Source of the DNA: a virus
Reading direction: 5' to 3' (one strand)
IMG/VR virus record: IMGVR_UViG_3300031231_000003
Span: 32,001 to 96,000 of that record
Length of the DNA stretch: 64,000 nucleotides
Below are positions 1 through 64,000 of the stretch, piece by piece. The notes below the pieces were generated by a model that was not told the origin of the DNA, made no database searches, and was given only the letters and a program-made list of their open reading frames with translations. A program made the position numbers and the translations under genes. Every line of letters begins with the position of its first letter. Position 1 is the first letter of the stretch.

Positions 1-809
1 TCACTTTCATTTACCAATTCTTCATGCAATTTCTCTCCAGGTCTTGATCCCACTATTTTGATGGGTTTGTTTTCACGTAATTCAGAAAAAATTTCAACTA
101 AATCACCAATTTTCATTGCTGGAAGAATTGGTATCCACGTCTCTCCGTTCTCACCTCGAGCGAGAGTTGTTTGAATCAATGAAACACTTTCATCAAGTGT
201 CATGATAAATCGTGTCATTAATGGATTTGTCACGGTCAAAAATTCCGCATGTTCTAATTGATACTTAAAAAGCGGAATTATGCTACCACGACTTTCAAGT
301 ACATTTCCATACCTAGTACATAAGAATTTTGTTCCCCCGTTCGCTGCTACGGAACCATATTTTTGACTTGTGACAACTCGTTCAGATATCGCTTTACACA
401 TTCCATAAGAATTTACGGGCGAACAGCTTTTATCGGTCGATACAAATAACACCTTCTTGGGAAAGAACCTGCAATTATTGACGGCACGAATGACGTTCTG
501 AGTGCCAGTCAAGTTTGTCGCTATGCTTTCGCCGGGAGATATTTCGCATGTATCAACCTGTTTCAAGGCCGCCGCAATGATGACATTATCGGGACGTTCC
601 TCATTCAATGTTTGCAAAATCTTGTCGTAATCACGAACGTCACCAACAATGAACTTAACGTTCGTAATGTTCCTAACTTTGAGTTCGTTTCTCAACGTCC
701 AATGCTTACTTTCATCACGTGAATAAACAATGACATCGTTATCACTTTGTAGGCGATCAATGAGTTTCTTACCCAATGATCCCGTACCGCCAATTATCAG
801 GTACTTCAT
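1..809 (-). CDS. UDP-GlcNAc 4,6-dehydratase / polysaccharide biosynthesis protein (CapD/PseB-like SDR), runs off the window edge
   Basis: Not in the ORF track; manual translation from ATG at 809 gives MKYLIIGGTGSLG..SRDESKH..GDVRD..AAALKQVDTCE..STDKSCSPVNSYGMCK..TRYGNVLESRGSIIP..MTRF..RPGEKLHEEL. Confidence 0.9.
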   Translation of the reverse strand, partial: MKYLIIGGTGSLGKKLIDRLQSDNDVIVYSRDESKHWTLRNELKVRNITNVKFIVGDVRDYDKILQTLNEERPDNVIIAAALKQVDTCEISPGESIATNLTGTQNVIRAVNNCRFFPKKVLFVSTDKSCSPVNSYGMCKAISERVVTSQKYGSVAANGGTKFLCTRYGNVLESRGSIIPLFKYQLEHAEFLTVTNPLMTRFIMTLDESVSLIQTTLARGENGETWIPILPAMKIGDLVEIFSELRENKPIKIVGSRPGEKLHEELVNES

Positions 810-860
810 CTCAATTCATTTTATTCAAGAGAAACGAGTTGTATATTTGAGATGGTTTAA

Positions 861-1463
861 ATGGCAAAATTCAACAGATCAGAAATGCTTCAATTCGCAC
901 TCGATAGCATCGTAACGAGTGAAGATCGTTCCTACCTTGAGATCGGGTGTAAGAATGATAGCACGTTCGCGAACATTCGGGCTGCGAAGAAAATTGGTGT
1001 CGATCCTGTTTCAGGTGGTACACATAGAATGCTATCAGATGATTTCTTTGCAACCAACAAAGAAACGTTTGATTTAGTGTTCATTGACGGTGATCATACG
1101 GCAGAACAGGTACTCACTGATTTTTTGAACGCGTGGAATGTTTTGAACAAGGGTGGCATCATTGCAATGCACGATTGTAATCCAGCAACTAGGGAACTCG
1201 AAGAACGAGAAGCTTGTGGAACCGCTTGGAAAACCGCATACACATTAAAAGATGTAGGACTTGACATGTTGATCGGTAATTTCGATCACGGACTAACGTT
1301 CGTAAAGATCAAACATCAACCAACCGATGGAATGACTCAAATCATCGGTGAGACATTCAATGAATTCATTCAAATGACGTACGACGATCTAGAAAAGATC
1401 AGAGAAACGAGCACGGTCGATGAAATCAAGGACTGGTTGATTCCAAAAGGATATGCTTTGTGA
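861..1463 (+). CDS. Class I SAM-dependent methyltransferase (Methyltransf_24-like)
   Basis: YLEIG, GVDP, FDLVFIDGDH and GGIIAMHD motifs. Confidence 0.85.
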   Translation: MAKFNRSEMLQFALDSIVTSEDRSYLEIGCKNDSTFANIRAAKKIGVDPVSGGTHRMLSDDFFATNKETFDLVFIDGDHTAEQVLTDFLNAWNVLNKGGIIAMHDCNPATRELEEREACGTAWKTAYTLKDVGLDMLIGNFDHGLTFVKIKHQPTDGMTQIIGETFNEFIQMTYDDLEKIRETSTVDEIKDWLIPKGYAL

Positions 1464-2266
1464 TTCACTACCACACATTTTGCTGTGATCTAACGTACAA
1501 ACATGCGATACGTTGCATTGAACTTGCAAAGTACCTATCGGATACGTCAATCAAGTACGTTGCCTGGACTCTGAACATGTCGGATGACAACATCAAAAAG
1601 TTGTCTGACGCGGGATGGGAAATTCATCGTGTCAAGAAAACGTCATGGAACGGAATGGGAGGAAGTGTTCAACATGGTGAGGGGATGCTTGAATGTTTTC
1701 GTTCTCTAGATTGTTCTACCACGAATATCATTTCCGATAGTGACATTTACCTGATGTTCGACGGTTGGGATTCAAGCGTTCTAGAAAGACTTGATCAAGT
1801 AGATTGCATCGGTATTGGCTACGAAGACAGTTCAATTCGTGTTGGTAAACAATTTCCCATCAACGCATTTAGATCGCAGCCGGGAATTATGTGGTTAGCA
1901 TTAAAACGTGATCTACCCTGGAATCAATTCGACCCTCGACCGAACAAGTCAGATACAACACCTCTCACGGTTGGTGAACGAAAATTGTACGGTCTTCCAG
2001 CAGGTGTCGAACTTCTCAGAGACACGGGATGGCAAATTCCACAATTCCTGAAAGATAATTCGTTGACTGGAGAAAAATTCGGAGGCCCGTATTGGAATTC
2101 TAGCACGACGGACGTCAAACCTCGAATCAAGGTTGATGGCGATGATTACTACGATGAATACCACATTGACAACGATCCATTTCTTGTACATGTCAAGTCG
2201 GGACGCCGTCGAGATGGGGATGAAATCTTTGTAAAGGTCAATAAATTGATCGGGAGAACCTCCTGA
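1460..2266 (+). CDS. Putative glycosyltransferase (GT-A-like)
   Basis: QHGEG..., DSD (DxD) motif, DTGW motif; glycosylation-island context. Confidence 0.55.
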   Translation: MIHYHTFCCDLTYKHAIRCIELAKYLSDTSIKYVAWTLNMSDDNIKKLSDAGWEIHRVKKTSWNGMGGSVQHGEGMLECFRSLDCSTTNIISDSDIYLMFDGWDSSVLERLDQVDCIGIGYEDSSIRVGKQFPINAFRSQPGIMWLALKRDLPWNQFDPRPNKSDTTPLTVGERKLYGLPAGVELLRDTGWQIPQFLKDNSLTGEKFGGPYWNSSTTDVKPRIKVDGDDYYDEYHIDNDPFLVHVKSGRRRDGDEIFVKVNKLIGRTS

Positions 2267-3021
2267 TGCAAAAAATCGTGATCGCTACAATGTTCCAGGG
2301 GGAAGAAATCATTCGTACGTGCCTCAATACGATTCGTTTACAACAAAACGTAAAGATCGTCGAGCATCATTTGATTTCACAACCTGAATCACAAAATGAC
2401 GCCCATAAGGAACTTTATGAATTCTTCAACAATGCTCCGTCAGATTGCATTCGATTCAAGGTCGATGCAGACATCGTGCTTGCAACCGAACATGTTCTCG
2501 ATCGGATGTGTAAATCAATGAAGGGTGATCCTTTGGGACAATGCGATCCACCCGTAATTGACTTCCTGTCAAATCTCACGATCAAAGCGGGATTGACAAG
2601 CTATGGACAAGCAGTTAAATTCTCTCCTTTCGATCACAACCTTTGGTCGGATAGAAACGTTACCGTGACCAAAACGAATGTCTACGACCTTCAATTCATT
2701 GCCGGAAGCCATGCAAGAATGTCGGATGAAAGAAACGCATTTCAATACGGGCTGCGACGCGGTCTAAAATCGCAATTAGCAATCTACGCCGCTATTGCAA
2801 ATGCGAATTCCATGGAACCGAATCGAACTCGTGAAATTGCGATGAAAGGTTTTGATCTAGCACAATCCGACATGTTCAAGGACTGGCACATGATTGGTAG
2901 TGCTAGAAAGAACGAAGATGCGGGGCCGATTTGTGCGGACAGATCAACGAACGAGTTCGAACGATTGTTTCAAGAATTCATTGTCAAGAATGTAAACGTT
3001 CCAGAACGCACTTGGAGATAA
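2266..3021 (+). CDS. Putative GT2-like glycosyltransferase
   Basis: N-terminal IVIATM..E..IRTCL and a KVDAD DxD motif. Confidence 0.55.
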   Translation: MQKIVIATMFQGEEIIRTCLNTIRLQQNVKIVEHHLISQPESQNDAHKELYEFFNNAPSDCIRFKVDADIVLATEHVLDRMCKSMKGDPLGQCDPPVIDFLSNLTIKAGLTSYGQAVKFSPFDHNLWSDRNVTVTKTNVYDLQFIAGSHARMSDERNAFQYGLRRGLKSQLAIYAAIANANSMEPNRTREIAMKGFDLAQSDMFKDWHMIGSARKNEDAGPICADRSTNEFERLFQEFIVKNVNVPERTWR

Positions 3022-3024
3022 AGT

Positions 3025-3100
3025 TGGTCCGCCCGGTGCGAGTCGAACGCACATCTTTAGCCTTATAAGGACCGACTCTGACCAGTTGAGTTACGAGCGG
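3025..3100 (-). tRNA. tRNA-Ile(UAU) with encoded CCA
   Basis: Minus strand: CCGCTCG/CGGGCGG acceptor stem, ACTC/GAGT D-stem, CT-TAT-AA anticodon loop, GTGCG-TTCGACT-CGCAC T arm, ACCA end; anticodon stem is weak and short. Confidence 0.8.
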
Positions 3101-3106
3101 GAAATT

Positions 3107-3934
3107 TTAAAGTTCTCGTATCATTTGATCGAACGTCGGGATGTTCAATCGTTCGTTCAGATCATGGATCGTTGAAAGTGATCGATCAACACGAATTTCA
3201 TTCTCAATTGGACGAATCTTCATTCGAAGATCGTACCTTTCGTTGAACTTACATAGCATTTCATGCTTTGACAATGTGCTTGAAAACACATGGCGCTTGA
3301 CGTTGTCGTAAAGATCATTCTTGATAATATCATGACAAACATGAGCAAATTCAACATTGGTGATTCCATTCCAGAGATGGTTGGTGAAACCATCAACCTG
3401 TTTTCCTCGTTGAGAAATTGCCCATTCCAGCAAGCTGTGACTTGAATTCAACTCTCGACCGATGATGCTCGTTCTCAAAACCATGCAATTCGAGGGTTCG
3501 CCGAACTTCTTTGAATGTCCATAATCTGTATCGGGATCAAAAATATCCGTCTCAACGTAGGAACCCTTCTTTCCCGAGAATACACAATCAGTCGTAGGAT
3601 GGATCATCTTGATTTCGCGATCCTGACAAACATCAGCGAGATGTAACGGAAACGAAGCATTCAATGAAATGTATGAAGTCTTTGAATATTGCTTTTGAAC
3701 GATTGCACCAATGCAATTGATCAAAAAATCACAATCGGGAATCTGTTTGCCACCTTTTTCATGGTAAAATTCATGAGAAATATTGAATTCGAACGTACCA
3801 TCAAGACGGTCATTCGTTAACTTTCTTACCGATGGTAGGATTTCATATCCTTTCTCTCGAAGAACACGACAGACCGCGTGTCCTAACATTCCGGTTGACC
3901 CGAGGACAACCACACGTTTATTCTTCATCGTCAC
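3107..3934 (-). CDS. rmlD: dTDP-4-dehydrorhamnose reductase-like SDR
   Basis: VLGSTGMLG, INCIG, TTDCVFSG, YGHSK..GE, RTSIIG and WNGIT motifs. Confidence 0.85.
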   Translation of the reverse strand: MTMKNKRVVVLGSTGMLGHAVCRVLREKGYEILPSVRKLTNDRLDGTFEFNISHEFYHEKGGKQIPDCDFLINCIGAIVQKQYSKTSYISLNASFPLHLADVCQDREIKMIHPTTDCVFSGKKGSYVETDIFDPDTDYGHSKKFGEPSNCMVLRTSIIGRELNSSHSLLEWAISQRGKQVDGFTNHLWNGITNVEFAHVCHDIIKNDLYDNVKRHVFSSTLSKHEMLCKFNERYDLRMKIRPIENEIRVDRSLSTIHDLNERLNIPTFDQMIREL

Positions 3935-4018
3935 TCATTCGCTTGATCAAATCGCGTGTCAGGGGCCACAGCAACGTCTTGATAATGATCACAACGACCA
4001 AGATCCAAAAAATGCCTT

Positions 4019-4855
4019 TCACAGCTTTTCAACCCGATCGTACTTGATGATTCGATCAACACGAGTTGGCTTGTAACCCGTTCCAGCGAGATTAGTTGAC
4101 CAGCTACCAGTTACAACGCCGGGATTCGTTTCATGGTGTCCTAATTTTCCATGGTACAACCCCCCGTCAAGTAGACCGATTCGTGGATACCATGAATGGT
4201 ACATCCGCTGAAAATCATTTTCTGTGAACTGCTTGAGTTTTGAAAGTTCTTGAAAGATCTCACACATCGTGTCAAGCTGATTCAGCGAACATAACTTCGT
4301 TAAAAAATTTGTATCGTAAATCTCACCTTCGAGAGGGTTAATTCGAATCTTTTCTTGCGTGACATGGTTGACATGAGCCTCCCAAGCGTACCTTCGACCA
4401 AGAGGATGTTGCAACGTTTTATCGTAAAGATGCTGCGACTTAACATCGTATTCCTGTAACCGAATTGAACCAATATCAGAATTGTTGTTCAACGCGTTTT
4501 CGCAAGCATCGAACTTCTCGATGTCATAGTAGATCAAATCAGATTCCATGACATGGATGTACTTGAAACGTTCTTGATCATCGATCATCGTCTCAAAATT
4601 ATTCAACACGTGATCGATGGCTGACCAATATCCATTGTTCGTGCTTGAACGGTACATGTTTGCAAAATTCTTTTTCAGCATCGAGATCGCACCATCAACC
4701 GTTGAACCGTTGTCGAATACGATGAGATCTCGTTCAATGTTGAAGTTCTTTTTCGCTTGTTCGTTCTTGAGGTTTTCAATCACCTTCACGGAAATATCAT
4801 GACGAGATTTCTCCATTGAACAATTCACGAACAGGTACAAAGTATTCGATGTCAT
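4019..4855 (-). CDS. GT2-like glycosyltransferase
   Basis: VFDNGS, N.G...AI and an ESD variant of DxD. Confidence 0.65.
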   Translation of the reverse strand: MTSNTLYLFVNCSMEKSRHDISVKVIENLKNEQAKKNFNIERDLIVFDNGSTVDGAISMLKKNFANMYRSSTNNGYWSAIDHVLNNFETMIDDQERFKYIHVMESDLIYYDIEKFDACENALNNNSDIGSIRLQEYDVKSQHLYDKTLQHPLGRRYAWEAHVNHVTQEKIRINPLEGEIYDTNFLTKLCSLNQLDTMCEIFQELSKLKQFTENDFQRMYHSWYPRIGLLDGGLYHGKLGHHETNPGVVTGSWSTNLAGTGYKPTRVDRIIKYDRVEKL

Positions 4856-4937
4856 GATTTATAGATCCAATCCTTCGTCCTGAAAATGATCGCTAATACT
4901 ACCACGGGCAGAATGACACAACTCAACGTGTAAAACA

Positions 4938-5855
4938 TTACAAACTAGCAATCAGTCTACGATAAGGCTCGTATCCACCAGGCAATTTCATGTGTTCAAC
5001 GTTCGGAATTGTGGCGAGAGCTCGTGTAACATCAAAATTGATCGCCGATTGCGGAAGAACTTGTTCCGAAATTCCAACAGGTGTAGATACAACTGGAACA
5101 TTCAACAATGCTGCTTCAATCAGACTTTGTGGACCGCCTTCGCATCGAGATGCAACTATGTAAAGATCGGCACATTGCATTAGTTCACAGAGATCTTCGT
5201 GTTTTGGAAGTTCAAAGTAACTGTATGGAATTTTTGCTTTTATCAACCTCTGAATTGCATATTGCCTTCTCCACGCCAGTAAAAGACAATGCAGGTTTGG
5301 ATGCGTTGACGCTTTCATCTTTTCAATCGCGTCAACGAACAAATCTGCACCCTTTTCAAGTTTTGGCAAAAAATTACCCGATTGAATCGAATCTCCTTCA
5401 GTGTCCCGCTGCGCTGAGATCACGATAAAAGCATCCTGAGGCAAGCCATGTTTATCACGCAGTTTTTGCTTCGAAAATGTTGAAGGTTTGTACAAATTTT
5501 GGTTTGCCCAATAATGGATCAGCTCGATCGGTTTGTCCGTCAAAGTTTTCACAAAATCAAGAACACGCTCATTGAACACGTGGTAAACATCCGTGATCTC
5601 ATCACGTGTTGCAAAATCATGACGTTCTTCAACACCGAATTTTTCCTCAACAATATGATGAATAGTGGTGATCACCTTACGTTGTTTCAATAATTCATAG
5701 GGAATTCTTTTGTAACACCAGTCACCCAACAGCCAGATCACATCGGCATCGATGGGATGTTGAACGCTGATGTCGATATTATCCTGATCCCATTCTTTTT
5801 TGAACCTATCAACGATCCAATTCTCTTGAGGGGCTAAAACGAATACTTTGTTCAC
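4938..5855 (-). CDS. GT4 (GT-B) glycosyltransferase
   Basis: EKG.DLF and ADLYIVASRCEGGPQSLIEAALL.VPVVST.VG (E-x7-E). Confidence 0.9.
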   Translation of the reverse strand: MNKVFVLAPQENWIVDRFKKEWDQDNIDISVQHPIDADVIWLLGDWCYKRIPYELLKQRKVITTIHHIVEEKFGVEERHDFATRDEITDVYHVFNERVLDFVKTLTDKPIELIHYWANQNLYKPSTFSKQKLRDKHGLPQDAFIVISAQRDTEGDSIQSGNFLPKLEKGADLFVDAIEKMKASTHPNLHCLLLAWRRQYAIQRLIKAKIPYSYFELPKHEDLCELMQCADLYIVASRCEGGPQSLIEAALLNVPVVSTPVGISEQVLPQSAINFDVTRALATIPNVEHMKLPGGYEPYRRLIASL

Positions 5856-5945
5856 TTAACATCCCAGATCTCTGAAACTTCAATGATTTTTTTTGCTAAC
5901 TTGTAGACAACAACACACCCGATCACGAATGCAACTCGTTTCCCA

Positions 5946-6179
5946 TTAATCAATTTTTTCATTTCTAATGATTCTCACGTTCCTTGTGTAATCAGCATTC
6001 AACGAATACGATGAAAGTCTTTGACGACAATTATGTAGTTCTAAACAATCGTATTCCACTGACGTTCCATAGGATGATACAAATTTCATAGAAACGATCA
6101 ACTCAACTCGATCAATGGATCCCATTGTGTCCCACAACAACAGATCACCCGGCCGAATGTCTCTAAAGGTTAACTTCAT
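5946..6179 (-). CDS. Small 'PGD'-family protein
   Basis: DIRPGDLLLW N-terminus shared with several ORFs in the window; overlaps the GT4 gene end. Confidence 0.6.
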   Translation of the reverse strand: MKLTFRDIRPGDLLLWDTMGSIDRVELIVSMKFVSSYGTSVEYDCLELHNCRQRLSSYSLNADYTRNVRIIRNEKID

Positions 6180-7107
6180 TGATCAACGATTCAAAGATTG
6201 AAATGTACTTTTTCACGACGTTCTTGATATCGATATCGAGATGTTTTCCCAGAGATGATGTTTCGGGGAGTAGAGATATTTGATTGACATCAATGAGAGG
6301 AGGATTTTCGTAATCAATCAACTCGTAAGAGTAGTCTTTTGGTTCCAATAATTGGACACCAAATCCTTGAACGAGTTCTTTCGTTCCACCGAGATTCGAA
6401 CAAATCACGGGAGTTCCCTGCATCAGTGATTCAATCACCGTATTGGGGCAATGATCGAGGTACGCGAGATGGATCATCCAGTCTGACACAGCAAATACCT
6501 GTTCGCAAATTTCATGTGGAAGATTGCCAGTGTAAAAAAGATCATTACCCGAAATTTGTTCGGCATTGTTACCCATAATGATCATGCAGGAGTTTTGATA
6601 GAGGCCGTTCTTCAGATGCCGAAACAGTTCAACGTTTTGTCGTAACCGTTTTTGACCGTGCCAATTAGCGGAACAACAAAAAATCTTGTCGTACGTTTGA
6701 CGTAGTTTGAGAATTTCAGAAGCGATGTCGGATTCATTCTTGATTGGATCAATGTAGATTCCGTTATGGACGACAGAACCTGATCGATTTCCCCACCAAT
6801 GAGTGACCATGTTCTTGTCGAATTCCGATTGCCAGATGACATGATCAACGAACTCATAGCTTCTCTTGATTCCTCGATTCTTGATCTTGAATTCATTCTC
6901 ATCCTTGAACCAAATTCCGTCCAAACGAAGGACGACGGGGGCTTTGTAATCACGAAACGATGTTTCAATGAATGCAAGGACTACATCGTAGTCATTATCA
7001 TCCGCAATGACGTGTCCTTGATTCAATAATTCGGTCGCTAAACGTTGAGCGAAACTATTGGGACCTGTTCGACTTTGAAAATCGCATCCATCGAAAAGAA
7101 CTTTCAT
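6163..7107 (-). CDS. GT4 glycosyltransferase (start likely ATG 7107, MKVLFD)
   Basis: RLDG, WQSEF, VVHNG and DHCPNTVIESLMQGTPVICSNLGGTKELV. Confidence 0.88.
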   Translation of the reverse strand: MKVLFDGCDFQSRTGPNSFAQRLATELLNQGHVIADDNDYDVVLAFIETSFRDYKAPVVLRLDGIWFKDENEFKIKNRGIKRSYEFVDHVIWQSEFDKNMVTHWWGNRSGSVVHNGIYIDPIKNESDIASEILKLRQTYDKIFCCSANWHGQKRLRQNVELFRHLKNGLYQNSCMIIMGNNAEQISGNDLFYTGNLPHEICEQVFAVSDWMIHLAYLDHCPNTVIESLMQGTPVICSNLGGTKELVQGFGVQLLEPKDYSYELIDYENPPLIDVNQISLLPETSSLGKHLDIDIKNVVKKYISIFESLINEVNL

Positions 7108-7343
7108 CGAAAGTACCGAGCGACGCCAAAAGCACAGGCGGCGAAGAAGCAAGCAGTGAATTCGTTCCCTCGGCCGTATACGAATAGACAAATTGTGCAT
7201 CCAGCACAAGCTACGAAAAACCCGAGACCCGTAAAAAACATTCGTGGGGATTTCATCAACGTGTCCCCAACAAACGAGCACGGAGCGAAAGGATGCTCGA
7301 CGTGAACACAACGACGTTGACAATCACGCACATAGTATAGCAA
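7104..7343 (-). CDS. Small membrane protein
   Basis: Two hydrophobic segments; stop overlaps the next ATG; start uncertain. Confidence 0.4.
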   Translation of the reverse strand: MLYYVRDCQRRCVHVEHPFAPCSFVGDTLMKSPRMFFTGLGFFVACAGCTICLFVYGRGNEFTACFFAACAFGVARYFR

Positions 7344-7430
7344 ATTTGATATGCTACCTTGTCAAAATGAACATCGAGCGCCTTACCGCCGCAAAGACAC
7401 ACAACGATCAAACAGAACAAACAAAAAAGA

Positions 7431-7661
7431 TCATAGATGATTCTCTTCTTCACTGTGACCTCCGTATGAAACGTACTTGTCGTACAATCGTCTTGCTTGA
7501 ATCGCAACAATCGTCATGAAACAACCAAAGAACAACGACCACAATGCTTTGCTAGTTGATTCAGAAATCAAAAAGTAAAAGAGGGGTGGTAAAGCACACA
7601 CGATGTAAATCATGATTCGATTCATATCGTTAATTACATCTTCCACGCGAATTTTCATCAA
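7431..7661 (-). CDS. Small membrane protein
   Basis: Two hydrophobic segments, coupled within the operon. Confidence 0.45.
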   Translation of the reverse strand: MMKIRVEDVINDMNRIMIYIVCALPPLFYFLISESTSKALWSLFFGCFMTIVAIQARRLYDKYVSYGGHSEEENHL

Positions 7662-8023
7662 TTCCTCCTTTTAAGGGCTTCGATCACTTCGATCTTGAAA
7701 TCGGTGCCTTCGAACAATGCAAGCATCGTCACAAGATCCTTGTTGTTGATATTCTCGAGCCTTGCTCGTTTATCAAAAATGTTGGGATCGAGCTCTTGAT
7801 TATTGTTAATCAAAATTCCGTCATAGAATTGTTGAGCAACATAATTGCAACATTCGTTCGAGATCTTCAATTCTGCATTCTCAGCGATGAGTTGAACGGT
7901 TCCAAATACGGTTTCGTAGATCGCTAAACACGTTGTTTTGTCAAGAGGTCGACCATCAGTGAACTTCGTTAAATTCTGTGAAAGAAGTCTCGAGAAGGAT
8001 TCGTAAAACGTTTGTTTCACCAT
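7658..8023 (-). CDS. Hypothetical protein
   Basis: 121-aa ORF in operon orientation with normal composition. Confidence 0.7.
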   Translation of the reverse strand: MVKQTFYESFSRLLSQNLTKFTDGRPLDKTTCLAIYETVFGTVQLIAENAELKISNECCNYVAQQFYDGILINNNQELDPNIFDKRARLENINNKDLVTMLALFEGTDFKIEVIEALKRRN

Positions 8024-8034
8024 ACAAATGGATC

Positions 8035-8310
8035 TTACTTCTTTCTTTCAATGCATGTTTGAGAAAGAAGCGAGACATTTGCACGATTCAACAAATCACG
8101 AGCATTCTTCACTTCATGGTAGCAATCAAGCTCAAGTGAGCCGCAAAATTCACCGATGGACGTTTGTGAACACCATTGGTGAGTTTTAATGTATTGTTCA
8201 CGAAGATGAATGGCGTCGAATGCATGCCAGAATGCCCATACTCCAAACACAACTATTCCCAATACCGCTAACCAACCACAAAATCCCACGATTGCTTTTG
8301 CAAACATCAA
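8035..8310 (-). CDS. Hypothetical single-TM, Cys-rich protein
   Basis: N-terminal TM helix, ATGA overlap. Confidence 0.55.
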   Translation of the reverse strand: MMFAKAIVGFCGWLAVLGIVVFGVWAFWHAFDAIHLREQYIKTHQWCSQTSIGEFCGSLELDCYHEVKNARDLLNRANVSLLSQTCIERKK

Positions 8311-9239
8311 ACTTTCTCCATGAATTTCACGTATTCATCAATACAAGAATCCCAGGATTGAAAGTGAGTTGGGTTCTTGGTGAATTTCCTCTCAAGCAAG
8401 ATTTGTTCTAGCTGGTTGAAGCTCTTGAACATGTGATCGGCGCCTGCAAATTCGACCGAACCGCCTCCATCAGAATGGACGTACGTTGGAAGTTCACAGG
8501 TCACGGCTTCGATGATCGAATTCGGACCGGGATCGAACAATGATTCAGAAAAGTAAACATCGTGTTTTCCAAGCTCCTCGCCCAGTTTCTGCCCGCTCAA
8601 CGGGCGAACGATCGTCGAATGCTTGAGATTGCATTGAGTGCGACCAATGAACGTGAACTGGTATTCATCCTTTCGCTTGGCTATGAAGTCCTTGTCGAGC
8701 CACTCAGTGATGTTCCCTGACTTACGACGATTATCACTCCAGTGGTGGGAAACGATGTTCACCTTCCCGTTGTTCAACTTTTCTTGAGGTTTGAAGATGT
8801 CCCTGTCAACCCCGTTGACAATGACCGTATTGTTCTTGCATTTCCATCCTCGATCATCGAAATACCCTCGCAACCATTCAGAAACGAACACTGTTGCATC
8901 GATCATTCCTGAAACCTTGATCAACTTGTCATCTACGTCGGTGGTTCCCTTCCGAGCGTCATTCTCATTCACTCGAAGAACGATCTTCAGCTTATGATTG
9001 TACGTCATCTTGTACATCAAAGCCTGATCGATGCTTATTCCCGTTCCATCGTTATCGAGACCCACGATCAACATTGCATCGGGATTCGCCTTGGGATCAG
9101 TTGGCATGCAAAGAACATGAGATTTATCACCGGCTTTTTCACGTGCTTCAAAGTGGTTGAAAAAGCCGCGCACAAAATTATTTCCCCCGCCGAACGGCCC
9201 AGAACGGTATTGACGATTGATGTAAAGTTTCATTTCCAA
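8307..9239 (-). CDS. GT4 glycosyltransferase
   Basis: GPFGGGN, FVSEWL, IVNGVD..IF and DPGPNSIIEA. Confidence 0.85.
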   Translation of the reverse strand: MEMKLYINRQYRSGPFGGGNNFVRGFFNHFEAREKAGDKSHVLCMPTDPKANPDAMLIVGLDNDGTGISIDQALMYKMTYNHKLKIVLRVNENDARKGTTDVDDKLIKVSGMIDATVFVSEWLRGYFDDRGWKCKNNTVIVNGVDRDIFKPQEKLNNGKVNIVSHHWSDNRRKSGNITEWLDKDFIAKRKDEYQFTFIGRTQCNLKHSTIVRPLSGQKLGEELGKHDVYFSESLFDPGPNSIIEAVTCELPTYVHSDGGGSVEFAGADHMFKSFNQLEQILLERKFTKNPTHFQSWDSCIDEYVKFMEKV

Positions 9240-9460
9240 TCCTTAATCGTTTTCTCGATCTCAAGAAGCGTCAGATCACGTTCTTCAACGTTCGTTTCAT
9301 CCATCAACATTTCGAGCAATTCGTACATTCCTTGATCAAAGGTTGCAATACAATAAACGTTCGTGAGAAATTCATCATTGAATGAACCTTCGTTCGTCAA
9401 ATTTTCGATTATTGTCTGAAGTTTAACGAATTGATCGACCGTTGTTCTAAACGGGATCAT
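9230..9460 (-). CDS. Hypothetical acidic protein
   Basis: Overlap-coupled ORF. Confidence 0.6.
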   Translation of the reverse strand: MIPFRTTVDQFVKLQTIIENLTNEGSFNDEFLTNVYCIATFDQGMYELLEMLMDETNVEERDLTLLEIEKTIKDWK

Positions 9461-9662
9461 TGATGACCCACTTCATGCAAGCTGCACACGCCTTCGTAGA
9501 GTTCTCGGCTTTACCTATGAACCATTTGACACATTCGTTAGTGTCACACCGAAAAACGTTTCCGTCCAGGTGGCTCCATTCTTCGGACGCAATTTCACAA
9601 GGTGTCGGAATGTAGGGCTTAATCTCGCAGGCGAGAATGCAAAATAAAAACAAGAATTTCAT
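9447..9662 (-). CDS. Small putative lipoprotein / Cys-rich protein
   Basis: MKFLFLFCILAC lipobox-like N-terminus. Confidence 0.5.
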   Translation of the reverse strand: MKFLFLFCILACEIKPYIPTPCEIASEEWSHLDGNVFRCDTNECVKWFIGKAENSTKACAACMKWVINDPV

Positions 9663-9810
9663 CGTATTTCACTTGAGATAAATTCACTCGGATGTTCGTG
9701 AATGTACTTTGTATTGCGATTCAGTATGTACACAAAGCTAATCAACGAAAGACAAACATACACCGTTGCTAGCTTCTTTAGATGGATCATCATGACAACG
9801 ATAACACACT

Positions 9811-10041
9811 TCAAGGGCGTATGAAACTTATTTGTCTCGAACCGTGTTCTTTGTCACTAACGTTAAATTCTACACGATCAATCAAGGATCCTGCCACAAA
9901 GATCAACAATGAAATGTAGTCGTACTTTGAAAACTTGTTGTGCTTGAATTCTATCGAACGATCCTGTAAAATGAACTTGTAATCGTATTCCGCAATCAAC
10001 ATTCCGTTAATGAACAACATCGTGCTGATGGGAGATTTCAT
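9811..10041 (-). CDS. Hypothetical protein
   Basis: ATGA overlap with the upstream GT2 gene. Confidence 0.55.
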   Translation of the reverse strand: MKSPISTMLFINGMLIAEYDYKFILQDRSIEFKHNKFSKYDYISLLIFVAGSLIDRVEFNVSDKEHGSRQISFIRP

Positions 10042-10799
10042 TCGATGTAACCACGTGATCTTAGGTAGATTGCCTCATCACGCTGGTATTTCGCATCATC
10101 CGTTTGAAAGTTCTCAGGATTCATGGGACAAAAGTAACTGTACATCACCATTGGTACGTACACGTTCTTCTTTGAATTACGAAGGACTGGTAGATGAAAG
10201 GTTTGATCACCGATTCTCTTGAAATACTCACCATTCACATCACGATAATTCTCATCCTTCACGTTGTTCAACAATCGTTTACGAAACGTCTTGAGATGAG
10301 ATGTCACCCAAGGAGTTTTGTACGGATCGGAACCCGATGGAAATTCGCTTGAAATATTTTGAAATGATACTTGATGATCATCGTGCCATCGATGCGCAGT
10401 GTGAAGTGATTCACAGCCCGTTCGTTCGTACACGTTATCAATGATCCTGAACGCATCAAGATCTGTTAAAAAATCGTCTGCATCAATGCGAACAACGATA
10501 TCGTCATCATTGCAAGACTTGAGTCCTTGTAAAACATTCGCAACTTCCCATTTTTTCTCAGAATTCCAGATCACGTGAATTCTTGGTTGGTTAAATTCTT
10601 CATGTCGTAAGAATTCGATTGATTGAAATCCGCTCAAAATTTCTTGAATTTTAACTCGATCATCACTGGATGAAACATCATCGATCAAGATCAATTTCCA
10701 GTTTTCGTACGATTGTCCAACGATCGAATGTAACATGCGAGAAAGTGTTTTCGTCGCATTGAACATGGGTGAGATAATGATGAATTTATTTTTCACCAT
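10038..10799 (-). CDS. GT2 glycosyltransferase
   Basis: IISPMFNA, QSYENWKLILIDDVS, IDADD and SHLKTF. Confidence 0.92.
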   Translation of the reverse strand: MVKNKFIIISPMFNATKTLSRMLHSIVGQSYENWKLILIDDVSSSDDRVKIQEILSGFQSIEFLRHEEFNQPRIHVIWNSEKKWEVANVLQGLKSCNDDDIVVRIDADDFLTDLDAFRIIDNVYERTGCESLHTAHRWHDDHQVSFQNISSEFPSGSDPYKTPWVTSHLKTFRKRLLNNVKDENYRDVNGEYFKRIGDQTFHLPVLRNSKKNVYVPMVMYSYFCPMNPENFQTDDAKYQRDEAIYLRSRGYIE

Positions 10800-11536
10800 G
10801 TTTCCTTCAAAAGTTGTTCCTTTGAAAACAGAATTTGGCCATAATCAATTTGTTCATCCGTATAACATCTATCGTCAAAAAAGATCCTACGATCCGCACG
10901 AATGAATTCGGGTTCAACGTAACCATTTGCCTTCCAGTCGAATTCATCAATTGCCTTTCGACATTGAATTCCCGGATCGTTCTTTGAAGGAAGATGGTAA
11001 TCATCACAAAGGATCAAACCATCACAAAGTTTATTCGAAGAATCAAGATCATTTTTCACATCAATGTAGTCGTGAGAACCATCGATGTAGATAAGATCGA
11101 ACCTTTGATTGTTCAACATCGGAAACACTGAGTTAGATGTTCCCTTCACGAAGTTGATCATTGAAAACCATTCTTGCGGAAACACCGTTCGACATTGTCC
11201 AAAGAATTGTTCATTAGGATTCGGATCAATTGTCACGATCTTTCCTTGAATTCCCATATCATGAAAAGCTTTGGCCGCGCAGAACGATGTGAACCCACGG
11301 CCGGTTCCGATCTCGAGCATTGATTTCAAGCTGTACGCACGAATCAACGAGTAGACAAGAATACCCCTCTCGTAATTGGGACGAAACAGCGCCCCCACTC
11401 GAGAATAGAGCGGATCCGAAGGTTCACGCATCTTTTGCGCTGTCATTGAACCAATTTTGTCGAAGTCTCCCAACGAGAGATTTTCGAGCTCAATTCCAAT
11501 GTCTTTTAACTTTTGCTTGATATGAACGATCTTCAT
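10793..11536 (-). CDS. Class I SAM-dependent methyltransferase (Methyltransf_24-like)
   Basis: LEIGTGRG, TIDP, FDLIYIDGSH and LCDDY. Confidence 0.88.
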   Translation of the reverse strand: MKIVHIKQKLKDIGIELENLSLGDFDKIGSMTAQKMREPSDPLYSRVGALFRPNYERGILVYSLIRAYSLKSMLEIGTGRGFTSFCAAKAFHDMGIQGKIVTIDPNPNEQFFGQCRTVFPQEWFSMINFVKGTSNSVFPMLNNQRFDLIYIDGSHDYIDVKNDLDSSNKLCDGLILCDDYHLPSKNDPGIQCRKAIDEFDWKANGYVEPEFIRADRRIFFDDRCYTDEQIDYGQILFSKEQLLKETW

Positions 11537-13470
11537 GGTACCTTTGATTCTACATTTTGCATGATCTTGGGTTCATCACGTCGTATTGAAACGTGAGGTA
11601 AAAATTCACCATTGAACTTGGTGTGAAATACATGTCCAGAAGTTTTCTCAAGTTCAACTACTAAATTCTTGATCATTTCGTCCGTAACCTCCGACCACGG
11701 ACAATCAAAGAACATGTTATTCTCTTTCGTGTCCTCAATGTTCAGGTTCCAAAGGCTCAACCAGTGCTTTTGCCACGTATCACGGTACAACCTGATCTTT
11801 CGTTCAAAATCAACCCAAGAGTAGTGGAAAACTGTGGGAAGTTGTTCGATCACGGCATTGAACCACTCATTGTATTGTTCAACAGATTCCTTGTGTTCGA
11901 TCATTGCATTTCGTCGAATGACATCAACATCCTGTGAATAAAAATTCATGCAAGGTATGATTTCAAGCGTTGATTTTGAAATGTAATCACAACCATCGGA
12001 ACCTCGTAATGAATACATTTTTCCTTGATCATCAAACGCTCGAAGTGGGCCGGGAATTCCATGTGTGATATCATGATCATTACGAGACACCCTCCATTTC
12101 CAGGGACCGATGTCGAGACGAACCTTCTTCTTTTCTTTTCCCCAGAATTCAATGACGGGTAAAGCGAGTAAATCCGCGGCCTTTGGAAATTTCACACAAA
12201 TATCAATGATCTTTTGACCATCACCGTCACCCATGACCTCATCAGCGTCCATTTGAACGCAAAATTCCTTCGTACACATCTCACGGGCTAGTGCCTTTTG
12301 TTCACCATCAAACACTGACGCTCGAAGATCCGTCCAATCACGAAGTGTCTGCTTAATCTTTACTTTTGATTCACTTTGAGAGATCTTTTGCAAAAATTCC
12401 CAGGTTCCATCATTACTTCCACCATCTAGAATGCAAACTTCATCACAGAAACTTAGCAATGATTCAATGCATTGCTTGTACGGATACTTTTGCTTTTCGC
12501 AATTGTACGTTGTGAGGTAGCCGCTCACAGCAGGAACATGATCAATCGACCTCTTGATACCGTTCCAAAAAATGCCCGGGGCCGCATAAAGATAACTTTC
12601 AATCAACGAAAGATCCTTCGTATCAAACCATTCTTCGTTTGCATGAAGAACGTTTTCGTTCAGCTCCAGTTCACAACCCAATAACTTGGCTTCAATTACT
12701 TGACGAGGACAAGTATCCGATCCAGGAGGAAGATAAACGTAACCCTTTGATTCAGCAAAAATCTCCAACATCTTATCGTAAGGAACGTTCCAGATCACCT
12801 GATGATTCAGGTTCCTCTCTTTACAGAATTCAACAGCTTTTTCAGCGCCCTTGATCCAAGAATTGGAACCGCAAGTGATCCAGGAATCGTTCTTAGTCCA
12901 GCTACCCGTGTTAGCGATCTGGTTCCTTAAGAGCTTGAACTTGAGCAACGTTTGCTTATCGAACACACTAGATAGAACAAAGTTATCGTTGCGAGCCAGG
13001 AATGGGAACAAATCGATGTACTTGTCCATCTGTTTCTCGCTCATCCACCACAACGATTGTGCTCCGTGGTAGAATGCACTGACGACCTTTCCATTCAATT
13101 CCTGATGACATTGACACGGAGAGTGAGTGACGGATTCATGTTTCTCGGGTGATCTGAACCTGCAGTACTTGAAATCGTATTCAAGGATCGAGTATCGCAT
13201 GTTTGCGATGATCGTGGGAATCAGATTTGAATTGAGCTCAGAGAAGTTACCAAAGATCCAGAACAACTTGTGGTGTTGTTCGAGCATCTCAATTGTAACA
13301 TCCTTCGAGTGAACCTTCGCGACCTTGTAGGGACTCTCATTGATCAGAGCTTGACTCGTGAGCTCAGCTCCTCCAACGTAATCTTCAATGAAATAATCAG
13401 ATACGAAGATTATCTGCGTCAAAGGATCTATCTTTGTACCAGTTTCTGCGAAGAGCGACTCAGTGAACAT
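11533..13470 (-). CDS. Two-domain glycosyltransferase (GT-B-like N-terminus + GT2 C-terminus)
   Basis: GGAEL and DTCPRQVIEAKLLGC in the N-domain; TTYN, LDGGSNDGT and MDADE in the C-domain. Confidence 0.85.
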   Translation of the reverse strand: MFTESLFAETGTKIDPLTQIIFVSDYFIEDYVGGAELTSQALINESPYKVAKVHSKDVTIEMLEQHHKLFWIFGNFSELNSNLIPTIIANMRYSILEYDFKYCRFRSPEKHESVTHSPCQCHQELNGKVVSAFYHGAQSLWWMSEKQMDKYIDLFPFLARNDNFVLSSVFDKQTLLKFKLLRNQIANTGSWTKNDSWITCGSNSWIKGAEKAVEFCKERNLNHQVIWNVPYDKMLEIFAESKGYVYLPPGSDTCPRQVIEAKLLGCELELNENVLHANEEWFDTKDLSLIESYLYAAPGIFWNGIKRSIDHVPAVSGYLTTYNCEKQKYPYKQCIESLLSFCDEVCILDGGSNDGTWEFLQKISQSESKVKIKQTLRDWTDLRASVFDGEQKALAREMCTKEFCVQMDADEVMGDGDGQKIIDICVKFPKAADLLALPVIEFWGKEKKKVRLDIGPWKWRVSRNDHDITHGIPGPLRAFDDQGKMYSLRGSDGCDYISKSTLEIIPCMNFYSQDVDVIRRNAMIEHKESVEQYNEWFNAVIEQLPTVFHYSWVDFERKIRLYRDTWQKHWLSLWNLNIEDTKENNMFFDCPWSEVTDEMIKNLVVELEKTSGHVFHTKFNGEFLPHVSIRRDEPKIMQNVESKVP

Positions 13471-13856
13471 GATTGTTGATCATACAAATATCCTGAACAT
13501 TGTATTTGAAATCCTGATCTGTTCACTTCAATTGTTATATACTTACAAACACTCTTGCACGCTGATCAGAATCACTCAGAAACGACGACTAACGCCGCAC
13601 TGAATTCAACTGAATATCGTACTGGAACTACTCACAACGAAACTATCTTCGAACACAATCAATCAACGAACATACTGTAACTCAGCTTAACGACGACAAA
13701 CGACGCTTGCTTTGATCTGGATCTTGGTGCTCGCGCATCGACACGGAATTGAAGGGAACTATTCTAATCCACCTGTTCGGGTACAGATTCAGTGTACGAC
13801 TTGACGAACAGTGAGTTCATGGTAACCATCGTTTTGTCAAATTGGAAGGCCTTGAG

Positions 13857-14294
13857 TTAAATATTTTCTTTATGTTTTCGTTCCAACATCATAAGTGTGA
13901 TGTATCTTTTGCGAAGCAATTTTAGTAATTTTCTACGTTGTTTTCTAATTGGAATAGGTACATATTTTCTTTTTTGATGGCTAGTTGATGACGGTATTTG
14001 AGGATGATAACCGCCTTCATGGACGTTTAAGCACCCACCCATTTCAGTTTTAAATTTTTTGATCAATTTTGTTTCAAGATTGGCACAATCATTCAATGAG
14101 CCTTCGTAAATTACTTTGAATTCAAATGATTCACATTTTCTCCAAAAGTGGTATATACGATTCGTATCGTGGTTTTTCATGTTTGTGATATGTTGTAGCA
14201 ATCGAGATTTCCAATCATTGGTGATACCGATATAAATTGCGGGATATTTGAGTGGTTTGCTCAATTTAAGTTTGATTGCATAAACATGTGGCAT
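13857..14294 (-). CDS. GIY-YIG homing endonuclease (start likely ATG 14294)
   Basis: HVYAI..IYIGIT..SRLLQH..LE..LI..LN..EGG; AT-rich. Confidence 0.75.
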   Translation of the reverse strand: MPHVYAIKLKLSKPLKYPAIYIGITNDWKSRLLQHITNMKNHDTNRIYHFWRKCESFEFKVIYEGSLNDCANLETKLIKKFKTEMGGCLNVHEGGYHPQIPSSTSHQKRKYVPIPIRKQRRKLLKLLRKRYITLMMLERKHKENI

Positions 14295-14351
14295 ACATGC
14301 CACATAACATAAGTTTGTACAAAGAACATTACAAAATTTAAAATTCATTCA

Positions 14352-15593
14352 ATGAAAGTTTACAACGTTTCAAGCATGAATGAATCGCTTGAACGTGTTC
14401 GAACGAAGTTCGATGAATTGTTCAAATCAACGTTGACGATGCGATCAACGGACGAGAGAAACGTTCTCAACACTCAGTTGCAGGTTGTGTCCGATTACAG
14501 GTTCGCTATCGACATTGATAGGACGATCCATGATCTCGTTGTGATTCATGCGTTAAAAGCAGAGGCCGCCTCCCCTGGATCATTTCGTGAATGCATTGAG
14601 TTGACGATCGATGAATTGTCGTCGATCAATTGGGGTAATCAAGATTCAACTGTTGATGATTCATCACGTGACAACGTCGAGCTTTTGACGACGGCCCCAC
14701 GAGTTAGTGACATCGATTGGATCATTTCAATTTTTTGTGATCGAAGCATGATCGATCTCGTTCGATCGATCCTTGATATGACGGGATTTTCCGGTCGAGT
14801 ATCGATCGAACGATCAAGCGCGAACATTGATATCGTTGAACAATTCGACGGTCATTCGTTCGATTTCAATGTTGCGTTCAACGTAAAGAAAACGATCTTG
14901 ACCTCCCCGAAGGTTCTTTTGATCGATGGTTACGTTGAAAGCGTGTCAGAAATTCACCACTTTCTAACACTGGCAAACGATACGAAGGAAACGATCTTGA
15001 TGTTCTCACGAGGAATGTCAAATGATGTCGTTCACACGTTGAAGACGAATTTTGACCGAAAAACGTTGAACGTGATTCCGATTCTCGTTGACTTCGATTT
15101 CGATGGTATCAATTCGCTTGCTGACTTGAGCGTGATCTCGGGTGTGGATGTTGTCTCTGCTTTGAGGGGAGATTTACTGAGCTCCATCGAATTGAACTCG
15201 CTGCGATCGATAGATTCAGCCATCATTGAACAGAAACACGTTGTGATGAAGACGAACGCATCGGCCCGGATCCTTGATCATGTTAATTCATTGAAAAAGA
15301 AACGAGATGATTCAGAAAACGATATCGTGAAAGCATCGTTCGACTCGAGGATCAAGTCAATGTTGAGCAATCACGTGATCGTTAGGTTGCGAAACGATAG
15401 CAACATCGTGTACAGGACGCAGTGCATCGATCACGTGTTACGAGCCTACAAATCATTGATGTCTAACGGGACAATCGTTCGCGATGGCGAGAAGATGCTA
15501 GCAATGTCGGTCACGTCTGCAAAATTGCACGCAAAAAATTGCGTGAATTCAATCAGGAACTTGGGAGCGATAGTGATCAAATCTCAGAAATGA
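14352..15593 (+). CDS. Divergent GroEL/chaperonin-like protein
   Basis: Apical/intermediate-domain pattern PKVLLIDG.VESVSEIHHFL..ILMFSRG..DVV.TLK.N..L.DL....G; no GDGTTT motif. Confidence 0.65.
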   Translation: MKVYNVSSMNESLERVRTKFDELFKSTLTMRSTDERNVLNTQLQVVSDYRFAIDIDRTIHDLVVIHALKAEAASPGSFRECIELTIDELSSINWGNQDSTVDDSSRDNVELLTTAPRVSDIDWIISIFCDRSMIDLVRSILDMTGFSGRVSIERSSANIDIVEQFDGHSFDFNVAFNVKKTILTSPKVLLIDGYVESVSEIHHFLTLANDTKETILMFSRGMSNDVVHTLKTNFDRKTLNVIPILVDFDFDGINSLADLSVISGVDVVSALRGDLLSSIELNSLRSIDSAIIEQKHVVMKTNASARILDHVNSLKKKRDDSENDIVKASFDSRIKSMLSNHVIVRLRNDSNIVYRTQCIDHVLRAYKSLMSNGTIVRDGEKMLAMSVTSAKLHAKNCVNSIRNLGAIVIKSQK

Positions 15594-15802
15594 GGTAAAT
15601 ATTTCCCCATGAAAACGGAACGTATGGTATTGAATACGTGATGTGACCGTTTTCAACTGAAATGTCGACTGAGAAACGTGAAAAATTTCGACTAAGATGA
15701 GCGAAAGTCATACAAAACGTTGGGCGAACATGACGATCGAACAACGTGAAGCAATTCGTTTAAAAATGAGAAAACCGAAACGACCTCGAACGAAACGAAG
15801 TT

Positions 15803-16756
15803 TTATATTTTGATATTATCGTGCCAGGCAAGGACCGCGATAATTTTGCGAACCGTCTCAGAATCAATGTTTCCGAATTTATCTTCCATCGATGCGTAAA
15901 GTTCGTTCGCCGTCTTCACCGCCTGTTTCTTTGAAGCGCTTAGCTTATTTACGACATCGTCCGCGCCAGCGGTCGCTTTACTTGATGAGGGATCCGAAAT
16001 GTTGCTCGAGCCCGTGGGTTGTGAGACGTTAGTTTGTTCAGTTCCTGAAGTCTGAAACGTTTGCTTCGCAGCAGTGTTTTGTGCCCCAGTGAGAGATTTT
16101 GCAATTTCCGATACGTTGCTCAATTTTTCAACGATCTCCTTCGAGATCTCTTCGATCTTGCCCACGTTCGCATTCATCAGATCTTTTGCAATCTCGCTAA
16201 AGTTGCTCTTGATGTACTTTTTTTGCTAATTCTTTGAAAGCTTCTTCATCGCACCGTCGGGCTGAAATCCCTTGATGATCAGATCACGCAAATTTTCGCT
16301 TCGGAGACGGTCGTCCGTGATCCCGCTGATCGTCGTTTGATCGGTTGAACCAACGATGAGTTCCTTCAACGTTTTGTCTTCAGGATTGTCGACACCCGTC
16401 TTCTTCGCCTCAATGTACGTTGAAAAGTCCTCAAAAAAGTTCTTGAGTGCGTCACAGAACGCAAAAGCGTCGATCAGAGGATTCTGTGATTGCTTGAACA
16501 AGCTGATGAACTTTTTGATCAATCCCGTATCCGACTTGCTTGAAAGGACGGAATCAACATCGTGAACCGCGGAATCTCTCGCTGCCGCCAACGACTTCAA
16601 TCCTGCTTGAGAGAACTTGATTGATTGCAACGATTTGAAAATTTCAGTCGCTTGTTTCATCAAATCCTTACTGAAGGCTTCAAGGATCGTTCTTTCGAAC
16701 AGGATCTCTTTCTTACGAAGATAAGATTCCTTCAATGATACGTTTGATTTGTACAT
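15803..16756 (-). CDS. Hypothetical (possibly virion-internal) protein interrupted by an in-frame TAG at 16226-16228
   Basis: ORFs 16226-16756 and 15803-16177 share a frame and the 16-codon gap is open; late-type TATTTAT motif upstream. Confidence 0.65.
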
Positions 16757-16785
16757 TATGAACGATAAATATGTACGATCATTTC

Positions 16786-17025
16786 ATGAGTTTACTTAAT
16801 AAGATCAACGTTGCGATTCACGATCAATTCACTCGAACCGCTGACGAAGCTGAACACATTCTCGTCACTGCGAAGCAAACGAACGTGCTGAAGATCGATG
16901 ATGCTGCGTTTCAAACTGTTTTAACGCTCGTGCGGCAATCCATCGAATCAACGTTCATCAAGACGAACGTGACGTTTTCAAGGCAATTTGAGTCCATTTT
17001 GGACGCACTCGAAAAAAAGAAGTAA
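16786..17025 (+). CDS. Hypothetical protein
   Basis: ATG lies 6 nt after a TACGAT -10 box. Confidence 0.65.
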   Translation: MSLLNKINVAIHDQFTRTADEAEHILVTAKQTNVLKIDDAAFQTVLTLVRQSIESTFIKTNVTFSRQFESILDALEKKK

Positions 17026-17028
17026 TTC

Positions 17029-17493
17029 ATGCAGGGAATTCGTCATCTCGTACGTTGTCGGTGCATTCTTTCGCAATTCAAGAACCTCAAGGATCCTCCG
17101 AACCATCAATTCGTCGTTTTTTCGGTGATTGATGACAGTGATAACGTTCGTGTGAAATTCGCTCAGTGCGACAATTGTGGTATCATTCACAAGGTATTCG
17201 AAATTGGTAAATCTGACGTGATCTCCAACAAGGAGACGATGGGTTCGATCACGACGATCGATGACCTGAAAAATAGCATGCCCGAAAAAATGGTGACATT
17301 GCTCGAGAAGAATGACGTGGCCGATGTTTCTTCATGGGAGGAAGCAAAATTCATCATTGAGAACGAAAAATGGGGTAACTTCATCGTTCTCTCGAAGGAT
17401 TCATCCGAAAGTGACACGAACGTGAAACTTCTCAGGATCGTTTCTAAGAACATTTTTATCGTTGAAAACGAAGTTCGAACCGAAAGAATTTAG
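17029..17493 (+). CDS. Hypothetical protein with Cys pairs (possible Zn ribbon)
   Basis: CRC and CDNC motifs; operon with the helicase. Confidence 0.7.
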   Translation: MQGIRHLVRCRCILSQFKNLKDPPNHQFVVFSVIDDSDNVRVKFAQCDNCGIIHKVFEIGKSDVISNKETMGSITTIDDLKNSMPEKMVTLLEKNDVADVSSWEEAKFIIENEKWGNFIVLSKDSSESDTNVKLLRIVSKNIFIVENEVRTERI

Positions 17494-17496
17494 ACT

Positions 17497-17730
17497 ATGA
17501 ATGACGTGAAATTTGGTGAGCTTGAAAGTGAAAAGCTCACAAAAGAAAAGCTAGCTTGTCGGCAAATACTCGCGGAGATCAACAACTTCGGGATTTCAGA
17601 TCGACAAAAATTATTCCTGATCTACCTGTTGTCACTTGAACTTGAAGATGGCGAAGCAAGCTCCGATCTTGCGACAGTTTCGAAGGAATTATGTTCTCGT
17701 GCTGAAGGTATGCTTAGCGGGGGCGAATGA
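17497..17730 (+). CDS. Hypothetical protein
   Basis: ATGA overlap with the helicase. Confidence 0.7.
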   Translation: MNDVKFGELESEKLTKEKLACRQILAEINNFGISDRQKLFLIYLLSLELEDGEASSDLATVSKELCSRAEGMLSGGE

Positions 17731-19373
17731 TAACAAAGAATGATTGGTTGAAATTCTTCCCGTTCAAAGATCCTCGAGAGGAGCAAACTAAAGCGATCGA
17801 TTTCATTTTGAATTCGTTCATTTCGGGAAAGAAGTACGTGATTGCTGAACTCGGTACGGGGCTCGGAAAAAGCGCAATAGGGATCACGATCAGCAAGTAC
17901 ATGCAGTCTCGCCCCCCGCGATCGTTGGTTCCGAACGCAACTTGGTACTTGACGACGCAAAAGACGTTGCAAGCACAATACATTTCTGACTTTGGAAACG
18001 AACCAACGAATCTAAAGACGATTAAATCATCGAACAACTACACGTGTCAAATGTTCGATTCATCGGCATTGTCGATGTCGTGTGCAGAGATACAGCGTTT
18101 GATGGATGCCCATAAGTTCTTCAAGGTGATTTATAAGACGTGTGTTTGTTCGTGTCGATACCGTGAAGAGAAAGAGAAATTCATCGAAGCGAACGACAGT
18201 CTCACGAATTACTCGTACTTTCTAGCTGAATCGACGTATGCTAAAGGAATTCAACCTCGACAATTGGTCGTTTGTGATGAGGCTCATACCCTAGAATCAG
18301 TTTTTAGCAATTTTATCGAGATTGTCTTGAGTGAGAACTTCTCAAAGAACCGGTTGAAGCTTAAAAAGTTTCCAAAGAGTGACGACAATGTCGACGAGGT
18401 GGTCAAATGGATCAAGACCAAGTACAAAAAAGCCTTGGTTGCTCGACTTGATGAGGTGAAGACGTACTTGAACGATGATGTTCGTGAGGACACCGAGAAG
18501 GTGAAATCACTCACGGCATTCGTTAAAGAGTACGAGATACTTGACAAGCATGTTTGCAAGGTGAATAGGTTCATCAACCAGTACGATTCCAAGAATTGGG
18601 TCTTAACGTACGAAAAAGGCGAAGGAAAATCGCTTAACAAGCTCGTGTTCAAACCTATTGATGTTTCCGTGTATTCTCACGAGAAGTTGTTTAATTTCGG
18701 TGAGAAAATCTTGCTGATGTCGGCAACGATACTCGATAAGGACACGTTTTGTAAGACGTTGGGAATTCCCCAGTCCGATGCTGAATTCATCAGGATGCCT
18801 TCTCCGTTTCCAGCAGAGAACCGTCCGATTCACGTTCTTTCCGTCGGTAGCATGGCACGAGGTAAGATCGATGAAACGCTACCCATGATTGCCTCCGTCG
18901 TCAAGGAGTTGTTGGAACTTCACCCAGACGTGAAGGGTGTGATACACTGCGGCACATTTCGCATTGCTAATTACATCTACGATAACGTTAAAAGTAATCG
19001 ATTGCTGATTCATGATTCAACGAATAGAGAACAGATCATTGATTATCACTGTTCAAACGAACGACCCACGGTGATCTTGTCGCCTTCGATGCTCGAAGGC
19101 ATCGATCTCAAGGACGATAGAAGTCGATTTCAAATCCTGTGCAAGTTACCTTGGCCATTCTTGGGCGACGAGGTCGTCAAGAAGAGGATGACAAACAATC
19201 CGAACTGGTACATAATAGAGACGATAAAGTTGATCGTCCAAGGTCTGGGTAGGTCAATCAGGAACGAAAATGACCATGCCGTGTCGTACATTCTTGATTC
19301 TGATTGGAATCGTCTTGTGAAACAACATCGTGACAAATTTCCCAAAGAGATCATTGATTGCATCGTTTCGTAA
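17727..19373 (+). CDS. DinG/XPD-family SF2 helicase
   Basis: Q motif (PREEQ), GTGLGKS, Cys cluster, DEAH, MSAT, SPF, EGID and QGLGRSIR. Confidence 0.92.
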   Translation: MITKNDWLKFFPFKDPREEQTKAIDFILNSFISGKKYVIAELGTGLGKSAIGITISKYMQSRPPRSLVPNATWYLTTQKTLQAQYISDFGNEPTNLKTIKSSNNYTCQMFDSSALSMSCAEIQRLMDAHKFFKVIYKTCVCSCRYREEKEKFIEANDSLTNYSYFLAESTYAKGIQPRQLVVCDEAHTLESVFSNFIEIVLSENFSKNRLKLKKFPKSDDNVDEVVKWIKTKYKKALVARLDEVKTYLNDDVREDTEKVKSLTAFVKEYEILDKHVCKVNRFINQYDSKNWVLTYEKGEGKSLNKLVFKPIDVSVYSHEKLFNFGEKILLMSATILDKDTFCKTLGIPQSDAEFIRMPSPFPAENRPIHVLSVGSMARGKIDETLPMIASVVKELLELHPDVKGVIHCGTFRIANYIYDNVKSNRLLIHDSTNREQIIDYHCSNERPTVILSPSMLEGIDLKDDRSRFQILCKLPWPFLGDEVVKKRMTNNPNWYIIETIKLIVQGLGRSIRNENDHAVSYILDSDWNRLVKQHRDKFPKEIIDCIVS

Positions 19374-19449
19374 AAAGGTTAAACAACGAACAATCACAAC
19401 GTATAATGACATTCAGATGTGAATGAATCATTCATACTTGGAGAAAAAT

Positions 19450-19668
19450 ATGAGTCAATTTGTACAAAACTGGAAAGAAATCAAGGACCTGGTTGATGCT
19501 CTCGAGCTGGACGTCGTGAAGAACGGCGAGCGCGGCAACCGTGCTGCAGGCGTTCGAGTTCGCAAGGGACTTCGTCACGTCAAGTCACTCGCAGGTGCCT
19601 TGGTGAAGCTATCGGTCACGCTTGATAAGGAAGCTAAGGCTGATCCAACGCCCGAGCCAACCGTCTAA
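19450..19668 (+). CDS. Histone H1-like/Hc1-type small nucleoid-associated protein
   Basis: GNRAAGVRVRKGL motif; GGAG SD before ATG 19450. Confidence 0.75.
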   Translation: MSQFVQNWKEIKDLVDALELDVVKNGERGNRAAGVRVRKGLRHVKSLAGALVKLSVTLDKEAKADPTPEPTV

Positions 19669-19692
19669 TTTTTATTGACGTAATGCTCGTCA

Positions 19693-19743
19693 GTCGGCAT
19701 GTGGTGGATCATATTTAAACGTATGAGCATGCCACATGCCGAC
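19693..19743. terminator. 12-bp inverted repeat between convergent genes
   Basis: GTCGGCATGTGG (19693-19704) ... CCACATGCCGAC (19732-19743). Confidence 0.55.
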
Positions 19744-19752
19744 GTCCATCAA

Positions 19753-20025
19753 TCAATCTTGGTCGGCGAGAATCTTCTGATTCTCGCTTTTGATTTTTGT
19801 CATGATGTCATGTTCAATCTGACAAGTTCTCATTCTTGTTACACCAAAAATTTCACCGATCTCTTGCAGGGTATGTGAACCTTTTTGCTTAGCTGCGATT
19901 ATCGTACAGTTATTACTTTTCGCGTGATCAATCCATTGATCACACGATTTTCTATTGCAATTGACGTTGCATTGTGCATGAATAGAAAAACATGTAGTAC
20001 GATTAATTACAGTAAGATTGCGCAT
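19753..20025 (-). CDS. Sigma-70 region 4 HTH protein with Cys-rich N-terminus (start likely 20025)
   Basis: HTLQEIGEIFGVTRMRTCQIE matches the sigma region 4.2 consensus; several Cys residues upstream. Confidence 0.8.
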   Translation of the reverse strand: MRNLTVINRTTCFSIHAQCNVNCNRKSCDQWIDHAKSNNCTIIAAKQKGSHTLQEIGEIFGVTRMRTCQIEHDIMTKIKSENQKILADQD

Positions 20026-20068
20026 TAATGATTCAACTTTATTAACAATTGAAATCTCCGTACAAATC

Positions 20069-21416
20069 ATGAAAAAGAAAAACTTACGTCCTTGACACGA
20101 ACGTTCTTTTGTTTGATCCCAGTGCTCTTGAACAATTTGATGACAATGAAATCGTTGTACCGCTAGTTGTCTTTGAAGAGCTTGATAGAAACAAGGGACG
20201 TTTTGACGAAGTTGGCAGGAACGCAAGAAAGTTCAGTCGTTCGTTGGACGAGCTTCGATCAAACGGTAATTTGTTCACGGGAATCACGCTTCGTAATGGG
20301 GGCATCTTTCGTGTTGCATCGATTGACACTTCTTGCGAGCTCCCTCGTGAGCTTAAGAATTCGTCAGTTGATAACACGATCGTCCTTTACATGCTTCAGC
20401 TCAAGCAAGCAGGCGTCGATGCAAAGTTGATCTCGAAGGACATCAACCTTCGATTGAAGTGCGATGCGCTTGATCTAAAAGCTGAAGATTACCTGAAAAG
20501 TAGCATCAATAAGAACATCGACGAGCTGTATTCGGGCGTCGAATCGCTCGTGCTCGATGATGAACAACTGAACGATTTCCATTCCACCGATGAACTTTTG
20601 ATCGAGTCGGAGAAGGTGTTGTATCCCAATCAAATCATCATTCTAAGGGATCACCTCAACAAATCATCCGGATTTGCACGATGCGTGAATCAAAATGACG
20701 AGAAATGCTATAGGCTTGTTTCCGTGAAGACTCATGCGAACGTTTACGGTCTGAAACCCCGAAACAAGGAACAGAACTTTTCGTTGGATCTTTTGTTGAA
20801 TCCAGACATCAAGTTGATCACATTGACTGGTAAAGCGGGTGGTGGTAAGACACTGATCGCTCTAGCATCTGCGATGGCACAATTGAAGATGCCAGGAAAC
20901 GATACGGGACATTACGAAAAGCTCGTCATCACTCGCCCAATCCAACCCGTCGGCAAGGATCTGGGATTCCTTCCGGGAACGCTGGACGAAAAACTGGATC
21001 CTTGGATCGCGCCCATCAAGGATAACATCAACTTCCTTGTCAAGAACAAGAGGACAAAGAAGGCGAATGAAGCCAAGGAATCGTTTTTGACAATGCTTCA
21101 GGAACGTGGATTGATCGAAATTGAAGCGATCGCTTACATCAGGGGTCGTTCAATTCCGAATGCATTCCTGATCGTTGACGAGGCTCAGAATCTTTCGATT
21201 CACGAACTCAAGACGATCGTTACTCGAGCTGGTGAAGGAACAAAGATTCTCTTGACGGGTGACATTGAACAGATCGATAATTCGAATGTGGATGTCCACA
21301 CGAACGCATTGACGTATGCTATCGAAAAGTTCAAGGATTACCCGCTCGCTGCTCATATGACGCTGCTCAAGGGTGAAAGAAGCGAGTTAGCAACTCTCGC
21401 CTCTCAGATCTTGTAA
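20069..21416 (+). CDS. phoH: PIN-PhoH (PhoH2-type) protein; one extra A at 20078-20082 hides the N-terminus
   Basis: Corrected start MKKKTYVLDTNVLLFDP (PIN); GKAGGGKT, GFLPG, RGRS, DEAQN and GDIEQID. Confidence 0.93.
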
Positions 21417-21443
21417 TTTCTGTCTGAACTAGCTATTTATGGA

Positions 21444-22090
21444 ATGAAATTTAAGGTTTACGTTGATTACACTACGGAAGAAATTCCGCGACCATTTTAT
21501 GTTGGAAAGGGTTCCCAACAAAGACTTCAACGAAAAACACGTAATAATTTACACACGAGAATTAGTTTGAAATATGGGTACGATCGTCAAGTTTTTTTAG
21601 AAACGGACGATGAAGAATTAGCATTTGAAAAGGAACGTGAATTAATAAAAGAATTTGATACGTTTCTTTGTGGGGGAGGTTGGGGGGCTAATTTTACGAT
21701 GGGAGGGGAAGGTGTTTCGGGAATTCCGAATCCGCGGTGTAGGGGTGAAACCCACCCTATGTACGGTAAAAAACATTCCGATGAATCAAAACGCAAAAAC
21801 AGTGAATCAAATAAAATTGCTACTTCGGGAGAAAAGAATGGCATGTTTGGTAAACATCATAATGAAACTACTCGAAAAAAATTGGAGACACCCAGCGAGG
21901 GTGGAATCACACAGAAGAATCTAAGATAAAGATTGGTAAAACCATTAGCACTCGTCAAAAAGGAAGAAAACATTCTGAAGAAACAAAGCGAAAAATTGGT
22001 GAATCTCATCGAGGAAAAATACCGTGGAACAAAGGATTGAAAAAAAATGCACGTAACGATCTTTCAACCCTTGCTTCTCAGATTCTATGA
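21444..22090 (+). CDS. GIY-YIG homing endonuclease with NUMOD3 repeats (frameshift at A-run 21875-21881)
   Basis: KVYV..FYVGKG..R..N.T.GGEG; repeats MYGKKHSDESK and MFGKHHNETTR continue in the shifted frame as GRKHSEETKRKIG..PWNKG. Confidence 0.85.
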
Positions 22091-22272
22091 AGTGTTGGAA
22101 ACCATGCACGAAATTCAAACTAGTGAACTTTAATGGTCGCTCTGAGCGATGCATGGAATTCAAAAAGAAATGGCGTGCAAACTTGAAACCATGTCGTGAT
22201 CCAAAAAATTGCGGATGTTATCCACTTTTTGAAGAGAGGATCGCTTGGTTGAAGAGTACACAAAAATGCTAG
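22087..22272 (+). CDS. Small Cys-rich hypothetical protein
   Basis: ATGA overlap with the displaced PhoH-like stop. Confidence 0.45.
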   Translation: MKCWKPCTKFKLVNFNGRSERCMEFKKKWRANLKPCRDPKNCGCYPLFEERIAWLKSTQKC

Positions 22273-22363
22273 GGAACTTACGTTCCCGTTATGTGAGACG
22301 TTAGAGTTCGTCCAACCGCTTAACCGTCGGGCTAATAACGGTCGTACCCCAGCAGAGGTTAGT

Positions 22364-22370
22364 TACTTAT
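22364..22370 (+). promoter_or_regulatory. Candidate late promoter TA(C/T/A)TTA (representative copy)
   Basis: TACTTAT 3 nt before the structural operon; variants at 21434, 46436, 48972, 58316, 63575 and 16765(-). Confidence 0.55.
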
Positions 22371-22373
22371 GAC

Positions 22374-23306
22374 GTGAGCGGTATACTAGATTCAAAAAAG
22401 AGAATCCTCGACGTCGTATTGACCGAAGAAGGGCGAAAACAAGTTGCTCGTGGTGATCTGAGAATTGATTCTTATTCATTTTCTGACGCGGGTACGTATT
22501 ACAGGGGCGACATTGCGAGTGGTAGCGCGGATGCAACGGTTCGTTTGCAATTCGAGTCGTCGAACCTTCCACAGGATTCGATAACGTTTGAATCCAACGA
22601 CGACGGTCGTCTCTTGTCTTTCAAGAATTCTGCTGGAATCCAATTAAATGATGGGTCGATAATTGAATTCACAACATCAGTTACTTCTTCGGCCACTTTC
22701 TTGAAAGGAAGCGAGTTCACGGATTCCGTTGATGAACTTCTCGTATCATCGATCGGAAATTTCAACAAACTTCAACTGTTGGCAACTCGAGATAACTTGT
22801 TCGATGATTCTGCGTTCGGTTTGAGTAGTTCCGCCGTGGAATTTCTCATTAAGGATGATTCACCGATCGAGGATCGATCATTGTGGACTGCGAACGTGAA
22901 CAACGAAGAAAGTCTATTCAACGATCCACGTCTTGCTCGTTCATTGAACTTTAGGTACCTACCTCCCTCGAACGGTGGTGGATCCGACCTGGGAACGTAT
23001 CCACCTCTCGGCACGACCAACGGGAACTTAGTTACGTATGAACAATTGAAGGTCGAACTTGATGCGTTCGAACAACTCGGTCTCTCTAAGACGATCAAGT
23101 TCGATCCGACATCACGAGAAAATAACTTATTCATGCAATTCTTTGAACAAAACTACAATCAACTCTCTAAGTTGAGGATCATTGATTTTGGAAAGTTCAG
23201 AACGTCAACGAATTCGCTTGTACACGTATTTTTTGCTGGAAATTTATTCGTTGATGACAAACAAAGCCACACATTTTCGCATGTATTCACCATGGTATTT
23301 TCGTAA
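22374..23306 (+). CDS. Putative virion structural (baseplate/tail-associated) protein
   Basis: ILDVVLTEEGRKQVA..SFSD...Y N-terminus is paralogous to 36661-37377; late-type motif upstream; heads the large structural operon. Confidence 0.6.
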   Translation: MSGILDSKKRILDVVLTEEGRKQVARGDLRIDSYSFSDAGTYYRGDIASGSADATVRLQFESSNLPQDSITFESNDDGRLLSFKNSAGIQLNDGSIIEFTTSVTSSATFLKGSEFTDSVDELLVSSIGNFNKLQLLATRDNLFDDSAFGLSSSAVEFLIKDDSPIEDRSLWTANVNNEESLFNDPRLARSLNFRYLPPSNGGGSDLGTYPPLGTTNGNLVTYEQLKVELDAFEQLGLSKTIKFDPTSRENNLFMQFFEQNYNQLSKLRIIDFGKFRTSTNSLVHVFFAGNLFVDDKQSHTFSHVFTMVFS

Positions 23307-25766
23307 TGTTCTACCGTATTCAAAGGAAAACCAACCTCTTAAAGGTAGATCCGTTCTTCGCAACGTTGCAGAACATATCGACGCAAGGTGATTTGAAATT
23401 CGAGTTCAGGTACGTTGTCAACCAACTGAAGATGCTCGATCTGGGTTCGACCGTCGTTCGCGTCAGAATCCTGAACAAGATCGTGACAAAAAATCCTACG
23501 TTCGTGAATTCACGAATTGGATTCGATGATTCGAAACAAGCAGTGAAGAATATTCTTCAACAATCACAGGATTCGAAGAAGGCTCAAAACCAGCAAGAAA
23601 CTGAGATCATTGCCACAAAATTGAGTGATTTTTCATCAAAAATAAGTAAAGAAGTTGTCACTGCGATCAAAGCGGGTGTACCCACTGAAGATATTCCCGC
23701 GTTGAGAAAGAACGTACTGAGAACTGTTTCAGTCAACGAGATCAATCAAAATAATGATCTGAAGCCGATCTTACAATTCATCTCTCACGAGAATTTCACC
23801 AATGTTTCCTCGTCTTTCAGCACCGTCGATGAACAAAGTATGATGTACAGAATGGTCACTGAAGAGGGAGTCGATCCTTCGAGCATCGTTGATCTATCTC
23901 ACAGGAGCGTTACGGCAAAAAAACTCATTTGAAGGAATCTTGAGAAGGACTAAATCTCGTGAAACCGTCATCGATTCCGTGAGTCAATTGTTGAACATGC
24001 ATCTCGTGGGACAAGTTCAATCTCTAGAATTCGATAGAACATCATCTTCGGATTTCAACGATGACTCACAAAAAATTCAGATTCAAGATTCAGTTTTCTC
24101 TGATGAGATTGAAATACCCACTTCGATGGTGATATTGAATCGCGTCAGAAAGCGTTTAGGAACGAATGGTTCACAATTCATCGTTCAATTCGAATTGATC
24201 GATCGAAAGACAAAAGCAAGCATTCAAATTGTTTCTAAGCAATTGAATGTTTCAGAGCACATTCAACAATTTCAATTACCCGTAAAAGCACCCGATGTCA
24301 ACATTACGTCATCAAGTTCGTCTCGGGTCAATCTTGAGGTCAAGCAAATTGATCGCAATTCTTCATTGATCGATGTTTACAAAAAAGTGATCAACGTGAT
24401 CAACGTTGATAATGATGAGTACAAGCACGTAAAAACTCTCACCGTGAATCCCGATCAATTCATCAAATTTCCCGTTGATAAACCGTTGACATCAACGATT
24501 CTGTACAGATTCATTCCCCGTGGGAAGAACGACAGGCTGGGTTCAAGTTACACGAACATCATACTGAAAACTGACAGGGCGGTTCAAGATAAGTCTCTCT
24601 CACTTGTAACTCGTTTAGTTGAAACCGGCATCGAGATCGAAGCATCCTCATTTCCTCCCGGGTTGGTTTCAATCGAGTTTTTGGGCAGAAATCTATCGAC
24701 GTTTGAAAAATCGTACAGAAACATTGGAACGGATAATTTTTCAATCACTGAATCGATAAGAACCCTTGATTCAGTTTCCGTGATTGATACGTTGACATTG
24801 AATGGTGACGTTTATGAGTACGTCGCTAGAATGCATTTCAAGTCAGGAATTCCCGAGTATTCACAAAGTTCCGTGATCGAAAAAATTGAATTCAAACGAG
24901 ATGAACTTGACATCATTGTTTCACAGTTAAGCGTCGTGAATGATTTGAACAATCCAAACGTGACATTCACGATCAACGTTAGGCTCGTTGATAATGATTC
25001 AGACATCACTCGAAAATTGCTCGAACGTTCGGGACTGAAGAATTTGTTCGAGAACGAGTTATTGAATGAACGTGATCTGATAAAAGATCTTGTTTCATTT
25101 AACGTTCAAAGGATCAATTTGACTACAGGAGAACGAGAAAATTTTGGAACATTGACGAACAACATTTTTAATGATGCAAATCTACAAAAGAACAATTCCG
25201 TAAAACCGTTGAAATTCGATCAAAAATACCAGTACGAAGTGTATGCAATGCTTCGCTCGGCCGAGACATTGTTTGAAACATTGTTAAAAACGAAGGTTGA
25301 TCCTACAACGGGTAAGTCATACCAGTTTAAACCATCGAATAAGTACCATCCTCTAGCCTTGATTGAAGGGATTGTAACTACCTCACAAGGTCTAAAAACA
25401 AAGCCCAAAAATGCATTTGAATACGGAAGATTAGGCATGTACGAGGTTGTGAACGTTTCATTTGATGAGAACACCGTCGAAATAAGCAACGTAAAGGCGA
25501 GCAGGTTTGACAATGAAAGAAATGTCATATCATGGGATGTCAACGGTTCGATCAATAAGATTGATCATTTCTTGATCATGAAAGATGTTCATGGTGTAAG
25601 GACAATGATTGGCAAGTCACATGCAAATTCAAAGTTCCAAACAATCCAACACTTTCATTTTTTGAACGAACATGATCGTGGTGAATTCAAGTACGTTATT
25701 GTATTTGTGAGGAACAATTACACGATTAGTTCAGAGTTCGTTTCAAACTCGATTGAGGTAGAATAA
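23306..25766 (+). CDS. Large beta-rich putative structural protein (one gene; +1 indel at A-run 23917-23923)
   Basis: Removing one A joins ..SVTAK to NSFEG..; Ig/FN3-like patterns (YRFIP, YEYV, YQYEV, ISW). Confidence 0.6.
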
Positions 25767-28700
25767 TGGCAATTTTTAAGTCTTTATCAATTCTTGCACA
25801 GACTGTGACAAGAACGGGTGGTATTGAGATTCAATCACCATCTAAACCACTAAGCGCCGCGTCAATTCTTAAATCTCCCGCACGTCCCGCCTTGAATTCA
25901 TCAACGATCACTAACGTTTCAAAATTATTCGTGAAAGAACCCCAGAAGAATGTGAACGTTATTGTACAAAGAGGTACTTCGTTCACGACATTGACGAATA
26001 CTAATTTGGAAGATCTGATTTCAAATGCTACGAACTCGAATCGTCAAGCATTTCCGCCCGTTATCAAGATCCCTAACCTTATTTTGCCTTCTTATCGTCC
26101 AGGTCCCAATCGAAACAAGTCAATAAATGACCTGATCGTCCCAACGAGGAAACTTGAAGCCTACGAAAATCTAACTGGAATCTCACAAGATCGGCCCGAA
26201 ATACTTTTGTTGACACCGTTCAAGCCGCTGTTTCAGGGAACGTCAATATTGAATAAAAAACAGAATTACACGACATTAATGACGAACGAAGGAATCTTTG
26301 TTGAATCTCGAATTCAACTTATGAACCTACAATTCATCAACATGATAAACATGCTGAAGACATTGTCTGACTCTGATCAAGACTTGAAGGAAAATCTAAA
26401 GATCAGAAGTTTTGAGATCAACAGTTCTTTGAATTCTCTGCACTCGACATCAAAGTTTCTGTTGAATCTGATCATCAAGACGAAACACGTCAAAGATCAA
26501 CTTGATCTGAGAAATTCGTTGTACAACATTGATACGAAAAAAATATCGTTCGAACATCAAATCAATTTTTCAACGGGCAACAATGACACGAATTCGAAAT
26601 TCGATCAACTTTCGGTTGGAAAATTCATCTCAAAGACATTCACGTTCGTTGATATCCTGGAATCACAGGGGTTCGATCGTAAGGTTCTAGAGAATATTTT
26701 TACATCTACTAAGTTGTGGATGCAAATGCTTTACGAGTACAAAAGGATCATTAAAAATCAATCAGATCAATTCTTGAACGTGAAGACGAAAAAGAAGACG
26801 GATCAAAATTCTACGAACATTTTCAAGGATTCAATAAAAATTTTCAATGTTTCGACGATAGATCCTCCCGGCTTACAAGGTATCGCTGACCTAGCAAAAA
26901 AACAAGTTCAAGATGTTGCTGACGTCGTAAACATTACAGCCAACGCGTTTGACTCAATCTATTCACAGAGTTCATTTGAGAGCGATGAATCGAAGGTGGC
27001 ATTACTTTCGAACGCGCTGTGTAAGGAGTATTCGTATTCAAGGGGGTTGCTAGATCCTAGCTTGATTGAATTATTGAGAAATTCTTATCAATACACGGTT
27101 TCGAACGGTAATGGTGGCAATTTGAACGTGTTCGATAATGTTTTAGGACAATTTCCTTCGAACGTTTTATCGATCCCTCTAAGCAATCTAAATTCTCTCG
27201 TTTCTCTTTCTCAGGTTTCCATTTCACAGAACGTCGCGGTATTACCGTTCGAATCAAAGTACCTCGATGGTGATTCGGGATTCGTTACACCTGGTGCTAG
27301 TTGGTATATTGATCAAATCTTTCAACTAACGAACGGAAAATTCGATGTCAAGAATCTTGATGAGTTGTTAAGCATGTTAAAAACCGCGTACAAAAACTAC
27401 AATCTTGTGCTTGATCGAATGAACATTAACATGATTGAGAACTCGGGAACGAACATGGGAAATGTAATGTTAAATCCCACCAAGTTCGTTCAAAGGGCGA
27501 TTGATCTATTTTCTGACAAGCAAGGAAATACGTTCGGATACATTCAAGATGATCCCATGACGAACGTGTTCGTCATGGCGTTGCAATCAAAACAATTGAA
27601 AGCGCTTCTGTTTTTGTTTTCGATCAATCAAATTTCACGTTCTTACAATTCAGATTTGAGATTTCCAAATGCGTTACAAGAACTCGATAGTTCACCCTTT
27701 ACGGATGAACTTGTGAATCAAATCGGAAAGCTTTTGGTCTCACTGACTCGACCCACATCGACAAATTTGAGTGAAGCTAGAACTTCAACCGTTTCACTAG
27801 TAGCAATCAAAAAACTCATCAGAAAAGGTACGCTTGTTTCAACGTTGATCAATAGCACGATGCTTCAGGTGTATCATGAATTCAAACATATCAATGCAAT
27901 CAATCTATCGGGGCGAACGGTGTACAGCGGTCATCTTGATACCATCATGATGATGGTCGTCTTTGATACTATGATCACCTCTTTGGCGATGACGACATCA
28001 ACGAGAATCACGGGACGATTGTTTCAACCTCGCATTCAAGCTTCGCACGATGAAACATTCATCGTACATGTTGAAAAAAGAAACGTTCGTGAACGTGCAT
28101 CATCAATCACGAATAAGCTTCAGGTTGAATTGGGTACGATTCAGAGTTTTTCATGGTTAATTCTTGAAACGATTCGTCGTTTATCAGATTCATTAACGAC
28201 GTTCTACAATTTCTTAAATTCGCCACAAGCAATTACAAACATGGCATCGATTACAACGACAATTAACAACCCCGAACAAATGAAGTTCTTGCTTAGTGAA
28301 CAACAGATCATGTTATTGAATTCGAATGTAGATGACATACTTGCTAAATTCAAAACTTCACAGTTAGATATGACTCGAACTAACACTCAGAACGATGAAA
28401 TTAAAATTTTGGACGATGTGAACGTGCCATTGAATGTTAAGAACGTTCTATACGAAACACTGATTCAACCAGAATTCTCAACGAAAAAAGCATTGAACAA
28501 AAAAATTCTGACCGTCGGATTACCACTAGATTTTTCACGAAGATTGTCACAAAAGGGGAAAATTTCAACACAAGCGACCGACAAATTGAAGAGCAAACAA
28601 CTTGATATTGTCAAGATTTTTGTTTACAGGATCGACACGCTGAATCAGGACATCGTCTTTAAACCACAGAAGCTGTTGTTCGAGCTATCGAGATTTCCGG

Positions 28701-29590
28701 TTAGAAATTTTGACACTATGAACGACGTTTCTCGAGGAGCAAGCATTCAAAGTATCATTGGATCCGTTGCATTGCGTGACTTTGGGGAGTCACTTGACGA
28801 GAATTCATCATCAGCGGTATCGTATTACCTCGAAGGCGATGCAAACAGTGCATTCAATTCGCCCAGTTATGAATTTCTATCGTTGCAACAAAAACGAGAA
28901 CTAGCACGAAATCATGTGCTTAGTTACATGCTCGAGATCTACATCAAATTATTGACTGGCATTTCAACATCGGATCATTCATTCACAATGGATGCGAACG
29001 ATGAAAAAACGATCAAAATGTTCGAAAGCACGTTCATCAAATTGTTGATTGAAAAGAACACAGCCGTTGTTACGAACGGTATTGCAAATACGATCAAACA
29101 AAGTCAGATTTCTTCGATTGGAACATTCTTTTCATCGAATAGATCGACGGCGTCATCACGAATGGTTGGTATTGCTGGAAGCAACAAGAACCTCACTTTC
29201 ACGGCTGCCACAAGTTTAGCCTCGTTACCTCGTCAAGGTATCAAACCTCTGATGAATCTCGTGAAGCTCGTTTCAAAGGTTTCAAATTTGAAAACAACGA
29301 TCAGCGATGGAGTTTTAATGTCAAAGAACATCATTCGTCCACGACAATTTGATCGAGTATTCAACGTCATCATTGACCCTGATGATTTTGAAATCAATTA
29401 TGAGGCGACGATCAAGACAGAGTACGGTAAAAAATCATTCGAACAACTGATCAAGAAACGCATCGTCATCCCCGTAGATTCAAACGATCAACGACGTAGA
29501 GCGTACAAGTTCCGTGAAAACGATATTTCTCAAGGTTCCGCTTCGTTCGATAAGTACTTTGTAACGCTTGGAACGTTTGACGAGGAATAA
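25766..29590 (+). CDS. Large hypothetical protein (1274 aa), probably virion-associated
   Basis: Long ORF coupled by TAATG overlaps within the structural operon. Confidence 0.6.
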   Translation: MAIFKSLSILAQTVTRTGGIEIQSPSKPLSAASILKSPARPALNSSTITNVSKLFVKEPQKNVNVIVQRGTSFTTLTNTNLEDLISNATNSNRQAFPPVIKIPNLILPSYRPGPNRNKSINDLIVPTRKLEAYENLTGISQDRPEILLLTPFKPLFQGTSILNKKQNYTTLMTNEGIFVESRIQLMNLQFINMINMLKTLSDSDQDLKENLKIRSFEINSSLNSLHSTSKFLLNLIIKTKHVKDQLDLRNSLYNIDTKKISFEHQINFSTGNNDTNSKFDQLSVGKFISKTFTFVDILESQGFDRKVLENIFTSTKLWMQMLYEYKRIIKNQSDQFLNVKTKKKTDQNSTNIFKDSIKIFNVSTIDPPGLQGIADLAKKQVQDVADVVNITANAFDSIYSQSSFESDESKVALLSNALCKEYSYSRGLLDPSLIELLRNSYQYTVSNGNGGNLNVFDNVLGQFPSNVLSIPLSNLNSLVSLSQVSISQNVAVLPFESKYLDGDSGFVTPGASWYIDQIFQLTNGKFDVKNLDELLSMLKTAYKNYNLVLDRMNINMIENSGTNMGNVMLNPTKFVQRAIDLFSDKQGNTFGYIQDDPMTNVFVMALQSKQLKALLFLFSINQISRSYNSDLRFPNALQELDSSPFTDELVNQIGKLLVSLTRPTSTNLSEARTSTVSLVAIKKLIRKGTLVSTLINSTMLQVYHEFKHINAINLSGRTVYSGHLDTIMMMVVFDTMITSLAMTTSTRITGRLFQPRIQASHDETFIVHVEKRNVRERASSITNKLQVELGTIQSFSWLILETIRRLSDSLTTFYNFLNSPQAITNMASITTTINNPEQMKFLLSEQQIMLLNSNVDDILAKFKTSQLDMTRTNTQNDEIKILDDVNVPLNVKNVLYETLIQPEFSTKKALNKKILTVGLPLDFSRRLSQKGKISTQATDKLKSKQLDIVKIFVYRIDTLNQDIVFKPQKLLFELSRFPVRNFDTMNDVSRGASIQSIIGSVALRDFGESLDENSSSAVSYYLEGDANSAFNSPSYEFLSLQQKRELARNHVLSYMLEIYIKLLTGISTSDHSFTMDANDEKTIKMFESTFIKLLIEKNTAVVTNGIANTIKQSQISSIGTFFSSNRSTASSRMVGIAGSNKNLTFTAATSLASLPRQGIKPLMNLVKLVSKVSNLKTTISDGVLMSKNIIRPRQFDRVFNVIIDPDDFEINYEATIKTEYGKKSFEQLIKKRIVIPVDSNDQRRRAYKFRENDISQGSASFDKYFVTLGTFDEE

Positions 29591-31470
29591 TGACACAATC
29601 TTTACCATCGAACGAAGCATGTACCATTGACGTCAAAGAGGTTGAAAGATTCACAGCAAAGTTCTTTTATCAACACTTTGTTAAAGATGAATGCACGAAT
29701 GACTCGGGAGAGTCAATTGACGTTGACATAAAAAACGTCTCTGGTACAGATGGATCAAACGTTCCTTTGAAAAAGGTTCCTCGATACATTGAACTAAAGT
29801 TCATTCCTGTCGCAGTTTCTAGTGAGAATGTTGACAATCAAGTGATCAAACGAGATCAGGCTTCTCAATTAATCAGCGATCATTTTGATTCGATAGTGAC
29901 TGAGGATCAATTTTCGTCGAATTCGTTCATAAGCATCAATTTTCACGACGGATCGATGGATGACAAGATTTATGAAGTTGTCAGTGGTTCCCTTCAACAA
30001 TTCATGTTGAATACTGAGAAGAATTCCAACGTTAGTAATAATAAGCTTTCAAAGCAATTCAATTCATTGTTATCAGATGATGTCGATGCTGATTTTTTAT
30101 CATCAAAGTTTTCATCATTGACTCGATCATCGGGCGCGTCATTTCATTCACTTTCTGAAGGAACCGATAGGATCAAGACCGCGGAAGCGATCGATGCGAT
30201 CAGTTCTGGTCGAGGTGACAAGGTTGCAATCATTGAAAGACCTTCTCGAGGAACGAACGTTAGCGTGCAACTGAATGCTAAGATCATCAATGACGTGTTA
30301 AAAACACAAATTGACGATCCCACTTCACCCTATTCAAGCGACTTGCAAGACCTTTTGAATTCGACACAAAGCACGCAAAGAACTGCAAAGCAACGAAATC
30401 AAATACCGTCGGACGAGGACTACATGACAATGATTCCATTCATTGACCTCGACGTTCAAAATTCTTCAACAAAGCATGATGAATCTTCAAGACGCGTCGT
30501 TGGTTACGTCATTGATAAATTTGAGATCGATCAAAACCAGAACACGATTGAAAAGGAAAGGTTGATCATCGAAAATCCATTCGCGACACGGATCATCGAT
30601 TCACGCGTAAAGTACGGTTCGACGTACAGGTACCAGATCAGGACGATCGTCCTATTCATTCTTCCCGCCGTCGATGCCGACACGGGCGAACTTGCAATGG
30701 TGAAAGCATTGATCAGTTCAAAACCATCAAGGCCTGAGTACGTTGAGTGTACGGAGAATCAGGCTCCACCCGTACCAAACGATGTCAACTTCATTTGGGA
30801 TTACGAGACAGAAAAATTGATGGTCACTTGGAATTTACCCACGAACCCTCAAAGGGATATCAAACAATTTCAGGTGTTCAAAAGAACGTCGCTTGAGTCA
30901 TCGTACGACCTTGTGAAGCAATTCAACTTCAACGATAGCGACTCGCCCATCGAACAAAACGAAAATCCCGATCCTTCCGTGCTTGAAGTGACAAATTCAC
31001 CTCGAACGTTCTGGATTGATGAAAAATTCAAGAAAAATAGCAAGTACATCTACTCGGTGTGTTCGATAGATGCTCATGGCCTCTCAAGCGGTTACTCGGC
31101 CCAATTCGAGGTCGGATTTGATATCTTTAAGAACAAACTAACGAAATCACTCGTCAGTCACTCAGGTGCCCCGAAACCCTATCCGAACATGTACGTAGAG
31201 AACCAATTGTTCGTTGATTCAATCAGGACGTCACGCGGCTCGAGAATGAAGCTCTACTTCAATCCCGAGTACTACTCGCTCGTCAATAATCAGAAAAAGG
31301 TCATCAAGACGCTTTCAACGAAGCAAGACGGGGGGAGATACTTGTTGCAAGTACTGAACCTCGATAATCAGAAGGTTGAAAATTTAACGATCACGATCGA
31401 TGATCAAACGAAGCAATCGAAAACGAACACAAAATCAACGAAAGTTCTAACAAAGAATCGAACGAAGTGA
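29590..31470 (+). CDS. Putative structural protein with FN3-like domains
   Basis: D..VKYGSTYRYQIR, PPVP.D...LMVTW and YIYSVCSIDAHGLSSGYS. Confidence 0.65.
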   Translation: MTQSLPSNEACTIDVKEVERFTAKFFYQHFVKDECTNDSGESIDVDIKNVSGTDGSNVPLKKVPRYIELKFIPVAVSSENVDNQVIKRDQASQLISDHFDSIVTEDQFSSNSFISINFHDGSMDDKIYEVVSGSLQQFMLNTEKNSNVSNNKLSKQFNSLLSDDVDADFLSSKFSSLTRSSGASFHSLSEGTDRIKTAEAIDAISSGRGDKVAIIERPSRGTNVSVQLNAKIINDVLKTQIDDPTSPYSSDLQDLLNSTQSTQRTAKQRNQIPSDEDYMTMIPFIDLDVQNSSTKHDESSRRVVGYVIDKFEIDQNQNTIEKERLIIENPFATRIIDSRVKYGSTYRYQIRTIVLFILPAVDADTGELAMVKALISSKPSRPEYVECTENQAPPVPNDVNFIWDYETEKLMVTWNLPTNPQRDIKQFQVFKRTSLESSYDLVKQFNFNDSDSPIEQNENPDPSVLEVTNSPRTFWIDEKFKKNSKYIYSVCSIDAHGLSSGYSAQFEVGFDIFKNKLTKSLVSHSGAPKPYPNMYVENQLFVDSIRTSRGSRMKLYFNPEYYSLVNNQKKVIKTLSTKQDGGRYLLQVLNLDNQKVENLTITIDDQTKQSKTNTKSTKVLTKNRTK

Positions 31471-31709
31471 ACTCAGTACCCGACGATCAATTTCTACCGG
31501 GAGATTCAATCATCGTGTTCAAGGGTTCGTATGACATCGTCGCAAGCGATTGGCCATTCGTTGAATCGTTCGAGGATGATTCGTTCGGAATGATCTTGGG
31601 AGCGAGAAGTAACATGTTGTCGGAACAGGATTTCATCGTCCTTGTGAACCAGAAATTGCTGTACGTTCAAGGATATCGGATGGTGAGATCTAATGAACAT
31701 CAATCTTGA
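31467..31709 (+). CDS. Small 'PGD'-family protein
   Basis: FLPGDSIIV..FGMILG; GTGA overlap. Confidence 0.55.
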   Translation: MNSVPDDQFLPGDSIIVFKGSYDIVASDWPFVESFEDDSFGMILGARSNMLSEQDFIVLVNQKLLYVQGYRMVRSNEHQS

Positions 31710-31725
31710 TTCGATTTAGAATTGA

Positions 31726-32730
31726 TTGATGTACTTGGGTGTAGAAAAAATCGTAAAGAAGGATTCTTGGAATAGGACATCAACGAAGCACGTTCATAAA
31801 TTTCAATGTGATGAATGCGGTAAATCGTACGACTTGTACAGAAATCGAAAAAGAAGGTTGCATTTTTGTTCTAAGTCATGTAAAAATGCATCAAAATTGC
31901 TTCAAAGGTTGATCACTGATGTTTGCATTGAACGTTATGGTGGAAGAGGTAATGCGTCCATTGAATTGAAATTGAAGAACCAGACGACGTGTCTTAAAAT
32001 TTACGGTGCATCACATCCTTGGAAAAATGACGATGTTCATGAAAAATGCATGGTGACGACAGAAAACTTGCATGGTTCGAGAGGATACTTTGGAACTAAA
32101 AATTACAAGAAAGCGTTGAAAGAAAACTGGAATGTTGATCACCCCATGCATTCAGGCGAGATCAAAGAAAAACATCGTAATACTTGTCTTGCAAATTTGG
32201 GAGTCGAATACCCCTTGCAATCATCGATTTCGATGAAAAAAATGAACGAAACCTGTAATGACAAATTCGGCGTCAAATGGGGATTTCAAATTGAATCTTG
32301 TATTCGTAATTCTCATACGAATGAAGCCCATAAAAAACGACATGAAACGTTAAAAAAGAATGGTTCATACACTAAATCAAGATGGGAAGATCGATTTCAT
32401 GAGTTTCTTTGTTCACGATTTTCAATTGTTGAACGTCAGGTGAGCATGAATCAACGATGGGCGATTGATTTCTATGTTGAACAATTAGATTCTTACGTTC
32501 AATTCGATGGTGTTTATTGGCACGGCCTTGATCGTGACGAGAATGAGATAAAAAACAGCACGAACAAGCGTGATAAAACGATCTTCAAGAAGTTCTTAAC
32601 GGATAAAACTCAAAATGAATGGTTCAAAGAACAGAATTTGAAGTTAGTTAGAATAACCGACAAAGAGTTCATGTCATGTTGGAAGACACAGAATTTTTCC
32701 GGTATTGATTTGAAATTATCAGGAGAATAA
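31726..32730 (+). CDS. Homing endonuclease, Vsr/DUF559-like C-terminus with Zn-ribbon and K..T...YG repeats
   Basis: CDECG, FCSKSC, repeated TC...YG/FG and IDFY..VQFDGVYWHG..D..Q..WF..L.LVRI. Confidence 0.75.
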   Translation: MMYLGVEKIVKKDSWNRTSTKHVHKFQCDECGKSYDLYRNRKRRLHFCSKSCKNASKLLQRLITDVCIERYGGRGNASIELKLKNQTTCLKIYGASHPWKNDDVHEKCMVTTENLHGSRGYFGTKNYKKALKENWNVDHPMHSGEIKEKHRNTCLANLGVEYPLQSSISMKKMNETCNDKFGVKWGFQIESCIRNSHTNEAHKKRHETLKKNGSYTKSRWEDRFHEFLCSRFSIVERQVSMNQRWAIDFYVEQLDSYVQFDGVYWHGLDRDENEIKNSTNKRDKTIFKKFLTDKTQNEWFKEQNLKLVRITDKEFMSCWKTQNFSGIDLKLSGE

Positions 32731-32731
32731 T

Positions 32732-33996
32732 TTGGCCACGTACAAAGAAATTTTAGCGGGAGATATCAAGAGCAGTCGAAGTTTCCTCTCGCAATTGATA
32801 GATTGTTTACAAGAAGACGTGAGTGCCTCTGTTTCCCGACAACAATATCAACATTTTGTAACTGGCGGACTTGGGCCGGGCGTAACCTCGTCGCTCTTTC
32901 AAACTGTTTACGATCAAGATTTCACGCTTCAAACTGCGAATGCAATCTTTGACATGACGGTAGGAATCCTTCCCGGTGGCACAACGGCCCTCACATCACA
33001 ATCAGGTACCGATTCAGCTGGTAAGGAATTATTCCCGTCTTCTTCGTTAATGATGCGAGAAAAGATGGACGTCTATCGTCAATTCTCATCCGCCCTCCTT
33101 GGCGATGTGAACTCAACGTTCACCGCCCCATTCGATTCATCGGACGTTTCTAATGAGATCGATGTTGGGCTTTTCATCGCGTTCAAGCGTCTTTTTGCTA
33201 GGGATCAAATCAAACGTGAAACGTTCGCAATGCGTTTCTTCCAATCTGCATCCGCAGTTGGACCTAACGGTCAAACGACGGTCAATCCAACTCAACAAAC
33301 GAACTGGCGTCCGAACCTGAATGTCGCGTCAGTGTCGGGTTCAGCAATCTACACCGATATTGGTTCGGCAACGAATAAGTTGACCGCCTTCGGTGGAGCG
33401 GTCGGAAACATCGTTGACAGCGCAAACACTTCACGCACCGTTGGCGTCATGTTCTACGACAGGGGAATCGCTGTTCTCGACCTTGCAAAGATCACATCCG
33501 CATCGCAGTTCGTTTCTGGAACGATCGATGCAATGCATGTTCTCGGTCAACAAACTCTCGGAGGACCTGGAACACAAACTGCCTTCAATAGCAAGTTCAT
33601 CCCCGATTTCGTGGTCAGCGCAAGTCTTGACAACATTGTTGATCACATCGCCGCAACCCGGTTCGGTAGCGGTTCACAAACTGCGATCACCTTCCAGAAC
33701 GTTACGAACATCAATTCAACGTTGATCTTTGCCAAGCTGGGTGCAGACGAATTCAATTACAGTTCAAATCCAACGTACACTGATAGTGAAGATCGTATCA
33801 GGGTCATTGAAGTCGGTCAGGAAGAGAATCAAACGGCATTCAGCTTCGTAACATCGATCGGTATTTACGATTCGAATGATACGTTGCTTGCCGTCGCCAA
33901 GACAAGTCGGCCCATTGAAAAAAAAATAATGAACGGGACCTTACGATACGCATAAGATTGGATTTCGCCCAGAAAAGAAGGTTTCACTTGATTTAA
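32732..33996 (+). CDS. Putative baseplate/tail structural protein (indel in A9 run 33918-33926)
   Basis: C-terminus EFNYSSNPT..IGIYD..LLAVAK.SRPIEK continues as NNERDLTIRIRLDF in the shifted frame; paralog of the 46449-48926 C-terminus. Confidence 0.7.
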
Positions 33997-34026
33997 CAAA
34001 ATGTATGGGTAACGTACAATGGTCAT

Positions 34027-35115
34027 ATGCCAAGGTATTTACCCGTAACGAATCAATGTGAAGTTTGTCATAATCCCTTTACAGTAGCGTACCGTTTCCG
34101 TGGTACGAAAACTTGTAACAAGGAATGCTTCAAGAAATTGATGTCTTCGAAAAAGAGGACTGAACGTATCAAGAAACAATGCTTGAACGATAAATGCGGG
34201 AAGATCTTTGATCTAAAGATCACCTACGAGAACATTCAAAAGTACTGCAGTCAAATCTGTTTCTACGATCACAAGTACGGACGAGAATCAGCAATCGTCA
34301 CATTGATCTGTAAATCATGCGGAAATGATTTTGATCGTGTGTTCAGCAAACGTCGACACAGATGTTGTTCAAAAAAATGTTTTAGTGTTCAACAAAGTCT
34401 GGCAATGATGGGTAAAAATAATCCAATGTTTGGTAAAGGACCAATGTTGGGTCGTGTTGCATGGAACAACGGTAAAACAACCGAAACAGACGACAGATTA
34501 AAAAATCTAGGACGTGAAGTTTCACGATCGTTGCAAAGAGGATTTGAATCCGGAAAATTGACTCATGTGGGCGAGAACAATCCGAACTTTGGGCGGACCC
34601 GAGAAACACGTTCAATCGAGAACCTCGAAAACTACAGCAAGGCAGCATCACAACGCGTGATCGATGGAGTCTCTTGCAACAACAAGAATTTCATGCAAGG
34701 AAATTTCTTCAGCAAGAAACAGAACGAAAGTTTCCATTATCGTTCATCGTACGAACTTCGATTGATGCTTTGCTATGAAGTTGATGAAGATATAATTTCG
34801 TACGAACATGAACCGTTCGTGATCAAGTACGACGAAGGCAAACGTTACATACCCGATGTCTTAATATTGAAGAACTCATGTGAAAAAGCTATGATCGTTG
34901 AAGTCAAACCCGAAATGTTCTTGCAGAATTTAGATGTAGTTGAAAAAGCAAACGCGGCTCGCGATTATTGTGACAAAAATGACATGACGTACGAATTCAT
35001 CACATTGAATGACATCGTACGTTACGAGAAAACGTTATCAATAGATTCTGAACGACACAAAAATTTACATGAACAGAATTCAACCTTAAACGGGGGTGTG
35101 AAGTATGCGTCATGA
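34027..35115 (+). CDS. Homing endonuclease-like protein: Zn-ribbon repeats + NUMOD-like motifs + TnsA-N-like PD-(D/E)xK domain
   Basis: CxxC..F..CS..C repeats, GKNNPMFGK, AWN.G and YRSSYE..YEHEP..YIPD..VEVKP. Confidence 0.75.
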   Translation: MPRYLPVTNQCEVCHNPFTVAYRFRGTKTCNKECFKKLMSSKKRTERIKKQCLNDKCGKIFDLKITYENIQKYCSQICFYDHKYGRESAIVTLICKSCGNDFDRVFSKRRHRCCSKKCFSVQQSLAMMGKNNPMFGKGPMLGRVAWNNGKTTETDDRLKNLGREVSRSLQRGFESGKLTHVGENNPNFGRTRETRSIENLENYSKAASQRVIDGVSCNNKNFMQGNFFSKKQNESFHYRSSYELRLMLCYEVDEDIISYEHEPFVIKYDEGKRYIPDVLILKNSCEKAMIVEVKPEMFLQNLDVVEKANAARDYCDKNDMTYEFITLNDIVRYEKTLSIDSERHKNLHEQNSTLNGGVKYAS

Positions 35116-35461
35116 AATCCTGGTCGGAGCTAGAACATATCAAATGTTCCTGTTATCGTCTAAGGAATTCAATGAACGAGTAAAAATACTGACTGGTCAG
35201 GATCTGTGTTCAAAACTTGGATTGACCGATCATTACAATCAAGAAATTTACGTTTGTAATGATATTCACCCAGAACTAATGAGAGAGATCATAGTTCATG
35301 AAATCGTTCATGTCATGTTAGAAGATGCAGGTCTGGCTTCGTTGCAAAATCAGAACATTGAATTGAACGAGATCGTTACATCGATCATTTCACCTCGTTT
35401 AACGCAAGTTCTGTCACAGAACAAAAAGATCTTCGATCTGTTGTTTAGTGGAACTCGTTGA
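35105..35461 (+). CDS. Small HExxH zincin-like metalloprotein
   Basis: GLT....QEIYV..IVHEIVH..E. Confidence 0.7.
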   Translation: MRHEILVGARTYQMFLLSSKEFNERVKILTGQDLCSKLGLTDHYNQEIYVCNDIHPELMREIIVHEIVHVMLEDAGLASLQNQNIELNEIVTSIISPRLTQVLSQNKKIFDLLFSGTR

Positions 35462-35750
35462 TATCGACATTGACGACTCGTTGTTCTTTGAACCTCCAAA
35501 GGATGAAAATTTAATCATGTTCAAAGATTCATTCAATGAACTTTACGATCGAAAAGCTGAACTCACCCAAAGGGGAAATGTTGTCTCAATCAGTTTTGGC
35601 CAATCGCCCCGCCGATCGGTCGAACACAACGCTCTGTACTGGTATGGATTTTCCGTGTTGGATATGATCAACCATTTGTACATTACCTTACCAGAACTCA
35701 TCATCACAAGATCACCGGGACTTAGATGTGCGAATTCATTCAAAGATTGA
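35448..35750 (+). CDS. Hypothetical protein
   Basis: Overlap-coupled ORF. Confidence 0.45.
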   Translation: MELVDIDIDDSLFFEPPKDENLIMFKDSFNELYDRKAELTQRGNVVSISFGQSPRRSVEHNALYWYGFSVLDMINHLYITLPELIITRSPGLRCANSFKD

Positions 35751-36081
35751 AGGCTTGATTGCATCGAAATTCGCGTCCAAAAAGTAACAAATTGTTGGAA
35801 TTGTACTTGAAATGCCCGGCGGCCATCGATCCATACCACCTCTGATCGTTCTGTCAACGCTTGACGGATTCACGATGCACGCAGCGAACGTTGATCGGTG
35901 TTCGGTTTTTACGTTTGAATTACCCAATTTCATGTGACCGATCACAAGAAACGTTTTACAAATTTTTGCATGACCGACAACCTGTCGCGTTGACGAATAA
36001 AGCCATGAACCTCCGCCTTTTTAGTGATTCGAGGCATGACGATCGTGCCAGGTGGGTGAAAATTGCTCAAGTGATCAAGAT

Positions 36082-36327
36082 TCATATCGCTTGATTCTTA
36101 CAATCGCCGCAGATTGCAGAACAAACAACACAATCTTTGATCTTGCATTCTAGCGAGAGTTCTCTCTGATGCGAAGCATTGAAAGCTTGAGACAAGGAAT
36201 CACGTTCAGCCGTGAGACTTTCTATTTCCTTTGCGAGAAGTTCTCGTTCCTTCATGAGTTCATCGAACTCTGATCGCTTTAAGCAGACGAGATCAGTTTG
36301 ATATTCAATCGTAGATTTGAGCTTCAT
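36082..36327 (-). CDS. Coiled-coil protein with C-terminal Cys cluster
   Basis: Heptad pattern and CxxC pairs; AGAG SD-like motif. Confidence 0.55.
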   Translation of the reverse strand: MKLKSTIEYQTDLVCLKRSEFDELMKERELLAKEIESLTAERDSLSQAFNASHQRELSLECKIKDCVVCSAICGDCKNQAI

Positions 36328-36423
36328 TTCTTCTCTTTAATTCAGATAGGCGGGAAAATCAATCCCTCGATCGGTCACGAACGTATCGAATTTGTTGTGA
36401 TCGAGGGGATCAAAGTTGAGTTG

Positions 36424-36495
36424 AGCAGGTGGCGAGACTCGAACTCGCAACTTTCAGTTTGGAAAACTGACCCTCTACCATTGAGTTACACCTGC
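36424..36495 (-). tRNA. tRNA-Gly(UCC), CCA not encoded
   Basis: GCAGGTG/CACCTGC acceptor, TCAGT-TTTCCAA-ACTGA anticodon arm, GCGAG-TTCGAGT-CTCGC T arm, U73 discriminator. Confidence 0.92.
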
Positions 36496-36660
36496 GAAAA
36501 ATTCTTACTTGCGAGGCGTCATCGGGTGACCGAAATCATCCCAGAGTACGTACTTGACAAGCTTGTTGAGGTACTTACGAACGAATTTCATTTGATCATG
36601 GTAACATGAAAATTGAAAGAAAACACGATTATTGCGATCGTATGGTCAAAATACCTTTCA

Positions 36661-37377
36661 TTACAGATTCTTATCTATGATTATCGTCGTGGACTGAACT
36701 GCGCCGCTTTGCTTCCCACTTATCGTGATCACACCCTTGATCTTTGTCTTGTCGGCGGTGGTACCGTACACGGTGAACAACGCATCAGTCAGTGACTTCA
36801 CGCTCAACGTGAACTGACACAGCGATCCACCGAACGAGTTTTCATTGGGTGATCGAGTGAGGACGTACGTCGCCCTTTGTTGTCCATCAATGTTCTCAGG
36901 AACCTGTTGCAGGATCTGGACGAATTGGTTCGGAACCTGAACGATGAACGTCTGATCCCTTAGCTCAACGTCGATCGTCGTCTCGTTCCTGATCGTTTGT
37001 TCGACCGAGATCGTGGTCGTCTTTTGCTGGTTTCGACCTATCGTCACGGTGTTGTTCGCGCTAGAGACGTTGCTGTCACCTGACAACGTGAACGAAGGAA
37101 GACGAAGGAGGTTTGGGTTAGAAACTGACACGAGCTTGTACTTTTGAGCGTGGGTTTGATTTGTTAGAGCCTCAAGGATGGGGGTGTTCTTTTCGATCTT
37201 TTCTTTACCAATGGTGCGACCGTACTTCTCAATGATCCCATAATCTATTTCGTCATCGCCGCACGCAAATTTATGGAAACTGAATGATCCATCATTTCGA
37301 CTTAGTGCTTGCCTTCCGGAGTCGGTGAGAACCGCATCGAGTAAAATATTGTTACTTGTAGAATTTAAGAAACCCAT
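36661..37377 (-). CDS. Putative virion structural protein
   Basis: MGFLN..LDAVLTDSGRQALSR..F.F.KFA.GDDEIDY..TPILEA; paralogous N-terminus to 22374. Confidence 0.7.
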   Translation of the reverse strand: MGFLNSTSNNILLDAVLTDSGRQALSRNDGSFSFHKFACGDDEIDYGIIEKYGRTIGKEKIEKNTPILEALTNQTHAQKYKLVSVSNPNLLRLPSFTLSGDSNVSSANNTVTIGRNQQKTTTISVEQTIRNETTIDVELRDQTFIVQVPNQFVQILQQVPENIDGQQRATYVLTRSPNENSFGGSLCQFTLSVKSLTDALFTVYGTTADKTKIKGVITISGKQSGAVQSTTIIIDKNL

Positions 37378-38288
37378 ATATTCATTCTTTCTTTGATCAA
37401 ATCGTTTAAAGTTTTTGCTTTGAAGGCTGTCATGACTTCGTCATCAAAAAATCTGATAAATTTCAAATCATTCTTCGGAAACCAAAGATCCTGTTCACGA
37501 TCTCGGTCAAATTTTCCCAAAATTTGCTTGAATTGTTTACTACCAGCATTCGACCGTTCCACCAAATTTTCACGTCCGTACTTCGTTCCATGCCAATGAA
37601 TTCCATCAAGTTGAACGTAGACGTTTAGTTTTGTGATGAACGCATCGATCGACCAGCCATTCACCGTAATATGACGATCAACATTTCCATACAAGTTACT
37701 TAGTTCATTGATCAGTAGATTTTCAGGATTCGATTGCTTGATCGTCCCATTCTTTACCCATGAGCGAAATCGTTTCGCATTGTACTCGTGAGATCTCATC
37801 ACGCGTTCGACGAATTCTGAATCACATGCGGGTGAAGGTCCACCAAATTTTTCAGTTAACGAAGATTGTGCAATTTCTCGAACTTCTACGCGTCCAAAAT
37901 TATTTCTCGCTCCATAATTTTTCAGGAACGTTTCTTCCTTTTTCTTTTTTACGGAAGGATCTTTACTAGGATTGTCGAATCCCGTTTTAGCGAGACAAGT
38001 TTGTTTTTTCTTGTCAATGACAACTTTCGAAGCGTAAGGATTCTTGCAACCATAATTTCGTTGGAACGTAGCTTCGAGTTTGCTCTTGACAACGCCGTGC
38101 TTGAATGCAAAATTCCTGCATTCTTCCCCACAAAACGACAAAGAATCACTTTGATTAAACCTACCACTCAAAGTAAGATTGATCTTGCATTGATCACAAA
38201 GGTACTTGTATCGTTTGTTTCGACGACCGGTCACGTCATTAACGATGATTTCAATTCCCACATACATTCTGTAGGTAAGTATTGTCAT
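37365..38288 (-). CDS. Homing endonuclease, Vsr/DUF559-like (paralog of 31726-32730)
   Basis: MYVGIEII, CDQC, K..TF..NYG repeats and WSIDAF..VQLDGIHWHG..DREQDLWF..LKFIR. Confidence 0.75.
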   Translation of the reverse strand: MTILTYRMYVGIEIIVNDVTGRRNKRYKYLCDQCKINLTLSGRFNQSDSLSFCGEECRNFAFKHGVVKSKLEATFQRNYGCKNPYASKVVIDKKKQTCLAKTGFDNPSKDPSVKKKKEETFLKNYGARNNFGRVEVREIAQSSLTEKFGGPSPACDSEFVERVMRSHEYNAKRFRSWVKNGTIKQSNPENLLINELSNLYGNVDRHITVNGWSIDAFITKLNVYVQLDGIHWHGTKYGRENLVERSNAGSKQFKQILGKFDRDREQDLWFPKNDLKFIRFFDDEVMTAFKAKTLNDLIKERMNIWVS

Positions 38289-38403
38289 TTCATATCGTCC
38301 TGCCTTGATTTATCGTGTATTCGTACTACTCGTTTCACTTCGTTTGGAAACTTTCGCGCAAAGCATACCTAATCCAGGTGACAAACTTGCAAGGAGTTCC
38401 TAG

Positions 38404-39651
38404 ATGAAACAAGAAGATATTGATACAATGTTGGCTGCGATCAAGATGCAACTCGATGGTGTGACGACGAGCGTTGTCGCGTTGCTCACGGCGGTAACTG
38501 CTGATGGCGGTACCGTGGGTCCCGCAGGTCCGATCGGCCCAGTTGGTCCTGCGGGAGCTCGAGGTGCTACAGGTACAAAGGGAACGACGGGTGCTCAGGG
38601 TCCACAAGGAATTCCCGGTCCAGTCGGTCCAAAGGGTGATCCAGGTGGAACCGTCGTGACGCCACCTGTGGTAACCCCTCCAGTTGTCACACCGCCCGTC
38701 GTGGTTCCTCCGGTCGTCATTCCACCGAATCCGGGTGGAGTGATGAAGGTCGTGGGAAACAAGCTGTTCGATGCGAATGGGAAGCAGTTCATCATGCGTG
38801 GAGCCGAAGGCTGGTTCGGTCCTGATGCTCAAGGAAACGTGAAGGGGCATGTCGGCACGATTGCTGCGCTAGGTTTCAACGCTTATCGTGCTCAAACGCT
38901 AACGAATAATCTTGTCAAGGTTGAGGAACTTTATAAGGAGATGACGGCGAACGGTATGGTGATCTATGCCAACGCGGACAATATGCCCGGCGGCGGTCCC
39001 TCTTGGTTCGGTAAGCCTGAAGTCATTGCACTGTTAAATAAATACGGGCGTAACATGATCATTGATGCGAGCATCGAGGACGAACCCGATGCCGACAGTG
39101 GTAAAGCAACGATCGACAAATGGGTGGCTGATACAAAGGCTCTGATCCTTAAGTTCAGAAGTTACGGGTACACACAGCCCCTGCTAGTCGGAACGTTGAA
39201 TTCAGGACGTTACCTTCGCGGTTTGCTTGATCACGGTCAAGAATTCGTTAACACAGATCCTTTGAAGAACTTGATATTGAATTGTCAATTTTATTGGGCA
39301 AATTACGGTGGTGGATTCTCGTGGCAAAGTTCCAATGGATATCCTTCGGGGGATGCTGGGGTGAAACAGGCGATGGCTGACGTTGCAGCCAAACCTTTTT
39401 ACGTACAGTTTGGATACGACGCAGCGGATTCTGGGGGTTCATGGGCACCCGTTCCTTACGAACTCATGATGAGTGAAGCACAAAGATTGGGCTTCGGGTA
39501 TCTCTGGTGGCAAATAAAAGATCCATCACAGAATGATCCCAACAGTTTGTTGTCAGATCCTTTTAAGGCAACGTCATTAACCCCTTTAGGTCAAGTCGTT
39601 GTCAACACACATCCCGCTAGTATCATGAAAACATCAAAGAAATTTACTTAA
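38404..39651 (+). CDS. Collagen-like repeat + Pro/Val linker + GH5-like TIM barrel (putative fibre/adhesin)
   Basis: About 15 Gly-X-Y triplets, (VVTPP)n, then VVGNKLFDANGKQFIMRG typical of GH5 mannanases; AAGGAG SD. Confidence 0.8.
   Translation: MKQEDIDTMLAAIKMQLDGVTTSVVALLTAVTADGGTVGPAGPIGPVGPAGARGATGTKGTTGAQGPQGIPGPVGPKGDPGGTVVTPPVVTPPVVTPPVVVPPVVIPPNPGGVMKVVGNKLFDANGKQFIMRGAEGWFGPDAQGNVKGHVGTIAALGFNAYRAQTLTNNLVKVEELYKEMTANGMVIYANADNMPGGGPSWFGKPEVIALLNKYGRNMIIDASIEDEPDADSGKATIDKWVADTKALILKFRSYGYTQPLLVGTLNSGRYLRGLLDHGQEFVNTDPLKNLILNCQFYWANYGGGFSWQSSNGYPSGDAGVKQAMADVAAKPFYVQFGYDAADSGGSWAPVPYELMMSEAQRLGFGYLWWQIKDPSQNDPNSLLSDPFKATSLTPLGQVVVNTHPASIMKTSKKFT
38509..38730 (+). repeat. Coding collagen G-X-Y repeats and VVTPP repeats
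   Basis: GPAGPIGPVGPAGARGATGTKGTTGAQGPQGIPGPVGPKGDPG then VVTPP x3, VVVPP, VVIPP. Confidence 0.9.
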
Positions 39652-39671
39652 AATTAGTAATCGTTTGAAAC

Positions 39672-39700
39672 AAGGGATCAGGACGAAAGTTCTGGTCCTT
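39672..39700. terminator. GAAA-capped hairpin between convergent genes
   Basis: AAGGGATCAGGAC-GAAA-GTTCTGGTCCTT with a T-rich flank. Confidence 0.7.
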
Positions 39701-39708
39701 TGTGATTT

Positions 39709-40277
39709 TCATTGAATGTATCCACAATAAAGTAACCACGTGATTAATTCTTGATCGGTCGGTTTAGATTTCCCATTCATGAAACGTGTTTTAGCGTGTT
39801 GACAGATCGAGCCATTTCGTTGAAAATCTTTCTCAGTTTGAGGTTTCTTTCGACCCAAATTCAAGGCGCGATGATCAATTTTCGCTTGAGCGATTCGCAT
39901 ATTACGTCGAGTTTCTTCGCTCTTCTTTTGACCTCTCATTGTCATGCTGATCTTGGATTTCGCCTCATCAGTATGTCTTAGCGTTTTCTGATATCGCCAC
40001 GCAGAAATTTGAGCAAATTCGTATTGTCGCGAAGTTACTTTGTGCTTTTTATCGTTACACATAAAGAACCATGCAATCGTCATCTTTCCACCATGAATGT
40101 TCTTCAACAACCAATGAACGAGGAAATGTTCCCTCGCGGTCAAGTAAACGAGGTTCTCTTTTTCATCAGTTCCCCTAACGATTTCGGTAGAATGTGATGA
40201 AGTTCCTTGTAACCTTCGAGCGTTGAACGTGACTTCGCTCGATCAATGATCTGATTCATGATACGACGATAGTTCAC
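39709..40277 (-). CDS. HNH homing endonuclease with NUMOD3 (frameshift at 40172-40175)
   Basis: GTG at 40277: NYRRIMNQIIDRAK..ELHHILPKSLG; adding one G gives GTDEKENLVYLTAREHFLVHWLL. Confidence 0.85.
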
Positions 40278-40320
40278 GATTAATTGTACATTCATGAGTT
40301 ACGACGTATCATCATGAAAG

Positions 40321-40806
40321 ATGAAACTTACTTGGATTGATTCGAAATTGCTGGGATTCTTTACAAAAGAAAAACTTGCACTACGAAACAATACAATGGA
40401 TTCGTTAAACGAAGAAATCAAGGAACTCTGGAAATACGAACTCCTTGATGGAAAACCATACTTGAATAATTCACGTACAAGATGCAAGAATACGTTTGAA
40501 GATTTTCAATATGATTGTCTTAATACCGTTGATAACCGGTCAAAGTCAATATATGAAGAATATCGTTCATATGGTTGCGGTTCATTTACTTCGGTGATTA
40601 TGTTGTATTGGAATATTTGGGAACATTCAAGTGATATCAACGCGGGAGAACTTTTAAAGAAGTATTGGGGTCGCTCATTGTTGTATTGGATCGAATATGG
40701 GATAAAGAAAATCGCAATATGGATTTGGTCGCATCGTAATGAACCATTCATTCTAATGATTTTAGGTGCGTTTTTAACAGCTTACGCTTTAACGATCATT
40801 AAATGA
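40321..40806 (+). CDS. Hypothetical membrane-anchored protein
   Basis: C-terminal TM helix; sigma70-like promoter upstream. Confidence 0.6.
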   Translation: MKLTWIDSKLLGFFTKEKLALRNNTMDSLNEEIKELWKYELLDGKPYLNNSRTRCKNTFEDFQYDCLNTVDNRSKSIYEEYRSYGCGSFTSVIMLYWNIWEHSSDINAGELLKKYWGRSLLYWIEYGIKKIAIWIWSHRNEPFILMILGAFLTAYALTIIK

Positions 40807-41057
40807 AACCAAAACTCACCTCAGAACTTCTCCCCGGTGATCTGTTATGTCCCCGCGGCCTGAACGATTTCAATGACTATGGTATCGTCATTGGCGTCGC
40901 AGAATCATTCACGAATTTTGCTGCGTATGGTTCCGGTCCGCTCATCGTTAATGCCATGTACCTCACGATCACATACGTTAATTCACGAACGTCACAGGTA
41001 AAGAAGTACGTCTCGTTGAAAACGACGATGCATCAGGTTGTGTCATTCCAGCCATGA
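40803..41057 (+). CDS. Small 'PGD'-family protein
   Basis: SELLPGDLL..YGIVIGV; ATGA overlap. Confidence 0.65.
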   Translation: MKPKLTSELLPGDLLCPRGLNDFNDYGIVIGVAESFTNFAAYGSGPLIVNAMYLTITYVNSRTSQVKKYVSLKTTMHQVVSFQP

Positions 41058-41078
41058 TTGTGATATCATCGTTAAACT

Positions 41079-41870
41079 ATGAATAGATTCATTATCGTTT
41101 CAATGTTCACCCTTGCATGTTCTGGAGGTGGGATCGCTGACATTGCCACGAATCCATCTGGAAATTCGCCTCCCGTTCATCGACCTTCGTCGTCGACCCC
41201 TTGGAAGAATCCGTTGGTGACGTCACTCGCTCCGGACGCAGGTCAACCAGCTCAGATCGGTCAAGATGGGGTTATTGATGATGATGCTGGTATTCCACCA
41301 CAATACGACGGAGGTCAACCTGATGCCGACGTCGTGACTCTCGATGCTGACATTTCTTCAAATCAACCTGATACGGGCTCGAATTGCAGTTCACCGGCCG
41401 CTGTATCCTCAGATTCGGGTAATTGGTTCACCACGAACATTGACAACGGTGAGTGGTTCCAACTTGTAACCGTCGCCGGATTTTCCAGTGATCTGTGTAC
41501 TTACACGGGCAAGATCAAATGGTTCTATGATGTGGGTGGTTTTTGGGAGAGTGATCGAGCATACGATCAACCAACGACAACGTTCGTGTTTGAATTCAAC
41601 GTTGACGGGACGATGAAGACGAGAATCGTTCATTCACCCAACTACCCGAACGGGATGTACACACAATCGAACGTTTCGTACCGGGGTTCGTGCATTACTG
41701 GATTGTCCGAGGGTGATCCTATCGTTTTCAACAACGATTTTAGGTTTCATTCCTGCATCGAACGAATGTATTCCGGTCACGCAGAACATTGGTTCAGCGT
41801 GTTTCGTGGTCGCTGGAACGTTGATCACCCTGAGAACGTTCAGACGATCATCACTTACCCACAAGGATGA
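41079..41870 (+). CDS. Putative lipoprotein with DAG/PDA low-complexity linker
   Basis: FTLAC lipobox; PDAG, DDDAG, DGG and PDAD repeats. Confidence 0.7.
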   Translation: MNRFIIVSMFTLACSGGGIADIATNPSGNSPPVHRPSSSTPWKNPLVTSLAPDAGQPAQIGQDGVIDDDAGIPPQYDGGQPDADVVTLDADISSNQPDTGSNCSSPAAVSSDSGNWFTTNIDNGEWFQLVTVAGFSSDLCTYTGKIKWFYDVGGFWESDRAYDQPTTTFVFEFNVDGTMKTRIVHSPNYPNGMYTQSNVSYRGSCITGLSEGDPIVFNNDFRFHSCIERMYSGHAEHWFSVFRGRWNVDHPENVQTIITYPQG

Positions 41871-41876
41871 TTCATC

Positions 41877-42101
41877 ATGTCCCGAAGCGTCAAGATGAAA
41901 GATCTTCGGCCAGGCATTGATGTTTTGACATGGTCGTATCAAAGCACCGGTCTTGTGATTGGAAACATTCGTACCGTTCCAACGACACAAAGAAAGCTTC
42001 CGCAAAGGAAGGTAATTTACTTGGATTTGAACGGAATTCACGAATTCAGCGGGCAAGACGATTATACCGTCTCTGTGAATGATGATGATAATGAAACTTG
42101 A
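41877..42101 (+). CDS. Small 'PGD'-family protein
   Basis: KDLRPGIDVL..TGLVIGN..RKVI. Confidence 0.6.
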   Translation: MSRSVKMKDLRPGIDVLTWSYQSTGLVIGNIRTVPTTQRKLPQRKVIYLDLNGIHEFSGQDDYTVSVNDDDNET

Positions 42102-42492
42102 ACATTCGCCACGTTTTGTAATTGCTCCCGATATCGTGGCGGGCAATGTGTTCATAGGGAGCGAGATTCCTACGAATCCTCCAATTCCCGATGGAATCAT
42201 CATTAGCGCGATTAAGAACGATCAGATTGAAGGTTTGACATTCGGGAAATTCACGATCAAAAAAGTCATTAACTTAAGACCTGGAATCGATGTTCTGGAT
42301 GAACATGATCCCTTTAAAGGTCTCATTATTGCGAACGTTGAGTGTGATAAACAAGAACATGACAGAGCGCCGACGTTCGCGGGAGACTGGTACGGCTTCA
42401 GCGACAGAAAGATCTTGATCATTAACAATTCGGGAGTTCGTTGGTTGTTCGCGTACAATGATTCACTTTTCAGGATCAGAACGTGGGGATAA
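42091..42492 (+). CDS. Tandem 'PGD'-family protein
   Basis: Internal NLRPGIDVL..KGLIIAN..RKIL closely matches the preceding ORF; start uncertain. Confidence 0.55.
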   Translation: MKLEHSPRFVIAPDIVAGNVFIGSEIPTNPPIPDGIIISAIKNDQIEGLTFGKFTIKKVINLRPGIDVLDEHDPFKGLIIANVECDKQEHDRAPTFAGDWYGFSDRKILIINNSGVRWLFAYNDSLFRIRTWG

Positions 42493-42513
42493 AGACGGCA
42501 AAGGAGCAGAATC

Positions 42514-42675
42514 ATGCATCCAAAAGAAATAAAGAAGCGTTTGTTCGAATTTTTCTTCATTAGCGAAAAAGTTCCACTGTTCGTAAAAATTGGTCGTTTC
42601 AGCATTCCCGCAGGTCTTTATGAACAATTTCTGCCGGAACGATTCAAAAGATGGCTCGTTAAACGAAAAAGATAG
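42514..42675 (+). CDS. Small basic hypothetical protein (53 aa)
   Basis: AAGGAG SD; MHPKEIKKRLFEFF..KRKR; below the ORF-track cutoff. Confidence 0.5.
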   Translation: MHPKEIKKRLFEFFFISEKVPLFVKIGRFSIPAGLYEQFLPERFKRWLVKRKR

Positions 42676-42723
42676 TGTTTTCATCCACGAATCGTGATAA
42701 GATCAGATCAACAAGGATATATC

Positions 42724-42894
42724 ATGGCAATTCATACGACCATCCGGTACGAGTACGTGAACGATAAACACACCCCTCTCGATGTTCCTCGGCAGGTCAC
42801 GACCTACGAAGGTCGGGTATTGAAGGTCTTCAACGAGCAGTTTCGGGCGATGTCGGACATCTACACGATGGCGAAGAACGTGAAGGCAGTATGA
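42724..42894 (+). CDS. Hypothetical protein (possibly truncated)
   Basis: AAGGA SD before ATG 42724; ends in an ATGA overlap with a PGD ORF. Confidence 0.5.
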   Translation: MAIHTTIRYEYVNDKHTPLDVPRQVTTYEGRVLKVFNEQFRAMSDIYTMAKNVKAV

Positions 42895-43145
42895 AGTACT
42901 CTGAATTGCTCCCTGGCGACGTCATCTTTTATCCGGGTTGGAAGGAAAGGTTCAACGTGACATCCTCACAGATCGGTCATGATGTGATTCTTTCGGTTTG
43001 TTTGGGGAAGAATTTCGAGATCAAAATCTACGTAATGTACACGAACCCGCAGAAACAATCTTCCGTCAAAAAGTGGTTCACTAGATCTGACGAGATCATC
43101 GAAAGCGACCGCACAGTGCACAGAAAAGGTGTACTGATCCACTGA
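42891..43145 (+). CDS. Small 'PGD'-family protein
   Basis: MKYSELLPGDVIFY. Confidence 0.65.
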   Translation: MKYSELLPGDVIFYPGWKERFNVTSSQIGHDVILSVCLGKNFEIKIYVMYTNPQKQSSVKKWFTRSDEIIESDRTVHRKGVLIH

Positions 43146-43147
43146 GC

Positions 43148-43372
43148 GTGATACAATTGAACGTGAAATCAATCTTTGACAATAGACACAAGAACACGTT
43201 CGTGGCAACATTGCTTGGAATGTTGGTAGCGATTCCACTCATTTACACGCTCAATTACTTTCTAACGGGCCGCGGGTACGTATCGTGGGTTGCGATATTG
43301 CTCACTCTCGTTTCGTTGAACGTGTATTACCATTACAAAGACAAAAAAGAAGACGAAAAAAAGTTGCAGTAA
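43148..43372 (+). CDS. Small two-TM membrane protein
   Basis: Two hydrophobic helices and a charged tail. Confidence 0.6.
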   Translation: MIQLNVKSIFDNRHKNTFVATLLGMLVAIPLIYTLNYFLTGRGYVSWVAILLTLVSLNVYYHYKDKKEDEKKLQ

Positions 43373-43407
43373 CGTGTTTCCTTAGTTCATTCATGATATG
43401 ATCAATC

Positions 43408-43611
43408 ATGTTCGGCAACCTGATCAACACGTTCCTCGAATTGCTGGGATACGACAATCGTAACGTTGCAGCACAACGTTCGGTTTACGCGGTCAAGCTT
43501 CCGAAGGCTTCGAAGGTTCCGAACGATCTTTACTTGATCGCGGCAACGCAATTCAACACGACCGACCAAGACAGCGAGCTTTTGTTGACTCTCGCAGGAG
43601 ACTTTGAGTGA
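43408..43611 (+). CDS. Hypothetical protein
   Basis: TATGAT -10 box 5 nt upstream; GTGA overlap with the next gene. Confidence 0.55.
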   Translation: MFGNLINTFLELLGYDNRNVAAQRSVYAVKLPKASKVPNDLYLIAATQFNTTDQDSELLLTLAGDFE

Positions 43612-44717
43612 TCCTATTTTCAATCGTCCTTTTGATCCCGCTCATCTGCGCGGCTGCTGCGTTTTGCTTTTCAAAGCAAATTTGTCCCAAGGAACTTGCT
43701 GTCATCGCGGGGACACAGATCGTCGTTGCGATAGTATCTGCGTTGGTTTGTTACAACATGTCAACTTGTGACAATGAAACCTGGAACTCAAGGATCGTAT
43801 CAAAGCAAAAAGTATACACGTCATGTTCTCACTCGTATTCATGCCATTGTCGCGAAAGCTGTTCTGGTTCTGGTAAGAACAGATCATGTCATCAGGTATG
43901 CGACACTTGTTACGAGCATTCCAACGACTGGAACTGGAGGATTGATACTTCAACGGGCGAATCATTGAACATCGATCGTATCGATCGTCGTGGTTCTAAC
44001 GAGCCTCCACGTTGGACTCGAGCATTCATCAATGAACCCGTATCAACCACGCATTCGTACACGAACTACATAAAAGCTTCTCCCGATTCATTGTTTCGCC
44101 ACCAAGGTCTGGTTGAGAAGTACAAAGGAACGATACCTGAGCATCCCGACAACGTGTACGACTATTATCGTCTCGATAGGTTCGTGACGGTCCACGTCAA
44201 CGTGAAGGATTCCAGGTACTGGAACGACGACCTGATGCAACTTAACGCTGAACTCGGCTCAAAAAAGCAAGTCAACGTCATCGTTGTGCTCGTCAACGGG
44301 CTCTCACAAGAGTACTTTTACGCCCTTGAACAAGCATGGATCGGTGGGAAGAAAAACGATGTTGTACTTGTCGTCGACGTTGATTCGAACAAGAAACCCG
44401 TCTGGGCATCGGTGATGGCATGGGAATCGAACGATGTGTTCAAGATCAAGCTTCGTGATACGATCATGGAGCAAGAGACGATCGAACGCTGGACGGTGAT
44501 TCCCGTGTTGAAGGATACGATCACGAAGTACCACGTTCGAAAGCCAATGTCCGACTTCGAGTACCTGAAATCTGCGATCGTTCCATCGACATTGCAATAC
44601 GTCGTCACTTTGGGAATCGCATTCTTGCTGACGATCATTCTTGTGGTCGTCTTCTATGTTAACGAAACGTTCGATTCGTACGGTTCATCGTACGGTCGAC
44701 GCAATCGGTTCTACTAA
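43608..44717 (+). CDS. Membrane protein with Cys-rich exported domain
   Basis: Two N-terminal TMs, [25 protein letters not shown] and a C-terminal TM. Confidence 0.75.
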
Positions 44718-44736
44718 CAAAAAGAAAGAAAAAGAA

Positions 44737-45291
44737 ATGTCAACCTCGGTTAAAATTCTGCTCGTCGTACTCGTCTTCTTTGGGTTCACCGTGTTCTTGG
44801 GTGGTGGTTGCGTAATGTCTATCAACAACGATCTGGTTCGTCAAGAAGCGGGTCTTGAAGCCCAATATAAACAGAATCAGAACAATTATGCTAATTATTT
44901 CAATAAGTTGAAAGAATCCGCCCAGGTACCAAAGATGTATGCCGCCGATCTACAGAAACTGTACACGGGAACGATGCAAGGTCGCTACGGCGCCGATGGT
45001 TCCAAGGCGATTTTTCAGTTCATCAAGGAACACAATCCCTCGGTCGACATTTCGGTGTACAAGCAACTCCAGCAGATCATCGAGGCGGGTCGCAACAGTT
45101 TCGAAGCAGATCAAAAGACGTTGCTTGACAAGAAGCGGGTGTACGAGGTTTCGTTGAACACCTTCCCCGATAGCTTCGTTGCAAGCTTCCTTGGTTTCCC
45201 CAAGAAGGACATTTCCAAGTTCGACATCGTCATCAACGACGAAACTGAGAAGGCCTTCGACACGAAGAAAGCGGGTCCAATTGAGCTCTGA
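44737..45291 (+). CDS. LemA-like membrane-anchored coiled-coil protein
   Basis: N-terminal TM, N..V..E..L.A, IEAGRN.F and FP..FVA.FLGF. Confidence 0.7.
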
Positions 45292-45718
45292 AGTCAGAAA
45301 TTTTCCAAGTAGTTTTCCATCTTGGTCGGTTGTTGTCTTGAGTACGGCAACCTTGTTCACGGGAATCATAATCGGAACCGCGGTAAAATCCGATTCAAAG
45401 TCGATCGTGAATCACGCAGCGGCGATAACTCAAAACAAGAACGATATCGATAAACTACGTCGTGATTTTCAAAACGTAGGTCTCGACATTGAAAAGTGGG
45501 GTGAACAAGTTAGCGAACTTAAAAACAACGTCGATGAATTCAAGATCAACGTTGCTTCCCTTCGAGGAACGACGGAAAGAATTCAAAGTTCTCTTCAACC
45601 TCGAGATTGCAATCCAACAACGAAGCGTGAAGTCACCTGGTACGCGGAATGCTTGAAGAATTCAAATGAATGCTGTGCCAAGTTCCTTCGTGCGGTGGAG
45701 ATCGGTTACTTTAAATGA
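45179..45718 (+). CDS. Hypothetical TM + coiled-coil protein (start uncertain, probably about 45280-45320)
   Basis: TM segment then heptads; ATGA overlap with the next gene. Confidence 0.5.
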
Positions 45719-46077
45719 TCAAAATTCTAGCGAAGATTTCAACCTCATTGTACAGAACGTCTCTGTTCATGCGTTCCGTGAGGTTCTTCTTCCAGCGAAG
45801 GTTTCGAGGTTGGGATGACAGCGATACTTGGGCGCTCGATACGACGATATCGAAGCTCATCCTGCCTCGATTGAAACGCTTCAAGCTTTTGAAGGTCGGT
45901 TGTCCAAGTCATGTTGAGTCGATGGAAGAGTGGAATGCAATGCTCATGAAAATGATCCATGCGTTCGAGTTCCTGGCATCCGATGAAAAGTACGGGAACT
46001 TCGATCAGGTGAAGAACAACGAGGTCAACGAGGGTCTCGACATGTTTTGTCAGAACTTTCGTTCGCTCTGGTGGTGA
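45715..46077 (+). CDS. Phage hypothetical protein
   Basis: RG.DDSD.W.LD..ILPRL..F..W...L..MI.AF..GL..F...F..LWW pattern familiar from phage proteins. Confidence 0.7.
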   Translation: MIKILAKISTSLYRTSLFMRSVRFFFQRRFRGWDDSDTWALDTTISKLILPRLKRFKLLKVGCPSHVESMEEWNAMLMKMIHAFEFLASDEKYGNFDQVKNNEVNEGLDMFCQNFRSLWW

Positions 46078-46081
46078 AATA

Positions 46082-46342
46082 ATGAAACTGTGTGACGTTC
46101 GACCGGGAGATTACTTGAAATGGACGAACGGCCTGTGCTTTTGCATCTCTGTCATTCGTAACGACAAGTACGACCGTAGGAATTCGAGAAGAGAACCGAC
46201 ATGGACGCTCAATTTCGTTTTCAACGATTTTCCCGGAAAGATGCGATTTTCGGCAATCACCAACGCAACGAGCGAGGTCATGAATGCTAGCAGGGATAAT
46301 ACCCAGAGGTTGAATTCACCGTTCGACGACGGCTCGAGATGA
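46082..46342 (+). CDS. Small 'PGD'-family protein
   Basis: MKLCDVRPGDYLKW..FCISV. Confidence 0.6.
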   Translation: MKLCDVRPGDYLKWTNGLCFCISVIRNDKYDRRNSRREPTWTLNFVFNDFPGKMRFSAITNATSEVMNASRDNTQRLNSPFDDGSR

Positions 46343-46448
46343 ATTTTTAGTGATTCGATTATGGAATCCTTGTTCAACGAAAGAAATTCATCTCGAGCAA
46401 ATTCTTGATATTGAACTCATTCTCGGATACGTCGCTAATTAATCCCAG

Positions 46449-48926
46449 ATGTCATTGTTCAAGCTTAAAAGGGGAGACTTTGATTCGTTCTCCATAAACA
46501 CGAATCCTCTTCGTACATACTCATCGTCAAGTGCGGGTGTCACGGGAAGCCTGAACATATTTGCGAGACGATCATCGACTGAGAAGGACGTTCCTACGAG
46601 CAGCACGTTCGTGGATTCAACACACAGTGACAGCGGTATCGCGAGCTCGATTGATCACGTTCAAAAGGTCGGTAAGTTGTTCAGGAACAACTCCGCGACT
46701 CGGACAAGCGATCCAACATTGTTCAATCGAACGTTGCAATCGTTTCTGACCGACGTCAACAACACGTCAACGTCCGCGAGGAAGCAACAGAAACTCAGCA
46801 TCTTTCGTACGGTTCCATCGTTCAACTTCACGGTCGATACATGCAGGAAGTTGCTGATCAAGAACACGCTGAATCCTTACTACCGTGACATGTTCCCGCA
46901 TGCTAACTGGGCGTACACGAACTACAATTGCTTGAATTTCTTCACCGCATCGACCGTTCCAACATCGAGCGTGTTGTTGTATCCGAACGTTGAAGCCCCG
47001 ATCGAACATGCTGGGTTCGTCGGTGGAACGTACTCGTTGTCAGGTGCGTTCAGCTTCGATTTTTGCATCAACCCCCGGTACACGACATCGTCGCCCAACC
47101 AAGAATTCAAGGCGGGAACGTTGTTCCACCTTTCCTCGAGCTATGCGGTATCGTTGATCAGTGGTTCCGCTAAGGACGAGAATGGGCATCCTTCGTTCTT
47201 TAGGTTGCAATTACAACTCTCTCACAGTGCCGATATCGTTCCGTCGCTGGCTGTGCCCGGAACGTCATTTCCCAACAACCTCACATTCTTGTCAAACGAC
47301 AATGTTCTGAAACGTAATAACTGGCATCACGTAATCATACGTTGGGGAACCAACTTAACGAATCATGGTACCGGTTCGTTCAACATTGATAAGATCGATC
47401 AAGGAACATTCGTGATTCCCTCGGGAACGATTGAACTCAATGGAATTTGGCCAGCAGCCCTTTGCGTTGGTAACTTTTACGAAGGTGTTCCTGATATTGA
47501 AGCATTCTTCGCCAATGATCCCGCAACTCGTGACGGTCTTGAAGTGCTCGATGGTACGCCTGGCGTTGAAACGCCGTCTCGATTCTCGTTCAACCACCCG
47601 CTGAATGCGGAGGTTCACGATCTGATGATCAAGCGGTACTACATGGGTGATAATGACATCGTCGCATCAGCCTCACGAGGTCCCACGGAGATCCCCGCCG
47701 ACAAGTTCGCATTGTTCATTCCTCCGTTCTTCGTTGAGGATTCTCCTTTCAGGCAATTCGTCGGAACCCACGGCGGGGTTCCACAAACTCCGTTCTTTGA
47801 GCTTGATAGTTCGACGAATGATCCATTCAACGTTGCGATGTCATTCGGTGTCGGAGGACATTACATCAACCTCGAAAACTTTGTTCGAGACTTTGCATCC
47901 GACGTGTTTCCTCGTTTGCATCACTTGACGGGAGTCGCGATAACGACAACGACCGATGATTTCAGATCTGCGAACGAGTACCTGTACGCTCAACCATTCG
48001 TTGTGAAGAGAAATCTGACGATCCTTCCTTGCGATGACGGCACGTTCGTTCCTAACTTCGACCTGTTGCAGGATGAATCACCGAATTCAAAGTTCACGAA
48101 TGATTTGGGTTCTGAGGATCTCAGTCTCATCAACATGAGCGAGATGATGAACACGTCATCGTTGTTGTTCGGTACTGATTTTGGAACCGATGCAAAGTCT
48201 CTCGAGGAAGCGAACGCATTCGTTGACGAACTGATTGGATTCACGCCCGAACAACCGGGCCGCTCTGCCGGTAATGCATTCAGGAACTTCGTTCGCTTGA
48301 TAGACGCATCTGTAGCTTCGGGAACGTTCGATCCAGGATTGCAAGCAGGCGCGCCACTGACGATCTACAATCGAACAAGGGACGCTTCGTCAAATCAGGT
48401 GACGATGTTCGACCTCAGCAACCTTTTTTATGGTGACAAGATTGATTCTGAATCATTCACCATGAGCGATTCTGGTCTTTCCGGGTCCGGAGGGACAATT
48501 CGAATCACTTTGAAGGACGATGGAAGGGGAAACCTATACCGTGCAGATGCTGAAACGTCACACCCGAAATGGAATAGTGTTGGAAGTATCTACCCCTACG
48601 AAGGTGTGATAGTCATTAAAAGCCCCCATCTCAATTTTTTTGGACAAGAACAGTACGACATGAGTTTTCGAGGAGAGAGAAACGTTCACGTGATGAAGAT
48701 TGATTGCATTGCGCCGGCAGGACAGTTGAACTCATCATCGAATCCGAATTTCACGTCCGTTCTACCGTCGGGTCATGCAAACGATCCTGATACTGAGTTC
48801 GTTTACGTGAATCAAATTTTGTTACACGATGACAATCTAAACGTAGTTGCAAAAGCGCAGCTTGTTCAACCAATGATGAAACGCCTTGGTGATAAATATC
48901 TTTTCCGAATAAAACTCGACTGGTAG
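46449..48926 (+). CDS. Putative baseplate/tail structural protein with LamG-like region
   Basis: FSFDFCINP and NNWHHVIIRW (LamG-like); C-terminal NSSSNP..LHDDNLNVVAKA.L.QP..K..FRIKLDW; late-type motif upstream. Confidence 0.7.
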   Translation: MSLFKLKRGDFDSFSINTNPLRTYSSSSAGVTGSLNIFARRSSTEKDVPTSSTFVDSTHSDSGIASSIDHVQKVGKLFRNNSATRTSDPTLFNRTLQSFLTDVNNTSTSARKQQKLSIFRTVPSFNFTVDTCRKLLIKNTLNPYYRDMFPHANWAYTNYNCLNFFTASTVPTSSVLLYPNVEAPIEHAGFVGGTYSLSGAFSFDFCINPRYTTSSPNQEFKAGTLFHLSSSYAVSLISGSAKDENGHPSFFRLQLQLSHSADIVPSLAVPGTSFPNNLTFLSNDNVLKRNNWHHVIIRWGTNLTNHGTGSFNIDKIDQGTFVIPSGTIELNGIWPAALCVGNFYEGVPDIEAFFANDPATRDGLEVLDGTPGVETPSRFSFNHPLNAEVHDLMIKRYYMGDNDIVASASRGPTEIPADKFALFIPPFFVEDSPFRQFVGTHGGVPQTPFFELDSSTNDPFNVAMSFGVGGHYINLENFVRDFASDVFPRLHHLTGVAITTTTDDFRSANEYLYAQPFVVKRNLTILPCDDGTFVPNFDLLQDESPNSKFTNDLGSEDLSLINMSEMMNTSSLLFGTDFGTDAKSLEEANAFVDELIGFTPEQPGRSAGNAFRNFVRLIDASVASGTFDPGLQAGAPLTIYNRTRDASSNQVTMFDLSNLFYGDKIDSESFTMSDSGLSGSGGTIRITLKDDGRGNLYRADAETSHPKWNSVGSIYPYEGVIVIKSPHLNFFGQEQYDMSFRGERNVHVMKIDCIAPAGQLNSSSNPNFTSVLPSGHANDPDTEFVYVNQILLHDDNLNVVAKAQLVQPMMKRLGDKYLFRIKLDW

Positions 48927-48984
48927 AGGTTAAACCAGTTCAAATTTTGAACACGAATTTTAAACGTGTTATATTTATCGTGTT

Positions 48985-49266
48985 ATGAATCAGTACGTGG
49001 GGTTACAACAAGATCTGTATTTAGAGGAATCTAAAATGGAAAAAAATGCGTTGAAACGAAAACTTCGAACGATTTTTGAAACTTCATTTTTTAAAAATGA
49101 TGATCCCGCCTGCAAAGAAATGCTTGACATTGCTTTTGTAAACAATGATCAATTTAACATTACGAGGGAAATTGATTCATGGGTTTTGAACGCTGGTCGT
49201 GCACATTTATTGATTGCCAATAAAGATCTCAATCAAGTTCGTAAACTTGTAGCTAAACTTCAGTAA
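48985..49266 (+). CDS. Hypothetical protein
   Basis: TATTTAT motif upstream; TAATG coupling. Confidence 0.55.
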   Translation: MNQYVGLQQDLYLEESKMEKNALKRKLRTIFETSFFKNDDPACKEMLDIAFVNNDQFNITREIDSWVLNAGRAHLLIANKDLNQVRKLVAKLQ

Positions 49267-49523
49267 TGATCTACAGGCCAGGACAACAAGTAAAACTTGA
49301 TCCAGCTTATTTTCAAGTATTAGTCAATTCGCCAATTGGTTCTAGTGATGTTGGGTTGATTATTTGTCAGCTAGATTCTCTAGATAGGAATGATAACGTT
49401 GAATACTTGGTTCTTTGGAATGGAATCAATTATTGTAAATACACGAATGAAATTGTTCTTGTTGAAGAAACGATAGTTGAACGTGTTTTCAAGCGTTTAT
49501 TGACGTTCATGAGTCATTCATGA
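49266..49523 (+). CDS. Small SH3-like protein (paralog of 57059-57298)
   Basis: YRPGQQVKL..NSP.G..GLII..YLVLW..IVERVFKRL. Confidence 0.6.
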   Translation: MIYRPGQQVKLDPAYFQVLVNSPIGSSDVGLIICQLDSLDRNDNVEYLVLWNGINYCKYTNEIVLVEETIVERVFKRLLTFMSHS

Positions 49524-49744
49524 TTCGTCGTTCATCTCCCTGGTACTCGTTCTTCAAAGCTTTCAAGATTGATGATCACGATGGATTCGCTGAAACACTT
49601 GGTTTCGCCGATCTTCAGGATCTTGAACGATACGAGCCGATCGATGTCTTCAATTCAATGACTGGCGAGTTCATTCAGGTCATGATGGCGATCGATCCAA
49701 ACATGTCAATCAATGACGTCGTGCAGACAATGAAAGAATGTTGA
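49520..49744 (+). CDS. Hypothetical acidic protein
   Basis: ATGA overlap. Confidence 0.5.
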   Translation: MIRRSSPWYSFFKAFKIDDHDGFAETLGFADLQDLERYEPIDVFNSMTGEFIQVMMAIDPNMSINDVVQTMKEC

Positions 49745-49760
49745 CCCCGAGACGTGCACT

Positions 49761-50189
49761 TTGATGCCACGTCTCCTACGTATCAACGTGGCAACCACCA
49801 AAAAACGACGACGGAAATCTCGTAGAGCGAAACGTGGCGTCTACGTTTCACTGAAAACGGGACAAGTTTGCAATTATAGATCGGGGTGGGAATTACTTGT
49901 AATGAAACATCTTGACGAAAATCCACTTGTTGAGAAGTTCATATATGAACCTTTTGCAATTCCTTATGTTTCGAATTCAAGGACGGGCAAAGTTCGAAGA
50001 TATTATCCAGATCTTGCAATTGAGTATATAGATGGATCTCGTTGTCTAGTTGAAATCAAACCAAGCTCGAAGATCAAAAAACCCACAGTTATTAAAAAAA
50101 CGAATGCGGCGATTGCTTGGTGTTTAAACAACGGCATGATCTTCTCTTTTATAACTGAAAAGGATCTAAAGAGTTTAGGATTGTTGTGA
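49761..50189 (+). CDS. TnsA-N-like PD-(D/E)xK nuclease (T4 gp4 head-completion-like)
   Basis: YRSGWE..LD.NP.V..YEP..IPY..RRYYPD..LVEIKP..F.FITEKDL. Confidence 0.8.
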   Translation: MMPRLLRINVATTKKRRRKSRRAKRGVYVSLKTGQVCNYRSGWELLVMKHLDENPLVEKFIYEPFAIPYVSNSRTGKVRRYYPDLAIEYIDGSRCLVEIKPSSKIKKPTVIKKTNAAIAWCLNNGMIFSFITEKDLKSLGLL

Positions 50190-51015
50190 ATTACCAAAAG
50201 ATTATTGATCAAATCGTTGATCGAGGAAAATTACGTGGTTTACCTCGAGTAAGACCAAAAGGTTTTGAACGTCATCATATTCTTCCATGTAGTTTTGGTG
50301 GCACGAATAAAAAATCGAATCTCGTTGATTTAACGCCTCGTGAACATTTTATTGTTCATCATCTTCTTGCAAGAATTCATGGTGGAAAAATGTCACAAGC
50401 ATGGTGGATGATGTGTCATCAAAATAGTAAAACGGGATTCAAACCAAATTCAAGACAATATGAAACAGCAAAAAGATTATTTTCCAAAATCATCACGGGA
50501 AATAGTTTTGCTTGTGGAAAACGTTCTAAAGAACAATGTGAAAATATTAAAAGATCCGTTCAGAATTTTTATGATAATCTAACTGATAGTGAACGTGAAG
50601 AACGTTCTCGTATTCAAAGTACATTTTTTAGCGAATTACATAAAGGAGTTCCTAAATCAGAAAATCACCGTGAAATTATTAGTAAATGCATGATAGAAGT
50701 ACATGCAAATTCATCAATCGAGAAAAAACAATCTAGAGCAAAAAAGATTAGCATAGCGTCTAAGGGTCATCCGGGGGCGCCAACTCCCCGTGGGCTAACA
50801 AAAGATTTTATCAAACACATAAAAGTGCATGTATTGGAAGAAAACACACTCCCGAAGAACGCCAAAAATTATCTAAAGCGAATTTAGGTAATAAAAATGC
50901 GCGTGGAAAACGTACAGAAAAACAAATTCAAAATATGAGGCGAGGTCATGCATTGAAGCGACAAAAAGAAGGAAAACCTCATCCCGGTGATGAAATTTTG
51001 TTGTCACAAACATAA
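50186..51015 (+). CDS. HNH homing endonuclease with NUMOD3 (frameshift at G-run 50773-50777)
   Basis: [26 protein letters not shown]; the shifted frame continues [22 protein letters not shown] to TAA 51015. Confidence 0.85.
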
Positions 51016-51032
51016 CTGTGTACAATTCGTAC

Positions 51033-51287
51033 ATGCCGTACATCAAGCAATGGGACCGTGCAGTACTGAATTCATCGACTCGAGAACCACAGACCGTTGG
51101 TGAGCTCAATTACATGATCACGAAGCTGGTGGATGAGTTCATTACACGAAACGGGAAGAATTACGCTACCATGAACGAAGCGATGGGAGCATTGGAATGC
51201 GCGAAGCTCGAGCTTTACAGGCGAATAGTGTCACCGTACGAGGATGCGAAGATCATCGAAAACGGTGACGTCTACAAGAACGTTTAA
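51033..51287 (+). CDS. Conserved phage protein (DUF6899-like)
   Basis: MPYI..P.T.GELNY.IT..GALEC.KLELYRR..PYED.KI.ENGDVY. Confidence 0.75.
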
Positions 51288-51289
51288 TC

Positions 51290-52597
51290 ATGCTGATCAA
51301 AAATTTTGTGAACGGATTCGTCTCCCTGAAAGACGAGAATTTATCGATCATCATTGACCCGTGGATCACTGACGGAATTTACGAGAATTCATGGTTCATT
51401 CATCCACCTTTGAAGAAGTTCGATGAGCTTTATGAAGCTGATTTCGTATTAATCACTCATATTCATGCTGATCATTTTGATGCGAACGCTCTTAAGTTAA
51501 CAAACTCGAATGCTAAAATTCTAATTCCTGACATTTATCCAAATAGGAATGTTTGTAAGCGAAGATTACCTCAGGAACTTCAGCATCGCATAATGTTCAT
51601 TCAACCGAAAATTAAGTTTCAACTTAACGAACGTTGTGAAATTGAATTCATACCGCCTATGAATACGTTTGGTCATAAAACGGATGAGAATAATTCGAAT
51701 GATAACGTTCCGGCAATTGATACGGGAATTGTTGTCACAATGGATGGAAAACAATTCGTTTTTTTGGCCGATAATTTTCCCTTTGAATCGAACTCATTGA
51801 GCGAGCAAGTCAATGGTTGTGAATTGTTCGCGTTTCCATACAATACTTTCGCAGATGATTACCCGCTTTGTTACGATGATCTATCAATCGATGAAAAGAG
51901 GCAAAAATCTCTCAATAGGAACGAACACAAGTTCAAATTGATGATTGATGTCATTCGTAGGATGAATCCGAAGAATTTACTTCCGTATTCATCAGATTTT
52001 TTATTGGGGGGACCGCGTTCGAATGAATTTCTTAGTGTTCATCCAGAACAATTTTTGCGTAAAGAATTCATTGCATCAACGTACGAACGAACGACGAAGA
52101 TCCCAACACATTTCATTATGGGAAATGATGAATTATTGATTCAAGATGGGATCGGTAAGGTCACGAAATTTGAAAATGATCATGATTTGAAAACACGAGC
52201 GAATGAATTGTATAGACAAAAATCGAACATTCATGATTCATACAAAAAGGTTGACATGAACGAGTTCATTGCGAACTTTCGAATCGCATCTGTGAATGCT
52301 CGTAAAAAGCTAATAGAAATGAATCTAAGTTCATCTTGGACGTTTCAACTTGTTCCTCAAGATCATGATACATTGTTGAGTTACGACATAAAGAATGATC
52401 AAGTGATCGTCGAAAACATCAAATCAATGCAACAAAATGAATTGCGATGCATTGCCCCAATCGAGTATTTGAATGCTTTGTTGACGTTCAAATCCCATTG
52501 GGACAATGCGATCATTTCGTGCAATCTTTCCTGGAACCGTTCACCAGATGATTACGATGTCGGAATCTACAAGATGCTAAACTTCTTTCATATTTAA
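51290..52597 (+). CDS. Metallo-beta-lactamase-fold protein, CMP-Neu5Ac hydroxylase/UlaG-like
   Basis: IIDPW..G.Y..SW, THIHADH, IDT, A..YP.CY, P...LPY and HW.NA..S. Confidence 0.7.
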   Translation: MLIKNFVNGFVSLKDENLSIIIDPWITDGIYENSWFIHPPLKKFDELYEADFVLITHIHADHFDANALKLTNSNAKILIPDIYPNRNVCKRRLPQELQHRIMFIQPKIKFQLNERCEIEFIPPMNTFGHKTDENNSNDNVPAIDTGIVVTMDGKQFVFLADNFPFESNSLSEQVNGCELFAFPYNTFADDYPLCYDDLSIDEKRQKSLNRNEHKFKLMIDVIRRMNPKNLLPYSSDFLLGGPRSNEFLSVHPEQFLRKEFIASTYERTTKIPTHFIMGNDELLIQDGIGKVTKFENDHDLKTRANELYRQKSNIHDSYKKVDMNEFIANFRIASVNARKKLIEMNLSSSWTFQLVPQDHDTLLSYDIKNDQVIVENIKSMQQNELRCIAPIEYLNALLTFKSHWDNAIISCNLSWNRSPDDYDVGIYKMLNFFHI

Positions 52598-53520
52598 TCG
52601 TTGTTCCATAGATCATGAAGTGATTCACGGACGAGAGTTCTTTCTTGAGTTGTTAGATCATGATTGAACACGAGAATTCTTGCTACTTGTGCATTGTTTT
52701 GTCCCGTATGGGGTCCGGGTACCGGGTTCGCACAGATCGACAATCCTCCGATATTTCGTGGACTGATATCATCCATGTTCCATGAAAATTGTTCATCAAA
52801 GTACGCGGTGAGCGTTCCTGAACCATTCGAGCTGATCTCAATCATGTGCTTGTTCAAGTCAATATGGGCAATGATAGAACTGCTCGAAATCATGTGTGAT
52901 TCATTGTTGATCGCAAGAACGAAATCGGATTCATCGTTGTACAGGTACATTTGATAGAATGCCGTAGTGGTGTTCAAGTTAAAATCAAAGATTCCCGCTT
53001 CGCTCGAAGGTGTATCATTCAATTTCAACACGACGAACATTGACCATTCCTTGAAACTGCCCGATGGATTCGAAAGCGTTTCGAATAAGCTGGGAAATTC
53101 AAAGTTGTCAAGCCATTGTTCAGCTTCATTCGCGTCTTTTGGTCCTTCGAATTTAATACTTTTGACAGAATTTCCTCCGAACGTTGTTTCAAGTGTTGGT
53201 TCGTGACCGCTACCCGTAAAGTACGTTTCTTCACCGGCCGAATTTCCGATGAACAAGACATCCGAACTCGATAATGATAGTGAACTCGTATTTTCAGGAT
53301 TGAAATCCCAGATGCAACCCGATACGTCGGTAGGAATTTCCTCCAACGGGAAGAACAAAATATTTCCTTCCTCGCCGTTAAAACATGTACGTAAAAGTTT
53401 GACTTCGCTTGATCCGTAAGTTGTGATCATGTCGTTCAAAGTTCCTTCGAACTCGACCGATCCCGATAGATTAAGTGAACCGCTAAGCTCGCCGCTAAAA
53501 ATGTTGAGATTAAAATTCAT
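52594..53520 (-). CDS. Acidic beta-sandwich (LamG-like) protein, possibly virion-associated (start likely 53520)
   Basis: SGS-rich N-terminus; W.MFVVLK and VARILVFNHDLT..ER..V...L..W; the longer ORF overlaps RuvC. Confidence 0.6.
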   Translation of the reverse strand: MNFNLNIFSGELSGSLNLSGSVEFEGTLNDMITTYGSSEVKLLRTCFNGEEGNILFFPLEEIPTDVSGCIWDFNPENTSSLSLSSSDVLFIGNSAGEETYFTGSGHEPTLETTFGGNSVKSIKFEGPKDANEAEQWLDNFEFPSLFETLSNPSGSFKEWSMFVVLKLNDTPSSEAGIFDFNLNTTTAFYQMYLYNDESDFVLAINNESHMISSSSIIAHIDLNKHMIEISSNGSGTLTAYFDEQFSWNMDDISPRNIGGLSICANPVPGPHTGQNNAQVARILVFNHDLTTQERTLVRESLHDLWNND

Positions 53521-53654
53521 AGTTTCCACCCGTAATTGAGAATCAAATTGGGATTCCCCCTTTGTTATCATATACTTATGGGTTTCATGATGAAGTTTTA
53601 CCAACTTCAAAAGAGTTCGTTTAACTTTCTTCGTAAAAACTTTACAATGAACTT

Positions 53655-54191
53655 GTGGTAGTAATTGGTCTTGACATTTCAACTTCATGCACAGGCTTTT
53701 GTGCATATGAATCTCTCACAAAAACAATCCTGAAACTTGACCACATCGATTTCAAAGATTGCAAAACAATATGGTCGAAGGCCGACAAAGTTCGCGATTA
53801 CTTCAAGACAATCGAATACGACGTTGGATTCCTCGCAATCGAAGAGATTGCAATGATGTACGGGATGGGGGCTTCATCCGCAGGAACGATCACAACACTA
53901 GCTCGATTCAACGGGCTCGTATCGTACCTTGCTCGTGATCGTTTTGGAATCGAGCCCGTTCACATGACTCCCGCTCAAGCGAGAAAAGCGTGTGGATTGA
54001 AGATGCTTCAGAAACAGAAACACCCGCAAAAGCTCCCCCACAAGGAACAATGCTTCGTCACGATGTGTGCGACGGATCTTAAACACGTTGTTTGGCCAAC
54101 GAAGAAGAACGGTCAGATCGTTGATTGGGCAAGGGACGAATGTGACAGTTTCATCATTGCAAAGGGAGCCGCGAATTTATTTGTAAAATGA
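53655..54191 (+). CDS. RuvC-like Holliday junction resolvase
   Basis: IGLDISTSCTG, AIEE, LARFNG, P..ARK..G and DECDSFIIA. Confidence 0.85.
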   Translation: MVVIGLDISTSCTGFCAYESLTKTILKLDHIDFKDCKTIWSKADKVRDYFKTIEYDVGFLAIEEIAMMYGMGASSAGTITTLARFNGLVSYLARDRFGIEPVHMTPAQARKACGLKMLQKQKHPQKLPHKEQCFVTMCATDLKHVVWPTKKNGQIVDWARDECDSFIIAKGAANLFVK

Positions 54192-54229
54192 ACGTGTTTT
54201 CTTTTCGTGAGCTGTATTAAATTTCAATA

Positions 54230-54553
54230 GTGATACATCAAGAATCACAGAAAAGAAATCAAATGCCCCGGAAGAAGTTTACACCACACGATCACGTTGC
54301 TGATGCAAAGTTTGCCGCCGACACGCTCAAGGCCATTTCTACGATTTTGGATGAAAATGGGAAACTAAAGCTGAGCGCGCCGATCAGACTTGTTGTTAAG
54401 ATTTTGAATCACGCTGTGAAATGTGAAAACGCTAAGATCGAAGTACGTCAACGATTGAATTCGAAACGGTTCGATAGTTTTATCAAGAATCGTGATGATC
54501 TGAAAGCTCTTCTAGAACTTGCTCGTCAAATTGAACGAAACAAGATCAAGTGA
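54230..54553 (+). CDS. Hypothetical basic protein
   Basis: ORF downstream of a promoter-like element. Confidence 0.55.
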   Translation: MIHQESQKRNQMPRKKFTPHDHVADAKFAADTLKAISTILDENGKLKLSAPIRLVVKILNHAVKCENAKIEVRQRLNSKRFDSFIKNRDDLKALLELARQIERNKIK

Positions 54554-54579
54554 ACGTCGATCTCAAGAAGACGTATAAT
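54551..54579 (+). promoter_or_regulatory. Sigma70-like promoter (representative copy)
   Basis: TGAACG-N17-TATAAT, 6 nt before GTG 54586; similar layout at 14316, 16750, 40285 and 59241. Confidence 0.6.
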
Positions 54580-54585
54580 TGATAC

Positions 54586-55458
54586 GTGAGTGTCATCTAC
54601 GTCATTAAGACGTGTAACAAGAACGTTCAACGTCAAGAAGCTTGTTCGAAGACATGGTTGATGAATGTCGATCCTTCGAACGTTTTCTGGAATGGTGACA
54701 CCAACGAACATGATATTGAACGTGGTTACGTTGGTGTTGCCGAAAAATTCGAACGATTCATGATCAATCACTCGTTCAACGAGTTGAATTGGTACATGTT
54801 CGTTGATGATGACACGTATGTGAACGTGGATTCGCTCCAATCCTGGACTTCCACTCTCGACATCAAGAAATTACTTTGTTTTGGATACCTCTTATCTCCA
54901 TGTCCTCAACCAACTTCGTTGGGAAGAGCGTGGACAAACAAGCATAAGGTTCTTCAAGGTGGTGCCGGGATCTTGATGTCGGGTCGATTATGTTTGTATC
55001 TACAGAAGACGATCAAGACGACTGATTCAAGAGTTGCGAAATCAGTTCAAGACGATGAGTTGATCATGAAAACACCATGTGAGGGAAAACCTCCGTGTTC
55101 GTGTTTGTTTTGTGCTGATGATCAATGGATCCTTCAATTCGTTCGTGAAGCTGAAGAAAAGATCAAAACAAAAATTGTTCATGATACACCAGTTTCTGCG
55201 ATAGTTCCCTCAATGAACAAAGGGGGAAAGTTAGTAAATAAAAAATTAGGTTCTCTTTTTCCCAATTGGGAACCGAATCGAGCGAATTCATTCTATCGTG
55301 AGAACAAGAAACTCTACGTTGACGTTTTTTTGAAAGGAAGCGTATTTACGATGTCAAACCTTTCGCCCGCTGGAATGAAGGGGCTTGACATGGTGATGAA
55401 GAAAGAGTTGAAGAATTCAGAGAAAACATATGAGTTCCTTGTGAAATATTCGAAATAA
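54586..55458 (+). CDS. Fringe-like (GT31) glycosyltransferase
   Basis: IKT..R....TW, WYMFVDDDTYVN, GGAGILMS and ADD. Confidence 0.8.
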   Translation: MSVIYVIKTCNKNVQRQEACSKTWLMNVDPSNVFWNGDTNEHDIERGYVGVAEKFERFMINHSFNELNWYMFVDDDTYVNVDSLQSWTSTLDIKKLLCFGYLLSPCPQPTSLGRAWTNKHKVLQGGAGILMSGRLCLYLQKTIKTTDSRVAKSVQDDELIMKTPCEGKPPCSCLFCADDQWILQFVREAEEKIKTKIVHDTPVSAIVPSMNKGGKLVNKKLGSLFPNWEPNRANSFYRENKKLYVDVFLKGSVFTMSNLSPAGMKGLDMVMKKELKNSEKTYEFLVKYSK

Positions 55459-56366
55459 TGCCGTATTGTCCTCAAACATATAATTTGCCGTCTTATTGTC
55501 CCCTTTGTGGAACATTTTTAGATGGCAAAAATCAATCAGTTGATCATATTATTGCCATAAACAATTTTAAACAAAAACAAAAAGATATTTTGAACGTAAC
55601 CTGGTTAAAGGTTGATCTTTGTAACCCCTGTCATACTAAAAAAACTGATATTGACAATGTTCAAATGTGTTTAAACACGTTCGGTGATTTTAGTTCAAAT
55701 CATGATGAACTTCTTGTTAAAAGAATTGCAGCGCTCAAACAATCGCTGAGAGGAAGAATTTCATTATTCAGTAGAAGAAGATATTCTAGACCGGGGCGTT
55801 GGTACAAGCGTTGTACACGTATAACGACGGTAAAGCAATCACGATTGTTCAAACTAGCGTTGAATTTCATTAAATCTGGAAATACACAACCTCAAATTCT
55901 GAATAATGGAATTCTTGCAAATTGCATAGACGTGTCAAATCTACGACCTGATTTAGACGAACTAAGGGTCATGATTGCAAAAGAGCTGGTATTTTACAAT
56001 ACGGGACTATTTTTCCCGCAATTTTGTGTTAGCGAATGTTATGGGCATGACGATATTTTTGATATTTTTGATTGTTTAGAAACAACTTATGTGCCAGTTT
56101 CACAACCTTTGTGGTTCAATGATACAGGAGCATACAAAAATTTGGTAAAGTATGATATTAAATTTTTAGACGATGAAACATTGGTTCGTTTTAGAATGTT
56201 TGAAACGAAATTTTCGTCAGCAACGAATCCTCAACACATACTGAACTGGATTTATGTCAAACTTCCCGCCGTTATTCCTCTATGGACAAGAAAATCTACG
56301 GTAAAATCCCCACCCAACAATCAATTACTACGGATTTTTTTCTTACCTCGAGGAATTCGTTTCTAA
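55458..56366 (+). CDS. HNH endonuclease-domain protein
   Basis: CPLCG..SVDHII..LCNPCHTKKT; AT-rich. Confidence 0.65.
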   Translation: MPYCPQTYNLPSYCPLCGTFLDGKNQSVDHIIAINNFKQKQKDILNVTWLKVDLCNPCHTKKTDIDNVQMCLNTFGDFSSNHDELLVKRIAALKQSLRGRISLFSRRRYSRPGRWYKRCTRITTVKQSRLFKLALNFIKSGNTQPQILNNGILANCIDVSNLRPDLDELRVMIAKELVFYNTGLFFPQFCVSECYGHDDIFDIFDCLETTYVPVSQPLWFNDTGAYKNLVKYDIKFLDDETLVRFRMFETKFSSATNPQHILNWIYVKLPAVIPLWTRKSTVKSPPNNQLLRIFFLPRGIRF

Positions 56367-56687
56367 ATGCTTTCTCGCTCTAATTCGCTTCTTCGACTCA
56401 AAGCTCTCACTGATCACAAATGGTTGACGAAGGTTCCATTCGAACACGTTCGTTTCTTTCTGTTCGAGTGTGAAACATTGTACGTGGGCAAGAACCACAT
56501 TACGACGTTCAAAGGTAACCTGAAGCACTCGTTCACGTTCAATGGAAACTCGATTCCTACGATCTCGTATCGAACGAGATTTCGTAATCCACATTTGGAT
56601 CAAAGTAAACGAAAGTACGAATGGTGGCATTTAAGTAATTTCATTCGATGCGCAGATGATCTAAGTGATCCGTTCGCTGGAAAATAA
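56367..56687 (+). CDS. Hypothetical protein
   Basis: Abuts the preceding stop. Confidence 0.5.
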   Translation: MLSRSNSLLRLKALTDHKWLTKVPFEHVRFFLFECETLYVGKNHITTFKGNLKHSFTFNGNSIPTISYRTRFRNPHLDQSKRKYEWWHLSNFIRCADDLSDPFAGK

Positions 56688-56719
56688 ATGGGTGTCTTTA
56701 CGTTGATTGATGTGATACA

Positions 56720-56926
56720 TTGGATTTTATCATGAACAAAGATCTGAACTCAGAGGGATTTAGAGTTGCAAAGAGAAAACTTTCTCAATCTCAAGTTGAA
56801 GAACTATTGACGATTCTTCAAGAATATCCGCATTTTGCGAAGGATGTTTTGGTTAAAATGCCCGGGGGACGGATGGTATCTTTCGAAGATCATTTTCGAG
56901 AAACAAGAAAAAAATATTTTCATTGA
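56720..56926 (+). CDS. Hypothetical protein
   Basis: Short ORF after a promoter-like element. Confidence 0.45.
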   Translation: MDFIMNKDLNSEGFRVAKRKLSQSQVEELLTILQEYPHFAKDVLVKMPGGRMVSFEDHFRETRKKYFH

Positions 56927-57058
56927 TCAGATCAAATTGTCAAGATCAATTCATAATCCAAAAATGTTCGGACTTGAATTTGGTGAGAATAATGGGATCA
57001 TGATTGATCCCGAATACATTAACATGGATAAATTGAACGATTTCTTGTTGAGCATTCA

Positions 57059-57298
57059 ATGAAATTCGTTCATGCTCAAGAGGTGAAGTTAAAAGTTGGG
57101 GTAGGTGCAAAAACAGCTAATTCACCCACTGGAAAAGGAATCATACTTGATAATGTTGATGGATTAAATCTCGTTCTTTGGGTTGATGACGGGATTCAAG
57201 ATTATCGCATGGATGGTGAATTATTGTTGTTCGTTGAAAACGATGGATCGTTGATCGAACGAGTGTTCCGTCGTTTGATCAATCTATTGAACTCATGA
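57059..57298 (+). CDS. Small SH3-like protein (paralog of 49266-49523)
   Basis: QEVKL..NSPTG.GII..LVLW..LIERVFRRL; ATGA overlaps on both sides. Confidence 0.6.
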   Translation: MKFVHAQEVKLKVGVGAKTANSPTGKGIILDNVDGLNLVLWVDDGIQDYRMDGELLLFVENDGSLIERVFRRLINLLNS

Positions 57299-58287
57299 CG
57301 ACTGAAATCTTCACGTTCGGAAGTAAGTTGAAATTCATCGAGAAATGCTTTGGAAAGGCGTACATCTCAACTTCGCAAAGGAACGTGGAAGTAAGATGTC
57401 CAGTTTGTCAACCGAAAGATCCGACAAAAAAGAAACTTTCCATACGAATTGCCGATGATGCCTTCAACTGTTGGGTTTGCAGTTTAAAAGGCCGATCACT
57501 AATATTCCTGCTCAAGAAGTACGGGACTCAGGAGCTGATCAACGAGTACATTGACACGTTTGCCCCTTCGTTAAAAAACAAGCACAAGAATGCGATCATC
57601 ACGATTGAACCCGATAAGTTCACACTTCCGAACGATTTCAAGCTACTTGCGGTTGAACAAGATACAAAGGATCCCGATACCCGTGCAGTTCTCTCGTACC
57701 TGAGATCAAGGGACATCACCGAACGGGATCTTTGGTACTTCAAGTTCGGTGTTTCTAATCAATCGCGTTGGTTCAGAAGGGCTTTGGTCCCTTCATTCGA
57801 CTCAGAAGGCAACGCTGACTTCCTCGTCGGTCGCTCGATTGATTCGAAGAGGATGCCTAAGTACCAACAACCTCACGTTCAAAGAGGTGACATCGTATTC
57901 AACGAGCTCAACGTTGATTGGACGAAACGACTCGTGCTTTGTGAAGGCGTGTTCGATGTCATCAAATGTGGAGATAACGCGGTTCCATTGCTTGGTTCCA
58001 GCTTGAACGAGCATTCGTTGTTGTTTGAACGCATTGTGACGAACATGACACCCGTTGTCATAGCTCTCGATAACGACATGGTTGATTCTGCGATACCTCG
58101 CATCGTGAAGAAGCTGGATGAGTACCAGATCGAAGCCACGATAGTCGATCTCAATGGGAAGAAGGATCCGGGCGAGATGACACGTGATGAGTTCAAACGT
58201 GCTCTTGAGAACACGAGATCCCTCGATTGGTACAACTTCTTCCAATCCAAGCTGAACAGAATGACGAACGTATCATTGTCGAAATGA
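57295..58287 (+). CDS. DNA primase (Zn finger + Toprim)
   Basis: CPVC..FNCWVC, YLRSR, LCEGVFD, ALDND and KDPG. Confidence 0.9.
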   Translation: MTTEIFTFGSKLKFIEKCFGKAYISTSQRNVEVRCPVCQPKDPTKKKLSIRIADDAFNCWVCSLKGRSLIFLLKKYGTQELINEYIDTFAPSLKNKHKNAIITIEPDKFTLPNDFKLLAVEQDTKDPDTRAVLSYLRSRDITERDLWYFKFGVSNQSRWFRRALVPSFDSEGNADFLVGRSIDSKRMPKYQQPHVQRGDIVFNELNVDWTKRLVLCEGVFDVIKCGDNAVPLLGSSLNEHSLLFERIVTNMTPVVIALDNDMVDSAIPRIVKKLDEYQIEATIVDLNGKKDPGEMTRDEFKRALENTRSLDWYNFFQSKLNRMTNVSLSK

Positions 58288-58325
58288 CATTCATTGTCAA
58301 TTCACTCGTGAATGATAATTAAGTC

Positions 58326-59243
58326 GTGATGAACACGCTACGCAATTACGTGAGATTGATCCTTTCCGAGAGGATCAGGGCGAAAGATCCTTCCTCTTCG
58401 TCTTCACGTAAGGCAACGTTCAACATGAACGACTTCAAGAAATTGAAGCAAAATGATCCACTAGAAGGAACGTTTTTGAAGTACGCGAAACGCAACCTTC
58501 AAAGGTTGGGAGAGGGATCATCTCGTGAAGTATTCTTACTTTCATCACAAAAGGTTCTCAAGGTCGCGGTGAACGAAAAAGGTATCGCTCAAAACGAAGC
58601 CGAGATTGATGTTTATACGAATCCCAAGACTCGACCGATCATATCGAAGGTGTACGATTATGGTTCAGGTTACGAATGGCTCGTATCTGAACTAGTTCGT
58701 GAATTGACGTACGAAAAAATCTGCACTTTGTTGGATCTTGATGGTTCTTGGGACTACATGATCAAGGAACTTATCGTTGATAAAATGCCAATTGATAAAC
58801 TTGTCAAGCGATACACGGAAAAAAATTTAAGAGTCAAAGATTCAGGAACTGATGTTCCTGGCTCAGTCGTTGTCGATAAACATGGGAACCACGTAGCAGG
58901 ACCGTTTTTTTCGCCGCCAGGCTGGGAACACGATCGCGGAACGCCCGAAGCATTTAAAGCAATCGATGAAATTAACGTACAAAATCCCAAGTTGAAACAA
59001 TTTCTCATTGCATTGAAACAAACGATGGAAGTGAACGAGCTCGAACGCGGAGACATTCAACCCCAACATTTCGGTAAAAGCGCTTCGGGCGACATCGTGC
59101 TTCTCGATTACGGGTACACGACAACGGTTCTTAAGAATCATTACGGGGGCGGTGATATCAGTTGGGATGATGGTGATGATGACGTTGATCCGTCAAATTC
59201 GATATCTGGTCGTGAAACCACTCGATCACCCGCGGCAAGTTGA
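58326..59243 (+). CDS. Protein kinase-like protein
   Basis: LGEGSSREVF, VLKVA, QNEAE, GDIQPQHFG and LLDYG. Confidence 0.75.
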   Translation: MMNTLRNYVRLILSERIRAKDPSSSSSRKATFNMNDFKKLKQNDPLEGTFLKYAKRNLQRLGEGSSREVFLLSSQKVLKVAVNEKGIAQNEAEIDVYTNPKTRPIISKVYDYGSGYEWLVSELVRELTYEKICTLLDLDGSWDYMIKELIVDKMPIDKLVKRYTEKNLRVKDSGTDVPGSVVVDKHGNHVAGPFFSPPGWEHDRGTPEAFKAIDEINVQNPKLKQFLIALKQTMEVNELERGDIQPQHFGKSASGDIVLLDYGYTTTVLKNHYGGGDISWDDGDDDVDPSNSISGRETTRSPAAS

Positions 59244-59276
59244 ACATCAACAACTTAACGTAATACATTAGAAGTA

Positions 59277-59924
59277 ATGCTCAGATTTGCGACGATTGCG
59301 GACGTTCACATCCGCTCGTTAACACGTCATGATGAGATTCGAGAAGTGTTCAACGCTTTCGTTAAAGACGTGAAGGAACACAACATCGATCACATTTTCA
59401 TTGGTGGCGACATCGGTCACAGTAAAACAGCACAATTTTCGGCTGAGTACGTTGATCTCATGGTTGAGCTGATCAACTTGCTTGGCGATACCGCACCGAC
59501 CCACATGATCTTGGGAAATCACGACCTGAACGAGAGAAACAAGATCAGACAGGATGTGATCACACCCGTTTTAAACGCGGTCAAGCACCCAAACGTGCAT
59601 CTTTACAAGACTAGCGGTGTTTACAGTATCGCAGAAGGTTGCAATTTGTGCGTCTTTAGCATCTTTGACGAGGAGAATTGGAAAAATGTGGAACCCGTAG
59701 AAGGTGACATCAACATCGCTTGTTATCACGGGGGCGTTTCGGGAGCAAGGACTGAAACTGATTGGGAACTCACGGGAGGTCTGGAATTAGATCATTTTGC
59801 TGAATATGATGCAACTTTCCTCGGTGACATCCACAAATTTCAATGGCTGGATCATCGTGATTTTGAAATTGAAATTGACGAGGATGAGTTAAAAGATTAT
59901 CCCGGAGCAATTGTGCTTCCATGA
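59277..59924 (+). CDS. Mre11/SbcD nuclease, N-terminal fragment
   Basis: IADVH, GGD, GNHD, YHG and LGDIH phosphoesterase motifs; lacks the YxGS motif. Confidence 0.9.
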   Translation: MLRFATIADVHIRSLTRHDEIREVFNAFVKDVKEHNIDHIFIGGDIGHSKTAQFSAEYVDLMVELINLLGDTAPTHMILGNHDLNERNKIRQDVITPVLNAVKHPNVHLYKTSGVYSIAEGCNLCVFSIFDEENWKNVEPVEGDINIACYHGGVSGARTETDWELTGGLELDHFAEYDATFLGDIHKFQWLDHRDFEIEIDEDELKDYPGAIVLP

Positions 59925-60139
59925 AATTTAGTGATCTCAGACCGGGAGATATGTACATCACGTCTGGTTCTACCGTTTATCCTCAGCATGAATCAGCAAC
60001 CGTTGTAGCCGTAACTGAGAATCATATAACGTGGTTGATTACGGAAAATAGATTGACAAAGATCTATCGTTTTAAGAATTTCAATGATCAACCTTTCGAT
60101 GAAAAGGGAATCACTTGGTTGAGGGTGAAAAATGTCTAA
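59921..60139 (+). CDS. Small 'PGD'-family protein lying inside the split Mre11
   Basis: MKFSDLRPGDMYI; overlaps both flanking genes. Confidence 0.65.
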   Translation: MKFSDLRPGDMYITSGSTVYPQHESATVVAVTENHITWLITENRLTKIYRFKNFNDQPFDEKGITWLRVKNV

Positions 60140-62705
60140 GAAGATTCGAATTCGTATAAACCGACCGGCGATAGGGTATCCCGGATCGATGCTTCAAAAT
60201 ACCTACTCAGAAGATCTGAAGCATTTTTGGCTGAAATGGGAGTTCAAATCGAGCAACGACTTCACAGTCGTTCCTGTTGAACTTCCGAATCCAAAGCCAT
60301 TTTTGACAATCGATTGGAACGGTTCCGTCAATAAAACGGTCGACCAGTTGAAGAACTTCAAGGCTGGTTCAAGGGTTCGTATCAAGTCTGATGCAAAGAT
60401 CCCACTTAAGTACTCAACGAAGCTCGTTTCAACGATCAAGAACGAGATGGGAGCATCGGAGGTCATCTTCAAGGAAGAACAGGCAACCGACATCTCTCGA
60501 ATCAACATGGGTTCCGTTCAGTTGCTTCGTACGGATCTGAGGAATTCGGACGTATTGTTTCAGCTTTTAAAGGAACATTACAAGTCATCCGAAATGCATG
60601 AGGATGAATGGGTGAAGATCTACGATCTTCTTCGTAAGTACGTCTCGATTCTCACGAGCGAGGATGTGATGAGGAACGTCAAATGGTCATTGAGAAGACT
60701 TCGCTTCAACAACATGTATTCCTATGGCGAAGATAACACGATCAATTTCGATGCATTGTCGGGCCTCGTAGGTATATTCGGGCCAAACAGAAGCGGCAAG
60801 TCTTCAATTCTCGGAACCCTAATGTACGGGTTGTTCAATGCGACCGATAGAGGTCCAATCAAGAACATGTTGCTGTGCAACACTCGTAAGCAATCATGCT
60901 CATCAAAGATCGTGATCAAGCTCGGGGGTCGTGATTACCTCGTTGAGCGTTCAACGAACAAGAAGTCGAACAAGCAGGGTGACATCTCCGCCGCGACGAA
61001 CCTCAGGATTTGGGAACTCATCGATGGAAAACCTGTTGAAAGCACGGGGGAGCAACGTTCAGACACCGAGAAAACGCTGAGAAAGCTCATCGGAACGTCG
61101 GATGATTTTCATTTGATGTCGATATCGACGCAGCGAGATGATAATTCAATCCTCGAACACGGGTCCACGAAAAGACGACAGATCATTTCAAGGTTCCTTG
61201 ACATTGACGTCCTCCAGCAGATCCATGAACTTGCACGTGATGATGTTCGTGAACAAAAAGGTCTCATCAAGAACCTGAACGAGGATTTGAATGAATCAAT
61301 AAACGATAGACGTAACGTGTCATCCAATCTCGATCAACAGATTGAACTCAACGTTTCTAATCTCGAAAGTTCACGTGAAAGGTTGTTCGATCTAAAGACT
61401 CAGCTCGCAGCTTTCAAGGGATTCAAGCATGTTTCGATCGAGGAGCTCGAATCACACCGTGAATCGATCGACGAGTTGAACGGAAAATTATCGAAGGTTG
61501 TTTCAAGCATTGAAAAAGCGGGAAGGGACTTACAAGAAACGGATGAAAAAATAGAACGTGTTTCGACGGTTCTTCAGGATTACGATCTTGTGACGATGAA
61601 GCAACAGCTCGATTCATTCAAGAAGCTGCGTTCAAGCGTCAATTCGATGCTTCAAGCGTACACGAACGAGAACAACTCGTTCGAACGTAGCAAGAAGACG
61701 ATCAAGATCCTGCAAGACGTTCCTTGTGGCGATTCGTTTCCAACGTGTAAGTTCATCAAGGATGCTCATGACCTGAAACCAACGCTGGACGATCAACGTG
61801 ATCGAGTAAATTCTTTGAAACGATCGTACGATGAAGCGAATCAATCGCTCGGCGGTATCGATGAAAAAAAGATGGTCGACAACGTTTCGAAGGTTGAATC
61901 GTTGAAGGAAAAACTGGGACAATTGAAGTTGAACAAGGCTCAGCTCGAAACCCAATTGACAAGGCTCAATCACAACAGGAACGAGATTCAGCGAACTTTG
62001 GACGTTGCGATCAATGAATTCGAGGATCTCGAATCAAGGACCGACAAAAAGAAGAACGATGAACTGACCTCACTTAAATCATTGATCTTTTCTGCCGAAG
62101 CCGGAATATCCGTCTTGGAAAAAGCGAATATCTCTTTGGCAACACAAAAAGGTAAGATTGAATCCGAGATCGAACGTTTGTTGAAGGATCAAAAGAGACG
62201 AATCGATATCCTTCAAAGGATGAAGTACCACGAGGTGATCGAATCCAGCTTTTCAAAGAATGGAATTCAGGATGCGATCCTCTCATCAATGCTTCCTGCG
62301 ATCAATGAAGAGGTTGCAAAGATCCTCAATGGAATCGTGAACTTCACCGTTGAGCTCGAGAAGCTACCGAATGATGATCAAATCGACATCTACATAAACT
62401 ATGGTGATGGTGACAAGAGGGTTCTCGAACTCGGAAGCGGCATGGAAAAGTTCATCAGTTCAATCGTTCTACGAGTTGCATTGAACAACATCTCCACCTT
62501 ACCGAAGAGCGATGTGTTCTTCATCGACGAAGGATTCGGGTCGTTGGATGCGAGCAGCGTGGAGGAGTGTTCAACATTGCTTCAATCTCTGAAGAAGTAC
62601 TTCAAGACGATCATTGTCATCACACACGTTGACGTGATGAAGGACATCGTCGATTCCACGATTGAGATCACACGAAACGGAAAGGACTCACATGTCTCGT
62701 GTTGA
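60132..62705 (+). CDS. Mre11 C-terminal fragment fused to Rad50/SbcC ATPase
   Basis: N-terminal YPGS..Q..E and capping-like domain; GPNRSGKSS, Q-loop, coiled coil, C..FPTC hook-like, SGMEK, FIDEGFG and ITH. Confidence 0.92.
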   Translation: MSKKIRIRINRPAIGYPGSMLQNTYSEDLKHFWLKWEFKSSNDFTVVPVELPNPKPFLTIDWNGSVNKTVDQLKNFKAGSRVRIKSDAKIPLKYSTKLVSTIKNEMGASEVIFKEEQATDISRINMGSVQLLRTDLRNSDVLFQLLKEHYKSSEMHEDEWVKIYDLLRKYVSILTSEDVMRNVKWSLRRLRFNNMYSYGEDNTINFDALSGLVGIFGPNRSGKSSILGTLMYGLFNATDRGPIKNMLLCNTRKQSCSSKIVIKLGGRDYLVERSTNKKSNKQGDISAATNLRIWELIDGKPVESTGEQRSDTEKTLRKLIGTSDDFHLMSISTQRDDNSILEHGSTKRRQIISRFLDIDVLQQIHELARDDVREQKGLIKNLNEDLNESINDRRNVSSNLDQQIELNVSNLESSRERLFDLKTQLAAFKGFKHVSIEELESHRESIDELNGKLSKVVSSIEKAGRDLQETDEKIERVSTVLQDYDLVTMKQQLDSFKKLRSSVNSMLQAYTNENNSFERSKKTIKILQDVPCGDSFPTCKFIKDAHDLKPTLDDQRDRVNSLKRSYDEANQSLGGIDEKKMVDNVSKVESLKEKLGQLKLNKAQLETQLTRLNHNRNEIQRTLDVAINEFEDLESRTDKKKNDELTSLKSLIFSAEAGISVLEKANISLATQKGKIESEIERLLKDQKRRIDILQRMKYHEVIESSFSKNGIQDAILSSMLPAINEEVAKILNGIVNFTVELEKLPNDDQIDIYINYGDGDKRVLELGSGMEKFISSIVLRVALNNISTLPKSDVFFIDEGFGSLDASSVEECSTLLQSLKKYFKTIIVITHVDVMKDIVDSTIEITRNGKDSHVSC

Positions 62706-62997
62706 CAAGTTCGAACCGTACCTGAACGATAGATTGATCCTCAAGAAGGAAAATTACGTTTTGATCAAACCGAATCGTGAATCGAGGTTGATTCCACTCG
62801 GTTGTTCGGTATGTGAATTCTTATACAGGACTCACAACGATGAGAAGGCACACGAAACGTACGGGTGTTGTCACAGATGTGCTGAGGTGTTCGTGTACCC
62901 TGATCGAAAACGATGGTCAAAAGGATGGCGACCGAATGAAGATCAGATCAAAAGAGACGTCGAATCACGACAATCTTTATCGATCATGATGAAGTAA
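62662..62997 (+). CDS. Cys-rich hypothetical protein (Zn finger)
   Basis: CSVC..GCCHRC..W..GWRP. Confidence 0.65.
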   Translation: MRSHETERTHMSRVDKFEPYLNDRLILKKENYVLIKPNRESRLIPLGCSVCEFLYRTHNDEKAHETYGCCHRCAEVFVYPDRKRWSKGWRPNEDQIKRDVESRQSLSIMMK

Positions 62998-62998
62998 A

Positions 62999-63583
62999 AT
63001 GCGTAATTACGATTGGTTCAAAAAAACTTACGATTATATCGTTTACGATGTTCGAAATAACTTGCTGATTGCGGATTTCGAAGTTCATCATATTTTGCCG
63101 CGCTCTTTGGGTGGTTTGGATTCTCTCGAAAACAGAGTTAGATTAACGTATCGTCAACATTTCATTTGTCATTGGTTACTTTGGAAAATGTCGACCGGGA
63201 AAGATCGTGAAAAGATGGCACTTGCGTTCAAGTTCATGAAAGAAGGCCAACAAGGAAAATTTGTTGTATTGAATTCAATAACGTTCGCCAGAGTGAAGAA
63301 GGAAGCTTCACTTTTTCAGAGCAATCGACAAATTGGGATTAAAAAGCCGTATTTGAATGGAAATCAATTCGCAAGACACAAGCATACTCCCGAACAAAAT
63401 TTGAGAAAAAGTAAACGTCAAATTGGTGGTAAAAGAAAACCCGAAACGATTGAGAGGATGAAAATTGCACAAAGTAAATCCGAAACTAAAAATCAAATTA
63501 GAGAACAATTGAAACGATATTGGGCAAAATGGCGCGTAGATAACAATCGTAAACCTCGTATCGGTGATGAAAAATATTTATGA
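62999..63583 (+). CDS. HNH homing endonuclease with NUMOD3
   Basis: EVHHILPRSLGG.D..N.V.LTYRQHFICHWLL; KHTPE and RKPETIERMK. Confidence 0.85.
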   Translation: MRNYDWFKKTYDYIVYDVRNNLLIADFEVHHILPRSLGGLDSLENRVRLTYRQHFICHWLLWKMSTGKDREKMALAFKFMKEGQQGKFVVLNSITFARVKKEASLFQSNRQIGIKKPYLNGNQFARHKHTPEQNLRKSKRQIGGKRKPETIERMKIAQSKSETKNQIREQLKRYWAKWRVDNNRKPRIGDEKYL

Positions 63584-63584
63584 T

Positions 63585-64000
63585 ATGGACATTGATCAAT
63601 TATTAAAGGATGAAGAACTTGAGTTTGATCCTTTAGCGAATAAACTTGATAAAGGAGTTGATTCTGAGAATCAAGATATTGACTATTCAGCTCTCGCGCA
63701 AAGTTTTGATACGTCGTGGGGGAGATCTTCTACGCCGAAAACGGCTCAATTCTCCGTAAAATTCCAGCTCGATGGTGCGAATCGAATGATCGCAAGTTAC
63801 TGTGCAATCGTCAATTTTGCAAGCGAACGTGACATGATTGAGCAAAAGCGAAGGTACGCATCTGAATCAACTGATATCTTGAAGGCTCACGTCAAGTTCA
63901 TTAAGGACCGTTACAAGGGACTTTGTGGAAAGACGCTCAGTGTCGACGAGATGTTCACAAGTGATTCCGTTGAATGTATCTCAATGAACTTTTATAATCC
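63585..64000 (+). CDS. Hypothetical protein, runs off the window edge
   Basis: ATG 3 nt after TATTTAT; MDIDQLL..ALAQSFDTSWGRSSTPKTAQFSVKF, reads open towards the window end. Confidence 0.65.
   Translation, partial: MDIDQLLKDEELEFDPLANKLDKGVDSENQDIDYSALAQSFDTSWGRSSTPKTAQFSVKFQLDGANRMIASYCAIVNFASERDMIEQKRRYASESTDILKAHVKFIKDRYKGLCGKTLSVDEMFTSDSVECISMNFYN

Follow-up and report, generated by a model that had tools for sequence, protein, structure and literature searches.

A GIY-YIG/NUMOD3 endonuclease gene between two copies of the phoH C-terminus in an uncultured phage, with evidence for a replacement terminus

At the locus considered here, phoH is followed by a homing endonuclease gene whose last codons repeat, in divergent form, those of phoH itself, and the question is which of the two copies is native and how the other came to be there. 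In the window (the whole 64,000-nt stretch of viral DNA analysed, part of a 124-kb record), phoH is separated from the next conserved gene by 957 nt, whereas the same gap measures 47–55 nt in four syntenic, endonuclease-free relatives (L003, L004, L023 and L019). We consider it probable that, in a clade of large uncultured phages, a free-standing GIY-YIG/NUMOD3 endonuclease gene has settled at the phoH 3' end, bringing with it a replacement tail for phoH and leaving the old tail downstream.

The host gene occupies 20109–21416 (like all features given here, on the plus strand) and was identified using Pfam, PHROG and IMG/VR relatives. Its ORF encodes 435 amino acids, with matches to the Pfam families PhoH (E = 2.8e-45) and PIN_4 (E = 6.6e-19) and to PHROG 2765 (E = 1.6e-99); the N-terminal PIN domain and the PhoH ATPase domain lie within one product, as is characteristic of the PhoH2 type. 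The true start is likely to be the ATG at 20069, which is one base out of frame with the ORF at 20109: the first ~13 codons, including the LDTN motif, are read from this ATG in the shifted frame, and a run of five A residues lies at 20082–20086. The protein is 44–65% identical to 21 IMG/VR relatives, and its closest relatives among cultured phages are at most 39% identical.

The initial annotation had reported that phoH ends in RSELATLASQIL and that the endonuclease, once an indel is corrected, ends in RNDLSTLASQIL, each followed by a stop, and that the second copy is codon-diverged from the first; both observations are confirmed. Copy 1, the current phoH ending, spans 21378–21416 (codons aga to taa, encoding RSELATLASQIL) and was delimited from sequence, codons and the contig comparison given below, whereas copy 2 spans 22052–22090 (codons cgt to tga, encoding RNDLSTLASQIL). 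The two agree in nine of 12 residues and in the aligned stop, as against 25 of 39 bases, and the longest identical run common to both is 8 nt (TCTCAGAT). The duplication is genuine and well outside what chance would produce: none of 20,000 mononucleotide shuffles of 21417–22373 reached nine of 12 residues before a stop (the maximum, eight, was attained once), and of the 11,619 twelve-residue pre-stop stretches in the 124-kb record, the runner-up matches the tail at six of 12. Within copy 2, positions 22070–22090 are identical to an endonuclease-free allele, whereas 22052–22069 are degenerate. Pairwise base identity over the 39-nt tail was also tried as a test of which copy resembles the endonuclease-free relatives, and was non-discriminating.

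Between the tails, and beyond a 27-nt spacer from the phoH stop to the endonuclease start (21417–21443, containing the motif TGAACT, which L024 and L067 share), lies the endonuclease gene, which occupies two frames. As assembled, its ORF runs from 21444 to 21929 and reaches a stop soon after a run of seven A residues (21875–21881); pairwise DNA alignment with an intact homologue (that of L024, to which the window protein is 66% identical), combined with three-frame translation, reveals that exactly one base is absent from this run. The first frame (21444–21881; 146 codons to the frameshift) contains the GIY-YIG domain and the first NUMOD3 repeats. Beyond the A run, the frame two bases ahead (21884–22090) carries on the NUMOD3 pattern, enters copy 2 and takes its stop, ending in RNDLSTLASQIL, as seen both with Pfam and in a five-sequence alignment with an X placed at the break. 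The Pfam NUMOD3 model is matched at E = 3.6e-14 in frame 0, 6.1e-10 in frame 2 and 2e-27 in L024, and PHROG 314 ('homing endonuclease') at E = 5.1e-18. The window copy, frameshifted as assembled, may be inactive now, and the homologue in L068 is likewise frameshifted. Widespread homopolymer error does not serve as a general explanation of these frameshifts, since intact long ORFs contain most of the 49 long homopolymer runs.

The Pfam GIY-YIG model gave no match to the endonuclease, even at E up to 1, with NUMOD3 the sole family reported; the nuclease domain is recognized from its motifs and its predicted fold. The window protein has the motif pair VYV (residues 5–7) and YVG (residues 19–21), and in an 80-sequence family alignment Tyr19, Gly21, Arg27 and Glu64 are invariant, with Tyr6 and Asn83 conserved in at least 90%; we take the conserved Arg, Glu and Asn motif set to correspond to the catalytic residues of I-TevI. 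An AlphaFold model of the L024 homologue has a mean pLDDT of 85.7 (95–98 over residues 1–80), and its Foldseek matches at ranks 1–10 are all GIY-YIG domains, including the UvrC N-terminal domain, I-TevI (1mk0) and PD-T4-3; the I-TevI match has a probability of 0.99 and a TMt of 0.63, with weak Foldseek E-values (0.06–0.16 for these ten, 0.06–0.6 altogether). Additionally, a profile built from the 80 sequences matches the DNA-binding domain of I-TevI (1i3j; E = 0.0013), whereas a three-sequence profile gave no matches in the PDB. Together, the motifs and the modelled fold point to a homing endonuclease of the GIY-YIG type with NUMOD3 DNA-binding modules. The gene is free-standing rather than intron-encoded, and 626 of the 674 inserted nt defined below fall within its ORF (21444–22069). 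A group I intron around the endonuclease was considered and rejected, an Rfam scan of 21300–22500 returning only a sub-threshold miRNA match (E = 0.069).

The locus as it stands without the endonuclease is represented by a single 151-nt Logan contig (depth 2) from run X1, an estuary metagenome, which joins 21320–21395 to 22070–22144 with no letters between. The joint, which can slide by up to 2 nt, is in frame, skips exactly 674 nt (21396–22069) and encodes ...ATLASQIL followed by a stop. Aligned with the window, this endonuclease-less allele has no mismatches in the 75 positions to the right of the joint, on the copy-2 side, and five in the 76 to the left, on the phoH side, among them G to T at 21365. 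The shorter side of the joint is 75 letters long, and the Logan assemblies are presumably built from 31-mers; since no stretch longer than 8 nt is identical between the two tail copies, such an assembler could not have made the joint from an endonuclease-bearing genome. We take the contig, a single one at depth 2, to be a natural endonuclease-free allele that carries the downstream tail. Because it matches copy 2 and the adjoining downstream DNA without a difference, and departs from the window on the phoH side, copy 2 would be native, and copy 1 and the endonuclease would constitute the insert. The last 21 nt of copy 1 (21396–21416) fall within the 674 nt missing from the contig, and copy 1 probably arrived together with the endonuclease gene. 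This is the order of events that the initial annotation had proposed, namely, that copy 2 is old and copy 1 was supplied, and both the contig and synteny support it, though native status is demonstrated for 22070–22090 only; the remainder of copy 2, 22052–22069 (RNDLST), is degenerate or donor-derived.

Evidence on whether the upstream copy is foreign runs in both directions. The five mismatches in 76 on the phoH side and the gcc and atc codons of copy 1 (see below) speak for it; against it, one variable residue is common to both copies within each genome (Q in the two copies of the window, A in the two copies of L024), which would not be predicted if copy 1 were purely foreign. In scans of sliding nucleotide identity over phoH, neither the window nor L024 showed a clear co-conversion tract; only the comparison of L066 with L067 gave a hint of one. 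Run X1 contains 0.06 of the sampled words, and four of its five aligned contigs are <90% alike and derive from other organisms. The exact empty-site pattern had no matches in IMG/VR, and a DNA search of 20109–22400 against 50,697 phage records found no match.

Immediately downstream, an ATGA overlap had been noted at 22087 between copy 2 and the next ORF. The overlap is present, the ATG of a Cys-rich ORF of 61 amino acids (22087–22272) overlapping the copy-2 stop, but this 'next ORF' is an orphan that is missing from the relatives: it has no Pfam, PHROG or homologue match and is absent from their 47–55-nt spacers. The first 54 nt of the ORF after the copy-2 stop are present in the endonuclease-free allele, and its DNA is, therefore, native to this lineage. 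The gene that lies directly 3' of phoH in relatives is located at 22374–23306 (MSGILDSK...), and its homologue is syntenic by tblastn in L003, L004, L023, L019, L020, L066 and L068. Its product has no Pfam or PHROG match, and an IMG/VR scan with this 310-aa protein produced 12 pattern matches, none of them a relative. Between 21300 and 22450, promoter- and terminator-like sites are no more frequent than expected from shuffling.

The association with phoH is recurrent. The endonuclease family occurs 3' of phoH in all five loci of known context (the window, L024, which is the same as L065, and L066, L067 and L068), with the endonuclease start 27–40 nt past the phoH stop in every case. Five endonuclease-bearing and five endonuclease-free alleles belong to one phoH clade (SH-aLRT 99), so that the gene is polymorphic for presence or absence at a single fixed locus. 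On the phoH tree, the alleles with the endonuclease are dispersed and require four changes; L024 pairs with the endonuclease-free L019 (SH-aLRT 86) inside a clade, with support of 96, that also contains the endonuclease-free L003, L004 and L023. The pairwise identities of the endonucleases run parallel to those of phoH, which would also fit long vertical co-inheritance.

A second tail is likewise found in L024, where SALATLASKIL followed by a stop (positions 3717–3752 of L024) lies 3' of the intact endonuclease stop, in a frame that is neither that of the endonuclease nor that of phoH and that is closed ahead of the tail by a stop five codons upstream. All 11 of its residues are the same as in the L024 copy 1, and 10 of the 11 codons differ; a perfect protein match with recoded codons argues against the neutral decay of a local duplicate, and would be expected if both tails had evolved as functional ends of phoH. 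Compared with one another, the copy-2 tails of the window and L024 diverge chiefly at synonymous sites (a Ser codon, for instance, is tct in one and agc in the other), which suggests that they were captured separately from working alleles, and both end in att cta tga, as does the endonuclease-free L019. By comparison, gcc (Ala −5) and atc (Ile −2) are present in four of the five endonuclease-linked copy-1 tails, including that of the window, and in none of the eight tails that are copy 2 or lack an endonuclease (Fisher p = 0.007; 0.015 after collapsing a near-identical trio; the 13 tails compared are short and phylogenetically non-independent). L066, L067 and L068 have no evident second tail; the endonuclease may ordinarily lie clean in the spacer, with duplication an occasional outcome.

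Among the 49 family proteins listed, three have a phoH-like C-terminal tail, namely, P0005 (..DTLASKIL), P0006 (..PLATLASQIL) and P0163 (..ELATLAAKIL), and in P0161 the sequence LATIASQIL is internal, with 13 residues more after it. When 150 representative family matches were scored against the tail, only P0005 and P0006 reached at least 7 of 12, and the next best score was 5; in-frame fusions alone are visible in protein databases, and the fusion count is biased accordingly. The possibility that relatives unlinked to phoH carry the same tail, which would have told against the initial annotation, found no support: the tail is lacking both in ~190 homologues of greater distance and in the paralogue that the record itself carries after thyA. 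P0005, P0006, P0161 and P0163 are known as sequences alone, the longest contigs encoding them measuring 9.5, 8.5, 69 and 63 kb, respectively. A tblastn search with the L024 endonuclease against the 50,697 phage records gave no match at an E of 1e-20, and in an IMG/VR scan with P0006 the sole close match was L024, the contig of P0006 itself being absent. Across the window, L024, P0005, P0006, P0161 and P0163, the native remnant is 7–11 codons long, and these lengths together place the probable site of breakage or recombination within roughly the last 20–40 nt of phoH.

We propose that the enzyme would cut endonuclease-free phoH within about its last 40 nt, and that repair would then copy the donor phoH end, stop, spacer and endonuclease gene, while the recipient's break-proximal tail would stay at the right side of the insert. 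The product would be a 674-nt block placed within the last phoH codons and made up of the last seven codons and stop of the replacement tail, the 27-nt spacer and the endonuclease gene: the imported, codon-diverged copy 1 would complete PhoH, and the original copy 2 would lie downstream, its stop being used by the endonuclease frame. Through the synonymous differences of the donor tail, and the splitting of the native site by the insert, the invaded allele would presumably no longer be cut. That a recoded replacement terminus was supplied, and that the old tail serves as the endonuclease stop, had been suggested previously and is supported by the contig, synteny, L024 and the tails of the family proteins.

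Three other histories need to be weighed against this one. The polarity could be reversed, with copy 1 the phage's own tail and copy 2 a scrap of a previous host's phoH carried by the cassette. The residues before the tail remnant (..IDS..) are indeed alike in P0005 and L024, so part of the junction travels with the endonuclease, and the degenerate 5' half of the window copy 2 (22052–22069) is not what the empty allele has. However, the contig is identical over 22070–22144, i.e. copy 2 plus native DNA, and differs on the phoH side, including where the last 21 nt of copy 1 would be; moreover, it is copy 2, in both the window and L024, that ends like L019, whereas gcc and atc are what the copy-1 tails have in common. 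We regard the reversed polarity as quite unlikely. It is more improbable still that the contig, rather than being an ancestral empty site, records a secondary, precise loss of the endonuclease by recombination between the tail copies: the joint lies upstream of the 8-nt identical run (TCTCAGAT), at a point where the copies share only 2 nt, and, as the left flank differs at five of 76 positions and the right flank is identical, the contig did not arise from this genome by simple deletion. Such a loss would nevertheless have direct repeats flanking the endonuclease gene to act upon, and gene loss is part of the usual life cycle of homing endonucleases.

The insertion might, alternatively, be old and vertically inherited since the clade ancestor, the second tail having been retained because it is useful, either as the endonuclease C-terminus or for stop–start coupling, rather than reflecting a recent invasion. 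The parallel identities of endonuclease and phoH, the in-frame tail fusions in the window, P0005, P0006 and P0163, and the retained ATGA overlap with the ORF at 22087–22272 would all be accommodated. Yet the fusions come from protein databases, which show no other kind, and the L024 second tail is perfect in protein despite being out of frame with both genes and having a stop five codons upstream; furthermore, there is an extant empty allele whose right flank is identical, and the 61-aa ORF is without a homologue. We consider this history unlikely.

If terminus replacement by an invading endonuclease is accepted, the downstream tail might itself be a working right-hand homology arm that is renewed from the recipient's functional tail at each homing event, a suggestion that we offer tentatively and regard as rather doubtful. 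It would explain why the L024 copy 2 is perfect in protein yet codon-different from copy 1, and why copy 2 has a degenerate 5' part and a pristine 3' part in the window and P0005. On this view, the repeated in-frame read-through would supply the endonuclease with a PhoH C-terminal peptide while preserving the native stop/start junction of the downstream ORF, and the whole would amount to a self-renewing terminus-replacement cassette in phages, from whose remnants endonuclease cut sites could be mapped directly in metagenomic data. For annotation, a caution follows from the duplication: the final residues of such endonuclease ORFs may be borrowed from the neighbouring gene.

The fungal mitochondrial precedent invoked in the initial annotation is documented: mobile endonuclease ORFs (mORFs) form 'gene hybrids' with atp6 in Allomyces macrogynus and with atp6, atp9, cox2 and nad3 in Glomus sp. 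(PMC3630166). As with the mORFs, which are of the LAGLIDADG or GIY-YIG type, an endonuclease ORF is located in the 3' end of a conserved gene, with the inserted C-terminal segment upstream and in phase and the native one downstream; likewise, the native copy is near mORF-free relatives in DNA, whereas the inserted copy has low DNA identity and near-identical protein. In both the window and L024, the duplicated C-terminal segment flanks the endonuclease, with the upstream copy in phase with phoH, and in the window the downstream copy appears to match the element-free allele (0/75 mismatches; one contig, depth 2). Unlike the mORFs, the present system has a double-stranded DNA phage as host and phoH as target, and is known only from its sequence; the duplicated segment comprises 7–12 codons as opposed to tens to about a hundred, and the endonuclease frame enters the native tail and uses its stop.

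Among phages, SegA–G of T4 are described as free-standing GIY-YIG endonucleases capable of intronless homing, the neighbouring gene being the target for segF/56, segG/32 and segA/uvsX (PMC2988022). Like the T4 seg genes, which are said to spread by double-strand-break repair with co-conversion of flanks, the present gene lies between conserved phage genes and is present or absent among relatives (PMC2988022). The seg genes are described there as intergenic (PMC2988022), whereas here the insert boundary is inside the coding end of the target, and a replacement tail appears to be supplied; the word stem 'duplicat' has no occurrences in that review (PMC2988022). The literature searched, as far as its accessible text goes, contained no description of phage terminus replacement by an endonuclease gene.

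In common with I-TevI, the endonuclease of the T4 td intron, the protein combines an N-terminal GIY-YIG nuclease domain with an extended C-terminal DNA-binding region containing NUMOD3-type elements; unlike I-TevI, it is not intron-encoded, has four to five NUMOD3 repeats and no identified C-terminal helix-turn-helix, and is unmatched by the Pfam GIY-YIG model. In Aeromonas phage Aeh1, the endonuclease gene mobE lies inside the conserved gene nrdA, which it splits into two polypeptides with function kept. There, as here, a phage endonuclease gene is found in a conserved coding region; in contrast to nrdA, phoH would stay whole by virtue of a replacement terminus, suggesting that a free-standing phage homing endonuclease gene can establish itself within the coding end of the gene it targets by bringing such a terminus with it.

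The window spans bases 32001-96000 of an IMG/VR virus record that comprises 124,421 bases and is estimated to be 36% complete, so the phage behind it is probably very large. A DNA search with 20109-22400 against 50,697 phage records revealed no close cultured phage, and the top match to phoH among cultured phages shares 39% identity (tblastn); a phoH-based scan of IMG/VR yielded 21 relatives at 44-65% identity. The PIN+PhoH gene, on the plus strand, terminates at 21416, its final residues being RSELATLASQIL. At its 5' end the gene is out of frame: translation from the ATG at 20069 (ATG AAA AAG AAA AAC...) reaches a stop 8 codons on (20069-20112), and the conserved N-terminus (TYVLDTNVLL, PIN acidic motif) is readable one base later than this frame. 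The break would be explained by one A too many in the A5 run at 20082-20086 compared with the relatives (MKKTYVLDTN); it may be a true pseudogenising mutation or an error of assembly.

Starting 27 nt past the phoH stop is an ORF (21444-21929, plus strand) that carries NUMOD3 repeats. From an A7 run at 21875-21881, the NUMOD3 pattern resumes in the frame two bases ahead, which ends at 22090 with RNDLSTLASQIL and a stop; alignment with the intact homologue at the related locus L024 indicates that exactly one base is missing from this run. The two tails that flank the endonuclease gene, copy 1 (21378-21416) and copy 2 (22052-22090), agree at 9 of 12 residues and have aligned stops, whereas in DNA just 25 of 39 bases are identical. 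A match this good did not arise in any of 20,000 shuffles of 21417-22373, and the next best in the whole record, among 11,619 twelve-residue stretches preceding a stop codon, is 6/12. The codon-diverged duplication of the phoH C-terminus proposed in the initial annotation is real.

In four syntenic, endonuclease-free relatives (L003, L004, L023 and L019), 47-55 nt separate phoH from the next gene, a homologue of that at 22374-23306; the gap in the window is 957 nt. Their phoH products end in ERSELAT(L/I)ASKIL, and both window copies are therefore recognizable as phoH ends. Within one public estuary metagenome run (X1; Logan contigs, 6% of sampled words present), five contigs matched 20100-23400, four of them <90% alike and from other organisms. 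The remaining one, 151 nt long and at depth 2, joins 21320-21395 straight to 22070-22144 with no letters between, skipping 674 nt, the exact spacing of the tail copies (22052 - 21378); the reading frame continues across the joint, and the product ends in ATLASQIL. Logan assembly uses a word length of 31, and the longest identical run between the two copies is 8 nt; hence, such a join could not have been assembled from the endonuclease-bearing genome. The right piece has 0/75 mismatches and the left piece 5/76, and because the left flank differs, we rejected a simple deletion derivative of the window genome. We take this single, low-depth contig to come from a close relative whose phoH allele is naturally free of the endonuclease gene. 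From 22070 onwards its tail and downstream DNA are those of copy 2 and the sequence that follows, so copy 2, at least across 22070-22090, is native. Judged from this short contig, the insert would then be the 674-nt block 21396-22069, which comprises the last part of copy 1, its stop, the spacer and the endonuclease gene. Positions 22052-22069 found no match in the alignment; therefore, the empty allele does not carry the 5' half of copy 2 (RNDLST), which is either degenerate or donor-derived. The proposal that copy 2 is the old phoH tail is supported for 22070-22090 only.

The only Pfam matches of the endonuclease are to NUMOD3; it also matches PHROG 314 'homing endonuclease' (E 5e-18), and the family profile matches the DNA-binding domain of I-TevI (1i3j; E 0.0013). 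Across an 80-sequence alignment, Y19, G21, R27 and E64 are invariant, and Y6 and N83 nearly so. For the L024 protein, AlphaFold gave a model with a mean pLDDT of 85.7, and the ten best Foldseek matches to this model are all GIY-YIG domains, albeit with E-values of only 0.06-0.16; I-TevI (1mk0) is among the matches (probability 0.99, TMt 0.63). An Rfam scan of 21300-22500 detected no intron family, and from the sequence and the model we take the gene to be a free-standing GIY-YIG/NUMOD3 endonuclease gene. As assembled, the window gene is frameshifted. That of L068 (1122-1849) is too, switching from frame 0 into frame 2 past HTEQARK, at another A run in a different position; the gene caller's product for it, P0167, carries an out-of-frame tail. 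Since intact ORFs contain most of the record's long homopolymer runs, the window frameshift could be either a real inactivating mutation or an isolated assembly error.

Endonuclease-based scans found four further loci, L024 (=L065), L066, L067 and L068, and the endonuclease gene starts 27-40 nt past the phoH stop in all five loci of known context. The L024 endonuclease is intact (231 aa), and a second tail, SALATLASKIL, lies 20 nt past its stop (L024:3717-3752), in a frame that is neither that of the endonuclease nor that of phoH and that a stop five codons upstream closes off. This second tail equals the functional tail at 11/11 residues with 10/11 codons different; therefore, neutral decay of a local duplicate cannot be its source. 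The pattern fits a pair of tails, each shaped by selection as a genuine phoH end and only later brought side by side. Between the window and L024, differences in the copy-2 tail are largely synonymous (including tct versus agc for Ser), which argues for separate captures. No second tail is evident in L066, L067 or L068, so clean residence in the phoH spacer is also common. A different insertion occupies the same hotspot in L020, where the phoH tail is extended (ASKILLLFT) and ~2.6 kb (5363-8004) with two large Gly/Thr/Ser-rich ORFs (374 and 430 aa) separate phoH from the conserved downstream gene.

When the tail region was left out of the phoH tree, all five endonuclease-bearing and five endonuclease-free alleles formed one clade (SH-aLRT 99), within which the bearers are not monophyletic (4 changes). 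L024 groups with the endonuclease-free L019 (86), inside a 96-supported clade including L003, L004 and L023, a placement that fits re-invasion of an empty lineage. Moreover, gcc at Ala -5 together with atc at Ile -2 occurs in 4/5 copy-1 tails and in none of the eight tails that are copy 2 or belong to endonuclease-free alleles (p = 0.007 by Fisher's test; 0.015 when the near-identical trio is collapsed); being common to most copy-1 tails, these codons fit a copy 1 that moves together with the endonuclease gene or is under selection for resistance. Against a simple picture, however, the pairwise identities of endonuclease and phoH run in parallel, each genome has its variable residue common to both copies (Q in the window, A in L024), and sliding identity along phoH reveals no clear co-conversion tract. 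The phoH DNAs of L066 and L067 are ~60% identical in the 5' part, rising to 83-87% in a stretch of some 80 codons close to the 3' end (within the last ~100 codons), exceeding the identity of either to other relatives there; this stretch may be a shared co-conversion tract adjoining the endonuclease gene.

We infer that the enzyme would cut empty phoH alleles within approximately the last 40 nt. Repair would then copy the donor phoH end, stop, spacer and endonuclease gene, leaving the recipient's break-proximal native tail on the right of the insert; protection of the invaded allele would come from the recoding of copy 1 and the splitting of the native site. The intact parts of the remnants start 7-11 codons before the stop (window, L024 and the homologous proteins P0005, P0006, P0161 and P0163), which brackets the break or recombination point. 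The results support the architecture and polarity of the insertion initially envisaged, cleavage itself being predicted, and the contig, despite its low depth (2) and length (151 nt), points to copy 2, at least across 22070-22090, as the native end.

Among 150 representative homologues of the L024 enzyme, two have a phoH-like C-terminal tail, P0005 (DTLASKIL) and P0006 (PLATLASQIL), the next best score being 5/12. Among the 49 closer family members listed, P0163 ends in ELATLAAKIL, and in P0161 a further 13 read-through residues come after LATIASQIL. Given the five known contexts, all four are presumably linked to phoH. The same tail on related endonucleases unlinked to phoH would have told against the proposed capture; it was not found in more distant homologues, nor in the record's own paralogue. 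The latter (L002 1006-1704 = G000:C1:18072-18770, minus strand, outside the window; 32% identity to the phoH-linked gene), likewise of GIY-YIG/NUMOD3 type, is directly preceded by a thymidylate-synthase-like gene (C1:18815-19627, minus strand); downstream of the paralogue, nothing resembling a second copy of the thymidylate-synthase-like tail turned up (best 4/15 residues). The L067 endonuclease ends, at 3604-3648, in KIVDVEELIVTDVL and P0159 in KIVDVEEQIVVEIL, their length past PWNKGLK equalling that of the window's tail-fused end; these may be further-decayed phoH tail remnants, the similarity being too weak to call.

A ATATTTGT-like motif is conserved 10-25 nt upstream of the downstream gene (MSGILD...) in L003 (5385-5395) and at equivalent places in L004, L023, L019, L024, L066 and L068; there is none before 22374 in the window. 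Between an orphan 61-aa ORF (22087-22272) and this gene lie, in 22272-22373, a perfect hairpin, GGGAAC-TTAC-GTTCCC (22272-22287), and a second stem (ACCGT...ACGGT), with no Rfam match and a terminator-like call on the minus strand only.

The phoH-linked gene shares its locus logic with the T4 seg genes, as described in a review from which the stem 'duplicat' is absent (PMC2988022). Mobile endonuclease ORFs of fungal mitochondria make 'gene hybrids', with an imported C-terminal segment on the upstream side and the native segment on the downstream side; in DNA, the native copy almost equals its counterpart in relatives that lack the element, and the inserted copy is of low DNA identity with near-identical protein sequence (PMC3630166; PMC6279837). 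The architecture of the phoH locus equals that described there, and the literature searched held no phage case of a terminus-replacing endonuclease ORF. The architecture is therefore one already known from fungal mitochondria, and what appears to be new is the host system, a phage.

What the first reader, a model, noticed from the sequence alone, without database searches (positions are those of the whole stretch)
59277..62705. Mre11 nuclease split without an intein, with charge-complementary ends; second half fused to Rad50
Seen: the phosphoesterase gene ends after LGDIHKFQ with an added acidic tail (DFEIEIDEDELKDYPGAIVLP). The missing YPGS motif and capping region begin the next-but-one gene, behind a basic, alternating beta-like head (MSKKIRIRINR), and run straight into a Rad50/SbcC ATPase. 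All three genes overlap at start/stop. Known: in SbcD/Mre11, YxGS follows GHxH within roughly 10 residues of the same chain, and described 'fractured' phage genes use split inteins or flank a HEG. Here there are no intein Cys/His-Asn motifs and the spacer gene is not a nuclease. Inference: the halves reassemble through an electrostatic beta-zipper (FEIEID with KIRIRI), an intein-free way to split an enzyme.
Basis: partly seen in the sequence, partly recalled or inferred. Interest (0 to 1): 0.85.

Follow-up and report, generated by a model that had tools for sequence, protein, structure and literature searches.

The report
Split phage Mre11-Rad50 with clasp tails
A phage DNA-repair gene that is normally one long Mre11-Rad50 chain is here made as two proteins whose extra acidic and basic ends probably clip them back together; this kind of split was already noted in 2009, so it is a well-supported example, not a new mechanism.

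Summary
Three overlapping ORFs lie at 59277-62705: an Mre11/SbcD N-part (215 aa), a 72-aa ORF, and an 857-aa protein carrying the rest of Mre11 joined to Rad50/SbcC.

In relatives this is normally one chain of about 1050 aa: 161 of 185 places examined. The split form is nonetheless widespread. 100 of 110 near-length protein clusters end in the same acidic tail, and all 20 split downstream halves start with a basic head.

Tail and head together form a small inserted fold. In the natural unsplit relative L110, AlphaFold2 models it as strand-helix-strand-turn-strand, and the split falls in that turn. A complex prediction places tail and head in the interface (0.88; best control 0.00).

Two relatives carry a Vsr-like homing endonuclease at the same site. 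The window instead carries an orphan 72-aa ORF of low G+C.

No intron, intein or joined form was found.

Dassa et al. 2009 described such an intein-less SbcD split with extra ends. Crona et al. 2011 showed the tail principle for NrdA. This scan had already found the same arrangement on other DNA.

Verdict: new member of a known kind.

The parts
59277..59924 (+). p1: N-terminal part of the Mre11/SbcD nuclease domain (215 aa). It carries motifs I-V: DVH at residue 9, GDIGH at 44, GNHD at 80, H151, GDIH at 183.
   Evidence: Aligns to residues 20-222 of the single-chain Mel-JY01 protein.
59823..59834 (+). Motif V (G-D-I-H, residues 183-186), the last ancestral nuclease motif before the break.
   Evidence: Invariant in 98 of 98 aligned split p1 proteins.
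59862..59921 (+). Acidic tail (residues 196-215, FEIEIDEDELKDYPGAIVLP). By homology to the L110 model it forms the extended strand, a short helix and a second strand. It is absent from ordinary unsplit relatives.
   Evidence: Residues 182-205, 208 and 210-214 touch p3 in the complex prediction.
59921..60139 (+). ORF72: orphan 72-aa ORF in the gap, where some relatives hold a homing endonuclease gene. Predicted all-beta. G+C is 0.379 against 0.45 in the flanks.
60132..60164 (+). Basic head of p3 (residues 1-11, MSKKIRIRINR), preceded by a GAGG Shine-Dalgarno-like motif.
   Evidence: Residues 2-21 touch p1 in the complex prediction.
60177..60188 (+). True Mre11 motif VI (Y-P-G-S, residues 16-19 of p3).
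   Evidence: Aligns to YPGS at residues 217-220 of the single-chain Mel-JY01 protein. Y16, P17 and G18 are conserved in A2.
60165..60695 (+). Rest of the Mre11 nuclease core, the capping domain and the helical linker (p3 residues 12-188).
   Evidence: The AlphaFold2 model of relative L110 residues 1-400 matches Mre11/SbcD structures 3qg5, 3tho, 4m0v and 6s6v.
60696..62705 (+). Rad50/SbcC ATPase part. Walker A GPNRSGKS at residue 217, Cys pair CGDSFPTC at 532, signature-like SGME at 769, Walker B VFFIDE at 795, ITH at 830.

Best explanation
This is a 'fractured' single-chain Mre11-Rad50 (SbcD-SbcC) gene of a phage.

The ancestral gene of about 1050 codons was broken in the beta-hairpin between nuclease motif V (GDIH) and motif VI (YPGS). 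This site is used by a Vsr-like homing endonuclease cassette in relatives.

The two halves are translated separately. p3 has its own ATG and a GAGG motif, and in most relatives its start overlaps p1's stop. The halves then reassemble without covalent joining into one nuclease domain. p1 supplies all the metal-binding motifs. p3 supplies the last core strands, the capping domain and Rad50.

An inserted mini-domain straddles the break. It consists of the acidic tail of p1 (long strand, short helix, second strand) and the basic head of p3 (long strand). It is inferred to act as a clasp, with hydrophobic positions alternating with Glu/Asp-Arg/Lys pairs.

In this window the endonuclease gene is absent. 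The gap holds an orphan 72-aa ORF of unknown role.

Shown: the ORFs, the normal single-chain state, the conservation of tail and head, and the endonuclease at the same site in relatives.
Inferred: non-covalent assembly, the role of the clasp and the strand register.
For: 1. One chain is the norm. 161 of 185 places examined have both parts in one ORF, 19 are split (window included), 2 are split with the downstream part off the contig, and 3 are undetermined. Mel-JY01's 1066-aa protein aligns to p1 over residues 20-222 and to p3 over 215-1059.

2. The split form is under selection. 100 of 110 near-length clusters end in the long tail. Tail columns are conserved. 20 of 20 heads are basic. Both halves keep their motifs.

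3. The junctions look like separate, coupled translation. Among the 16 distinct split p3 starts listed, p3's start lies -7 to +25 nt from the end of p1's stop in the 14 without a spacer.

4. Structure. Natural unsplit relatives carry tail and head in one chain (L110, L156, L162; P0077 is cut at its end). AlphaFold2 on L110 residues 1-400 gave mean pLDDT 93.3 with E188-200, H201-206, E211-217 and E220-232. The split point corresponds to the 218-219 turn. The fold matches Mre11/SbcD (E about 1e-11 to 1e-12).

5. Complex prediction of p1 with p3 residues 1-190. Score 0.88 in 3 of 3 runs, best of 3 controls 0.00. That mark was reached by 58 of 80 solved complexes and 2 of 110 mismatched pairs. The runs agree in at least 82% of contacts, and partner pLDDT is at least 74. 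The interface includes p1 residues 182-205, 208, 210-214 and p3 residues 2-21. Halves of one domain can pass by likeness to solved Mre11 structures.

6. Register. The contact Q189-Y16 sets an antiparallel register. It puts E197 opposite R8, E199 opposite R6 and D201 opposite K4, with F196/I9, I198/I7 and I200/I5 between. Under this register position 8 is acid-base in 13 of 14 long-clasp split rows and also in the split L141, whose short tail ends there; it is E-N in the unsplit L110 and blank in L167. It is swapped to R-D and R-E in the unsplit L156 and L162 (19 rows in all).

7. Endonuclease at the site. L002 (289 aa) and L141 (298 aa) hold homologous ORFs in the gap (32% identity, E 4e-48). 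Both hit phrog_559 and phrog_3339, annotated 'HNH endonuclease' and 'homing endonuclease'.

8. No rival route to one chain. No intron family matched and no Pfam intein/Hint hit appeared at E up to 1. Contigs of 4 runs are identical and show no joints.
Against: - L141 and L167 are split at the same place with only 3-5 extra residues on each side. A long clasp is therefore not always needed.
- For NrdA, the tails were not needed for heterodimer formation, only for activity and higher assembly (Crona 2011, Discussion). The role of these tails may likewise differ from simple clipping.
- The complex prediction mostly reflects a large core interface (p1 residues 1-11 with p3 residues 31-44) that any split of one domain would show.
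- No coordinates were available, so the strand order and the Glu-Arg pairs are inferred.
- The compensatory swap is a single event in two sister sequences.
- No expression or protein data exist. The RNA-labelled runs hold an 81.8-kb contig and need not reflect RNA.
- ORF72's role is unknown.
Confidence: 0.75

Rival explanations
1. The halves assemble through the large core interface of the split nuclease domain alone. The tail and head are cassette-derived leftovers, or they serve another purpose such as dimerisation of Mre11, contact with Rad50 or control of the nuclease.
For: - L141 and L167 are split without the long tail and head.
- The same mini-domain exists in unsplit chains (L110, L156, L162), so it does not exist only to mend a break.
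- NrdA tails were not needed for the heterodimer.
- The core contacts have the lowest predicted error.
Against: - The opposite charges are kept in split forms (96 of 98 tails acidic, 20 of 20 heads basic). They are relaxed or swapped in the unsplit L156 and L162.
- Tail and head lie in the predicted interface.
Confidence: 0.15
2. One chain is restored from the RNA or during translation, by an intron, by ribosomal bypass of the ORF72 region, or by frameshifting.
For: p1 and p3 are in the same frame in the window.
Against: - Eight in-frame stops lie between them over 207 nt.
- No intron family matched; only three chance-level small-RNA hits with E 0.75-9.6.
- Relatives have other frames and no spacer at all.
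- No joints were seen in contigs of 4 runs.
- p3 has its own ATG and a GAGG motif.
Confidence: 0.03
3. The locus is a decaying, non-functional gene broken by an insertion.
For: ORF72 has no relatives. The window carries several selfish endonuclease genes.
Against: - Both halves are full length with all motifs.
- The same split is kept in 100 of 110 clusters at about 53% mean identity, with conserved tails.
Confidence: 0.03

Closest known systems
Intein-less 'SbcD-like' fractured gene from Lake Gatun GOS data (Dassa, London, Stoddard, Pietrokovski et al. 2009, Nucleic Acids Res 37:2560, PMC2677866; passages read)
   Same: - Two ORFs matching the N- and C-halves of an SbcD-like nuclease, with no split intein.
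- Extra residues at the break (25 C-terminal, 9 N-terminal) between consecutive conserved motifs.
- Overlapping coding regions.
- The Vsr-like endonuclease of that locus corresponds in kind to the gap ORFs of L002 and L141.
   Different: - The window has no endonuclease in the gap; it has an orphan 72-aa ORF.
- The paper reports one locus and proposes no function or structure for the extra residues.
- Its Supplementary Figure S2 could not be seen, so identity of the sequences is unconfirmed.
Aeh1 phage NrdA split by mobE (Crona et al. 2011, Nucleic Acids Res 39:1381, PMC3045599; abstract and Discussion read)
   Same: - An essential enzyme is fragmented by a free-standing homing endonuclease.
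- New, oppositely charged tails at the break are essential for activity.
- The authors propose this as a general antidote to fragmentation, distinct from RNA or protein splicing.
   Different: - Different enzyme and endonuclease (HNH-type mobE).
- Charge polarity is reversed (basic C-tail, acidic N-tail).
- Those tails promote dimerisation of heterodimers rather than heterodimer formation.
- That case was shown experimentally; this one is only predicted.
Mre11/Rad50 (SbcD/SbcC) fusion proteins (Yoshida, Claverie, Ogata 2011, Virol J 8:427, PMC3175470; passages read)
   Same: A single chain with Mre11 then Rad50, abundant in aquatic viral metagenomes, often on scaffolds with phage primases. A primase-like gene sits upstream here too.
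   Different: The word 'split' occurs 0 times in that paper's main text. Here the fusion has been broken again, inside the nuclease domain and not at the Mre11/Rad50 boundary.
Naturally split inteins in fractured phage genes (Dassa et al. 2009, same paper)
   Same: Two halves are brought together by antiparallel strands with salt bridges (figure legend seen). The endonuclease gene lies between the halves.
   Different: - There is no splicing chemistry here. The tail has no Cys/Ser start, the head has no His-Asn end, and Pfam gives no intein hit.
- The product stays as two chains.

Membership tests
Mre11/SbcD nuclease (calcineurin-like phosphoesterase) | Phosphoesterase motifs I-V with the metal-binding residues | tested here: met
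   DVH at 9, GDIGH at 44, GNHD at 80, H151 and GDIH at 183, all in p1. Pfam PF00149 scores 41.1 bits against a cutoff of 21.5. That these are the metal ligands is recalled knowledge of Mre11.
Mre11/SbcD nuclease (calcineurin-like phosphoesterase) | Motif VI and a capping domain completing the fold | tested here: met
   YPGS sits at p3 residues 16-19 and aligns to the single-chain relative. The model of relative L110 matches the Mre11/SbcD nuclease plus capping domains. This was tested on a relative, not on the window's own chains.
Mre11/SbcD nuclease (calcineurin-like phosphoesterase) | Nuclease activity | not testable with these tools
   Needs an enzyme assay.
Rad50/SbcC ABC ATPase | Walker A, signature, Walker B and H-loop separated by a long coiled coil with a Cys hook | tested here: met
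   Motifs found at residues 217, 769, 795 and 830, with a Cys pair at 532. AAA_23 E 8.6e-11. SMC_N scores 32.3 bits, below its cutoff of 40. phrog_77 E 7.4e-54.
Endonuclease-fractured, intein-less gene with assembly tails (Dassa 2009 / Crona 2011 kind) | The gene is contiguous in relatives and broken here, with both halves intact | tested here: met
   161 of 185 places are unsplit. Both halves are full length with their motifs.
Endonuclease-fractured, intein-less gene with assembly tails (Dassa 2009 / Crona 2011 kind) | Extra residues at the break that unsplit homologues lack | tested here: met
   Of 159 unsplit loci scored, 137 have a motif V to motif VI spacing of 10-15, 20 have 19-23 (one of these, L162, is mis-scored and is really an insert form) and 2 have 45-46. 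The window has about 20 extra tail residues and about 10 extra head residues.
Endonuclease-fractured, intein-less gene with assembly tails (Dassa 2009 / Crona 2011 kind) | A free-standing homing endonuclease gene between the halves | tested here: not met
   The window's gap holds ORF72 with no nuclease signal. The feature is met in relatives L002/L003 and L141. Most split relatives have an empty gap. The window is read as a descendant state.
Endonuclease-fractured, intein-less gene with assembly tails (Dassa 2009 / Crona 2011 kind) | The tails are required for assembly or activity | not testable with these tools
   Only predictions are available. Deletion mutants are needed.
Split intein | N-intein starting with Cys/Ser, C-intein ending in His-Asn before Cys/Ser/Thr, and a Hint fold | tested here: not met
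   The tail and head sequences lack these residues. No Hint or intein family appears in Pfam at E up to 1.
Group I or II intron | A match to an intron covariance model, and a spliced form in reads | tested here: not met
   No intron match in 59000-61000 at E up to 10. No joints in 4 runs. These are contigs only, so rare spliced forms could be missed.

The most novel reading that the evidence does not exclude
The tail-plus-head unit may be a self-contained, portable split mini-domain: two strands and a helix from one chain clamping a strand from the other. It would travel with, or be exploited by, a homing-endonuclease cassette and would be enough to hold protein fragments together without splicing. 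The split state has changed several times on the gene tree (at least 4; one clade rejected, p-AU 4.5e-07). This would fit a cassette that moves its own 'antidote'. If so, it is a natural, intein-free split-protein tag. The window's ORF72 would be new cargo that replaced the endonuclease.
Probability: 0.3. Interest if true: 0.6.

Novelty: new member of a known kind. Interest (0 to 1): 0.35.

Why it matters
The locus shows that a gene broken by a selfish element can persist for a long time as two genes. The split form spans about 100 protein clusters at roughly 50% identity.

It also offers a concrete, testable structural picture of how the pieces may be held together. That picture is missing from the 2009 report of this locus type.

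The natural series found here covers every stage: unsplit; unsplit with the insert; split with an endonuclease; split with an empty gap; split with other cargo; and split without the long clasp. This is good material for testing the tail hypothesis that was shown experimentally only for NrdA.

It does not reveal a new principle.

Tried and rejected
- Intron: the Rfam scan of 59000-61000 at E up to 10 gave only three chance-level small-RNA hits.
- ORF72 relatives: none in IMG/VR. Among 1.84 billion representatives only itself and P0127 were found. P0127 is an RTX-type calcium-binding repeat protein. Its short repeated match I take as chance summed over repeats.
- ORF72 in the protein atlas: scores of 0.89 or less and mixed structural neighbours. 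These are leads only.
- ORF72 fold: AlphaFold2 without an alignment gave pLDDT 72.9 for the best model (the other four 47-60), all-beta. Foldseek against PDB gave nothing better than E 0.23.
- ORF72 against other gap ORFs: no similarity to the 69-aa gap ORF of L141 or to the gap endonucleases.
- Promoter and terminator scan of 59000-60500: no more sites than in shuffles.
- Phage GenBank records: only 2 records matched p1 and none matched the p3 head region.
- Reads: read laying used contigs of RNA-labelled runs. X1 may be the window's own source (an 81.8-kb contig). None of this shows transcription. Parts without cover in X2-X4 mean nothing.
- One origin of the split: not excluded on the first tree. 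It was rejected for the 12 long-clasp rows on the 47-row quick tree, but the group was named after trees had been seen. Repeated gain and repeated re-fusion could not be told apart.
- Reading the single in-frame TAG of L011 through, to fold a joined chain: considered and not done. Nothing suggested that this phage reads TAG as a residue.
Full report
**What is there.**
The window is part of a 124-kb virus record. At 59277-62705 three ORFs on the + strand overlap at their ends.
- p1 (59277-59924, 215 aa) is a calcineurin-like phosphoesterase of the SbcD/Mre11 type: Pfam PF00149 E 3.4e-10, phrog_100 E 3.2e-20. It holds motifs I-V and ends, after GDIH, in an acidic tail.
- ORF72 (59921-60139) has no family.
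- p3 (60132-62705, 857 aa) begins with a basic head. It continues with the true YPGS motif and the remainder of Mre11, and from about residue 189 it is a Rad50/SbcC ATPase.

p1 and p3 share a frame here, but 8 stops lie between them.

**The normal state is one chain.**
Microcystis phage Mel-JY01 has, behind a primase-like gene as in the window, a single 1066-aa ORF. It aligns to p1 over its residues 20-222 and to p3 over 215-1059.

Scans of IMG/VR and of metagenome contigs gave 184 loci. With the window, that makes 185 places:
- 161 have both parts in one ORF.
- 19 are split.
- 2 are split with the downstream half off the contig.
- 3 could not be judged.

In 137 of 159 unsplit loci scored, motif V and motif VI are 10-15 residues apart. 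Mre11/Rad50 fusions in aquatic viral metagenomes are published (Yoshida et al. 2011, passages read).

**The split form is common and conserved.**
A length-restricted search with p1 found 110 clusters. Of these, 100 end soon after motif V in a tail of the form xE(I/L)x(I/V)DExDLxxYPxAE(V/I)(I/V), as counted.

In the alignment of 98 such proteins (mean identity 53%) the tail columns are among the best kept: E197 87, I/V200 98, D/E204 95, L205 93 and Y208 92 of 98. The tail is acidic in 96 of 98.

All 20 split downstream halves seen begin M(S)KK(I/V)(K/R)(I/V)(R/K), with net charge +3 to +8.

Without a spacer gene, p3's start lies -7 to +25 nt from the end of p1's stop, most often as (A/G)TGA.

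**What sits in the gap.**
- Most split relatives have nothing there.
- L002/L003 have a 289-aa ORF.
- L141 has a 69-aa ORF plus a 298-aa ORF.

The two large gap ORFs are homologous (32% identity, E 4e-48). They hit PHROG families annotated as HNH or homing endonucleases (phrog_559, phrog_3339). They have weak PD-(D/E)XK-type Pfam hits.

The window's ORF72 has no relatives and no convincing structural match. It has low G+C (0.379 against 0.45 in the flanks), similar to the HNH-type endonuclease gene just downstream (0.364).

**Structure.**
Some natural unsplit proteins carry tail and head in one chain: L110, L156 and L162, plus P0077, which is cut at its end.

AlphaFold2 on L110 residues 1-400, with an 80-row alignment, gave mean pLDDT 93.3. 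The insert was modelled as strand 188-200, helix 201-206, strand 211-217, a two-residue turn, and strand 220-232. The whole model matches Mre11/SbcD structures. The split point of all split forms corresponds to that turn.

The complex prediction for the window's p1 and p3 residues 1-190 scored 0.88 in each of three runs. The best of three controls scored 0.00. That mark was reached by 58 of 80 solved complexes and 2 of 110 mismatched pairs. Contact agreement was at least 82% and partner pLDDT at least 74. My own alignments were used, so these counts hold only roughly.

The tail (182-205, 208, 210-214) and the head (2-21) lie in the interface, together with a large core interface. Because these are two halves of a known fold, the pass may reflect likeness to solved Mre11 structures.

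The reported contact Q189-Y16 fixes an antiparallel register. In it, hydrophobic pairs alternate with Glu/Asp-Arg/Lys pairs. Position 8 is acid-base in 13 of 14 long-clasp split rows and in the short-tailed L141. It is E-N in the unsplit L110, blank in L167, and swapped to R-D and R-E in the unsplit L156 and L162 (19 rows).

The strand order (head strand between two tail strands) is my inference. No coordinates were available.

**Evolution.**
All split rows with the long clasp fall in one well-supported clade together with unsplit rows. Holding the 12 long-clasp rows as one clade is rejected (lnL difference 333, p-AU 4.5e-07; quick tree; group named after trees were seen). At least 4 changes of state are needed.

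I could not tell repeated cassette transfer from repeated re-fusion.

L141 and L167 are split at the same site with only a few extra residues. This suggests an independent invasion and shows that a long clasp is not always present.

**Rival routes to one chain.**
None is supported:
- No intron model matches.
- No intein signal is present.
- No joints appear in contigs of four runs that carry identical sequence. Two of those contigs bridge the ORF72/p3 junction.

Those runs are labelled RNA but are contigs, one of them 81.8 kb long. They do not show transcription.

**Comparison with what is known.**
- Dassa et al. 2009 (passages read) reported one Lake Gatun locus with the two halves of an SbcD-like gene, a Vsr-like endonuclease between them and no intein. 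It had 25 extra C-terminal and 9 extra N-terminal residues between consecutive conserved motifs. This is the arrangement seen here.
- Crona et al. 2011 (abstract and Discussion read) showed for Aeh1 NrdA that oppositely charged tails created by the endonuclease insertion are essential. They predicted the same for other fragmented genes.
- Earlier notes of this scan (read after my own reading was formed) describe the same split on other genomes, with endonuclease, glycosyltransferase or empty gaps.

- Its gap cargo is an orphan ORF.
- It gives a count of how widespread and conserved the tail and head are.
- It identifies natural unsplit carriers of the mini-domain.
- It identifies split forms without the long clasp.

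**Verdict.**
This is a new member of a known kind, of moderate to low interest.

Noticed in passing
window 62999-63583 (+), with 62662-62997 (+): An HNH-type homing endonuclease-like ORF (phrog_655 E 1.8e-30; weak Pfam HNH; G+C 0.364) lies directly downstream of p3. Before it is a 111-aa Cys-rich ORF that overlaps the end of p3.
   Followed up: partly
window 31726-32730 (+) and 34027-35115 (+): A 334-aa ORF is related to the Vsr-like gap endonucleases of L141 and L002 (tblastn E 5e-08 and 9e-06). It sits between two large ORFs. A second ORF has similar Cys-rich N-terminal repeats. The window therefore carries this endonuclease family elsewhere, but not in the Mre11 gap.
   Followed up: partly
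L049 4974-9290: An unsplit Mre11-Rad50 ORF of 1439 aa has about 330 extra in-frame residues just after the Walker A region of the Rad50 part. The p3 alignment breaks at residues 229/224. This could be an intein but was not examined.
   Followed up: no
L141 4597-4806: A 69-aa ORF with no family lies between p1 and the gap endonuclease. It is unrelated to the window's ORF72.
   Followed up: partly
L019 (5001-6200), L087, L112-L128 and others: These unsplit relatives have intermediate motif V to motif VI spacings (19-23 residues), often ending in KKPW. Some are nested among split forms (L087 beside L086). They may be re-fusions after loss of the clasp.
   Followed up: partly
window 61725-61748 (p3 residues 532-539): The coiled-coil apex has a conserved P-C-G-D-x-F-P-x-C pair of cysteines instead of the CxxC zinc hook that I recall for Rad50. 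The comparison is recalled, not tested.
   Followed up: no
window 58900-61000 in runs X1-X4: Libraries labelled metatranscriptomic hold this phage as long contigs (81.8 kb in X1) with identical sequence. They probably contain viral DNA, or X1 is the source sample.
   Followed up: no
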